From positions 348,068,001-348,132,000 of the forward strand of contig OZ024740.1 in the NCBI GenBank assembly GCA_964016885.1: DNA of 64,000 bases. Direction: 5' to 3'. This document shows positions 1-64,000 of this stretch, one piece after another. The position numbers and the translations under genes were made by a program. Source of the DNA: Eledone cirrhosa. Its lineage: Eukaryota. Below the pieces are notes generated by a model that had not been told where the DNA came from, ran no database searches, and saw nothing but the letters and a program-made list of their open reading frames with translations. Positions within the stretch are counted from its first letter, which is position 1. The number at the start of each line of letters is the position of its first letter.

Positions 1-8
1 AATATATG

Positions 9-78
<70 letters not shown>

Positions 79-101
79 TGTATATATATATATATATATA
101 T

Positions 102-360
102 AAAATAAAGTTAAATAAAACTCAAATGATTAAAATTTAGCTTCGTTTATTACTGCTATATATATTTCAGTGACAGCCATCTTTGGCTGTGACCTCTTCA
201 GGCAGTCTGAATTAGTATGGTATAGACAAGTAAATTTTAATCATTTGACTATTGTTTAACTTTATTTTACACTACTCCGGAGTAACCAAACCAACCTGAG
301 CACTTCGTCGAGTGCTCCAGCCTGCATATTGAGGTGTTGGTATACAACCAACATAAACTC

Positions 361-365
<5 letters not shown>
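102..365 (+). mobile_element. Short fold-back PLE-derived element (inverted hammerhead arm + tail)
   Basis: 102-138 is the reverse complement of ~231-267; antisense hammerhead between the arms; tail with GAGCACTT..GAGTGCTC hairpin; flanked by (TA)n and (TC)n. Confidence 0.65.
152..206 (-). ncRNA. Type I hammerhead ribozyme
   Basis: Minus strand: actgc CTGAAGA ggtcacagcc aaagat ggctgtcact GAAA tatata TA gcagt, then AATAAA; stems I/II pair, stem III palindromic. Confidence 0.8.
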
Positions 366-441
<76 letters not shown>

Positions 442-630
442 GTATGTATATATCTATGTATATATATATGTATGTATATATCTATGTATATATATATATG
501 TATGTATATATCTATGTATATATATATATATGTATGTATATATCTATGTATATATATGTATGTATATATCTATGTATATATATATATGTATGTATATATC
601 TATGTATATATATATATATATGTATATATC

Positions 631-669
<39 letters not shown>

Positions 670-674
670 ATATC

Positions 675-715
<41 letters not shown>

Positions 716-720
716 ATATC

Positions 721-761
<41 letters not shown>

Positions 762-830
762 ATATCTATGTATGTATATATATATATGTATGTATATATC
801 TATGTATATATATATATATGTATATATATG

Positions 831-861
<31 letters not shown>

Positions 862-996
862 ATATCTATATATATGTATATATGTATGTATGTATATATG
901 TATGTATATATGTATGTATGTATATGTATGTATATATATATGTATGTATATATATATGTATTTATGTATATATATGTATGTATATATATATATATG

Positions 997-1042
<46 letters not shown>

Positions 1043-1048
1043 TATATG

Positions 1049-1111
<63 letters not shown>

Positions 1112-1116
1112 GTATG

Positions 1117-1152
<36 letters not shown>

Positions 1153-1231
1153 TAAATATAAATTTATATATATATTTATATATATATATATATATGCCCA
1201 TATAAATATATATATATGTCTATATATATAC

Positions 1232-1264
<33 letters not shown>

Positions 1265-1320
1265 TGTATGTATATATATATATATATATAAATATAAATT
1301 TATATATATATTTATATATG
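366..1320. repeat. (TC)n/(TA)n/(TATG)n compound microsatellite
   Basis: Directly visible. Confidence 0.95.
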
Positions 1321-1363
1321 AAAAAGAACACAAGAGCGTCTACAACATCAAAAGATTTTATTG

Positions 1364-1411
1364 GCTAACAATGTTTCTTCCTTACGTGTAACCGTAGGAT
1401 TCATCAGAGCT
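1364..1411 (-). ncRNA. Minimal hammerhead ribozyme at the 3' end of a probable PLE fragment (~1321-2475)
   Basis: Minus: gct CTGATGA atcctacggttacacgtaaggaa GAAA cattg TT agc, then AATAAA; stem I only 3 bp. Confidence 0.65.
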
Positions 1412-2474
1412 ATAAAAGGGGTTTGATTGGTGTTATGGACTCTACCAACCAAACACCCAAGAACAAAGAGTAAAGAGAGTAAAGAGCAAAAGTAGGGGAC
1501 GATAAGTCTAATTTTGGTGCGGGAGGGTGGGGTGTTGGTCCTTGTTTACTAGCTGCGGTCATCGGGGGTCGGGTGGTTAGCTGAACCATAGATGGGGTGG
1601 CGTGGATAGTATGGTGCAGAGGGTGCGCAGAGGCTACACAAACACAAAGGGCGTAGAATACATATATACATATAGCGGAGGAGAAGGTACATGAGGTAAT
1701 TAGAAATGGAAAAAGAGTAATAATAATAATCTATAATTAATAGTGTATAATAAGGCATGGGGAAGATTACACTATAATAAGGTATAAAGGTAAGAATAAG
1801 GTAAAATATAAAGGAGGATAAAAGTGGAAATAATAATAAAGATAAAAAATATATAGAGAATATATAAGGAAATATAAGCGAATATTTGGAGGGGAAAACA
1901 CAATGTAAAAAAAACGATTTTTTTCAAACAATAATAAAAAATAATAAAAATATAATAATTATGGGGGGAGAAAACAGGATAGAGAAATATGATCAAGTGT
2001 GATTCGTTGAGAGAATATAGGATGATAACAGTTGTGTCCGGTTTATACATCTTAATAATAAATAATAAACAATATGTGTGTCAGAGTTTCAGAACCTTCA
2101 ATTCACTTACGGGTTCAAGCCACGTGGCATGGTCCATTGTTTATCTGTGCGGTCATGTGCGTTTGTTTTTGACACCACAGCAGATGCACAAGTTTGTAAA
2201 TTCCAATGCAGATAGAAGTCAATTTTTGCTCACCCGGACATTGACCGAGGATCCAATATTCCTAGTTCAATATGTGTTTGGTGTTATTTTGTTCGCACAA
2301 ATCAATCAATTGGTTCAATATATGGAGTATGGTTTCCTGGTCTTCGTGACAGTGTCAGTGGTTGTATATTTGGAAGTCACAAGGATCACAGTACTCCGGT
2401 TTGGTGTGATACCCAAACGTTGAACTTTGGTGTCGATAGGACATCAACGAAGCAGGGTGATATCGCATCTGTGG

Positions 2475-2538
2475 TATATATTTATATATATATACCCATA
2501 TAAATATATATATATGTCTATATATATACATATATATA

Positions 2539-2574
<36 letters not shown>

Positions 2575-2744
2575 TATATATATATATATATATGTCTATA
2601 TATATACATATATATATGTCTATATATATACATATATATATATGTCTATATATATACATATATATATGTCTATATATATATGTCTATATATATATATATG
2701 TCTATATATATATATGTCTATATATATATATATGTCTATATATA

Positions 2745-2813
<69 letters not shown>

Positions 2814-2864
2814 TACAATATATGTGTCTATATATATATATGTGTCTATATATATTTATATATA

Positions 2865-2903
<39 letters not shown>
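2475..2903. repeat. (TA)n with TGTC interruptions
   Basis: Directly visible. Confidence 0.95.
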
Positions 2904-2907
<4 letters not shown>

Positions 2908-3096
2908 TTAATATAGATGAGATTCTACAGGACTAGAACTGTTTCATTCATTAGAAATCATCAGGATTCCTGATGATTTCTAATGAATGAAACAGTTCTA
3001 GTCCTGTAGAATCTCATCTATATTAAAACTGTTATACTCTGCTATGTATTGAGTACCTTACTTACTGTGGTTACCTCCGATTCAACCCGGAATAAC

Positions 3097-3136
<40 letters not shown>

Positions 3137-3418
3137 AAAAAGGGATGAAATCGAAAATGCAACTGAAGTCTTATTTTTTTTTAAATATATATATTTATTT
3201 GGTTCCTTTACCGGTTTCGCAGTTCTTCTGCTTTTCAAAAGGTGAGTTGAGATGGAGGGTCTGTGGTTTTTCTCACATGTGAGAAAAACCACAGACCCTC
3301 CATCTCAACTCACCTTTTGAAAAGCAGAAGAACTGCGAAACCGGTAAAGGAACCAAATAAATATATATATTTTAAAAAAAATAAGACTTCAGTTGCATTT
3401 TCGATTTCATCCCTTTTT

Positions 3419-3454
<36 letters not shown>

Positions 3455-3569
3455 GTTATTCCGGGTTGAATCGGAGGTAACCACAGTAAGTAAGGTACTC
3501 AATACATAGCAGAGTATAACAGATTTAATATAGATGAGATTCTACAGGACTAGAACTGTTTCATTCATT

Positions 3570-3572
<3 letters not shown>
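2904..3572. repeat. Double palindrome containing a hammerhead element
   Basis: 2904-3030 is a perfect palindrome centred on 2967; 2979-3572 is a near-perfect palindrome centred on 3277/3278. Confidence 0.9.
2965..3013 (+). ncRNA. Type I hammerhead ribozyme (mirror copy on minus at ~2921-2969)
   Basis: gattc CTGATGA tttctaatgaat GAAA cag ttctagtc ctg TA gaatc; stem I gattc/gaatc, stem III acag/ctgt, GUA triplet. Confidence 0.8.
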
Positions 3573-3605
<33 letters not shown>

Positions 3606-3874
3606 CAATATATGTGTCTATATATATATGCATGTTTATATATATATATATATATATATGAGGAAAAAAGATGAAATAAAAAATGCAGCTGGAGTCTTTT
3701 GAAGAATACTTGTATGGTCCCTTTACCGCTTTAGCAGTTCTTCTGCTTTTCAAAATTGAATTGAGATGGAGGGTTTGTGGTTTTTCTCGCATCTGGTTAG
3801 TGTTCGAATGTTACTTCTGTTTTATATGGAAAAAAGGGGCTCGAAATGCTAGGTTTTTAGAAAAGTAATCTGGC

Positions 3875-4175
3875 TGGTTGATGACTGTCATGTGAATAAG
3901 TATAATAAATTTCACGCCAGTTCGCATTACAAAGTTCTTATTATATTTGCCTTTAAAAAAAGGGGTGGGGGCTCAGATTGTTTTTGTATATATGAGTGAC
4001 ATTTGGTTGGTTGATACAGTTACGTGAATAAGTACATCAACTTTCGCGCCAGTTTGCGTTTGAGTTTCTTTTTACTTAAAAAAGTGGCTCAAAATATTTT
4101 TTATAACTGTAATTTGATTGGTTATAAATGAAATTATGACTGTCACGTGAACAAGTACATTCAATTTCGCGCCCA
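3875..4175. repeat. Three degenerate ~130-bp tandem repeats
   Basis: Motif GTCACGTGAATAAGTACA..TTTCGCGCC recurs at ~3886, ~4018 and ~4140. Confidence 0.55.
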
Positions 4176-4311
4176 TATTTGGGAATTTCTTTTTGTAGCC
4201 ATTTTGTGCCAAACAAAAGATTATGGCACAAAATTCTCTAAATGGCTACAACAAAAATATAAAAATTTTACCTTGTTGATTCGTTGATATGTTAATCATC
4301 TAAGGAATATA

Positions 4312-4344
<33 letters not shown>

Positions 4345-4347
<3 letters not shown>

Positions 4348-4856
4348 GAATTAGTATATCTACCAACATATGCGTACAGATGTACACTAATGCTAGCAAA
4401 TACATAAGTTATGTCATAGTACCTAGGTGGTTCAATGCAGGAGGATGCAGAACAATAATATGAAAGACGTAAAATAAGTAAAAAAAAAAAAAAAAAAAAA
4501 TTAACTTACTTACTAAAATTTTCACTCCAACTAATTAGTTTCTGTAATGGGATAAAGATAGTTACGTAATATAACCATTGATAATTCATTACGTCATCAG
4601 GAAGTCTATTCTCAGCTAAGTCTCCAGGCAATGCGCGGACACTAGGGACTCATATAAAAATAATAATAATTCGGTGGAAGGAACAGCTAGCGGGGACTGG
4701 ATTCTATGCACTGAAAAAGTTCGCTGCCTCTGGTCAAATGGCAGATTCTAAAGAATCAATCACGTGACACTGAGGCTAGTCGGAAGGAGTGGGTTGGTAA
4801 GATGACAGAAGCCTACTACCACACCAATTTTTTTAAAATTTTTCTTATTTTACGTC

Positions 4857-4863
<7 letters not shown>
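4345..4863 (-). mobile_element. Fold-back hammerhead element in (TA)n
   Basis: Short inverted repeat TATGAAAGACGTAAAATAAG (~4460) / CTTATTTTACGTCTTTCATA (~4844); unpaired tail 4345-4459; TA flanks. Confidence 0.6.
4524..4605 (-). ncRNA. Type I hammerhead ribozyme, extended stem II
   Basis: Minus: acttc CTGATGA cgtaatg...cattaca GAAA ctaattag TT ggagt; palindromic stem III. Confidence 0.75.
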
Positions 4864-4888
<25 letters not shown>

Positions 4889-5071
4889 GGAGTGACCGTG
4901 ATGTATAGACCGGAAAGATCACAATTTAGAGTGAGTTATACTCGATGCATGGTGAAATGCAGAATATGTATATTGATTTTGTAGAAGTCCGAGCATGTGG
5001 TTTAGATTCAAGGATAGTTCTGCACGTCAGGAGCGGTGGTATTTGGAGAGACATCTACACAATTAATATAT

Positions 5072-5292
5072 ATGGGAGCGATGTATTGGCAGTACAGATA
5101 GAGCGTCGGAAAACATGTTGTGCGGCATAGAGTTGCGTCTCTTTACGTTCTGAGTTTGAATCCTACCGAGGTTGGCTTTGCCTTTCACCTTTATGGGGCC
5201 GATGAAACAAAGTACCAGTGACAAACTGTGTTCGATTTTATCGACTTTCCCCTCCCTCCAAATTGTTGGCATTGTGCCTTTATCAGAGAACA
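5072..5292 (+). mobile_element. tRNA-derived SINE (Octopus-type), diverged
   Basis: Aligns by eye to 37526-37748: TTGGCAG A-box, GAGTTTGAATCC B-box, CTTTGCCTTTCA..GGGGCCGAT..AAGTACCAGT core. Confidence 0.75.
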
Positions 5293-6462
5293 TGAACAAC
5301 CATGACGTCATCTTCGTTCATCAGCCTTCAAATTGGAATATATACTGGGTGATCTTTATTTAATAACTAAAGATATCATGGTCTATCGCAAGATTTCAGA
5401 GGGATGTTAGGGTAAGGGAATCATAAAAGAAGACACAGAACAACATTATAACTACAAGGAAACAGGGGAAAACAAAGTACATAGAAGCAAAGGATTGCCT
5501 TTCAATCCTTTATAACAAATTAAATTGAACATTAAAATTAAAACGGAAAACAAGAATCTTACAAACAAAATAATTCAACAATTCATACAAGCGTAAAGCA
5601 GCATAGTAACGCTTCGAAGAATTATTGATGAACTCCGAAGATGAAAATACGAGAAGGGGGATAGAAAAGAAGGTCCTTGTGTACGGAGAAGAAAATATAG
5701 GAAGTTGGAGAAAGGTTAAGGAAGATAGGGAAAGGAATATTATGTGGTGATTGTAAAGAGAAGCAAATGAGAGGGCAAGAGAGAAAGAGAGAGATAGTTG
5801 TAGCATAGGGAGGGAGAGAAAAAACAGAGTGGTAAGAAACAAGAGAAAAAGTGAGAGAGAGATTAGCTAGAGAGATATTGCCAGTATAAAGGAACATATA
5901 GTAAGAAGTAGTTAATGTGAGTTATCGTAAATATTAAATATTGTCAACATTTATTCACGAATGACTACAGATATGAACAAATACATACGGGTGTAACCAA
6001 AATATTTTCGTTCATAATCCATCAAACTAGACTCTAGACTGTGTGACATCAGCATAAATGCACATATACGTGTCCTGCTGTATGAAAAGTGAAATCCACC
6101 GTCTACTAAATTCAATTATGAAGAAAGGTTGGAAACTATTTGGTTATTTGGTATAGATTAATATTTACACACTCACCCACGCTCTCTCTCCTTTAGTCTT
6201 TTACTCTCTTGCTATATTTTACTTAATAATTTTACTTAATAATTATTAACTCCGTTTTCGCACCACCAAGATTCAACATCAAAAATGGATGATTTGCATA
6301 ACACCGAGTACTTTTCATGATATTACATCATGATTGATAATACGGAATGACCAGTTCTGTCCAGTGGTAAACAACCAAACTTAAATATATATATACATAC
6401 ATATATAAATAATTAAGTCAAATATGTAAAATTTGGCTTCGTTTATTATAAATTATAGATAT

Positions 6463-6517
6463 ACTGCTATATATATTTTGGTGACAGCCATCATTGGCTG
6501 TGACCTCTTCAGGCAGT
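6463..6517 (-). ncRNA. Decayed hammerhead, same family as 152-206
   Basis: Minus: actgc CTGAAGA ggtcacagcc..ggctgtcacc AAAA tatata TA gcagt; core G of GAAA mutated; TTGAGTGCTT motif at ~6664. Confidence 0.65.
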
Positions 6518-7039
6518 CCGATTAGGTTTGTCAAATTATCCTGAGTCGATTTTCTCGTCAATTTTTTCTCGATTTTCTCGTCAACCATACGGTAAGCCGG
6601 TCGCAATCTTCAATTTGCAAAGCTGTCCAAACGTAATGTTATTACACTAAGGTAAAATACCTATTGAGTGCTTAGCTCCACATTCCGATTGCATTTGTTA
6701 TCTTAGCTGCAGCCAGAGCTTCGATTAGGCTGAACTTCCATTTGTATATATATATATAATGTTTATATACATTTTTTCTTCTAACTTTAATTTTATACCT
6801 AATTGTGTATGGTAGACGATATGTTTAATCGATTTCCACGTGCTATTGAAGTGGTGGGTAAATATTCTATAGCTGTTGATCGCGAATAGATGGCTGTCGT
6901 TTATTTATCTATTATTTCTTCATAGGTGCCTTTTAATCTTATAGCCTTGTTTTTTTTGTGTGGTTGATTATGCTGATTGGGAGAGGAGATGGTGTATATA
7001 TCTTATCAACTGATTCTATGGACATACTTTATAGTATAT

Positions 7040-7460
7040 ATATATATATATATATGAATGTATATATAGTTTATTTTGCAATACACTGTATGCTTAATTA
7101 AAAGCATTTCGAAGACCTTACGCTATTGTTTTAGAGTAGTGACAGTCTCACTTACTTTAATTTTCAGCAAACAGGGGAGATAAAGCTGACAGAGCTCTGT
7201 TTTGCACTTTTTGGTGCTTATCAAAGCTAAGTACTCCGCCAGTTTGCTGAAAATCATGAATCTTTGATTCTTATAGAATTCTAGTAATAATCAGGAACTG
7301 ATTATACAGAGCGGTTGCCGGTCAAGCAGAAATTGAAAATTAGAATTGGTGCTCTGAAATAGCTATATATATATGAATGTATATATAGTGCATTTTGCAA
7401 TAACACTGTATGCTTAATTAAAAGCATTTCGAAGACCTTATGCTATTGTTTTAGAGTAGT
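7040..7460. repeat. ~100-bp direct repeat flanking a small fold-back element
   Basis: ~7045-7140 repeated at ~7365-7460; insert has inverted repeat TTTTCAGCAAAC/GTTTGCTGAAAA. Confidence 0.75.
7184..7228 (-). ncRNA. Degenerate hammerhead
   Basis: Minus: agct TTGATAA gcac caaaaa gtgc AAAA cagagctctg TC agct; all three stems intact, three transitions in the core. Confidence 0.5.
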
Positions 7461-7744
7461 ATAAAAATCAAAAATTCTTGATAGATAGATACAATTATGA
7501 TACATAGTTAGAATTTCAAGGAAATCGGTCTGAAGGTAATGCCTAAAAAACCGCTAAAAAGCTGAAAAAACGTAGTTTTTCACCTAATGCGAGCCCTAGG
7601 GAATCGAAAAGTTGAATTTATGTGCATAACACTCCCTAAAACATAAGTAATACACATGTAAAGTCTGAAAAAATCGGTTGGGTACGTCTCGAGTTTTAGG
7701 GATTCAAACTCACAGACACACCCACACACATACAGACATCCTCA

Positions 7745-7760
<16 letters not shown>
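7461..7760 (-). mobile_element. Non-autonomous Helitron-like 5' end
   Basis: Minus: TATATAAAACTGAGGATGTCTGTATGTG...; same family on plus at 17976-18095, which begins A|TCTATATATATAAAA. Confidence 0.55.
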
Positions 7761-7840
<80 letters not shown>

Positions 7841-7896
7841 TGTATATATACAATGATATTAAATAAATGGAAGCTATATTTATAAAACCATATTTA

Positions 7897-7952
7897 TTCT
7901 ATTATATATTTCAAGGGTACCAAAAACTTTGGTAAGCTTTCATCAGATAAAA
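7897..7952 (-). ncRNA. Type I hammerhead ribozyme
   Basis: Minus: ttttat CTGATGA aagcttaccaaagtttttggtaccctt GAAA tata TA atagaa, overlapping AATAAA. Confidence 0.7.
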
Positions 7953-8034
7953 TATATATATATAAATATCTCTCCCACGTGTAGCTTGACAGTCAATTTT
8001 AAAATTCTCTTAGTTGTCTGAAATGTGTAGCCTT

Positions 8035-8114
8035 ACACACACTGATGAACCGATACTAACCAATTTCTTTCAACAAATTATTGGTGAAACATATCTTTGG
8101 ATTTGTACGTGTGT
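8035..8114 (+). ncRNA. Type I hammerhead ribozyme in a PLE-like 3' end (~7965-8373)
   Basis: acacaca CTGATGA accgata...tattggt GAAA catatctttggatttg TA cgtgtgt; downstream GAGCTCA..TGAGCAC hairpin, then (TA)n. Confidence 0.7.
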
Positions 8115-8373
8115 TATATAGTTATAGAGGTATTTATTTACGCTTTAATTTATATTCTTAATTATCGTGTCTATAGTCTGCCTTTCATAGGTTATAGATT
8201 CCATACACTGGTGGTTTTCTTTTTCCCTGTATTATTGATAACGCACTGTATATCTCTCTCTGGTGTGTTACCTTTTCAACATATTGTATTTTAAAGAGCT
8301 CAGGTTCTCTTCTCCTTTGAGCACATTATTTACAGGGAATGGCGAGGGCCTATGCCTCCGTTAATTTATCGTG

Positions 8374-10980
<2,607 letters not shown>

Positions 10981-11284
10981 AAATATGTATTAAAAACAAA
11001 TAACGAAACGAAATTAAATTTCGTTTCGTTTGTAACTCACTTTTGTATGACTGACGCTTAAACAATTAAGTTAAAAATGTACATCCACATATGTATACTG
11101 AAATACTAGTATGCATATGAATACACACACGTATACATATGTAGATGTACCGAGTTTTTCACTGGTCACTTTACTGTGAGTGTCCAGCTATTCTGTATGT
11201 AAACACACAGACAAACCGGTTTTTAGAGTCATACTGGTTTTTGAGGAAACACCTTTCCTCTATTCTCCAGAAAGCCAGATAAGG

Positions 11285-11329
11285 AATATTGAACTAGTTT
11301 CGTTGTTGTTACAACTCATCAGCAATATT
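11285..11329 (-). ncRNA. Hammerhead ribozyme, family A
   Basis: aatattg CTGATGA gttgt aaca acaac GAAA ctag TT caatatt. Confidence 0.9.
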
Positions 11330-11750
11330 TACCTATCTTCCGGCCTTTCTAGAGAATCGTAAAAGCACATATCGTTATATGCTTTTTCTATGAAAATTAG
11401 TAGTGGGCAGACTAATTTGCATAGAGCGTGAGTACGTACCGGTTCAACGGAGACGATAAAAACAAATAACGAAACGAAATTAAATTTCGTTTCGTTTGTA
11501 ACTCACTTTTGTATGACTGACGCTTAAACAATTAAGTTAAAAATGTACATCCACATATGTATACTGAAATACTAGTATGCATATGAATACACACACGTAT
11601 ACATATGTAGATGTACCGAGTTTTTCACTGGTCACTTTACTGTGAGTGTCCAGCTATTCTGTATGTAAACACACAGACAAACCGGTTTTTAGAGTCATAC
11701 TGGTTTTTGAGGAAACACCTTTCCTCTATTCTCCAGAAAGCCAGATAAGG

Positions 11751-11795
11751 AATATTGAACTAGTTTCGTTGTTGTTACAACTCATCAGCAATATT
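11751..11795 (-). ncRNA. Hammerhead ribozyme, family A
   Basis: Identical motif, +466. Confidence 0.9.
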
Positions 11796-12012
11796 TACCT
11801 ATCTTCCGGCCTTTCTAGAGAATCGTAAAAGCACATATCGTTATATGCTTTTTATATGAACATTAGTAGTGGGCAGACTAATTTGCATAGAGCGTGAGTA
11901 CGTACCGGTTCAACGGAGACGATAAAAACAAATAACGAAACGAAATTAAATTTCGTTTCGTTTGTAACTCACTTTTGTATGACTGACGCTTAAACAATTA
12001 GGAAGATAGGTA

Positions 12013-12057
12013 AATATTGCTGATGAGTTGTAACAACAACGAAACTAGTTCAATATT
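12013..12057 (+). ncRNA. Hammerhead ribozyme, family A
   Basis: Identical motif on the plus strand. Confidence 0.9.
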
Positions 12058-12383
12058 CCTTATCTGGCTTTCTGGAGAATAGAGGAAAGGTGTTTCCTCA
12101 AAAACCAGTATGACTCTAAAAACCGGTTTGTCTGTGTGTTTACATACAGAATAGCTGGACACTCACAGTAAAGTGACCAGTGAAAAACTCGGTACATCTA
12201 CATATGTATACGCGTGTGTATTCATATGCATACTAGTATTTCAGTATACATATGTGGATGTACATTTTTAACTTAATTGTTTAAGCGTCAGTCATACAAA
12301 AGTGAGTTACAAACGAAACGAAATTTAATTTCGTTTCGTTATTTGTTTTTATCGTCTCCGTTGAACCGGTACGTACTCACGCT

Positions 12384-12420
12384 CTATGCAAATTAGTCTG
12401 CCCACTACTAATTTTCATAG
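12384..12420 (+). promoter_or_regulatory. Inverted octamer pair upstream of hammerhead (family A; one per unit)
   Basis: CTATGCAAATTAG tctgcccacta CTAATTTTCATAG; ATGCAAAT at 12386, 100 nt before the core at 12486. Confidence 0.5.
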
Positions 12421-12478
12421 AAAAAGCATATAACGATATGTGCTTTTACGATTCTCTAGAAAGGCCGGAAGATAGGTA

Positions 12479-12523
12479 AATATTGCTGATGAGTTGTAAC
12501 AACAACGAAACTAGTTCAATATT
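12479..12523 (+). ncRNA. Hammerhead ribozyme, family A
   Basis: Identical motif. Confidence 0.9.
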
Positions 12524-12942
12524 CCTTATCTGGCTTTCTGGAGAATAGAGGAAAGGTGTTTCCTCAAAAACCAGTATGACTCTAAAAACCGGTTTGTCTG
12601 TGTTTACATACAGAATAGCTGGACACTCACAGTAAAGTGACCAGTGAAAAACTCGGTACATCTACATATGTATACGTGTGTGTATTCATATGCATACTAG
12701 TATTTCAGTATACATTTGTGGATGTACATTTTTAACTTAATTGTTTAAGCGTCAGTCATACAAAAGTGAGTTACAAACGAAACGAAATTTAATTTCGTTT
12801 CGTTATTTGTTTTTATCGTCTCCGTTGAACCGGTACGTACTCACGCTCTATGCAAATTAGTCTGCCCACTACTAATTTTCATAGAAAAAGCATATAACGA
12901 TATGTGCTTTTACGATTCTCTAGAAAGGCCGGAAGATAGGTA

Positions 12943-12987
12943 AATATTGCTGATGAGTTGTAACAACAACGAAACTAGTTCAATATT
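12943..12987 (+). ncRNA. Hammerhead ribozyme, family A
   Basis: Identical motif. Confidence 0.9.
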
Positions 12988-13956
12988 CCTTATCTGGCTT
13001 TCTGGAGAATAGAGGAAAGGTGTTTCCTCAAAAACCAGTATGACTCTAAAAACCGGTTTGTCTGTGTGTTTACATACAGAATAGCTGGACACTCACAGTA
13101 AAGTGACCAGTGAAAAACTCGGTACATCTACATATGTATACGTGTGTGTATTCATATGCATACTAGTATTTCAGTATACATATGTGGATGTACATTTTTA
13201 ACTTAATTGTTTAAATATGTATTATTATCTATAAAAGGCAGATTTTTGTGTCTGTATGTGTTTCAATTTTATACATTTACACAATTCCAAAAATATTGAA
13301 TGAATAATTAAGCAGAATGTTTACTAATATTCTAACTTGGGTCATGGGCAAACTTATTGGGTAAAAAATGCCATAATTACGGAAAAATCGATTTATTTCA
13401 ACAATCGATGATTTCTCCTCTCTCATATGATATACGTTTCCTATATCTACTCCCTTCATCACCTCCCCTTAAAATTGCTACCTTCTCTTATAAGTGTTTG
13501 TGAAAAAGAGAAACATTGAAAAAAAACATATACACACATATATGTGGGTGCATACACACACATATATGTTGGTATGGTTACGATTGACGTCATAGAAACA
13601 GGAACGCGGGAATTTCAATCAATCAACGCATACACAGTTTGTTTTAGCTCCATTTCGAAGCTGACTTTCATTTACTAAACTGTAAGTTTTTCAATCGGCC
13701 TTACACTTTCAAACTATATTTTTCTGTATAAGTAACTTTAACCCTTTATTTTCGACATAAAAATACACACATACATACAAATACCTGTAAATTTTTTTGG
13801 GGGGCATTTTTACATTCAATTATCAGCCTTATATTTTCAAAGTCAATTTTTATGTTGAAGTAACATACATACATACATACATACATACATACATACATAC
13901 ATACATACATACATACATACATACATACATACATACATACATACATACATACATAC

Positions 13957-14560
13957 ATGGTGGCTGCCAACTCGTTTTCGAGTACGGCCACTACTTTATA
14001 TCCATGTAAGAGAACTCTTACCGATACGCTTAACGAGTGTGACGTTTTAGTCCAGCCAGCGACTTGAAAACTCTGGTACAAACAGTGTGACAATTATTGA
14101 CACATAGTGCTGGGCTCATGTTACCATATGACGACAAGTGTAGAGAGATATCCAGATATAAAGCAATGCCTGTGCCGTGAAGCTTTTATAGTGAGTAAAG
14201 GCACTGCACAAAGCCAGTCCCACTCTCTTAACCAAGATGATATTTACCAAAAAGAAGTACAAGTCAACATCATTGGATACCATCAGGGTTGCAGGTGTTA
14301 TATCAGAGTTTTCCTTCTCCTAGAATTCTGCCTTGACAAAAGCTAAGGGGTCATCTCTCCTGGTGATTTTGGATGGCCATTGACTCTTAAGAGCTCCTTT
14401 GGCCTTTGACAGGTTTTTTTTTTGTCCTGCAGGATGTCCAAAGTCACCCTCCTCACCAAGAAACCTTGGTGGGGTAGCCAGTTTAGTCGCCAACGACCCG
14501 ACCATGAGACAGTTTGTACTGGGATACATGTTACCAGTAGCACCAACTGGTGACCTGACA
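13957..14560 (-). mobile_element. ~600-bp RTE-derived non-autonomous retroelement nested in the Helitron
   Basis: Reverse complement of the copies at 39043-39605 and 44349-44960; flanked by (CATA)n. Confidence 0.75.
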
Positions 14561-14600
14561 TACATACATACATACATACATACATACATACATACATACA

Positions 14601-14632
<32 letters not shown>

Positions 14633-15099
14633 CATACATACATATACACACATACATACAAATACCTGTCACTTAATTTACACACACATCGGCCTTACAC
14701 TTTCATACACACATACATACATATACACACATACATACAAATACCTGTCACTTAATTTACACACACATCGGCCTTACACTTTCAAACTAAATTTTTCTGT
14801 AGAAGTAACTTTAACCCCTTCTTTTCGACATAAAAATACACACATACATACAAATACCTTAACATTTTTTTGGGGGGTCTTTCTTATCAATCTTTTTACA
14901 TTCAATTATCAGCCTTATACTTTCAAAGTCAATTTTTATGTTGAAGTAACTTTCACCCTTTATTTTTCGATACCCATTTACTTACTAACATTTGTATCAC
15001 AACAACAATAACAATATTCATAAACAGACAGTAGAATTTCAAAGTCAATTTTTCTGTAGAAGTAACTTTCACCCTTTCTTTTGGACATAAAATACCACC

Positions 15100-15810
15100 T
15101 AAAAAGAGAAGTCACCTCAGTCGACATACCGCGTCAGCAGTGGCGCAAAAGGCTACTATAGCAAACGAGTCCTCTGAGGAAAATGCTTCAAGACTTTCAC
15201 AGACAGCCTTACGTTCAGCAGAATGTAGAGCCGCTGAAAGTTACCAACAGCGCACCGCACGCCTAGCCAAAATGGCTTCATACCAGGCTTCTTCCAGGGC
15301 TTCAGAGAGCCGGGAACAAAGGTGGAAGCGCCTGGCTAGAAACGATGCGACTAATGCTGCTTCCAGGTCTTTGGAACGTTTAAAACAACGGACCGCTCGC
15401 CTTCCTACGAACGCTGCGGCTATGACTACTTCCATGTCCTCTGAAGATGCAGACGGGCGGTCCATTAGCATTGCAAATGTTGCTTCTGCTATTGCTGCCA
15501 GACCTTCCCACCAACCACACGACCAATGTTCTACGTTCAAGCGTAACAGTCGACGGCGAGAAGCTGCACGCGATGTGACGAGCCCCAACACAGCCCTTAC
15601 TGGCACCTACGGGCTTTCAAGTATGAGCAAAACGTTAATTACTCGATGCGCTCTGACATAAATATAGGCGAGATGCGCTTCAATTGCCAATTCTGCAATG
15701 CTACAAAGTGGGCTGGGGAGCCACCTGCAATGTGCTGCTTAAACGGTAAGGTCACCTTGCCCCCTCTTCTGGAACCGCCAGAGCCTTTGAAGGAACTACT
15801 GACTGGTTAT
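15100..15810 (+). pseudogene. Helitron RepHel N-terminus (E/R-rich repeats + Cys cluster)
   Basis: ESSEENASRL/ESREQRWKRL repeats; frameshifted IGEMRFNCQFCNATKWAGEPPAMCCLNGKVTLPPLLEPPEPLKELL. Confidence 0.8.
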
Positions 15811-15849
15811 ACCTCAAGGTGAAAAAAAACAAACCCTGATCCCCCAATA

Positions 15850-17116
15850 AAAAACGCTCCTGGGGTACCGGAAAAACTTTTGTAACGAATTTGATTCTCG
15901 CTAAGATTCGTCAGGAGAAAAAAGTTGCGTTGTCCGTTGCATCGTCCGGGATCGCTGCTACTTTGCTGCCGGGAGGCAGGACAGCACATTCAACCTTTAA
16001 ACTCCCTTTGGATTTAGTAAAAACTGAGACACCAACATGCAATATCAGCAAGAGTTCACACAAAGCTCTGGTACTCAAAAGATGTTGCCTCATTGTTTGG
16101 GATGAGTGCACAATGGCACACAAGGGTTCCCTTGAGGAATCGGACAGGGCCCGGAAAGACATTAGGGATTCTACGGCTCCTATGGGTGGCGTAACCCTTC
16201 TGCTATCAGGGGATTTTCGGAAAACGCTGCCTGTCATCCCCAAATGGACAAGAGCTGATGAAGTGCGTGCCTGTCTTAAGTCGTCCATGTTGTGGCTCCA
16301 GGTGAATAGTTTGTACCTGAGCACAAATATGCGTGCTCATTTGCATGGTGACAACATGTCTGCAGCACAGAACATTTTAGCACTTGGTGAGGGCAAGATC
16401 CCTGAGGATGACAAGGGCGGCATAGCAATCGACACCCTGTGCAACATTGTGAGCAGCCCTTCTGACCTTTGGGAAGCAGTTTTTCCTAATGTCTCATCTA
16501 ACTTTAAAAACCTCCATTGGCTCAGCGAAAAAGCCATCCTTGCTACGAAAAATACCATGGTTAATTTTATTAACGAGCAGCTGATTGAGAAGATTCCCGG
16601 TAAAGAGCACATCTTCAAATCAGACCCCGACGATATCGTTAATTATCCGGTTGAGTTATTAAATCTCCTTGAGCCCCCAGGGCTCCCACCTCACATTATT
16701 AAGCTTAGTGTTGGCTGTCCCATTATGCTAATAAGGAACTTGCGTCAACCAAAGCAGTGCAACGGTACTCGCATGGTCGTCAAGTCACTGACACCCACTT
16801 GATTGAGGCCACCATTGTAACGGGGTGCGGAAGAGGAGAGAATGTTTTCATTCCAAGGCTGAACCTTTTCCCCTCGGCGTCAGATATCCCGTTCGATTTC
16901 CGGCGATCCCAATTCCCGGTGAGACCATTTTTTGCCATGTCCATTAACAAGTCACAAGGGCAAACATTGTCGGTGGCGGGCATCCATTTAGGGGAGCGAT
17001 GCTTCTCCCATGGCCAACTTTATGTTGCCTGTTCCCGCGCAGGGAGCAGGAATGGACTTTTTGCTTACTCTCCTCAAGGGATGACACGCAATATCGTCTA
17101 CAAAGAGGTGCTATAG
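15850..17116 (+). pseudogene. Helitron PIF1-like SF1B helicase domain, frameshifted
   Basis: APG-GTGKTF, VASSGIAATLL, IVWDECTM, SGDFRKTLPV, LIRNL..CNGTR, AMSINKSQGQTL, SHGQLYVACSR; frameshift near 16800. Confidence 0.93.
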
Positions 17117-17429
17117 ATGTTGGTGCAGGTGTTGGAGCTATGCCATCTGGAACACTATTTCATAGTAGGGTGTCCCATGGCGGACAGATCTGACACCCAG
17201 TGGCATCAGGGCCACCATCTTGAAACTTTGGTCTACTAAATTCGCTATTGGAAGATTATTAACCCATCATTGATTGACCAAAATGCTAATTGGTTCGTAA
17301 CTTTTAATAACCGATTCAACTGCTTTATGCACTTAATTGATAAGCTTATTCGCTTTCAAACCACGTTTACATGTATGTAACTTTTCATAGCAAATGAACA
17401 AACCCGAGCAACGCCGGGCTAAACTGCTA

Positions 17430-17486
<57 letters not shown>

Positions 17487-17547
17487 CATATATATAGAGA
17501 GAGAGAGAGATAAATATACACGGGTGTGTATGATTGTGTATAGAAGA

Positions 17548-17889
17548 TTATATTAATAAAAGGAATTCTAACTTTGTCAGATTTACTCGTTTTATTTACA
17601 ATCCTTTAACATTTATAATGGTATTAGAATGAAATAGTATGGTAGAATATTAAATACTAAGTGTTAATTGAACAAGTACTTTCATGCTTTCGCAATCTTC
17701 AGGTTCATATTGTGTGGTGACAGTCAAGTTTGCAATTTTCACAGTTGAAAATTGCAAACTTGACTGTCAATTAACACTTAACATTTAATATTCTACCATA
17801 TTATTTCATTCTAATACCATTATACATTTTAAAGGATTGTAAATAAAACGAGTAAATCATACAAAGTTGGAATTCCTTTTATTAATATA
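17548..17889. mobile_element. Fold-back hammerhead element
   Basis: ~120-bp inverted arms (17548-17670 / 17768-17889) plus a 24-bp inner hairpin at 17718-17769. Confidence 0.75.
17669..17707 (-). ncRNA. Minimal type I hammerhead ribozyme
   Basis: Minus: tgaac CTGAAGA ttgc gaaa gcat GAAA gtac TT gttca; palindromic AAGTACTT. Confidence 0.8.
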
Positions 17890-17975
17890 TATATATACAT
17901 TTATATATATATATATATAATCTATATATATATATACATTTACATATATATATATTTTATATATATATTTATACA

Positions 17976-18095
17976 TCTATATATATAAAACTGAGGATGT
18001 CTGTATGTGTGTGTGTGTATCTGTGAGTTTGAATCCCTAAATCTCGAGAAGTACCCAATCGATTTTTTCAGACTCTACATGTGTATTACTTATGT
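17976..18095 (+). mobile_element. Non-autonomous Helitron-like 5' end fragment
   Basis: A|TCTATATATATAAAACTGAGGATGTCTG; matches ~7640-7760 on minus. Confidence 0.55.
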
Positions 18096-18134
18096 ACTGA
18101 TGAAGGGTGATACCCAGAAACATTAGTGTCTGCA
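18093..18134 (+). ncRNA. Type I hammerhead ribozyme
   Basis: tgta CTGATGA aggg tgata ccca GAAA cattagtg TC tgca. Confidence 0.75.
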
Positions 18135-18268
18135 GTTCTGTCCGCATGCCACACATAAGAGCAAGAATGAAGTGTTCATTCTACTGACATGGCTATAAAA
18201 TTGAGGCTTGTTTGCATAATTGCAAACGAATCGAATGGTATTATTAATATTCGAAAAACTCAGATTAC

Positions 18269-18329
<61 letters not shown>

Positions 18330-18455
18330 ATGTAGGAGGTGTGTTTTATTGTAGTACAATAAAGCAATGCAAATATCGGATAAGTAGCACTCAATAGTTT
18401 ATAGGACTGGAGTATAAATAATATAAAATCAAAAGATGGTTAAAAGAGTTCCATG

Positions 18456-18526
18456 TATTTTATTATGCGCATTTCAAAAACAAATATCATCATGGGATGA
18501 TATTTGCGTTCTCATCAGATAAAATA
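18456..18526 (-). ncRNA. Type I hammerhead ribozyme
   Basis: tattttat CTGATGA gaacgcaaatatcatc..gatgatatttg tt ttt GAAA tgcgca TA ataaaata. Confidence 0.85.
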
Positions 18527-18958
18527 GAAACTACTTTTCGCACATCTTATTAAACGCTTCAATATATAAACCTTAAATAAATAGTATTCTTAATTCCTTT
18601 TTCTTTAATCATAAGCATCACCATTCATAAACCTCATTAAGTTTTAATTTCTTAATTTTTTAAATTATGTATTATCTTACAACGGTTTTTTTTTATTTTT
18701 CTCTGTGAGACAGTGTTTCTCAGTATTAAAGGTTATCTCTCTCTCATCCTTCCTTCTTATACTCCTCCTCCGTCATCCTTTCTTTATTATTATATTTTTT
18801 TTTTCTATCTATATTCTTTCCTCCTCTTCCTTACCTTTTCCTTCCCCCCTTCCTTTCCTTTTTTCTAATCTCATATATCCATCTTATTTTATTTTTCATA
18901 TGTTGATTTAACACTTCACTGGTCACAAGTGTTTTTTAAGCTTCATATCATGTCTCCC

Positions 18959-19029
18959 TATTTTATCTGATGAGAACGCAAATATCATCCCATGATGATA
19001 TTTGCTTTTGAAATGGGATTAATAAAATA
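18959..19029 (+). ncRNA. Type I hammerhead ribozyme (stem III mutated)
   Basis: Mirror copy with GAAA tgggat TA ataaaata. Confidence 0.7.
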
Positions 19030-19055
19030 CATGAAACTCTTTTAACCATCTTTTG

Positions 19056-19107
<52 letters not shown>

Positions 19108-19115
19108 CATATATA

Positions 19116-19443
19116 TAGTGAAAGAGTGAAGAATAACATGGTCGGCTGTACATAAAGGGTTTTATTTACAGTATTAGCAGTCTTTTCATTGATCAGGTGA
19201 GTCTAAAGGCCGCTAATCACTCCAATGATTTGATCAGAGACATATTGTATTTAAGGTCGAGTGATCAGCGGCCTTTAGACTTACCAGATCAATGAAACAA
19301 TTGTTAATACTGTAAATAAAACAGTTTTTGTACAGCCGTCCATGTTATTCTTCCCTCTTTCACTACTATTACTACAAGAATGACCTGCACCTGCATGGGA
19401 ATTCTCGCAAACTCGCTACCTAACTAAGGACAACTTGTTATCC

Positions 19444-19444
<1 letters not shown>
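19116..19444 (+). mobile_element. Fold-back element, partial hammerhead
   Basis: Arms ~19116-19222 / 19259-19366; 3' half GAAA caattg TT followed by AATAAA; 5' core not intact. Confidence 0.6.
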
Positions 19445-19486
<42 letters not shown>

Positions 19487-19540
19487 CGGAGGAAATGTGG
19501 TCGAAACGGCTTGAGCTCAGCCGTCGGGGTCCTACTTGTT

Positions 19541-19604
<64 letters not shown>

Positions 19605-19635
19605 CTGTATATATGTATGTATACATATGTATATA

Positions 19636-19684
<49 letters not shown>

Positions 19685-19799
19685 GTGTGTGGGTGTGTGT
19701 ATGTATGTAAACACGGTCTACGTATGTTTGTGTGTATATGTATCTTATAATATTTCTTTTAAAACCTCTGGATATATGGAAAATTGGTTATACATTATA

Positions 19800-21252
<1,453 letters not shown>

Positions 21253-21275
21253 ATATATATATATATCTATATATA

Positions 21276-21306
<31 letters not shown>

Positions 21307-21613
21307 TGAAACAAAATGAAAACGAAATTTCATTTCTCACTCTTAGTATGGCACTTACTTAAATGTAAGTATGCATGTATACGTACATACATATATGTAT
21401 ACAGACGTACAGTAGCATGCACATATATATATATATATATATACATATATACATACATATGCATACAGGTACACATACATATATGCACGTATCAGTTTAG
21501 CGGCGCTTATTATAAAGTCGCTTTGTTCGTTTGTAAACAAACTGAACAGCCTGAATTTATGCCATACGGTGTTAAGGCAACCACGTCACCTTTTTGTTCA
21601 ACACTGACACAGG

Positions 21614-21658
21614 AACGATGTACTAGTTTCAAGCTTGTTAGCTATCATCAGCACCGTT
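21614..21658 (-). ncRNA. Hammerhead ribozyme, family B
   Basis: aacggtg CTGATGA tagct aaca agctt GAAA ctag TA catcgtt. Confidence 0.88.
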
Positions 21659-21704
21659 TACCCATCTGCCAGATAGTTGAACGTTCGAAAGTATATACTT
21701 TCCT

Positions 21705-21741
21705 TATGAAAATTAACGGCTGAGCAGCCTAATTTGCATAT
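21705..21741 (-). promoter_or_regulatory. Inverted octamer pair, family B
   Basis: Minus: ATGCAAATTAGGCTG ct CAGCCgtTAATTTTCAT; 88 nt before the core. Confidence 0.5.
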
Positions 21742-22087
21742 TGAGTGAGTTAAATCGGTCAGGCATACCGAAAACGATAAATTGAAACAAAATGAAAACG
21801 AAATTTCATTTCTCACTCTTAGTATGGCACTTACTTAAATGTAAGTATGCATGTATACGTACATACATATATGTATACAGACGTACAGTAGCATGCACAT
21901 ATATATATATATATATACATATATACATACATATGCATACAGGTACACATACATATATGCACGTATCAGTTTAGCGGCGCTTATTATAAAGTCGCTTTGT
22001 TCGTTTGTAAACAAACTGAACAGCCTGAATTTATGCCATACGGTGTTAAGGCAACCACGTCACCTTTTTGTTCAACACTGACACAGG

Positions 22088-22132
22088 AACGATGTACTAG
22101 TTTCAAGCTTGTTAGCTATCATCAGCACCGTT
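22088..22132 (-). ncRNA. Hammerhead ribozyme, family B
   Basis: Identical motif, +474. Confidence 0.88.
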
Positions 22133-24577
22133 TACCCATCTGCCAGATAGTTGAACGTTCGAAAGTATATACTTTCCTTATAAAAATTAACGGCTGAGCA
22201 GCCTAATTTGCATATTGAGTGAGTTAAATCGGTCAGGCATACCGAAAACGATAAATTGAAACAAAATGAAAACGAAATTTCATTTCTCTCGCTAAACTGA
22301 TACGTGCATATATGTATGTGTACCTGTATGCATATGTATGTATATATGTATATATATATATATATATGTGCATGCTACTGTACGTCTGTATACATATATG
22401 TATGTACGTATACATGCATACTTATATATATATACTGTTTGCGATCAAATATGATTTGGCTATGCTGGGTATTGGGTTGTTGTGAGAGTGTTAATTTCTA
22501 GAAGGTGTAGAATAAGTAGCTAGAAGCAAATCTAGGCATGTGAGAGGAAATAGAAGCAGTGTGAGAAAATGGAGGAGGAAACGTGAGATTGTCATAAACT
22601 ACCGGTCGCCAACCGGTGGTTCGCGGACTACAGGTGATCCGCAGAAAAAACTTGATGTATTTATCTTTTTTTTTTTAATTCATATTATTGGTCTTTGAGA
22701 TCCGGACATTTGACGACCGCTGACATAAAGGGTTGTATTCAAAAGTTTGAAAAGTTTCTAGATTTAAATCCATAGAAAAATGAGAACACTCATCGATAGA
22801 ACAACTGTTAAAACAGCCAAATGCTGTCAAAGAGATGTGAAGTTCGAAATATAAAAGTACATATACTTTTCTGACTGCGTGCGCATACATGCGTTTAAGA
22901 ATGTGTGTAAATGTATTAGCTGTTTTAAGTACAGTGTTATCTTTATGACCTGAAAGGAAATGAATAGTCATTCCTCTTCTTTTCGATGAAATGTATTCGA
23001 AAGTCTTACTGGTATCAGTTTTGTTGATATAGTGGAAAACATTACACCATAGTTCTTGGCTGTATATTGTTTCTTTTTATGTTGTTTTTGTTCGTATTAT
23101 AGCACCCGAGTAGAATCTTCGTATTTGACTTGTGGATATGTACAATATATAAATAGTAGAAAAAGAAACAACATTTCTCTTTAGAAATAAATACATTCTC
23201 TGTCCATTGATGGGAGAGATTTGATTCATTGATTTTCCGTGCTCGGAATTTTGAAAGAAATGTTGATTAACTTGCAGTAAATCTTACAATAAATATTTAC
23301 CTAACTGTTCGATAGAACAGATTTCAATCAGATATTTTCGTTTAGCAATTACTTTTTTAAATATTTCTTCATTTTCTTTATTACCTACATTTCAATTCGT
23401 ACTGTGTATATGCTAGAATGATTTCTATACCGTGTCGTTTTTGTTACACGAAAGAATAAATCTATAGTTATCTATCTGCCACGATCAAAACATTTTGAAT
23501 GTGTTGTGCTATCATTTATATGGCTAATATTTCTCCTTTCTACTTTGTTTTCATCACATTTCAACTATGAATTCTTGCTAATTAATCTACGCTGAATATT
23601 TATTTATTTCATGCAATTTCTACTTGTGTTTATTGTACAGATAACAATTTCTCCTACATTAACTCCTATTTCAAAGAGTACACTTTACAAAATTTATGAT
23701 AGCCTAGGGATGATTTATATATTTCCAATATTTTGATGATCAGTTCAGCAATATATGTTTATATATACAATTAATGCTACGATCAAATTAAACTTTCAGC
23801 TTTCTCTGATCAAAATTAAAATTTAATTGACAGCGTTATATTGAAATTAAGTATAAAAGCACAACTACAATATTTTATTGGGTATTGAGTTTCATGCATT
23901 CGATTAATCTCTTTTAATATCTGCGTATTCTATAAATATATCTAACACATAATAAAAACATTTTTTCCAAATAATATCTAATTGAAAATATCATGAAGTG
24001 TGACCTAAAACCATGAATGATAACAATGGCCATTTATCTAACTGGCAAACACTCACTTAGCATAACTAAAGAGAAAGCTTCTACGCAGTTACACGATCTC
24101 CAAGAAACACCGACCAAATATTCCTCATACAGATTACATTACATAATATATGAAGAACACACATTAGTTAATGTGATCGTAGATAAACTATACCCAGAAT
24201 ATGACGGTATTCACAGCAGAAATAATTTTGATCATAGTTCTCTGCGCTAAACGTTAAACTTTCACAAACAACAAACTTTCCCACTGAAAGCATCCTGAAC
24301 GTAAAACTTCGACTTAGTAGAATGGTGTACAATGTATTTATTAAAGATCATGGTTCAGATATCATGATGATATCTGATATATTAAATCTGAATTGAGGCA
24401 TTACGATAATATTACCTTCCTTGTTCTTACAACGCAATTACACTAATTCAATATATATGTATATGTGTGTGTGAGAGTGAGTGTGACTGTGTCTATGTGT
24501 GTGCATGTGAGTGAGTGTGAGTGTGTCTATGTGTGTGTGTGCGTGTGTGTGTGCGTGCGCGCGCGCGCGCGCGCGTG

Positions 24578-24785
24578 TGTAATTAGTTACAATAGTGATA
24601 TGTACAGCTACTTAAATTTCGTTGGGTTGTTTAACCTGTCATAAATGGCTGAATGAATTGGACTAAACAACCCAACCAAACCTAACTATCTGTACATGTC
24701 AATGTTGTAACTAATTATACTTACCTCATCCTATGGATTAAGTGCTCAAATCCCTTGGATATTTATACCAAATATTTACTAATGT
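24578..24785 (+). mobile_element. Old fold-back element with hammerhead 3' half
   Basis: Arms ~24578-24635 / 24660-24716; minus caacGAAAtttaagTA; tail AAGTGCTC at ~24740. Confidence 0.55.
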
Positions 24786-24821
<36 letters not shown>

Positions 24822-26351
24822 CAACACACACACATACACACACACACACGCACACGTACATATACGACACAGTTGAAATGTTCAGAAATGTAAGAAATTT
24901 CGAACACTGGGAAACCTAGAAGCCTTAGAAGAGACATGGTAGATATCACCAAGTTTTACTCGATTGCAACTGACGGCCATATCAATAGTTTAATAGTATT
25001 ATCTATATTGATTAATGAAATTAAATCTGGGAGGGATTTATCTTGAGTTTTACGCAGAAATGCGTGTTACTTTGTCTGTAAATGTAAGTAGAAACGATGC
25101 ACGGGCATTTTATTCTATTTATAATTACAGTCGAAATAAGTCAATAAAGAATGTCTATTCAATATTATTATCCTTAACCCATAATAAATATCGTCTGTAT
25201 ATTGAAAGCAGTTTCAGTTAAATAGGCCCATGAAAACTAGACAAAAACTACCTAGAAAAAGCAATAAAATGGACTTTTTTCAACAAAAGTCAACTAAATT
25301 TTGTCAAAGAAAATTGAATAGAATAATTGTTCAAAACCGTACCTATAAGCTGTGAGACATGTGCAGACGCTGAATTTTCTCGTTTCTCTGTGCGATGTGT
25401 TTAAATATGACAAAGCTCAATTTTGCCTATTACAATATAGGTCGATAAATTACCAGTTAAAGAACGATGAGTTTGTGAAATTGTTGATCCGATAGATTGG
25501 ATGTGTTTGTCATGTCTGTTCCTGCCCTTTACGTTCTGAAAACATGGAACATAAGGGTTATCAAAAACGTATCGCCTACACACCCAAATACTAATACAAA
25601 AAGTATATCATAAGTGAAGCTATAATATGAAGAGCGTAGATTGTGAAGAAGATAGTGATCAATTGAAACAAAAAATTGGACTGACAATATTATGGATTGA
25701 CAACAAACTACTCATCGGGCTCTTTCTTATCCATACAGTGAATTGGAAATTAAGAACGGTAGCCACGTTTGAGATACAAGATCCTCTAACTAATTTAATT
25801 GCGTGGCAATTGATAATAGGATGTTTGCCAAATAATATTATTTCAAACAGAAATGATGACTCAAAAATATATATTGTATGTCGATTACTGTATTAAATTA
25901 TTTAATCTCATCGAAACTAAGGTTGACTCTAAATGGAGTCAGTTAGAGATAATCGATATGTTCTTAGAACAGAAACTTTATGAGAAAATAATTCGTGATT
26001 TTATCTCAACGTTCCTAATCCCTAAAAATACAAATATATATATCATGCATATATATATACATATAAGATACAAAGCCTTTTCAGTTTTTGTTTACAAACA
26101 GTGGAGAATTTGAAATTAGATAGTGAAAATAGTGCCACCGTTGTATTATTCACTAAGTAAGTTAGCCTAATAATTTGGAGTTATAAAAACCCACAGAAAT
26201 GGAAAAATGAATGAGTATTAACGTACATGGGACACGAACACACATCTCTGGCTACTATGGCCATTGTGTTACCATTACACTAAATGGTCAGTTGACAAAA
26301 TCTTACGTTCACCTATGTACACAAAAAATAAGCTTAGCACCCACGCACTCA

Positions 26352-26398
<47 letters not shown>

Positions 26399-26465
26399 TA
26401 TATATAATATATATATATATTAATTCAAAATAATTAACAAAAATAGATATTCATGTGATCAAGTA

Positions 26466-26532
26466 TATTTTATTATACATATTTCAGAGGTACTGAGCTA
26501 TCTTCAAAAGTACGTCCTCATCAGATAAAATA
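26466..26532 (-). ncRNA. Type I hammerhead ribozyme
   Basis: Mirror of 26621-26687. Confidence 0.82.
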
Positions 26533-26620
26533 AGATGATGCATGACATACCCTGACTTAGTAGATGGTTAAGATTCACTCATAACTAAATCTTAACTATC
26601 TACTAAGTCAGGCATCATCT

Positions 26621-26687
26621 TATTTTATCTGATGAGGACGTACTGTTGAAGATAGCTCAGTACCTCTGAAATATGTATAATAAAATA
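26621..26687 (+). ncRNA. Type I hammerhead ribozyme
   Basis: tattttat CTGATGA ggacgtactg..cagtacctct GAAA tatgta TA ataaaata. Confidence 0.85.
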
Positions 26688-26822
26688 TACTTGATCACAC
26701 GAATGTCTATTTTTGTTAATATTTTGAATTAATATTAATAACTCCGGAAAACCACAGTTGAGTGCTTCCAATCTATTGTAAAACTCATTCTTTGTTTTAT
26801 TCATTGAACCTTGTTTAACCTT

Positions 26823-26875
<53 letters not shown>

Positions 26876-26934
26876 CTAACAGATCCTTCCTTGATGAAGT
26901 CACTGCAGCATTAGATATATTTAGAATATATCTA

Positions 26935-27640
26935 AGCCTCGAGAGTCAATATGTACAGAAGGGAAGAGAGAGTTCAACGTTGACGGACCGATTACATGAT
27001 CTTCAACAGTCCTGAAGGGTGGTCATTTACTTTGAGAACCGAGCAGATGTCGCTGTGCATTGCAGCAATCTAGTCTCTGAAGATGGGACCGAAGCCAGCT
27101 GCGTTAAGGATAGCCTCCAGATATCGATTGCCGACTCTTTCGAAAGCTTTTGATTTATCTAAATTGATCAGATCCCCACCGAAGCCAGATGAACTGCCTA
27201 TCCTCTCTGTGATGTATCGAATGAAGTGGAGGTTGTCGTGTATGGATCTGGCCGGGATTGCGCAAATATGCACATCCATTATCAAACCCTCGGTGACAAG
27301 CCCCAACCTCATCGCAAAAACCTTGGTCAAAATCTTAAACTTTGTGTTTACCAGATGTATGGGCCTGAAATTGTCTAATGCGTCTCACTTGTTCTCATCT
27401 TTTCTCATCAGCGTTACTGCGGCCCGACTCACAGAACTAGAATATTCCCGTTCTGCTGCCAGTTGCAATAGACCGAGTCGGGGACAACGGAGAACAAGCC
27501 TGACATATCTACGTAAAGTTCGTAGGGCAGACCATCCAAAGCGGGTAAATTGTGCCTCGTGCAGCCGACCAGGGCATCCTCAATCTCGGCTGATGTTATC
27601 CTCTTTCGCAGCACTCAACATCAGCTGGTGAGAGACGCAG
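26935..27640 (-). pseudogene. Non-LTR (L1/Tx1-like) reverse transcriptase fragment
   Basis: ITSAEIEDAL..PALDGLPYELY, NFRPIHLVN..KILTKVFAMRL, RSIHDNL, NLDKSKAFERV; stops and frameshifts. Confidence 0.85.
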
Positions 27641-27834
27641 TAGGACGGTTGTCCCCCTTGCTTCTGCTGGACATCACCAGAGGGCGTTAGCCCCCCTGTG
27701 TTTGCATAGCTACGTTTTCTTAAAACCGTATTTCTTTGGCGATACGAAATTTCTCTACATATTGTATAAAGCTATGCTTGAAGCGAAATCTTATTTCTTT
27801 TCTATTATAAGTTGAGCCAAATTATGCAGCTTCA

Positions 27835-27866
27835 TATGCAAATGAGATTAATCACCTCATTTACAC
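27835..27866 (+). promoter_or_regulatory. Inverted octamer pair, family C
   Basis: ATGCAAATGAG attaatcac CTCATTTACAC; ATGCAAAT at 27836, 99 nt before the core at 27935. Confidence 0.45.
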
Positions 27867-27929
27867 AGACGAGAAAACTATATATTCTCGGCTGTCTTCT
27901 AGTCCAGCAGTCGCAAGTGGTGGGAGGGA

Positions 27930-27971
27930 TCGTCCTGAAGAAAGCCAGTTAAGCCTGAAATGCATAGACGG
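27930..27971 (+). ncRNA. Hammerhead ribozyme, family C
   Basis: tcgtc CTGAAGA aagc cagttaa gcct GAAA tgca TA gacgg; palindromic ATGCAT. Confidence 0.8.
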
Positions 27972-28111
27972 TTGTCCCCTTTGCTTCTGCTGGATATCAC
28001 CAGAGAGCGTTAGCCCCCCCCCCCTGTGTATGCATAGCTACGGCTTCCTAAAACCGTATTTCTTTGGAGATACGAAATTTCTATACATATTGTTTAAAGC
28101 TATTTCTTATA

Positions 28112-28114
28112 AAT

Positions 28115-28153
<39 letters not shown>

Positions 28154-28207
28154 TATATATATATATATATATATATATATCTTATATATATATATATATA
28201 TATATAT

Positions 28208-28271
<64 letters not shown>

Positions 28272-28440
28272 TATATATATATATATATATATATATCTTA
28301 TATATATATATATATATATATATCTTATATATATATATATATATATCTTATATATATATATATATATATATCTTATATATATATATATATATATATCTTA
28401 TATATATATATATATATCTTATATATATATATATATATAT

Positions 28441-28518
<78 letters not shown>
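28112..28518. repeat. Array of TCT(TA)n units
   Basis: About 16 units of TCTTATATA... of variable length. Confidence 0.9.
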
Positions 28519-28521
<3 letters not shown>

Positions 28522-29009
28522 AAATAAGATTTCGCTTCATGCATATCTTTAAACAATATAGAAATTTCGTATCTCCAAAGAAATACGGTTTTATATATAT
28601 ACATACATGATATTTTCTGGTAAATTATTGAAAAGAAAAACGGCAACAATATATATTTGTATGTATTATCTGTGGTGTGTGTGTTTTGTTGAACTTCGTT
28701 TTCTTTTTAAATATTCAAAGCAGAACATTTTGCCTTCACTAGAAATATATTACACATCTTTGTATCCCTAAAACTGGCGAAAATATATTTATTGTCGCCT
28801 TGCCCAATTCTTATTAACTTATTTCAGAATTATGATGAATCTCAGGCATCTCTATGTTTGTTTACCCACAGTGTTATTTTCTACTCCCGTATGTCTGCTT
28901 TCACATATCATTTGCTCGCATAGAGTGTTCCATGCTTAACGAGTAAGTGAAACATGTGAAGATTAAGAAGAGGACGTGGATGATTGTGAAACAGGCCAGT
29001 GTCCATGAT

Positions 29010-29340
29010 CACGACTAAAATAATTACGATGATCATAAATGTGATGAGTATGATGAGTATCGTTGTATTGATGATGGTCTTAATGATATTGATAATTTAG
29101 TTGATGATGGTGATAATGGAGATAAAAATTATTGCGATGAATTATAAGAGTGGGAGGACAAGAAATATGATATTGAAATGGAAGATGAAAATTATAGCCG
29201 GTAGCGTAAATATGATGATGGTGATGACGACGATTACATTGATGGTAATGATAATGATGATGGCCAAGACGATTATACTGCTGTTGCTGCTAGGGATGGT
29301 GATGATTGTGATCATAATGAAGATGATGATGATATTAATC
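29010..29340. repeat. Degenerate (ATG)n low-complexity tract
   Basis: Directly visible. Confidence 0.8.
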
Positions 29341-31839
29341 TTCGTTCTTGTCTGTACTTTCTAAGTTTATGTTTCATCACAAGAGTGGCAATGAAATACA
29401 AATAAATACTGATATCCCTTAAATCGATGTAATCTAAAGACCTTTAGCCAAACGTCGAAATCATTATGAGATTATAAGATACAGCTTCCCGCCAGAGCAG
29501 TTTGAGAAAAACATGTTCTGAAGATAGATACCTGGTGAAATTTCGTACATCGACATATGAACCAAGACACGTATCAATACAAATCAAAATGATATTGGTT
29601 CATCTCGGTATTAGACGGTAAGCCACGAGATTATAAGCATGCAGAAAAATAGTGACTTTCTGAAAGATTTGAATGGAAATCGTTTTAAGATTATAGCCGC
29701 TGGATTTTATGACTGCTCTGTTGCTAGCATAATTAAATTAATTTCTAAATGTTGTCTACCATGTACATTACTTTATACAATTGTACTCGTGTTTCTTTGA
29801 TTCAGGTCGTATATTGCTAGAATAGGAAAAACAAATTAGATGTGTCAATTGTTTCATTTCATAAAAGGAACAGCTATTAATATAGCTATGTCTTAAATAC
29901 ATTAAAGGTCGACTTGAGTAGAATTAATGGAATGTGAGCCAGACCTGTCCAGTATTTAGTAAAATAATGTTAACATAAATGTTATTTATATTTGTTTAGC
30001 GTTACACATTTCAAGGATAGCATAGTCTATTAAATCGATTACAGAATATTAATGAATTTACATTAGATGTTTGGAACGATCGTCATTGTTGGAATGTAAA
30101 ACGCAGGGATACAAGAGGAAATACTAAAATGTTTCAATTCCATTGCACTACTATTTTTGATAAATTTTGTCGTTAATGTTTATCAGAAAATTAGTGAAGG
30201 TCAGAAAGTTACCTCCATGGCAAATCCAATGCTGTGAAAAAATAAACTACATTTTAGTTAAATCAGATAATCAAATAGTTACGGTACTCAGTCAACGACG
30301 ATGCACTCTATCTATGTACAAAGTATCTGAGTTTTGCATACTCCAAAACTGTATTCATAAGTAAAGACAATAATAAAGTAAATCAAGAACGTAAAGTCAT
30401 CAAATGAGTATTGTACATACTGAAGTAAGGAAACGAGATATTTATTTTGGAAAACGTTTTGGACATTTGTAATTTGTTCTTATTAATATAGATGCTTTGA
30501 ATATAACAACAAAGAGATTGACGTTATTGATATCGTAAGAAGAACAATTAATGAAACTATATAGAGTCGTAGTCTATTTAGTATGTTTGACGCCATTAGA
30601 AACATTGCCTTTCAACTCTACGGAGCCTAAAAAAATTAGTACAACACTTGAGACGAGGGAAACGATTATACCTACAGAGGTTGATTTTAGGCTATATCAA
30701 AAGGAATTAGTAATATTTAAATATATAGCAAGGCATTGAATTGGCAGAATCATTAGAGCGTTGTATGTAATGACTAAAGTTATTTGTTCTGGCTTTCTCT
30801 ACTCCGAGTTAAAACTTAGCCAGAATCTAGTTTGTCTCTAATCCTTTAGAAATAGAATGCATATCCAGTTTTTGGAGTCACACTGATGTAATCTTCTGTG
30901 GTCAGACCTGGAGTGGGAAGGGCTTTATTTGGGATCAAATGTCGAAAACACACCGCTTATAACGACGGCGCTCCAATGACTTTATCAGGATTTGAGAGTC
31001 CACGACTAGACAAAACAAATCTTTAGTAACTTTTAAAAATTTAAAGGTAAGAGCTTTATTCAAAGGGTAGCATTATTTCTATCATTACTGTAGCTGAAAA
31101 CCTAAAACATTACACTGACCTTCATACCTAATACGCAACTCTGTCAGCGATTTACAAAGTGTATGGAAGACATTGTCAACAATGGCGGTTCTGGTTCAAA
31201 TAATAATGAGTGGTATTGTTTACTCAAAAACTATTTGTTACAAAGCTTCAATTGAATGAAAAAAATTCTGTAAACAATGTAAACATCAATGAAATATTAT
31301 TATTTGCTAAATCATTGAACTCCTCAAATCATACAATATATTTAATTCAATTTATGTTATTTAAATTCGTTTAAATACAATTCACGCAACAAAACCGTTT
31401 ACAAGTCAACTTTTCTGTAGCATTGGATTGTATTATTATTCCAAGTGGGACAAGCATAAAGGCAATAAACACTAATATGTTTACTTCAGATCAATATTTA
31501 TTATTATTCCCGATATCACTTTCTTGGTTTTATAGGATATTCTAGAAATATATTTCGCATGCTTTTCCTCAGTTTCTGACTAACCAATACAATTCAACAT
31601 TCTGTCAAACTGGTTCGGCGTAATAAATAGAGTAATTGTGGATATAGGGCGTACGAATCCCCTTAAGTAGAAAGAAAGATAGGAAGCAACAAAAAGTGGG
31701 ATATTAAAGGTGAAGAATGGGAAAAGAAGGCAGGAAAGATGAAGGGAATGGAAAGAGCTACGGATGAAGAACTTCCAATAGTCCTTTTCATAGCTGAATT
31801 TCCAATTTACGTTATTGCAGATCGGGCATGAGGATTTCG

Positions 31840-31876
<37 letters not shown>

Positions 31877-31881
<5 letters not shown>

Positions 31882-32078
31882 GACGAAGGAGTTGTGGTAA
31901 GGAACCAGCTGGACCCTAACGTAACAGAGTACTCAATACTTACTGTAGTAGAGTGGATAATAGGAAAATGTATGACCCCGACGGCAGAGCTCAAGCCGTT
32001 TCGACGGCTATTTCTGGACTGAAATAGCCGTCGAAACGGCTTGAGCTCTGTCGTCGGGGGTCATACATTTTCCTATAT
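31877..32078 (-). mobile_element. Tiny fold-back element truncated within the hammerhead
   Basis: Arms 31960-32017 / 32020-32076 carry cGAAA cggcttgagctctgycg TC gggg; tail TTGAGTACTC; related fragment at 19485-19545. Confidence 0.75.
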
Positions 32079-33404
32079 ATATATTCAAAGATATACGCAT
32101 ACATACGTATATTCATATTTACACATGACTACGAATAACACACTTATATCTTCTGTTTGTTTGATATACTGCAATTATGTTTAGAAATCTTTGATCATGC
32201 ATAGATGTAACTAACTTGAATACTCGTGTTCCCCTTATGTTCTCTTATTTTAATATATTTAAATTTTCTTTCTATGAAGAATACTTCTGCGTTGTCTATT
32301 CTGTCCATTCAAGATATCTGGCATTTATACTATTGATTTGAGACTATTTGTTAAGACGGTTAATGGACAGAGTGGTTATACTATTTGATAGAATGATTCT
32401 TAGTATTCTTTACGACTCTCTACGTTCTGAGCTGAAAGCCCTTCGAAGACAACTTTCCTGTTTAAAGTTTGGTGATCATAAATAATAACAGTACAAAAGT
32501 GGGATTCTATTCTATCTCACCTTAGATAAATATATATGCTCTCTAAGAAAAAATATATTATAATGATTTGTAAACATCACATAGAGGGATTTGGAAATTG
32601 AAATAATTGAGTAACTTCGCGGTATTTCTTAGGCTTATCCACCTTGTTTATCATTAGACTATTTTCTGCAATAAAAATATGAATACAGCGAAGTTACCAA
32701 ATCAATTCAAGTTTATAATGAATTCAAGATAAATTATAACGTTTTGCTTCGTAGCCTATAATCAACTGTGATCGAGCAAGTGATAAACAATCGGTTTTCC
32801 TTTTCAAGAACACGGTGCATCTATGCTAACATCAACCAAACAGTCATCCTTTTTTAAAGAAACTTGAGCGTGAATTTGAAGAAAATTGGATGCGATCTAT
32901 AGAATTGGATAGGAATCTTTTAAAATTTGTTTGATTTCAATTTTTCCTTAATTCTTCTTTCTTCGTAGTTACATAATGACACTTTCTAGCGTGAGGAATA
33001 TTGTCAGACATTTGGGGAAAGGTATATACATAACTGAACAGAATTCTTGAAATATTAACTTAAAGCGTAGAAAATAGAAGAGAATCACTGGTGGATATCG
33101 AAACATGCATCCTCAGAATACCAGAAAGTCGTTACTTTGTTTCAAAGTTTATAGTCAAGACAAGATTTAATTTCCAGTGTTACATGTGAATTTATTCGTT
33201 GTGCTAGCTTTCCATAAAGCAAATCATATATATATAATAAACGTACCAATTATTATGCCTTCATTACGTTCATTTAGTAGTGACGCGCGTTTTGCTATTG
33301 ATCAGCTCAAAGTTCGATCTGTATCGATCTAGCCCGACTCTAGAATCAAAAGCTGGTCGGACATCTGCTGTTGTAATGTTCATTCTCTCATTACCACAGC
33401 AGAC

Positions 33405-33487
33405 GTCCGATGAGCTTTTGATTCTAGAGTCGGGGTAGATCAATATAGATCGAACCTTGACCTGATCAAAAGCGAAACGAGCGTCAC
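33405..33487 (+). ncRNA. Hammerhead variant (CCGAUGA core, long stem II)
   Basis: gt CCGATGA gcttttgat...atcaaaagc GAAA cgagcg TC ac..AATAAA; stem I only 2 bp. Confidence 0.6.
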
Positions 33488-33541
33488 TACTCAATAAACG
33501 TAATGAAAGCATAACAATTCGTCTTTTTATTATTATATTTA

Positions 33542-33725
33542 CGGTGGATTGGCAGTGTCAGTAGAGGGTCGGACGCCATGCTTTGACGCATAGAGTTACG
33601 CCCCTTTCCATTCTGAGTTCAAATCACGTCGAGGTTAACTTTGCCTTTCATCCTTACGGGGTCGATAAAATAAAGTACCAGTAATGCACTGGGTAATTGC
33701 TGGCCTTGTGCCAAAAGTAGAAACA
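33542..33725 (+). mobile_element. tRNA-derived SINE
   Basis: A/B boxes (TTGGCAG, GAGTTCAAATC); 13-bp TSD ATTATTATATTTA. Confidence 0.85.
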
Positions 33726-33830
33726 ATTATTATATTTAAACTTTGTTTAGTTCTACACCTTGTTACAGACGGGAAACTATGCACCGAATGCTCACCTGGG
33801 TGAACCTACAGTAACAGCACGTTAAAATCC

Positions 33831-33870
<40 letters not shown>

Positions 33871-34007
33871 CATAATATATATATATATAAGTCTGTGTTA
33901 GTGTATGTATGCGTGTGTGTGTATGTGTGTGTCTTTTCACACATGTAAGTGCATATATATGTACGAGGGGATATCTTTGGGCATGTATGTGTATATATAT
34001 ATATATG

Positions 34008-34040
<33 letters not shown>

Positions 34041-34047
34041 TAATAAT

Positions 34048-34181
34048 TGTTTCTACTTTAGGCACAAGGCCAGCAATTACACAGTACATTACTGGTACTT
34101 TATTTTATCGACACGTAAGGATGAAAGGCAAAGTTAACCTCGGTGGGATTTGAACTCAGAATGTAAAGGGACGTAACTATC
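34048..34181 (-). mobile_element. 5'-truncated tRNA-derived SINE
   Basis: Reverse complement of the same family; TSD-like AGAGAGAGTAATAAT. Confidence 0.8.
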
Positions 34182-36617
34182 AGAGAGAGTAATAATGTTC
34201 ACTGTTGATGTTAGTAATTTATGCCACCAACATTTTTAACTGTTGCAGTCATTGCCATTTCGCAAGTTAAGTTGATCTCGAAGTGAATAATTCTTTGCGT
34301 AATTCTTTGTTCAGTCATTGGTATAAGGCACGCATTTTGGACAGCAACAACCTGAGTTAAATGTATTTCTCAACGAAATCTGTTAACAAACTTTGATTAA
34401 CAGTTGGAATATGCAATTAGATATGGAGACTCATTCCTAAATAATTAAATTGCGTAATACTAACTTACGTTATGAGGTGAAATTTTCTGATGAAATATGT
34501 AATTGCTAACACAATTCGCCTTGTTTCCACTCCTAAACAATTTGAGAAATACCAACTAATCTACATATATACATTTATGTGTGTAGGTAGATGCGTTGTT
34601 TGCTTTGATGTAATTATAGCAATTTATGTGTTATATTATAGAATAATGTGCCAAGAAATGTAAAGCAAACACTATAAGAGTTAGTTACTACCTTCACTCG
34701 GTTTCGATTTCCTGTTAAAATTAATTAAATCTTCCTACATCGGTAATGACATCACATTAGTTCGTGGAACCAGCAACAACATTCCATTCATTGCTAAAGG
34801 AAATACTCCTGGCTTGATCCATAGATAAGGAATCGATATCGGCAAACTTTATAAGTTTCTACGATATTACAACGCATGTCTCTTAATTGACAGATTCTTT
34901 GCTGAACGACTAGGTATGAACACCACATCTAGATTATTCAAATTTAGTATGCTTTTATACGCCACCAGATTCTGATAGTCTCCATCTTGAGCTCATGTTT
35001 TAAAATGTTGAGTCACATAAATATTGAGTGATATTTTAGTACAGATACTTAAATATATAACGATGATTTGTTAAGATAACTCAAATCATTTTCCTATAAT
35101 ATCTTACTTCAAAATCAATAAATAAGATTATATTTTACAGTACTAGTATTCCCATATCTGCAACATATGACTACGATAGCTAATTATCTACTAAATTTCG
35201 ATCGATTTCCCGATGATCATAATTTGATATTCCTAATTTGGATTGGTACTTAATTCCTGAATGGATTTGAGCGAGGAATACGTATTTCTATATTAAAAGC
35301 AATTACATTTGTAACCATTAAGCAACTAAGCACATGCAATCTGTTTGAATCTATTTACACTTTGTTTAGTTCCACACCTTGTACATTGAATCATTCAATG
35401 GGTTTGATATTAACACTCTTACTATTGAACACTATTTTCGATTATATAGACATAAGAACTTCACTATGTTATGGACCACTCATAGCTGAAATGCTAATTA
35501 ATTCGCAATCTTATTTTTGTACTAAACCAATATATATCCACAAAATTCCAATGTTTTGAGAGGAAACAGACAGTGGACATTTGAACACAAAATGTAAGAG
35601 AGCAAACACCAAAAAGAAATTTATCTGAAACTCTATCTATTTGATTTAATATTCTATTTTAACTTTTTAAAATGCAAGTAGTGTTTATCAAAATATATTA
35701 ACATCCCTCCAAATGAGGTATTAATTCTGTTTTTATGATTCATTCTACGATAATGTATTAAATGAATTATATACTCACAATAATATTAAAACATGGTCAA
35801 AGCGATCAATATAGTCCAATTTCACTACATATTTTTCAATCTTTTATCATTGGTGTTATTAGAAACGATAGAAAGAAATCCGCAAAAATATCAACATATG
35901 CACACACACTAACACATACATACCATCATATTTATATGATGGTATGTATGTGTATATGTATGTATGCATTTATGTATGTGTGTATGTATTTCATTCTGGT
36001 TTTATAACTTTATAATTTTATTTACCAATAGAGAGAGTCAGTTTCTAATATAGACACAAGACTCTCTCACAGAAATTTCAACAACATCAACTAGGTAGAT
36101 GCGTATGCATGTCTGTATGCATATAGTGCAGGTATGGATGATATTGTATGTGTGGATGTGTATGTTTTGAGTTGTATGTGTGCATGTGGATATGCTTTGT
36201 ATCTGTACGTATGTACAAGAAGTTATTATTTGTGCAAACATGGCTATCATTAAGTGGAATCTTTTACATTCAGGAATCTTTTACATTTCACCAACTCACA
36301 GTATAAAAGAGCACGATTCGTTCTCTTTCTGCCCTACAGTCAGTTTTTATTCAACTTCTATCCAACTGCTATATATAATAACATACCTGGGTTTCCTTTC
36401 TCTTTCAATATAAAATAGAATGTGAGAAATCACAGAAACATCTAGATGTCTAGGAAACATCTAGATGTCCATATCTCTTTCTAATTTCTAATTAATTCTA
36501 GAGCATAGTCGTTGTATAAATCTCTCGTTCAAATGAAATACGATGCAACATGTGACACACGTACACACACACACTTACACATACACACACTCACAAACAC
36601 AGGCACACGCGCACGTA

Positions 36618-36676
<59 letters not shown>

Positions 36677-37034
36677 CTATTCTTGAAATTGACAATTACA
36701 AAAACATATATATTCACTTTACAATTGATGCAATATCGAAATTAGAATCTAGTTATTTATTAATTGAATAACGGAGACGTTTGATATTTTAAAGTTTTGC
36801 TGTAATCGACAGAACATTGAAGTAACATGTCTGTAGTTTAATTAATTAATTAATCACATATATATATATATATGTGTGTGTGTGTGTTTGTGTGTGGGTG
36901 CATGTGTTTGTGCGTGCGAGCTTGTCACTATGTGTGCGTCGCACGCACACACATATGCACCCATCCACACACACACACACACCCACCCATCCACACACAC
37001 GCACACGCACACGCACACGCACACACGCACACAT

Positions 37035-37067
<33 letters not shown>

Positions 37068-37525
37068 GATGTATGTATGTATCTATAAATAACGCAATGA
37101 TTATTACAGTGAATTAATTCCGTAACTAGATTTCATGTTTATCACGCCATAGCAATTTTTACATTACCTTTACAACTGACATTTCCAATGTCCAGTGTCT
37201 TCCCGGGGTCATATATTTCTTAATGGTACAGTCTACTGATCAAGATCCCGGATGAACCCAGAGCACGATGCAAAGCTCAAATAAGAGCAGCAGCCCAAAA
37301 CTCCCTTTTGCATCAGTGGCCAGCCAGGGAAGGCTTGTTATAGAAAGTGTAGCATCAGTGGCGGTGCTCCAGCATGACCTCAACCCCTCGGCTGGAACGC
37401 AAATAAATACACAAGTAAATATATGAATTTTTACGTGTGTATGTATGAATACTCATATATTTGCCTGTGTGTGCACGCACTTATGTATGTATGTTCTTCT
37501 GCTTTCATTTCTTTATGAATATTTA

Positions 37526-37748
37526 GGGCGGTGGATTGGCAGTATCAGAGGAGGGTCGGAGGACATGCTTTGCTGCATAGAGTTACGGTCCTTTACAGTC
37601 TGAGTTCAAATCCCGCCGAGGTGAACTTTGCCTTTCGTCCTTACGGGGGTCGATAAAATAAAGCACCAGTAACGTACAGGGATCGATTTAATCGACTTTC
37701 CCCTTCTCTCAAAATTACTGGCCTTGCGCCTATACAAAAAATCATTAT
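37526..37748 (+). mobile_element. Full-length tRNA-derived SINE (Octopus-type)
   Basis: GGGCGG start, A box, B box GAGTTCAAATCC; 14-bp TSD TTTATGAATATTTA at 37512-37525 and 37749-37762. Confidence 0.88.
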
Positions 37749-37890
37749 TTTATGAATATTTACCAATAGAGAGAGAGCTGATTTCTAACATAGACAATAC
37801 TCTTTCGTTTGAATTTAAACATCACCTAGGTAAATATGTCTGCATGTCTGCATGCGTGTGTGTGAGTGTGTGTGTGTGGGCGCGCGCATG

Positions 37891-38087
<197 letters not shown>

Positions 38088-38427
38088 AAGTATGTGTGCA
38101 AGTATGTATGTTATTGTATGTGTGGATTTGTATATTTTGATTCGCAAGTGTACTCGAGCATAGGTTTCATATCTATACAGGTATATAAGCAGTTAATACA
38201 TGCAGAATGTTTGGAAAGTTTTACATCTTTGCAGTTCTATTAACTGATTTTACTCCTATCTAGTCGAGTCCTTTTTGGTTCTGCAAAGCCCAGCTTCTGA
38301 ATATTTGTACTGAAGCAGTTAATAATATATCCCTGAGACACAATATTCACAGATATAAATCTGAAAGCATAGTCATGGTGGAGTATTTGTATGTATATAT
38401 GCATGTATCTATGTATGTATGTATGTG

Positions 38428-38711
38428 TGTCAGGTCACCAGTTGGTTCTACTGGTAACATGTATCCCAGTACAACCTGTCCCATGGTCGGGTCATTAGCG
38501 ACTAAACTGGTAACCCCACCAAGGTTTCTTGGTGAGGAGGGTGACTTTGGACATCCTGCAAGACTAAAAACAAAACCTGTCAAAGGGCAAAGGAGATCTT
38601 AAGAGTCATTGGCCATCCAAAATCACCGGGAGAGATGACCCCTTAGCCTTTGTCAAGGCAGAATTCTAGGAGAAGGAAAACTGATATAACACCTGCAACC
38701 CTGATGGTATC
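38428..38711 (+). mobile_element. RTE-derived element, 5' half
   Basis: Matches the first ~285 nt of 44349-44960. Confidence 0.75.
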
Positions 38712-39011
38712 ACACAGGGAATATCTCTCGAGGAGTTCCTTCCCAACTCTCATGATCTGATCTGTTTCATGCAGATAGACTTGCCCGAGATACGGGCTCC
38801 TACGCTTCGAGGTTCGTAGATGTTGTCGGAGAGATATGATGCGACATTCAAATGTTGTTTGGACTGATGTTAGGCCTCTGCCTCCCTGCTTACATTTCAA
38901 GTAAAGGCGGTCTATGTCACTGTTGATTAGGAAGTTTCCGGTGTTCAGTATTTTTCGAGTTCCAACATCAACTGCTCGGATTTCGTCTATCGTCCAAAAA
39001 TCAACAAAACT
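38712..39011 (-). pseudogene. Non-LTR RT thumb-region fragment (R4/Dong-like)
   Basis: WTIDEIRAVDVGTRKIL..NSDIDRLYLKCKQGGRGLTSV. Confidence 0.7.
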
Positions 39012-39042
39012 GTATGTATGCATATATGTATGTATGTATATG

Positions 39043-39605
39043 TGTCTCATGGTCGGGTCGTTGGCGACTAAACTACCAACCCCACCAAGGTTTCTTGGTG
39101 AGGAGGGTGACTTTGGACATCCTACAGGACTAAAAACAAAACCTGTCAAAGGGCAAAGGAGCTCTTAAGAGTCAATGGCCATCCAAAATCACCGGGAGAG
39201 ATGACCGCCTTAGCCTTTGTCAAGGCAGAATTCTAGGAGAAGGAAAACTCTGATATAACACCTGCAACCCTGATGGTATCCAATGATGTTGACTTGTTCT
39301 CTTCTTTTTGGTAAATATCATCTTGGTTAAGAGAGTGGGACTGGCTTTGTGCAGTGCCTTTGCTCACTATAAAAGCTTCACGGCACAGGCATTGCTTTAT
39401 ATCTGGAGATCTCTCTGCACTTGTCGTCACATGGTACCATGGGCCCAGCACTGTGTCAATAATTGTCACAAGTGTAGTGTTTGTACCAGAGTTTACAAGT
39501 CGCTGGCTGGACTAAAAAGTCACACTCGTTCAGCGCATCGGTAAGGGTTCTCCTACATGGATATAAAGTAGTGGCCGTACTCGAAAACGAGTTGGCAGCC
39601 ACCAT
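39043..39605 (+). mobile_element. RTE-derived non-autonomous element
   Basis: CTAGGAGAAGGAAAACTCTGA (RTE 5'UTR-like); [24 protein letters not shown]2H2-like ORF end; CTCG-AAAA-CGAG hairpin; (TGTA)n tail. Confidence 0.75.
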
Positions 39606-39881
39606 GTATGTATGTATGTATGTATGTATAAATTCATGCCGTTCAAGGCGACGTTAGTGTACCATAATGTGTATATATGTGTTACATTCAACGTCCATTT
39701 CACATTATAATTTCATATTTACATCTTTTATTGTATTTGACTACATTGGACAAATATTTCTAAAAGTTATTTCCAATTAACTCATATGCTATTTTTTATC
39801 TTTTGTGATGGAGTTCCTATAGATTAGTACATTGTTATACTCCATTTTGGAGATCCATACTATTGTAAACTGCAATATCAA

Positions 39882-39944
<63 letters not shown>

Positions 39945-40422
39945 TATATCGGTTGACGTCTTTGTGCTTTCCTAGATGTCCAAAAGAACACTTTCATAAT
40001 CTCAAATATGATCTCTCATAATATACAATTGTATCTGTCTTTTGAATGTAATGTATCTATTTAGAAATGAAATCTGACAATATGTCTGTTCCAGACAGAC
40101 AGATTTTAATCAATAGGATGTTGTAGAAGATTTAATATGCATATTTATGTCCTAACACATAGGATGGTCAGATGTAGAATCCGTTATTTATATTCCTCAG
40201 TATTCTTTGTCCTCACCACCACCACTTTTGTGATTTACATTTTGTTAAATGTGCATTTATGGAGTATGATTTTATTGCGGTCACAAAACTATCATTTTAT
40301 TATTTTCTTTTTTGTTTCAAATAATAGTGGTTTTATTCTTTATCATTACCTCTGCACTTCTCTCTCTCTCATTCTCTATCTCTACTCCTCTCGCTCTCTC
40401 CCCCCCCCCTCTCTCTCTCTCT

Positions 40423-40453
<31 letters not shown>

Positions 40454-42440
40454 GGATAATGCATATACACATCTACAGACACATACATACTGACAAACAT
40501 ATACACAAGCATGTGTGTTTACATATATGAGCATGTTCAACATATTTCTTTTCTCAGAAATGTAACCATTCCTGATGCTACAACTAATCAAAGACGTGAC
40601 TTAAATGTTACATATTTCATCTCTGTTTAAAATAAACACTTTTTTGTTTTACAAAACTGTTAAATGAAAAATAGGAAAATAAATATTTGAAAAACACTTA
40701 CAAAAAAATTACAACGTTGTCAAGTGAGACATTGAATGTTAGAAAATATATTTCGTTCGATCCGTTTAGATTACACGAATTTGTTGACTGTTTTTAATAT
40801 TGCCTGATCGAACAGATCTATGGTAAAAACCAACGCCGTTAGTATGATCTAATACTTTATGGGCGATCTAGGAATACATTATATAATGTCTCCTTCCCCT
40901 TTCATGATTAAAACTATTAGGGCCTCCTTTTCTGGCAAGTCGAGCGATTGCATGAAAACAACCCCGTTAGTTTGTCATCATGTTACTTATTTGATTACAT
41001 AATGATATCCAGTAGTTTAGTTTCCATTAACCATTTGTTGAAATCATTTCATACATAACCATTCGTTTTATATCTTATTATCTGCGTGTACGTATTTCCC
41101 AACAATATGTTTTCTATACAACATATTGATTCTGCTCAAGAGCACATATCATCAAGGGCCGTAAGCATACCGTCTATATTTTAGATATAATGTGTTTAGG
41201 ACATCATCTCTAGCGTATACCTATTTAATAACCCCTGGTGTGTTTCAAGGACGAGATTAGCAGTCTCTCAATCCATATATATGCTCACTCGTGGCTTTTA
41301 TCTCTTATGGATTTACATTGATTCAACATCTGGAGACATCTCAGACGCAGCGAATAGCCATTTTGATTATTGTTTCCTCTTTAAGTAAGAATTCATATTT
41401 GTCATTTTCCTTCGAGTCTAAATAGATATGAGTACATGTATCCATTTATTTATTAATAGCTCACGTTGAATTGTGGTTATATTCTTGTATCTATTATTTT
41501 AGTCCCGCAATCCAAACCACAGAGGGAGAAAACAACTGTAAACTCTGTTAAATATCAAATTCACTACGTAAAATGACACTGCTGTCTATACAGTGTAATA
41601 CATTTCCTAACGTCATATCACCTTTTAGCGTCTCGTAGTGTTTATGCTTTACTTATTACCAAATGTCTTCTATTTATGTTCAGCTGGTTCATTCCCCGAT
41701 TGGAAATTAATTTCTTTATAACGAAAACTCTCTATATGTTTTTCATAGTTTACATTATTGAAAAGTGATAGTTCTCATGTGATATTAAAACTTGTGGTTT
41801 TGTGTGATTTTGGTCAGAAGAAACGTACATACTCTCTGACCTTAGTAAATCCTTCGAGACTGGTTTGATTTATGAGGCTAATGCTGAGCTTGAGTATATG
41901 TAAGGAAACGCTGGAGAAGTGAGGTTGGTCATAAAGTGTTCACAAAAAAGATGTTTGAGTGAGGGGAGTTAGAAAGAAAGCGGGAAAAGGAGACACGGAA
42001 TTTCTGTTGAAACGAAGTGAGAAAAGCATGGTATTGCGTACTGAGATTCGTCTGAGAAGAAACCGTTGTGCTAGTGAATTAAGTAGCCGTAAGGCGCTAC
42101 AGTCTACCTGTATAGCTAATATTAATTGTTAACTGTATTATTATGAAGTATTTTCGACAAACATGTTTAAAAATACATTTTGAGACTAGTATTTCAAAAG
42201 AGTAATAAAAAGAAAATTTTCGGATTAGTTTGCAAGGCCTGAGGATGAAAACATTCTCCAGATATATGTAGCAGGTGCAGTTTAAAATCGCAAGACATAA
42301 CATATGAATATAAATTGTTATTCACAGGTATATATTTATAGTGTATTCTTGATTTATTCAACACACACACGCGCACGCACACGCACACGCACACACTCTA
42401 TCTCACACACACATACATACACACGCACAGACACACACAC

Positions 42441-42502
<62 letters not shown>

Positions 42503-42574
42503 GTGTGTGTGTGTGTATATATGTATACATACATATACATATATACATATATATATATACACACATACAAACAC

Positions 42575-42875
42575 TGGGAGTGAAGGACCCATAGCCTTTG
42601 TCAGGGCATTCTTCTATGAGAAGGCAACTCAGGAAACTGGGATAACTACGACATAAAACCTGCAGCTGAGTAGTGACCGATGATGTTGATCTTTTCTTCT
42701 TTTCGGGTTATGGCTACTGTCGCTCAGAGAGTGGGATTGGCTCAGTGCACAGTCTTCTTCACTTTAAAAAAATCTTCACGTACATGCATTGGACGATAGA
42801 ATTAATAAATAATTATTAATAATGGTGTAACGGGCAATGGCCATACTCGATAACGAGGGGGCAGCCATCATCATG
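42575..42875 (+). mobile_element. Diverged relative of the RTE-derived element
   Basis: TAGCCTTTGTCAGGGC, GAGAGTGGGATTGGCT, GGCCATACTCGATAACGAG..GCAGCC. Confidence 0.65.
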
Positions 42876-42933
<58 letters not shown>

Positions 42934-42947
42934 TATATATATGTATA

Positions 42948-43245
42948 TAGATTATAAAAGAAAACGAACACAGATATATACATATATGTGTTCAAATCGT
43001 AAGGGACCAGATTCGGTAAAGTGAAAAGAATACTAACTATAGACAATTGGGTTTGCTTGTCTCAATTTAAGAAAAAATCACCTTAGCGAATCTGGTCCCT
43101 TACGATCTGAACACATATATGTATATATCTGTGTTCGTTTTTCTTTTATATTCTATTATAATATACGGCTCGGAAATATCTCTTTCTTAGAGCTATTTTG
43201 TTGTAAGAGACTATTTTGAGTTGCTAACTCAATATATACCTTTGA
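42948..43245 (+). mobile_element. Fold-back element in (TA)n, no hammerhead retained
   Basis: Arms ~42948-43035 / 43078-43155 plus an unpaired tail. Confidence 0.6.
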
Positions 43246-43337
43246 TATTTGTATATATATGCATATATATACATATATATATACATATATATATATATGT
43301 GTATATATATATGTATATATATATGTATATATATATG

Positions 43338-43374
<37 letters not shown>

Positions 43375-43477
43375 GTGTATATATATATGTATATATATAT
43401 GTATATATATATATATGTATATATATATATGTATATATATATATGTATATATATATATGTATATATATATGTATATA

Positions 43478-43544
<67 letters not shown>

Positions 43545-43545
43545 T

Positions 43546-43580
<35 letters not shown>

Positions 43581-43595
43581 TTATATATATATGTA

Positions 43596-43635
<40 letters not shown>

Positions 43636-43639
43636 TATA

Positions 43640-43677
<38 letters not shown>

Positions 43678-43716
43678 TATATATTTATATATATATATAT
43701 ATATATAAATATATAT

Positions 43717-44333
43717 GTTGGTGCTACTGGTAACAGTTGGTGCTACTGGTAACATGTATCCCAGTACAACCTGTCTCATGGTCGGGTCGTTGGCGACTAA
43801 ACTGGCAACCCCACCAAGGTTTCTTGGTGAGGAGGGTGACTTTGGACATCCTGCAGGACTAAAAACAAAACCTGTCAAAGGGCAAGGGAGCTCTTAAGAC
43901 TCAATAGCCATCCAAAATCACCGGGAGAGATGACCCCTTAGCCTTTGTCAAGGCAGAATTCTAGGAGAAGGAAAACTCTGATATAACACCTGCAACCCTG
44001 ATGGTATCCAATGATGTTGACTTGTTCTTCTTTTTGGTAAATATCATCTTGGTTAAGAGAGTGGGACTGGCTTTGTGCAGTGCCTTTGCTCACTATAAAA
44101 GCTTCACAGCACAGGCATTGCTTTATATCTGGAGATCTCTCTGCACTTGTCATCACATGGTACCATGGGCCCTGCACTATGTGTCAATAATGGTCACAAG
44201 TGTAGTCTTTGTACCAGAGTTTTCAAGTCGCTAGCTGGACTAAAAAGTCACATTCGTTCAGCGCATCGGTAGGGATTCTCCTACATGGATATAAAGTAGT
44301 GGCCGTACTCGAAAACGAGTTGGCAGCCACCAT
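43717..44333 (+). mobile_element. RTE-derived non-autonomous element
   Basis: Near-identical copy; 5' 19-nt duplication of GTTGGTGCTACTGGTAACA. Confidence 0.78.
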
Positions 44334-44348
44334 GTATATATATATGTG

Positions 44349-44960
44349 TGTCAGGTCACCTAGTTGGTGCTACTGGTAACATGTATCCCAGTACAACCTG
44401 TCCCATTGTCGGGTCGTTGGTGACTAAACTGGCAACCCCACCAAGGTTTCTTGGTGAGGAGGGTGACTTTGGACATCCTGCAGGACTAAAAACAAAACCT
44501 GTCAAAGGGCAAAGGAGCTCTTAAGAGTCAATGGCCATCCAAAATCACCGGGAGAGACGACCTCTTAGCCTTTGTCAAGGCAGAATTCTAGGAGAAGGAA
44601 AACTCTGATATAACACCTGCAACCCTGATGGTATCCAATGATGTTGACTTGTTCTTCTTTTTGGTAAATATCATCTTCGTTAAGAGAGTGGGACTGGCTT
44701 TGTGCAGTGCCTTTACTCACTATAAAAGCTTCACGGCACAGGCATTGCTTTATATCTGGAGACCTCTCTGCACTTGTCGTCACAAGGTAACATGGGCCCA
44801 GCACTATGTGTCAATAATTGTCACAAGTGTAGTGTTTGTACCAGAGTTTTCAAGTCACTGGCTGGACTAAAAAGTCACACTCATTCAGCGCATCGGTAGG
44901 GGTTCTCCTACATGGATATAAAGTAGTGGCCGTACTCGAAAACGAGTTGGCAGCCACCAT
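44349..44960 (+). mobile_element. RTE-derived non-autonomous element, full length
   Basis: Tandem neighbour of the previous copy. Confidence 0.78.
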
Positions 44961-44973
44961 ATGTATATATATA

Positions 44974-45212
<239 letters not shown>

Positions 45213-45215
45213 ATT

Positions 45216-45416
<201 letters not shown>

Positions 45417-45429
45417 ATATATTTATATA

Positions 45430-45471
<42 letters not shown>

Positions 45472-45511
45472 TATATATATATATATATTTATAATGTCAT
45501 GTATCATTTTA

Positions 45512-45574
45512 TTTTATCTGATGAAGACGTACTGTTGAACTTAATTCAGTAGCTCTGAAATATGTATAATAAAA
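45512..45574 (+). ncRNA. Type I hammerhead, same family as 26621-26687
   Basis: ttttat CTGATGA agacgtactg..cagtagctct GAAA tatgta TA ataaaa. Confidence 0.78.
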
Positions 45575-45617
45575 ATATAATTGATCACAAGAATATCTAT
45601 TTTGTTAATATTTGGAA

Positions 45618-45669
<52 letters not shown>

Positions 45670-46404
45670 AAGCGGTATCCAGTGCTTAATAACTGCCGTT
45701 TTAGTACTTTTTCTCAACGAGCTGAATATACTCACTCTCCATCTCATCATGCATAGAGTACTACCATGATTTGTGGTTTTCCCAGTTTTCACACCACAGA
45801 TGCACACTCTCATTACACTCTTTTTACTTTTTATATATAATTTCGGAATTGAATGTTTTACTGTTAAATTACAGTTAAATGCTACTTAACTCTGGAACGT
45901 AACAACGATGAATAAGGTTGTGCATTAGCCGAGAAGAAAGAATATTTTTTTTAATCATGCAGCTACTGCTTTAGGTATTGTTGCGAAATATTCGTCATAA
46001 TTGTATTATAGAAATTCTCTAAGAATTAATTGTTGAGTTGCCATTATGGCGTTTCTCCACTTTCTTTTCTCAGACAGAAAAGGCCATTAAGTAAAAACAA
46101 ACAGTGATAATAATAAATATATTCAGATAAAATCATTAGCAAACAATGTTTTCACTCACGTCATAAACAGAATATACATTAATACGCCCAATATTTTAGG
46201 TGGAATACAGCAGACAGATATACGCTCGCTAATAAGGAACACTAAATTGTCCCAATGTAAAATTTGTTCAGATATTGGAAATCGTTCCTTAACGAAATAT
46301 CTACATCCAGGCAAATGGATAGATATATGTACACATGTGTATATGTACATATGTTTTTTATTTTATTTTCTGTTTTAAGTCATTAGACTGAGATTATACA
46401 TATA

Positions 46405-46441
<37 letters not shown>

Positions 46442-46615
46442 TTCTGTCATATGTAGACTTAGCACTTTCCTATAAACAAGTGCTATTATGCCTCATATCA
46501 TTGTACCTTATTTTTTTATCTACAGAGAACACAACATCTGTCCCAGGATGATTTTGTATTCGAAATACGTATAATAAAATATATGGAACACTTATAACCA
46601 TCTTTATTTGATCTT

Positions 46616-46659
<44 letters not shown>

Positions 46660-47293
46660 GTATGTGTGTGCGCGCGTTTGCATTATAAAATGTTTCTGCT
46701 TCTATGCACTGACTAGTTGGATGAAAATCTCATATGACTGTTAAGAATGCAAACACTACACCAAGAAAAAATATTTGAAAGGCTTGACTATTCCAGAAGT
46801 TTGGCCTAATATATATATAAATATGCAGCAGCCTTTTGCCGATAGAGATGTCAAGATTAGAATTAAAGAGATTTGTACAAAAACCAAAAGGAAAATTAGC
46901 GCACCGGAAATATCTTCACGTTATTTCCGGTACATCAAGCTTCACTAATATTTAATAATACGTTTCGTGCGTATTTTTCAGATGTTATCATTTTGAACAT
47001 TTTGTAGTATTTAATACGTATTGGTGAAAGTATTTTCCTTCAGGAGAGTTACTTCCCAATTATCTGATTTTCTACGTGCTGTTTCTGAAATATAATACTG
47101 ATTTTGAACTAGTATAGAATTGAGAAAACAGATATATATTTCAGAGCGTGGGATGGAGCATACAGAATACTGACCAAAAAAAAAAAAAAATTGAATTACC
47201 CCATACAGAGCAATTTATACGAATAGCAATGAGAATAGTGCAGATATATATATATATATATATACATACATATACATATATATATATACATAC

Positions 47294-47387
<94 letters not shown>

Positions 47388-47421
47388 GTATATATACACA
47401 TATATATATATATATATACAC

Positions 47422-47456
<35 letters not shown>

Positions 47457-47517
47457 CACATATATATATATATATACACATATATATATATATACACATA
47501 TATATATATATATACAC

Positions 47518-47572
<55 letters not shown>

Positions 47573-47575
47573 CAC

Positions 47576-47714
<139 letters not shown>

Positions 47715-47737
47715 CATATATACATATATATATATAC

Positions 47738-47784
<47 letters not shown>

Positions 47785-48754
47785 CATATATACATATATA
47801 TATACATATATACATATACATATATATATATATAGCGGCGATGAATTAGTTTTGCGAGGTTTTTTATATGAAATCGTGTGTCGAAACAGATATTGTTATA
47901 TTTGGGGAGGGTCATATTTGCGTAATATTGCCAGAATTAATAACAGAACACACTCACTGTTTGGTTGGTTTTCGCTTCTCGCTGTCTTTTATATATATAT
48001 ATCTGCGATCTAACTTACTCGGTCCTCAATGTTGCCATTGACTGACCGGCGGTCAAAAATAATACAGATACAATATAGACAAACACATATATATATAGTT
48101 TACATAAATCTTTCGTTGCACATCTGCAACATCGTCAGTGGTGTTATATTCATTGTTCCTCCTGTTGTGTTGTATGTCTACGCCATTTTTTTTGTTCAGT
48201 CTGTCTATATATTTATTTATTTATTTGCTTGTTTGTTTATCTTATTTTATTTTGTCTTCTTTGCGCATGCGTTTGCGTGTGTGTATAGTGTTATGTGTGA
48301 TGTGTGACTAGTGTGTATAGTGTTGTCTGCTGGGTGACTAGTGTGTGTTTATGTGCTTGTGTATGTATTTATTTATCTTATTTTATTTAATTTAATTTAC
48401 TTATTTATTTATACTTCTCTTAGGTCAGTGTTGTTTGTTTGGGTGTTGTTGTTGTTCCACTCATTCTTTCTGTTTAGCTTTGGTCTTCTAATTTCTATTT
48501 CACTGGCCTCTCTGATTTGCCTATCTGCTGGGTCATTCCTATGTTTAGATATTATTCTAATTTCTATGTTGTCTATGTTACCGTCATGATGTTGTCTAGC
48601 ATGTTCGTATAGTACTGACCCGTTTTTTCGTCCTTTTAGTTCCCCCCAGTGTTGGTCTATCCTTTCACCTATGCTACGAGCTGTCTCACCTATGTATGTT
48701 GTTGTCGTGTTTCTGCAAGTACCCTCTGTACATCTTATGCTATAGACTACGTTA

Positions 48755-49093
48755 GTCTATAGCATAAGATGTACAGAGGGTACTTGCAGAAACACGACAA
48801 CAACATACATAGGTGAGACAGCTCGTAGCATAGGTGAAAGGATAGACCAACACTGGGGGGAACTAAAAGGACGAAAAAACGGGTCAGTACTATACGAACA
48901 TGCTAGACAACATCATGACGGTAACATAGACAACATAGAAATTAGAATAATATCTAAACATAGGAATGACCCAGCAGATAGGCAAATCAGAGAGGCCAGT
49001 GAAATAGAAATTAGAAGACCAAAGCTAAACAGAAAGAATGAGTGGAACAACAACAACACCCAAACAAACAACACTGACCTAAGAGAAGTATAA
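48755..49093 (+). pseudogene. PLE GIY-YIG endonuclease, 5'-truncated (mirror copy on minus at 48409-48753)
   Basis: My translation: VYSIRCTEGTCRNTTTTYIGETARSIGERIDQHW...LYEHARQHH...DRQIREASEI...LNRKNEW; open frame missed by the ORF track (no start codon). Confidence 0.88.
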
Positions 49094-49357
49094 ATAAATA
49101 AGTAAATTAAATTAAATAAAATAAGATAAATAAATACATACACAAGCACATAAACACACACTAGTCACCCAGCAGACAACACTATACACACTAGTCACAC
49201 ATCACACATAACACTATACACACACGCAAACGCATGCGCAAAGAAGACAAAATAAAATAAGATAAACAAACAAGCAAATAAATAAATAAATATATAGACA
49301 GACTGAACAAAAAAAATGGCGTAGACATACAACACAACAGGAGAAACAATGAATATA

Positions 49358-49420
49358 ACACCACTGACGATGTTGCAGATGTGCAACGAAAGATTTATGT
49401 AAACTATATATATATGTGTT
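49358..49420 (+). ncRNA. Possible hammerhead in PLE 3' UTR (mirror 48082-48144)
   Basis: CTGACGA t gttgca gatg tgcaac GAAA gatttatgtaaac TA; core and stem II good, stem I poor. Confidence 0.5.
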
Positions 49421-49611
49421 TGTCTATATTGTATCTGTATTATTTTTGACCGCCGGTCAGTCAATGGCAACATTGAGGACCGAGTAAGTTAGATCGCAGA
49501 TATATATATATAAAAGACAGCGAGAAGCGAAAACCAACCAAACAGTGAGTGTGTTCTGTTATTAATTCTGGCAATATTACGCAAATATGACCCTCCCCAA
49601 ATATAACAATA

Positions 49612-54754
<5,143 letters not shown>

Positions 54755-54807
54755 ATAAAATATTAAACAAATAATGAATAAACAATTCCTTATATTAAAC
54801 AAAAAAA

Positions 54808-54962
54808 TTCATTATTTAACGATCGTTTCTAGGGTATATATGTGTTATAATTGGTATGCATATTCAACAGATCTATGTACAAAATTATACAAAATTATAC
54901 AAATTATCAAGATTAAATATACATACCTAACACATATATACGCCGTCTTCAGAAATAATGAA
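54808..54962 (-). ncRNA. Hammerhead with very long stem II (mirror copy)
   Basis: Reverse complement of 61545-61699. Confidence 0.75.
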
Positions 54963-55787
54963 GTATATTTATTGATAATAACAACAATTCAAAATATCAG
55001 TTCAAAATTGACCAATGAAAACACAAAGGGTTAAAAGCAGTTCGGTGTGTGTATATACATGTAAAATCCTTACACATATTTTACAAAAATGTGTGTATAA
55101 TTTGTATACGCATACTAAAAAGATGGATGCAAACACAAAATTTCAAGGTTAATATCTCTGTAAGCTTAATGCGCTGATAAGATGCGCATTGATACTTATG
55201 GAGTCAAGCATATAAATATATTTTTTCATACTCACACATATCAGTATAAACACACATACATGCGCGTATATGCATAAATATACACATAACCACGAACATA
55301 CAAACACACACACTCCCCCACTCACATTTATATATGTGGATATAAAATCATAAGCACATAGAAATTAAATCACTCACATAAAACACTGGCACACACATTT
55401 CAAGATCAAGATACAGAAATTAGGTGGGAGGGGGGGGAGGGGTCAGTATTCAATTGTCTGAGCAGACTGCCTAATATAAATGTATCTATAAATTAAGAAA
55501 AATAAAAAAATAAAACAATAAAATATAATAACTATAATATAATATATATACACATACAGATATATAAACACACATACATACATGTACGCACACATAGAGA
55601 TATTTACGCATACACACATACACACATACATATACAGTCATACACACACATACACTTACACGAACATACACATACACATATAAAAAGATATATATATACA
55701 CACACACACACGCGCAACACATACACACATACACATATATATAAAAAAAAATAGATAATAAAGATATATATCCACATATATATACAT

Positions 55788-55836
<49 letters not shown>

Positions 55837-55927
55837 CATATACATATACATACACATACATCTAAATATACATACACATACATACACACATACATGTACA
55901 TACATGTACATACATATACGCACATCG

Positions 55928-55975
<48 letters not shown>

Positions 55976-56318
55976 TCACATAGACATATAGATACATACA
56001 CACACAACTTACATACACACGTATATATATATATATATATAGATGTACCTTCATACATAGAATTAGATATATAATCATACATACATATGCACCTACTTAT
56101 ACTCATATATATAAATACATACGCTTCCATAAATGTGTATATACATAAAAAACAATACAACCTCACCAAACTCAGACATACAAATAAAGATAATAATAAA
56201 AAATAATAATAAAAAGGCATATGTATATACATACACACACGCATTAATAGAGATATATATATATATATACACATACATACACATATATATATACATACAC
56301 ACACACATATACACACAC

Positions 56319-56365
<47 letters not shown>

Positions 56366-56371
56366 TAGACT

Positions 56372-56408
<37 letters not shown>

Positions 56409-56803
56409 ATATATATCCACACACACATACCACCATAAAAACACATACAAACACCCACATGTATATATATATATATATATATATCCATATACACACACGT
56501 ACATATATATACATACATATACATAGATATATATATATACACACACACATAAAAAACAGACATGCACATATATATATATATATATATATTTTATTACTCT
56601 TATATATACACATATTATATATACATACACAACCTCACTTATACACATATACACATAAGTTATATTATAATAATAAAGAATAATATACATATATATATAT
56701 ACATATACATATATATATATATATATATATACATACATACATACACATACATACATACACATAAATATATACATACATAAATACACACATACTAATAAAG
56801 ACA

Positions 56804-57880
56804 TATAATGAAGCTCTAGATAGAAGTGGCCACAAAAATAGATTAGAGTATATACCTTCTACTAAAAATACTGAAAGCATACATCATAATATTACCAACA
56901 AACACCAAATGAAAAGTACACACCTAAATGCCACCCACAATATACCCCAAAATACTAAATCTTCTAATATAAAGTATAGTAACCCTCAAAAAACTACTCA
57001 TCATACAACTATAATAAATATTAATAATAAAACTCCTAATAAAAAAGATAAAACACCTAAATCTACAAATATAACTAAAAATAGTTGTGGTGAGATCATT
57101 AACATTAATCCTCCTAGTAAAAATCATGATACAACCTATAAAAATAATAAAAATAATAAACAACATAGAAACCGTAATAGACGAGTTACTTGGTATAATG
57201 CTCCTTTTAATTTACAAGTTAAGGATAATATTGCTAAAAAATTTTTTTATATCCTTGAGAAAAACTTCCCGCCAAACCACAAATACCATCAAATCTTAAA
57301 TAGGTCTACAGTTAAATTCTCATACTCTACAACAAATAACATAAAACAAAATATAAGTGCATATAATGCATATAAATGTAAGAAAACCATAAGTATACCA
57401 CCAGTACATCAAATTAACAATAATATCTCCTCAAATACAGAATTAACGAAAGGATGTAACTGTAGAAACAAAACAAACTGCCCATTAAAAGGGAATTGTC
57501 TTGTTAACAACATAGTCTATAAATGTAATGTTAAAACTAAAGATTCTATTTGCTCATATATAGGAGCTACCTCTAACAATTTTAAGACAAGGTTTAATAC
57601 CCACAAGCATAGTTTTAAAAATGCCGCACTGGCTAATACAACATCTCTAGCAGAAAAAATCAATAGTTATAAAAATAAGAATATAAAATATGATTTGACC
57701 TGGAGTGTGCTCAAAAGAGCCACCCCTTATCAAAATAATAGAAAAGAATGTAGATTATGTTCCCAAGAACTATTTGAAATAATGAAGTCTAAGGATATCT
57801 TATTAAATAAACGACAGGAATTAATTATATCGTGTAATCATAAACTAAAAAAAACATTTAAATATTATAAACCTAATTAA
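56804..57880 (+). CDS. PLE polyprotein C-terminus: RT thumb end, Cys-rich linker, GIY-YIG endonuclease (5'-truncated)
   Basis: In-frame YNEALDRSGH from 56804; RRVTWYNAPF, NRSTVKFSYS, CNCRNKTNCPLKGNC, IVYKC..YIGATSNNFKTRFNTH, CRLC, LLNKRQEL; no internal stops. Confidence 0.88.
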   Translation, partial: YNEALDRSGHKNRLEYIPSTKNTESIHHNITNKHQMKSTHLNATHNIPQNTKSSNIKYSNPQKTTHHTTIININNKTPNKKDKTPKSTNITKNSCGEIININPPSKNHDTTYKNNKNNKQHRNRNRRVTWYNAPFNLQVKDNIAKKFFYILEKNFPPNHKYHQILNRSTVKFSYSTTNNIKQNISAYNAYKCKKTISIPPVHQINNNISSNTELTKGCNCRNKTNCPLKGNCLVNNIVYKCNVKTKDSICSYIGATSNNFKTRFNTHKHSFKNAALANTTSLAEKINSYKNKNIKYDLTWSVLKRATPYQNNRKECRLCSQELFEIMKSKDILLNKRQELIISCNHKLKKTFKYYKPN

Positions 57881-58420
57881 TAACATTATTCTAGAAATTA
57901 ATTTAATTTAAATGTTAGTTAACCTATAAATTTAATTTAATTAATATTTTATTACAGATGAGAAAATATTATGTAATCATAAATTGTGAAAAACCTTTAA
58001 ATATTACTAATATATACTTAGTAATTTAATTTATAGATTAATTTTAATTTATTTAAACCTTTTATTTTATTATAATTCTTTTACAGATAAAATATAGCAA
58101 AATAATATCATGTTTCCAATGACGGAGAAATAATTTTTAGTATTATAGACATAATTAATATACATTTTGGAAATATATTTATTATTTGGTTTTAGTTTTA
58201 ATCAACCTAAAAATTTTAATTTTAATTTGCTTAAAATTAGTATCCTTATACAGACGAATTGCAGAATGTCATGTAATCATAGAATGGGATGTGTTTTGGA
58301 TATATACCTAGTTAATATATTCTGTGCAATTTTTTGAAAAAGATATGTATATGTATATGTGTATGTATATGTGTGTGTTGTGTATGTGTATCTGTATGTA
58401 TGTATGTATGTGTATATGTG

Positions 58421-58461
<41 letters not shown>

Positions 58462-59599
58462 ATATGTATGTATATGTGTTGTATGTATATGTATATGTAT
58501 GCGTATTAATTTTGATTTCTATTTGCATATAATTATATTATGCTATTGATGAAATACAATATCTGCTTTATGTATTGTATACCTAATTAACATATACTAA
58601 TTAACGTATACTATTGAAATAAATATATAATTTTTAATTTAGTTAACATATAATTTATATGCTACTACCGATGTAATACTTTATTTTATTTTTATTTGGG
58701 TTTCTTTTCCCTATTACTAAATTCATCTCCTAATATTGATACCATAACGTTATTAACTTTAATTTAGTTATACTGTAATTAATAATCTACTACTGTTTGA
58801 CTTCAAAATTCTGCTTCAAATATTATAAACCTAACTAATTTACACCTTAGAAATCAATATGTTGGCTATCTTTGGTTTAGTTAACATATGATTAATGGTA
58901 TACTTATTTATTTTGAGATGCATAGATTTCGTATTTCCTAGCACTGAAAATATGTAAGAACATACATTGAATTAAGATACGGAAAATATTATATGTTTCT
59001 TGAAACATATATTTACTTTGATCCCCTTCTCCAAACCCCCCCTTTCCCCCATACTATTATCATCTGTATTTGTAAGCATCTATGTATGAATATATATGTA
59101 GGTAGGTGTCTATATAGGTTTGGGTATTTATATCTAAATATAAAAATACATATATGAGCATGCAAATATGAATGTAAGATTGTGTGTGTATATATGATTG
59201 TACATACATATGTATGTATATATATGTATATATATGCATTATATATGTGTGTGTATGTGAATGTGTTGTATGTATATGTGTATGTATGTGTATATATGTG
59301 TATGTATGTGTATGCTTGTATATATATGAATATATATATGTGTATATATGTATGTATATGTATATGCGTGTATGTATGTATGTGTATGTGTGTTGTGTAT
59401 ATATATGTATGTCTCTCTATTTATATGTTTATCTTCGTATCTATGTGATATATGTGTGTGTGTGTGCACGTATGCATATGTATGTGTTTGTGTGTGTTTG
59501 TATGTGTGTGTGTATATATGTGTATGTGCGCACACACACATACACATATATATATATATATATGTGAGTGTGTATGTGTGTCTGTGTGTGTGTGTGTGT

Positions 59600-59650
<51 letters not shown>

Positions 59651-60091
59651 GATATATATATATATATATATATATAGGTGTCTATGTGTGAATATATGTC
59701 TTTATTAGTATGTGTGTATTTATGTATGTATATATTTATGTGTATGTATGTATGTGTATGTATGTATGTATATATATATATATATATATATGTATATGTA
59801 TATATATATATGTATATTATTCTTTATTATTATAATATAACTTATGTGTATATGTGTATAAGTGAGGTTGTGTATGTATATATAATATGTGTATATATAA
59901 GAGTAATAAAATATATATATATATATATATATGTGCATGTCTGTTTTTTATGTGTGTGTGTATATATATATATGTATGTATATGTATGTATATATATGTA
60001 CGTGTGTGTATATGGATATATATATATATATATATATACATGTGGGTGTTTGTATGTGTTTTTATGGTGGTATGTGTGTGTGGATATATAT

Positions 60092-60130
<39 letters not shown>

Positions 60131-60136
60131 AGTCTA

Positions 60137-60179
<43 letters not shown>

Positions 60180-60522
60180 GTGTGTGTATATGTGTGTGTG
60201 TATGTATATATATATGTGTATGTATGTGTATATATATATATATATATCTATTAATGCGTGTGTGTATGTATATACATATGCCTTTTTATTATTATTTTTT
60301 ATTATTATCTTTATTTGTATGTCTGAGTTTGGTGAGGTTGTATTGTTTTTTATGTATATACACATTTATGGAAGCGTATGTATTTATATATATGAGTATA
60401 AGTAGGTGCATATGTATGTATGATTATATATCTAATTCTATGTATGAAGGTACATCTATATATATATATATATATACGTGTGTATGTAAGTTGTGTGTGT
60501 ATGTATCTATATGTCTATGTGA

Positions 60523-60570
<48 letters not shown>

Positions 60571-60661
60571 CGATGTGCGTATATGTATGTACATGTATGT
60601 ACATGTATGTGTGTATGTATGTGTATGTATATTTAGATGTATGTGTATGTATATGTATATG

Positions 60662-60718
<57 letters not shown>

Positions 60719-61544
60719 ATGTATATATATGTGGATATATATCTTTATTATCTATTTTTTTTTTATATATATGTGTATGTGTGTATGTGTTGCGCGTGTG
60801 TGTGTGTGTATATATATATCTTTTTATATGTGTATGTGTATGTTCGTGTAAGTGTATGTGTGTGTATGACTGTATATGTATGTGTGTATGTGTGTATGCG
60901 TAAATATCTCTATGTGTGCGTACATGTATGTATGTGTGTTTATATATCTGTATGTGTATATATATTATATTATAGTTATTATATTTTATTGTTTTATTTT
61001 TTTATTTTTCTTAATTTATAGATACATTTATATTAGGCAGTCTGCTCAGACAATTGAATACTGACCCCTCCCCCCCCTCCCACCTAATTTCTGTATCTTG
61101 ATCTTGAAATGTGTGTGCCAGTGTTTTATGTGAGTGATTTAATTTCTATGTGCTTATGATTTTATATCCACATATATAAATGTGAGTGGGGGAGTGTGTG
61201 TGTTTGTATGTTCGTGGTTATGTGTATATTTATGCATATACGCGCATGTATGTGTGATTATACTGATATGTGTGAGTATGAAAAAATATATTTATATGCT
61301 TGACTCCATAAGTATCAATGCGCATCTTATCAGCGCATTAAGCTTACAGAGATATTAACCTTGAAATTTTGTGTTTGCATCCATCTTTTTAGTATGCGTA
61401 TACAAATTATACACACATTTTTGTAAAATATGTGTAAGGATTTTACATGTATATACACACACCGAACTGCTTTTAACCCTTTGTGTTTTCATTGGTCAAT
61501 TTTGAACTGATATTTTGAATTGTTGTTATTATCAATAAATATAC

Positions 61545-61699
61545 TTCATTATTTCTGAAGACGGCGTATATATGTGTTAGGTATGTATATTTAATCTTGA
61601 TAATTTGTATAATTTTGTATAATTTTGTACATAGATCTGTTGAATATGCATACCAATTATAACACATATATACCCTAGAAACGATCGTTAAATAATGAA
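61545..61699 (+). ncRNA. Hammerhead with very long stem II
   Basis: ttcattattt CTGAAGA cggc gtatatatgtgtta..ggtatg....catacc..taacacatatatac ccta GAAA cgatcg TT aaataatgaa; 10-bp stem I, palindromic AACGATCGTT. Confidence 0.78.
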
Positions 61700-61883
61700 T
61701 TTTTTTGTTTAATATAAGGAATTGTTTATTCATTATTTGTTTAATATTTTATCTTGACTCTGTATACCGTTTGTCTTTCACCGAAAGTGGATTTTCATTG
61801 CATCTCTTCTTTCCATGATATCCGGAATACATTGAGTTCTTCATACGGATTGGACACTACCGTAAACTCTTGGTAGATTTATC

Positions 61884-61939
<56 letters not shown>

Positions 61940-61978
61940 CATACATATATACATATATATACATATATATATATATAT

Positions 61979-62053
<75 letters not shown>

Positions 62054-62074
62054 TATACATATATATATATATAT

Positions 62075-62181
<107 letters not shown>

Positions 62182-62284
62182 TATGAAGTAATTCCATCGG
62201 AAAAGTCCAGGAAAAAAGAGTGCTCTATGTAAGCAACAGAGCTTAATTATTATTATTATGTAATAAACAACATAAGGCAATTAT

Positions 62285-62342
62285 TCCATTTACCAGTGGT
62301 TTCTTAAAAGCAAAAGGTTTTGCTTTCAATCCTCAGAATGAA
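62285..62342 (-). ncRNA. Type I hammerhead ribozyme
   Basis: Minus: ttcatt CTGAGGA ttgaaagcaaaa cc ttttgcttttaa GAAA ccactgg TA aatgga; GAGTGCTC at 62218. Confidence 0.82.
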
Positions 62343-62550
62343 AAATCCTGGTTTGTTTATTGAATATGGATTCTAAAAACGAAAATGCAATCTATATGAA
62401 AGTGAGGCTGGAAAAGGGAGAAGGAAAGGAAAAATAAAATAAAATAAAACTACACATGCAAACACACACAAAAAAACCCAAAAACATACTTACACACACA
62501 CACATATATACACATATAATTTGCACGCATACACATATACACATACACAT

Positions 62551-62589
<39 letters not shown>

Positions 62590-62690
62590 CACATACATAC
62601 ACATAGATATATATAAAGAGCGTACACCTACACACACATACACATATATATACACACATATACACATACATATATTCATACATACACACG

Positions 62691-62726
<36 letters not shown>

Positions 62727-62748
62727 TATATATACACATGTACATATC

Positions 62749-62790
<42 letters not shown>

Positions 62791-62811
62791 CATATACACA
62801 CATACACATAT

Positions 62812-62847
<36 letters not shown>

Positions 62848-63243
62848 GTGTGTACAAGCCTACACATACACACACACATATATATACACACACATATACA
62901 TACATTCACGCAAACATACAACGTACATACATACACATACATGAATGCACTCCACTACATATTAACGCAAATAAATATAAGAAAAAAATATATAAATAAT
63001 ATTAACAAATATTTATTTGACAGCGATACATGCCCCAGCTAACAGGACAGACACGCGTGGTAAGTAATACACACATAAGCGCATATACATACGTTCGAAA
63101 TAGTAAACACATACACACACTCTCACACATAAATATACATATACAAATACATAAACACGTACATACACATACATACGCAAACACGTACACGTATACAATA
63201 TAAACACACACATGTATATGTAATTATATACACACACACACAC

Positions 63244-63288
<45 letters not shown>

Positions 63289-63747
63289 CAAAAATATAAA
63301 AATATAAACGCACACACACATATATAAATACGTAAACACACATATACATACATAGCTAAACAATTATACACATGCAAATACGTATATATCAAAAGAACGC
63401 ACAACCAAATACAAACACACACACATATATACACACACACACACCCACACACAAACCCACACATACATAAAAATAAATAAAAACACACGCAACATATACA
63501 TACATACACGTACATATACATATATACACACATACACATACATATATATATATACACGCATATATATACACAAATATATATATATATATATATATACACA
63601 CGTACACGTACACATACACACATGCATACACATACACACACACATATACATGTGTGTATGTGTAAAGCTCAGTATTAGATAAGACAAATGAACCTTACAT
63701 AAACGTATATATAGTAGTAAAGTAATAAAGCCATACAAGGCAATTAA

Positions 63748-63805
63748 TCCATTCACCAGAGGTTTCTTAAAAGCAAAAAAAGTTTCCTTCAATCTTCAGA
63801 ATGAA
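63748..63805 (-). ncRNA. Hammerhead paralog, probably inactive (G at the cleavage site)
   Basis: Minus: ttcatt CTGAAGA ttgaagg..ttttaa GAAA cctctgg TG aatgga; direct repeat of the 62285 copy, 1463 nt away. Confidence 0.65.
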
Positions 63806-64000
63806 ATATACAAATATATACACACATACAGACACGCACACACACATATATATATATACATATATATATACATGTACATATATATATATATATATATATA
63901 CAGACATATATACACACATACACACACATACATATACACACATACATACACATATATATACATACACAAACATATACGTACACATATACATATATACACA

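Follow-up and report, generated by a model that had tools for sequence, protein, structure and literature searches.

Non-LTR retrozymes have been described from metazoans such as coral, mussel and axolotl and, as far as the accessible part of Cervera and de la Pena (2020, PMC7229834) presents them, they are dispersed tandem repeats with a type I hammerhead in each unit, no open reading frame (ORF), low GC content, target duplications of more than 4 bp and a self-paired predicted circle, in genomes that also contain Penelope-like elements (PLEs). These features are shared by the repeat analysed here, referred to as Family A, one copy of which lies in a window of 64,000 nt from Eledone cirrhosa. 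Its unit of 466 nt is slightly above the 150–450 bp given for retrozymes in PMC7229834 and falls inside the range of 51–972 bp for non-LTR retrozymes, and its weak palindromic stem III is as in the amphibian ribozymes and unlike the invertebrate ones described in that paper. The fixed ends, divergent arms, (TA)n targeting and putative editing marks of Family A have no counterpart in the accessible part of PMC7229834, where circles are given as the main RNA form of the retrozymes tested and a circle together with a PLE enzyme was put forward as a hypothesis in 2020. The vertebrate non-LTR retrozymes, treated as PLE derivatives by Li, Clavereau and Pollet (2026, 10.64898/2026.07.22.740005), are likewise non-autonomous, PLE-linked and found together with Neptune-type PLEs. 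In the available text of that study the evidence consists of co-occurrence and pLTR homology, and local tandem amplification is suggested, whereas the link of Family A to PLEs rests on insertion anatomy, with no pLTR homology found among 32 PLE loci, and the data speak for tandems being formed in the course of reverse transcription.

PLE insertions contain partial tandems, an inverted 5'-truncated copy and a tail of 30–40 bp at one end, often in (TA)n (Craig 2021, PMC8557442), and the purified anole PLE nicks AT-rich DNA in vitro, extends both strands and starts reverse transcription at two internal sites of the RNA, the spacing of which equals the tail (Frangieh 2024, PMC11167929). According to the available parts of these two papers, two start sites, a one-sided tail, extension of both strands, AT-rich or (TA)n targets, an inverted truncated copy and a hammerhead in the repeat would all be common to PLEs and Family A; unlike PLEs, Family A has no ORF, a tail of 69–74 nt instead of 30–40 and arms that are multimers of one short unit. 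The non-autonomous Chlamys elements, e.g. MRC1, are also PLE-mobilised and form multicopy head-to-tail insertions in microsatellites, but as described in the available part of PMC8557442 hammerheads are lacking in most Chlamys, and the non-autonomous elements resemble their autonomous partner at the 3' end, neither of which is true of Family A. Newt satellite 2, a likeness by description, is also a tandem type I hammerhead repeat with a weak palindromic stem III, for which dimeric cleavage (PMC7229834) and an snRNA-type promoter (PMC2220036) are reported. The class of element is already known, the testable features of non-LTR retrozymes and of PLE-mobilised elements being present here with the exception of homology to a partner, for which 32 PLE loci were compared. 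Within the available text of the literature searched, no paper was found that analyses retrozyme ends, inversions or editing, and retrozyme mobility had been backed by co-occurrence and repeat homology only.

When run through TRF the array gives a period of 466 nt with 2.2 copies (10991–12000) and one of 464 nt with 2.6 copies (12001–13214), both at 99% identity, and the differences among units across 2.2 kb amount to four one-off substitutions plus one 2-nt deletion. Near-identical units, five identical intact hammerheads spaced 466/464 nt, several internal hairpins and an absence of coding capacity had been described in an earlier note on this DNA, and the description is confirmed: the hammerheads are identical across core and stems, a hairpin was located in the tail, and no ORF of at least 120 aa was found inside the array. 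The flip in orientation was also correctly placed, but the head-to-head inversion proposed by the note is corrected to divergent arms, with the ribozyme strand facing outwards in both and their 5' parts meeting at the flip; the end of the element moves from 13215 to 13214. Its description of the array, sound overall, had missed a target-site duplication, the 13-bp sequence of which occurs just twice in the whole window and the left copy of which borders a tract of 2.6 kb rich in (TA)n (8374–10990). Features are collected in Table 1, where 12001–12466 serves as the reference unit (numbered u1–466, predicted cut after u50) and T and P denote the two fixed outer ends.

Table 1. Features of the Family A array and its borders, in window coordinates; cut sites and the promoter element are predictions.
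Feature	Position	Strand	Remarks
Target-site duplication, left copy	10980-10992	+	13 bp; 2 nt common with element end
T arm	10991-12000	-	2.2 units, u274 to u351 of ribozyme strand; outer end is fixed site T (u350-352)
One-sided tail	10991-11058	-	u284-351, 68 nt, between the two fixed ends
Hairpin in tail	11002-11030		29 nt, 13-bp stem
Hammerhead, type I	11285-11329	-	CUGAUGA at 11322; predicted cut after GUU at 11292
Octamer ATGCAAAT, other copy	11415-11422	-	
Hammerhead, type I	11751-11795	-	CUGAUGA at 11788; predicted cut after GUU at 11758
Octamer ATGCAAAT, other copy	11881-11888	-	
Strand flip	12000/12001		Inner, 5'-truncated ends of the two arms meet bluntly
P arm	12001-13214	+	2.6 units, u1 to u284; outer end is fixed site P (u278-283 family-wide)
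Hammerhead, type I	12013-12057	+	CUGAUGA at 12020; predicted cut after GUU at 12050
Octamer ATGCAAAT	12386-12393	+	Candidate snRNA-type promoter element
Hammerhead, type I	12479-12523	+	CUGAUGA at 12486; predicted cut after GUU at 12516
Octamer ATGCAAAT	12850-12857	+	Candidate snRNA-type promoter element
Hammerhead, type I	12943-12987	+	CUGAUGA at 12950; predicted cut after GUU at 12980
Target-site duplication, right copy	13212-13224	+	13 bp; 3 nt common with element end

Every tandem unit carries a type I hammerhead (5/5 cut-site passes in the window), and the three cut sites of the plus strand are predicted at the same GUU positions as in the earlier note. Stem I consists of 7 bp, stem II of 5 bp and stem III of 2 bp with a 2-nt palindromic loop. 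The hammerhead descriptor gave no match in any of 20 block-shuffled windows, and a search with Rfam gave no match to the array at gathering score. In the predicted lowest-energy fold of the isolated hammerhead the core is paired and the stem III with its 2-nt loop is not formed; with two pairs and a 2-nt loop in stem III, the monomer is accordingly predicted to adopt a lowest-energy fold other than the active one. Two copies of the motif can pair through the palindromic stem III, with a predicted duplex of -8.2 kcal/mol, and on this modelling dimeric cleavage is plausible. The circular unit is predicted to be highly self-paired (-157 kcal/mol compared to -92 ± 5 kcal/mol for 40 shuffles). Between loci none of the 11 core positions of the hammerhead varies, compared to 118 of 392 others (p 0.02), while after insertion the core mutates at a rate similar to that of other positions; the stem II pair u28/u39 reads T-A at 36 loci and A-T at 49, a compensatory change that is probably one event, and the cut triplet is either GUU or GUC. 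From this pattern the templates seem to need a working ribozyme. The octamer ATGCAAAT is kept in the sister Family B, and by analogy with newt satellite 2 an internal snRNA-type promoter built on this shared element is possible in Family A.

A search of the 3.0-Gb genome returned 4,843 matches to the exact 45-nt hammerhead and 9,252 to a degenerate 33-nt version, the reversed-pattern control being zero for both, together with 2,276 T ends (u350–352 followed by TATA) and 835 P ends, the latter on the plus strand alone as the minus-strand count was inflated by overlapping matches. The dispersal, youth and lack of coding capacity claimed for the array are supported by the genome-wide analysis, and the counts rule against a single-locus occurrence. 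The first 97 of 100 T ends listed were taken and 95 kept, leaving out L093 (a duplicate of L092) and L104 (T arm too short for mapping); six of the 95 ran past the sequence retrieved, which leaves 89 complete loci, for which the T end was the sole basis of selection. No LTR architecture was found in the 95 loci, and the family has G or C at 168 of 466 positions.

A T end combined with an inverted P end was found at 70 of the 89 complete loci, 59 with an inverted arm ending at P and 11 with an inverted P fragment of 8–17 nt; the short fragments were counted without a chance control and excluding them the figure is 59/89. In five more loci the inverted arm ends elsewhere than at P and in 14 there is no second arm, so that some inverted part is present in 75/89 and the P end is missing in 19/89. 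The P ends fall into three registers, u278 (23), u280 (18) and u283 (20), together 61/70, and these are the positions at which the unit offers T or TA for target pairing. The P site lies about 70 nt upstream of T, corresponding to a family tail of 69–74 nt. As T ends were selected for TATA, the test of a (TA)n target rests on the P ends, where 57/59 arms continue into (TA)3 or more; 42 of the 59 loci lie in pure (TA)n and are hence uninformative on target duplication, which at the present locus measures 13 bp. Among the first 100 hammerhead matches every flip is minus-then-plus. The inner ends of the arms are spread over the unit and are joined by short overlaps or small insertions, and more than one unit is contained in 52/93 T arms and 35/64 P arms, one arm having at least 31 units. 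There was no clear correlation between the lengths of the two arms (rho 0.22, p 0.10, n=58). Termination by Pol III at T runs was rejected as an explanation of the ends: read-through is seen in most arms, the P site is 8–13 nt beyond the T run, and runs of five T are lacking in Family B. A transcription start at u463–464 was likewise discarded, the three T arms that end at 464 being within chance.

The genome contains 10,596 GIY-YIG candidates, of which 150 were scored. Among 32 PLE loci, 17 of the 21 ORFs examined show an intact cysteine linker before the C-terminal endonuclease and are hence of the Neptune type, the kind linked to microsatellite targeting. Autonomous EN+ PLEs are present, with ORFs of up to 1096 aa combining RT with GIY-YIG at the C-terminus, and one group is 96–98% identical. 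In this small sample, none of the 32 PLE loci (of 10,596 candidates) carries sequence homologous to the unit or to its ends, directly or via a pLTR; other repeats in the PLE loci of this genome have one-sided tails of roughly 35–95 nt as judged by eye. At one of 96 Family A loci a short PLE ORF fragment abuts the T arm, and eight more have PLE ORF matches in the flank examined. The array itself is not an autonomous PLE, as an RT/GIY-YIG ORF is absent. Mobilisation by PLE machinery, as had been suggested from the inversion, is supported by the two fixed ends, the one-sided tail, the inverted arm, the (TA)n target and the target duplication, in a genome with abundant Neptune-type PLEs.

The two arms of a locus resemble each other far more than they resemble the rest of the family. 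In 65 two-armed loci the median divergence between arms is 0.46% within the locus compared to 4.65% to the arms of other loci, at 50/65 loci no other arm is closer than the partner arm, and 83/98 rare multi-copy alleles are common to both arms. One array of 20 units and 9.2 kb has no differences among its units and nine variants versus the family, all in both arms, and multi-copy minority variants are rare. As a side observation, assembly polishing could inflate homogeneity within arrays, while a long-read assembly cannot create a strand-biased excess of A>G.

Such an excess is found among the rare variants that are unique to a locus and fixed in it, which on the ribozyme strand comprise 21 A>G and four T>C, compared to 24:26 for one-off variants (Fisher p 0.003; 113 loci). 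With the 95 T-end loci alone the difference weakens (19:4 vs 22:18, p 0.03), and if only strictly private variants are counted it is not significant (11:3 vs 20:22, p 0.06). At the fixed A>G sites the 5' neighbour is U in 12/21 cases and G in one (p 0.015), and the sites cluster: at one locus three edits are shared by all 19 copies across the two arms, and at another there are eight. The edited sites show no excess in paired regions compared to other adenosines (p 0.23). For ADAR a 5' U is a common neighbour and a 5' G a rare one, and cephalopods are a group with heavy RNA editing. Direction and context support RNA editing as the likely origin of the A>G marks, short of proof; errors that RT or RNA polymerase made in a previous generation could become fixed in all units as well. 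If a change made in one RNA appears in every unit of both arms, a single-unit template would have been read repeatedly. The question of a circular or a multimeric template, left open in the earlier note, is narrowed in this way, the data favouring one monomer copied repeatedly over a multimer on the basis of homogeneity, A>G bias and seamless junctions.

The cut site is read through in 70/93 T arms and 49/64 P arms, and the junctions are seamless, within-locus differences at u41–60 amounting to 0.31% compared to 0.33% overall (287 passes, 82 loci). Since a working ribozyme is seemingly required and the cut leaves no scar, ligation would be the simplest account. An unlikely alternative is that the template is the cut but unligated linear monomer, its ends held together by stem I, and that the PLE enzyme jumps the nick precisely in each round. 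This would account equally well for arms of a single haplotype, for the fixation of edits and for the requirement of an active ribozyme, and a mild excess of inner ends just 3' of the cut (16 vs 8.9 at u51–77; p 0.02, the window being picked post hoc) is in its favour, so that part of the templates may be linear. As a rule, jumps between templates are imprecise. A nick crossed in every round sits poorly with this and with an arm of at least 31 units, and also with the 287 passes made without extra insertions, deletions or substitutions and with the prevalence of circles among the tested retrozymes of PMC7229834.

It is quite improbable that the PLE enzyme copied long linear multimers, left uncut after transcription from a small number of homogeneous source arrays, with no circle involved, even if several observations fit. 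In the available part of PMC11167929 hammerhead cleavage is dispensable for the anole PLE in vitro and the substrate that predominates is RNA left unprocessed, and ribozyme-free non-autonomous PLEs also yield multicopy head-to-tail insertions (PMC8557442, as available). Within Family A, two haplotypes alternate in both arms of L069, and of the 181 variants fixed in a locus among the first 29 loci, 150 are shared subfamily alleles. Edits on a multimer would however be expected to be patchy among units, and in the younger half of the loci A>G is fixed 21 times (T>C twice) and occurs as a minority allele only six times in 188 units; the catalytic core, moreover, is kept between loci though it mutates after insertion.

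A further reading, which is very doubtful, holds that short PLE-type insertions were expanded and homogenised later at the DNA level by unequal crossover and gene conversion between arms, a route suggested in the available text of 10.64898/2026.07.22.740005. Dimer or trimer periodicity was seen in three loci, and the patterns of L051 and of the L055 P arm can be explained by one later duplication. Against a general role stand the frequency of arms longer than one unit in both classes, with no separate short and long classes beyond a mean that exceeds the median, the rarity of multi-copy minority variants, the sharing of one haplotype and period by both arms and the strand-biased A>G, which requires an RNA stage.

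In L1 twin priming the inner end of one arm lies near the outer end of the other. Such an inversion, or an assembly artefact, is the least credible origin of the flip and has next to no probability: at the present locus no more than 11 nt separate the inner end u274 from the opposite arm's outer end (u284), which fits by coincidence and fails across the sample, where inner ends of T arms are scattered over the whole unit while P is fixed, and no piece from four DNA runs aligned to the array and its right flank spans the junction of the present locus, but the target duplication is intact and contigs of an independent run of very high depth include 14 further flip joints as well as T ends that continue into (AT)n. 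These contigs back the architecture of the family. Near-identical pieces were also present in two DNA runs labelled as other organisms (depth about 188 and 10–17), for which low-level contamination seems likelier than transfer.

We consider it probable that the array is a recent insertion of a non-coding hammerhead repeat of the non-LTR retrozyme kind, written by a PLE enzyme into a staggered AT-rich break, with both arms derived from one edited monomer that was probably a circle. An array would be transcribed, perhaps from the internal octamer-containing promoter, and the hammerheads would cut the multimer, probably as dimers, after which the monomer would be ligated and some of its adenosines edited by ADAR. 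The PLE endonuclease would nick both strands about 8–13 bp apart and each 3' end would prime reverse transcription, at T in one case and at P in the other, with 1–3 nt of TA pairing assisting; each enzyme would then circle the template for a variable length, and joining of the two cDNA ends by microhomology or small insertions would produce the flip. At little better than even confidence we favour the fuller proposal of a double-primed rolling-circle retrotransposition, in which (TA)n would be nicked by a pair of PLE enzymes that begin at two fixed positions on a single circular, ADAR-edited ribozyme RNA and, from both sides, travel round it as many as 30 times, with the result that edits would become fixed and heritable in every unit and drive the evolution of the family.

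With thousands of young insertions, Family A presents the two-start-site footprint of PLEs on a template without an ORF; the insertions define the two start sites to within a few bases, and both cDNAs can be traced to one RNA. The family supplies a substrate for in vitro work and is relevant to the way in which PLEs give rise to tandem and inverted structures. Should the A>G marks prove to be edits by ADAR, changes made in RNA are being transferred back into the germ line.

A second hammerhead family, Family B, lies in the same window, and its unit is homologous to the 466-nt unit of Family A at ~62% identity. The two families share the same architecture, which in Family B consists of a T arm of 2.1 units on the minus strand and an inverted P arm of 135 nt (T and P being the fixed outer ends of the arms), with a tail of ~60 nt and with (TA)n flanking the array. 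The octamer, an 8-nt candidate snRNA-type promoter element, and the region of the 29-nt hairpin within the tail are common to both. Further arrays are present in the loci L173 and L174. With Family B set aside, seven hammerhead motifs were found outside Family A across the 64-kb window, where other repeats are also present (see table). The STPR repeats and PIF1 helicase frame are consistent with a Helitron fragment. The three sites of the dispersed repeat are 91–94% identical to each other.

Features of the window other than Family A
Feature	Position	Remarks
Family B array	21307-22424	T arm on -; 474-nt hammerhead unit
Hammerhead-bearing short insertion	26396-26826	two-armed; tail ~95 nt
Hammerhead-bearing short insertion	45494-45648	a relative
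Further hammerhead-bearing short insertions	18518, 7946, 201, 62336	
7-kb element	54755-61752	inverted arms of 2 kb, 99% identical
STPR repeats and PIF1 helicase frame	15035-17113	
Dispersed repeat, ~700 nt, three sites	13865-14646, 38383-39629, 43638-45052	

The 7-kb element is likely a two-armed remnant of a Penelope-like element (PLE). It contains a 371-aa frame (56765-57877) without any Pfam match, whose terminal motif is GIY-YIG-like and cysteine-rich. In one PLE family, at locus L167, the 3' region terminates in 14 nt complementary to u4-17 of the Family A unit, the stretch immediately preceding the hammerhead; this sequence complementarity may be due to chance.

Among single Family A loci, both arms of L069 (G000:C2:378452000-378459000) alternate between two haplotypes, the pattern expected from a dimeric template. 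In the 20-unit array of L070 and L042 (G000:C1:30.83 Mb) the octamer is destroyed by three A>G changes in 19 of 19 copies, and eight A>G changes, all fixed, were found in L099. The loci L092 and L093 (G000:C1:55.97-55.99 Mb), 18 kb apart, have identical arm junctions and are probably a segmental or assembly duplication.

The Family A unit is also listed for 20 sequencing runs (X1-X20) coded as 17 organisms. In the contig sets of two runs coded as other organisms (X4 and X9) its pieces are near-identical and of low depth, and the presence of the unit in such runs may reflect contamination, close relatives or horizontal transfer.

Follow-up and report, generated by a model that had tools for sequence, protein, structure and literature searches.

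A 64-kb stretch of the Eledone cirrhosa genome (the window) carries at positions 21307–22424, flanked by TA repeats, a young insertion made of two head-to-head arms. Its 474-nt unit is non-coding and contains a type I hammerhead motif. We refer to this family as B and to its homologue in the same window as A. The tailed arm of B (21307–22288, minus strand, 982 nt) consists of units of 476 and 474 nt followed by 32 nt. The two units, in tandem at 21307–22256, agree at 473 of 476 columns (99%), which confirms the 474–476-nt array of an earlier note on this DNA. The tail-less inverted arm (22290–22424, plus strand, 135 nt) corresponds to unit positions 281–415, lies 5′ to 5′ with the tailed arm, and terminates against a short TA run. 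Because the hammerhead reads on the minus strand, the RNA-sense 3′ end of B is at 21307 and faces the long left (TA)n run. The tail itself (21307–21365, minus strand, 59 nt; family mode 58 nt) is present on one arm end only. The duplicated target copies (21294–21308 and 22423–22437, plus strand) share 15 identical letters and each overlap an arm end by 2 nt; the left copy is a TA run then CTG, and the true length of the duplication is blurred by the TA run.

The hammerhead core CTGATGA..GAAACTAGT occurs on the minus strand once per B unit. The motif in unit 1 (21614–21658, minus strand) has stem I AACGGTG/CATCGTT, the core CTGATGA, a stem II with a basal U.U, GAAA, and a palindromic ACTAGT, and the motif alone predicts cleavage after 21621 (GUA); unit 2 carries an identical motif (22088–22132, minus strand) with a predicted cut after 22095. 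Four further hairpins are predicted on the same strand: a terminal hairpin within the tail (21314–21335), a small TACTTA/TAAGTA hairpin (21356–21371) with the tail-less end sites at the two edges of its loop (unit 415 and 421), a hairpin with TATGCAAATTAG (21705–21740), which lies in the next unit, 38–73 nt downstream of the usual tailed end, and a long TA-rich hairpin in the second unit (21855–21966, unit 291–402). In family A the counterpart of the small hairpin is formed by CTTAA/TTAAG and the ends lie at 393 and 398; the TATGCAAATTAG hairpin of A is letter-for-letter identical to that of B. What had been described as an octamer pair is indeed common to A and B, but the predicted fold makes the pair two arms of one hairpin. 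No Pfam match was found for the longest frame tested (stop to stop, 21310–21720), and no tRNA genes were found in the window; B fits a non-LTR retrozyme, a class with no LTR, PBS, or PPT, in having no protein coding by the Pfam test of this frame. The unit has no Rfam match at gathering score, with only Hammerhead_HH9 below it (18.5 bits, E 0.16), and all Rfam miRNA matches to the TA hairpin also fall below that score.

Several other features share the window. Fragments that we label Helitron-like occupy 14559–17116 and include STPR repeats (PF21107, 15035–15658) and a PIF1 helicase (PF05970 and PF21530, 15840–16799). A 2.5-kb inverted repeat (54330–56807 and 59693–62185, 95%) surrounds a 371-codon ORF (56765–57880) that has no Pfam match and, over 230 aa, is 45% identical to an L190 frame (labels of this form denote sampled genomic loci); a frame in L313 has the same C terminus, is longer, and appears RT-like by eye. 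This inverted repeat probably represents an insertion of the Penelope-like element (PLE) type that was truncated. Other families contribute further matches to the hammerhead core, several of them in inverted pairs, at 201, 1407, 2964/2970, 7946, 17702, 18097, 26524/26629, 27935, 45518, and 48138/49364. A dispersed repeat of ~630 nt, once a tandem pair and often beside (ACAT)n, recurs at 13865–14577, 38388–38711, 39043–39633, and 43703–44974, and the core scan found no hammerhead core in it.

Family A has a 466-nt unit and is arranged as a tailed arm (10991–12000, minus strand, 1010 nt) and a longer tail-less arm (12001–13214, plus strand, 1214 nt), with a 13-nt target match at 10980–10992 and 13212–13224. 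Global alignment of A with B gave 304 identical columns out of 518 (score 170 versus –49 ± 14 for 300 dinucleotide shuffles, z = 15.8), while alignment on the reverse strand scored at background level. About 15 predicted helices follow an order common to both families (by our own pairing of the helix lists), bearing out the claim that B is a homologue of A with the same order of modules. Fold energies are far below those of shuffled sequences (40 shuffles each), with z of –11.7 for A and –8.3 and –6.7 for B.

The earlier note had stated that stems I and II were fully replaced between the families with pairing kept. Stem I retains 4 of its 7 pairs and has 3 altered on both sides, so that "fully replaced" overstates the difference; of the 5 pairs in stem II, 3 are altered on both sides, 1 is the same in both families, and the basal G-C is replaced in B by a U.U mismatch. 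The AACA loop of stem II is identical in the two families, and the motif predicts a cut triplet of GUA in B and of GUU or GUC in A. Over the ribozyme region as a whole, 10 of 19 pairs differ between A and B on both sides. Across 17 variants of this region, hand-picked from 99 distinct ones, 93.8% of cells pair, and both-sided changes occupy 55 cells compared with 22 ± 3 in shuffles and 1–10 when partners are slid. The compensating changes come mostly from the single A/B split, so independent events are few; compensation is also seen within A (stem II) and within B (stem I). These results support the proposal that RNA structure in the ribozyme region is under selection. For B as a circle, the lowest-energy fold predicted does not give the ribozyme core its hammerhead pairing, a point against the reading preferred below.

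Both families are abundant. The pattern CTGATGA-N8-24-GAAACTAGT has 23,722 matches in the 3.0-Gb genome (control 7), and our exclusion pattern leaves only 172 of these without one of the main stem II forms of A and B. A B-type core pattern that also allows CTGACGA has 26,569 matches (control 0), a count that takes in shorter-spacing variants of about 420–430 nt. A and B are dispersed and multicopy with duplicated targets of >4 bp, as are retrozymes.

To map arm ends, we tiled 61 B loci and 41 A loci. These were the best-scoring copies (scored candidates: 40 of 327 and 39 of 40), pattern matches early on C1, three loci picked from end-pattern matches, and one found within a GIY-YIG locus; the set is therefore top-scoring or early-C1 rather than random. 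Arm ends cluster at two sites in each family: in B at 421 and at 479, the latter 5 nt beyond the unit boundary, with minor sites at 474 and 415, and in A at 466 and 398/393. The tailed end in both families is TTTA before TCGT, and the tail-less ends border the loop of the small conserved predicted hairpin. The window copy of B falls 5 nt short of the usual site at its tailed end and 6 nt short at its inverted-arm end, and the TTGTTT previously named as the shared arm end is not the family's usual end. The offset noted between the arms was right (59 nt in window B, 58 nt as the family mode, and 67–68 nt in A). Its association with a long arm was not: the tailed arm exceeds its partner in 26 of 40 insertions for B and in 12 of 26 for A (together 38 of 66), and in window array A it is the shorter one (1010 versus 1214 nt), so arm length is not the rule. 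Exact genome-wide patterns placed 2,325 tailed and 749 tail-less ends beside (TA)n (reversed-pattern controls 0 and 32), two counts that cannot be compared with each other because the patterns differ in stringency. Arm ends at the ribozyme cut site beside TA gave 3 exact matches, and an internal TTA control gave 0. Termini tabulated in both ways, as the earlier note had suggested, are therefore clustered at two sites and not random.

The two kinds of end are almost always combined. Of 73 two-armed insertions (71 called automatically, L049 and L161 by eye), 66 have one tailed and one tail-less end, one is tail-less twice (L103), none is tailed twice, and six have one end elsewhere or unresolved (L023, L147, L150, L082, L101, and L164). 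The tailed end of L148 was read past a secondary insertion, and the tail-less end of L237 was taken from the overlapping L236. Without the three loci chosen for pairing, 63 of 64 are tailed plus tail-less; 62 of 63 corresponds to p = 1e–17 against a coin. On C1 up to 147 Mb, a tailed end facing outward lies no more than 5 kb from 15 of the 27 tail-less ends listed (chance 0.002 each), and no tailed-tailed or tail-less pairs occur within that distance among the ends listed. Target duplications were examined in 64 insertions; 37 were pure TA and uninformative, and several of the other 27 were long TA matches. Where the flank is not pure TA, duplications of 12–13 nt recur (for example L017, L039, L105, L165, L242, and window A). 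Separately, another short repeat has inserted into the element's own internal TA hairpin at L148:2685–2982 and L023:~935.

Two alternative 3′ ends, with a tail on one of two inverted arms, are the signature of PLE insertions, a known geometry that the earlier note did not recognise in its description of these ends. A and B also show 5′ truncation, head-to-head inverted copies, and microsatellite targets. PLEs are described as forming inverted 5′-truncated copies with a 30–40 nt tail, often at one end, and a microsatellite bias (PMC8557442, PMC3846280). A PLE protein in vitro cleaves AT-rich DNA and extends both strands, starting at two internal RNA sites that bound the tail; downstream RNA is required and ribozyme cleavage is not (PMC11167929). 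PLE hammerheads have a palindromic stem III, dimer activity, and low cleavage in vitro (PMC4209133). Like EN+ PLEs (Penelope/Poseidon, Neptune, and Naiad; PMC8557442, PMC3846280, PMC11167929), A and B are 5′-truncated partial tandems with an adjacent inverted copy, a tail at one end only, microsatellite targets, and a hammerhead within the repeat; their duplicated targets can be likened to the 8–10 bp of rotifer PLE copies. Unlike EN+ PLEs, they have no ORF and the whole element is the repeat unit, and the pairing of tailed and tail-less ends, near-strict here, is only "optional" or "often" for those elements. Counting against copying by a PLE enzyme are the tail of 58–68 nt, compared with 30–40 nt published, and the one tail-less/tail-less insertion (L103).

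In other respects, A and B resemble metazoan non-LTR retrozymes: they consist of non-coding units in tandem, a single type I hammerhead in every unit (PMC7229834, bioRxiv 10.64898/2026.07.22.740005), have a GC content below 50%, are highly self-paired, have duplicated targets of >4 bp and tens of thousands of copies, and reside in a genome with PLEs. The basal U.U in stem II and the 2-pair stem III of B are also found in axolotl HHR_Amex2 (PMC7229834). The units of 466–476 nt compare with 170–400 nt for expressed retrozyme circles and 51–972 in the 2026 survey. Circles and cleavage have been shown for published retrozymes, while A and B are known here from sequence. We estimate a probability of roughly 0.85 that A and B are non-LTR retrozymes inserted as two head-to-head arms in TA repeats, likely copied by the RT and GIY-YIG of a PLE in trans. 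Observed for this reading are the anatomy, the two end sites, the tailed and tail-less arms, the TA targets, the ~12-nt duplications, and coding PLEs with the same footprint.

GIY-YIG (PF01541) has at least 150 scored matches in the genome, from 10,596 candidates; all five long frames scanned match RVT_1 and four match GIY-YIG (Pfam). Five of six coding families have the cysteine linker described for Neptune (PMC8557442), and on sequence features we tentatively apply that clade name. The L189 family encodes RT and GIY-YIG, carries a small hammerhead with a palindromic stem III (AGTACT) and a basal U.U, and ends beside TA at two sites about 55 nt apart; L309/L310, of this family, is one head-to-head insertion with one of each end type. 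The 3′ end of this coding family is also matched at 17496–17987 of the window. Between the L189 family and A/B we detected no shared sequence. Searches of GIY-YIG loci from six families (40 by BLAST, 60 by profile) found no coding element with A/B-like repeat ends, only separate A/B insertions, and ribozyme-core variants led to no coding family among the matches listed (100 of 172 and 100 of 301), which were mostly mutated B or A cores. The RT and GIY-YIG ORF of an autonomous PLE is lacking in A and B and present elsewhere in the genome. At L123:1011–1834, a family-A arm stands head to head with a 270-nt GIY-YIG end fragment (90% to L297), which may be a two-template insertion; the fragment stops after 270 nt without resuming within 8 kb, so the junction does not establish a chimeric insertion. 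Hammerhead-like motifs with TTGANAA for CTGANGA (a U3-A8 pair for C3-G8) were observed in coding GIY-YIG families, at L166:~1040 (minus strand) and upstream of the L186 ORF. Hammerheads with U3-A8 in place of C3-G8 can be active.

Published work bears on the source of the units. Cervera and de la Peña (2020, PMC7229834) described retrozyme circles and named PLEs as a candidate partner, and Li, Clavereau, and Pollet (2026, bioRxiv 10.64898/2026.07.22.740005) derived retrozymes as non-autonomous PLE derivatives from co-occurrence and pseudo-LTR homology, leaving the mechanism open. The class is therefore known, and PLE partnership has already been proposed from co-occurrence and homology. Xenopus retrozyme families have 21 PLE matches; for A and B, we found no pseudo-LTR sequence link among 60 GIY-YIG loci. 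A and B also resemble the putatively non-autonomous Chlamys elements, such as MRC1 (PMC8557442), which are non-coding PLE derivatives, multicopy and head-to-tail; those elements resemble autonomous partners at the 3′ end and mostly do not have canonical hammerheads, whereas A and B have a hammerhead and no partner among the GIY-YIG loci searched. Tails, head-to-head arms, and fixed starts, counted here, are not described in the accessible text of PMC7229834 or of the 2026 survey, and we found no description of tails on retrozyme insertions in titles and abstract openings, a search that mostly covered sources outside subscription journals. A route proposed in the 2026 survey would make the units orphan pseudo-LTR ends of an autonomous PLE, multiplied as a satellite by unequal crossing-over and inverted later. 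Repeated blocks of units in older arrays agree with it. We consider it improbable, and largely refuted as the main route, because the dispersed insertions run into the thousands and have fixed ends and duplicated targets of their own, because arms in the tiled loci consist of the unit only with no upstream coding (L123 being one ambiguous case), and because young arrays are identical across inverted arms.

The footprint also bears on which enzyme acts. Twin priming of the L1 type yields inverted truncated copies with duplicated targets (PMC2837659), and LINE-like RT fragments occur in the loci examined, so a LINE might have copied the units in a SINE-like manner. We allow this a very slim chance: the starts lie within the RNA, at two fixed positions and with no poly(A), the window has no tRNA gene, and the footprint matches PLEs of the same genome. 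Only 7 of 66 insertions (3.5 expected) have the inner end of the tailed arm close to the other start site, and single-molecule twin priming has no support beyond a few short tailed arms (L087 and L106). Tandem arrays and the PIF1 fragment in the window could likewise suggest a rolling-circle DNA element of the Helitron type, or an assembly artefact. Duplicated targets, fixed ends, and RNA-level covariation argue against both, and the unit occurs in independent sequencing runs (B units in four contig runs of unrecorded kind), making this explanation extremely unlikely.

Under the preferred PLE reading, the enzyme would nick both target strands about 12 nt apart, and each target 3′ end would prime first-strand synthesis within the RNA, the tailed site serving one of them and a site 58–68 nt upstream the other. 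Both cDNAs would pass the ribozyme cut site and cover anything from part of a unit to many units before their free ends were linked head to head. Being palindromic, stem III would permit dimer cutting between neighbouring units. The earlier note had expected one defined reverse-transcription start distinct from the cleavage site, on a circular or multimeric template; the clustered ends support a defined start, at two sites rather than one. As for the template, 106 of 132 arms cross the cut site, 53 of them at least twice, and only 4 of 142 inner arm ends lie within 10 nt of it (6.3 expected). Since arms span the cut site and inner ends do not pile up there, a cut linear monomer is disfavoured as the template. 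Near the tail region, inner ends number 42 of 142 (28 expected, p = 0.02 and 0.047), a weak excess in a region chosen after looking and given no weight here.

Whether the template was a circle or an uncut multimer is not separated by the unit variants, which are compatible with both. In 36 of 51 insertions, the partner arm is the nearest or tied-nearest sequence (strictly nearest in 24). L113, L114, and L155 are internally identical with private substitutions; L113 (9 units) and L114 (4 units) are identical over both arms and 7–11 substitutions from any other sampled array. Older A arrays (L100 and L238) are mixed with repeated blocks, units 3–7 of L100 recurring as 9–13, so part of the array length may stem from local duplication or an assembly error. 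We lean slightly toward a ligated circle, uncut at the ribozyme. The same PLE enzyme might instead copy an uncut linear multimer transcribed from a donor array, with no circle and a ribozyme that acts elsewhere or rarely, to which we give somewhat short of an even chance. Ribozyme cleavage is dispensable in vitro and it is mostly unprocessed RNA that serves as substrate there (PMC11167929), small PLE ribozymes are poor cleavers in vitro (PMC4209133), and identical units at three distant loci (L110, L111, and the window) are what a master array would give. Partial cutting of such a multimer, however, would pile inner ends at the cut site, where so few are found; L113 and L114 are internally identical yet private, although unsampled donors could account for private variants; and the ribozyme has been retained with compensating changes. 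A more specific proposal, which we put forward tentatively and at clearly worse than even odds, is that a Neptune-type PLE dimer holds a single ligated retrozyme circle and uses it as template at both ends of a break staggered by 12 nt, its subunits starting at the tailed site and at the conserved hairpin loop 58–68 nt upstream.

If this proposal is true, each two-armed insertion would document that a circular RNA had been reverse-transcribed in rolling-circle fashion. Comparison of A with B, which have no sequence-related coding partner, would then map a purely structural recognition domain, made up of the tail, two long-range helices, and the invariant downstream hairpin. To the partnership already proposed, the A and B copies add the evidence of a footprint: the PLE tail, near-strict end pairing, 12-nt duplicated targets, and a cut site unmarked at the ends. 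Two diverged families with the same fold thus provide a small natural substrate (about 470 nt) with predicted starts for the existing in vitro PLE assay, making testable both the origin of the tail and retrozyme circles as template.
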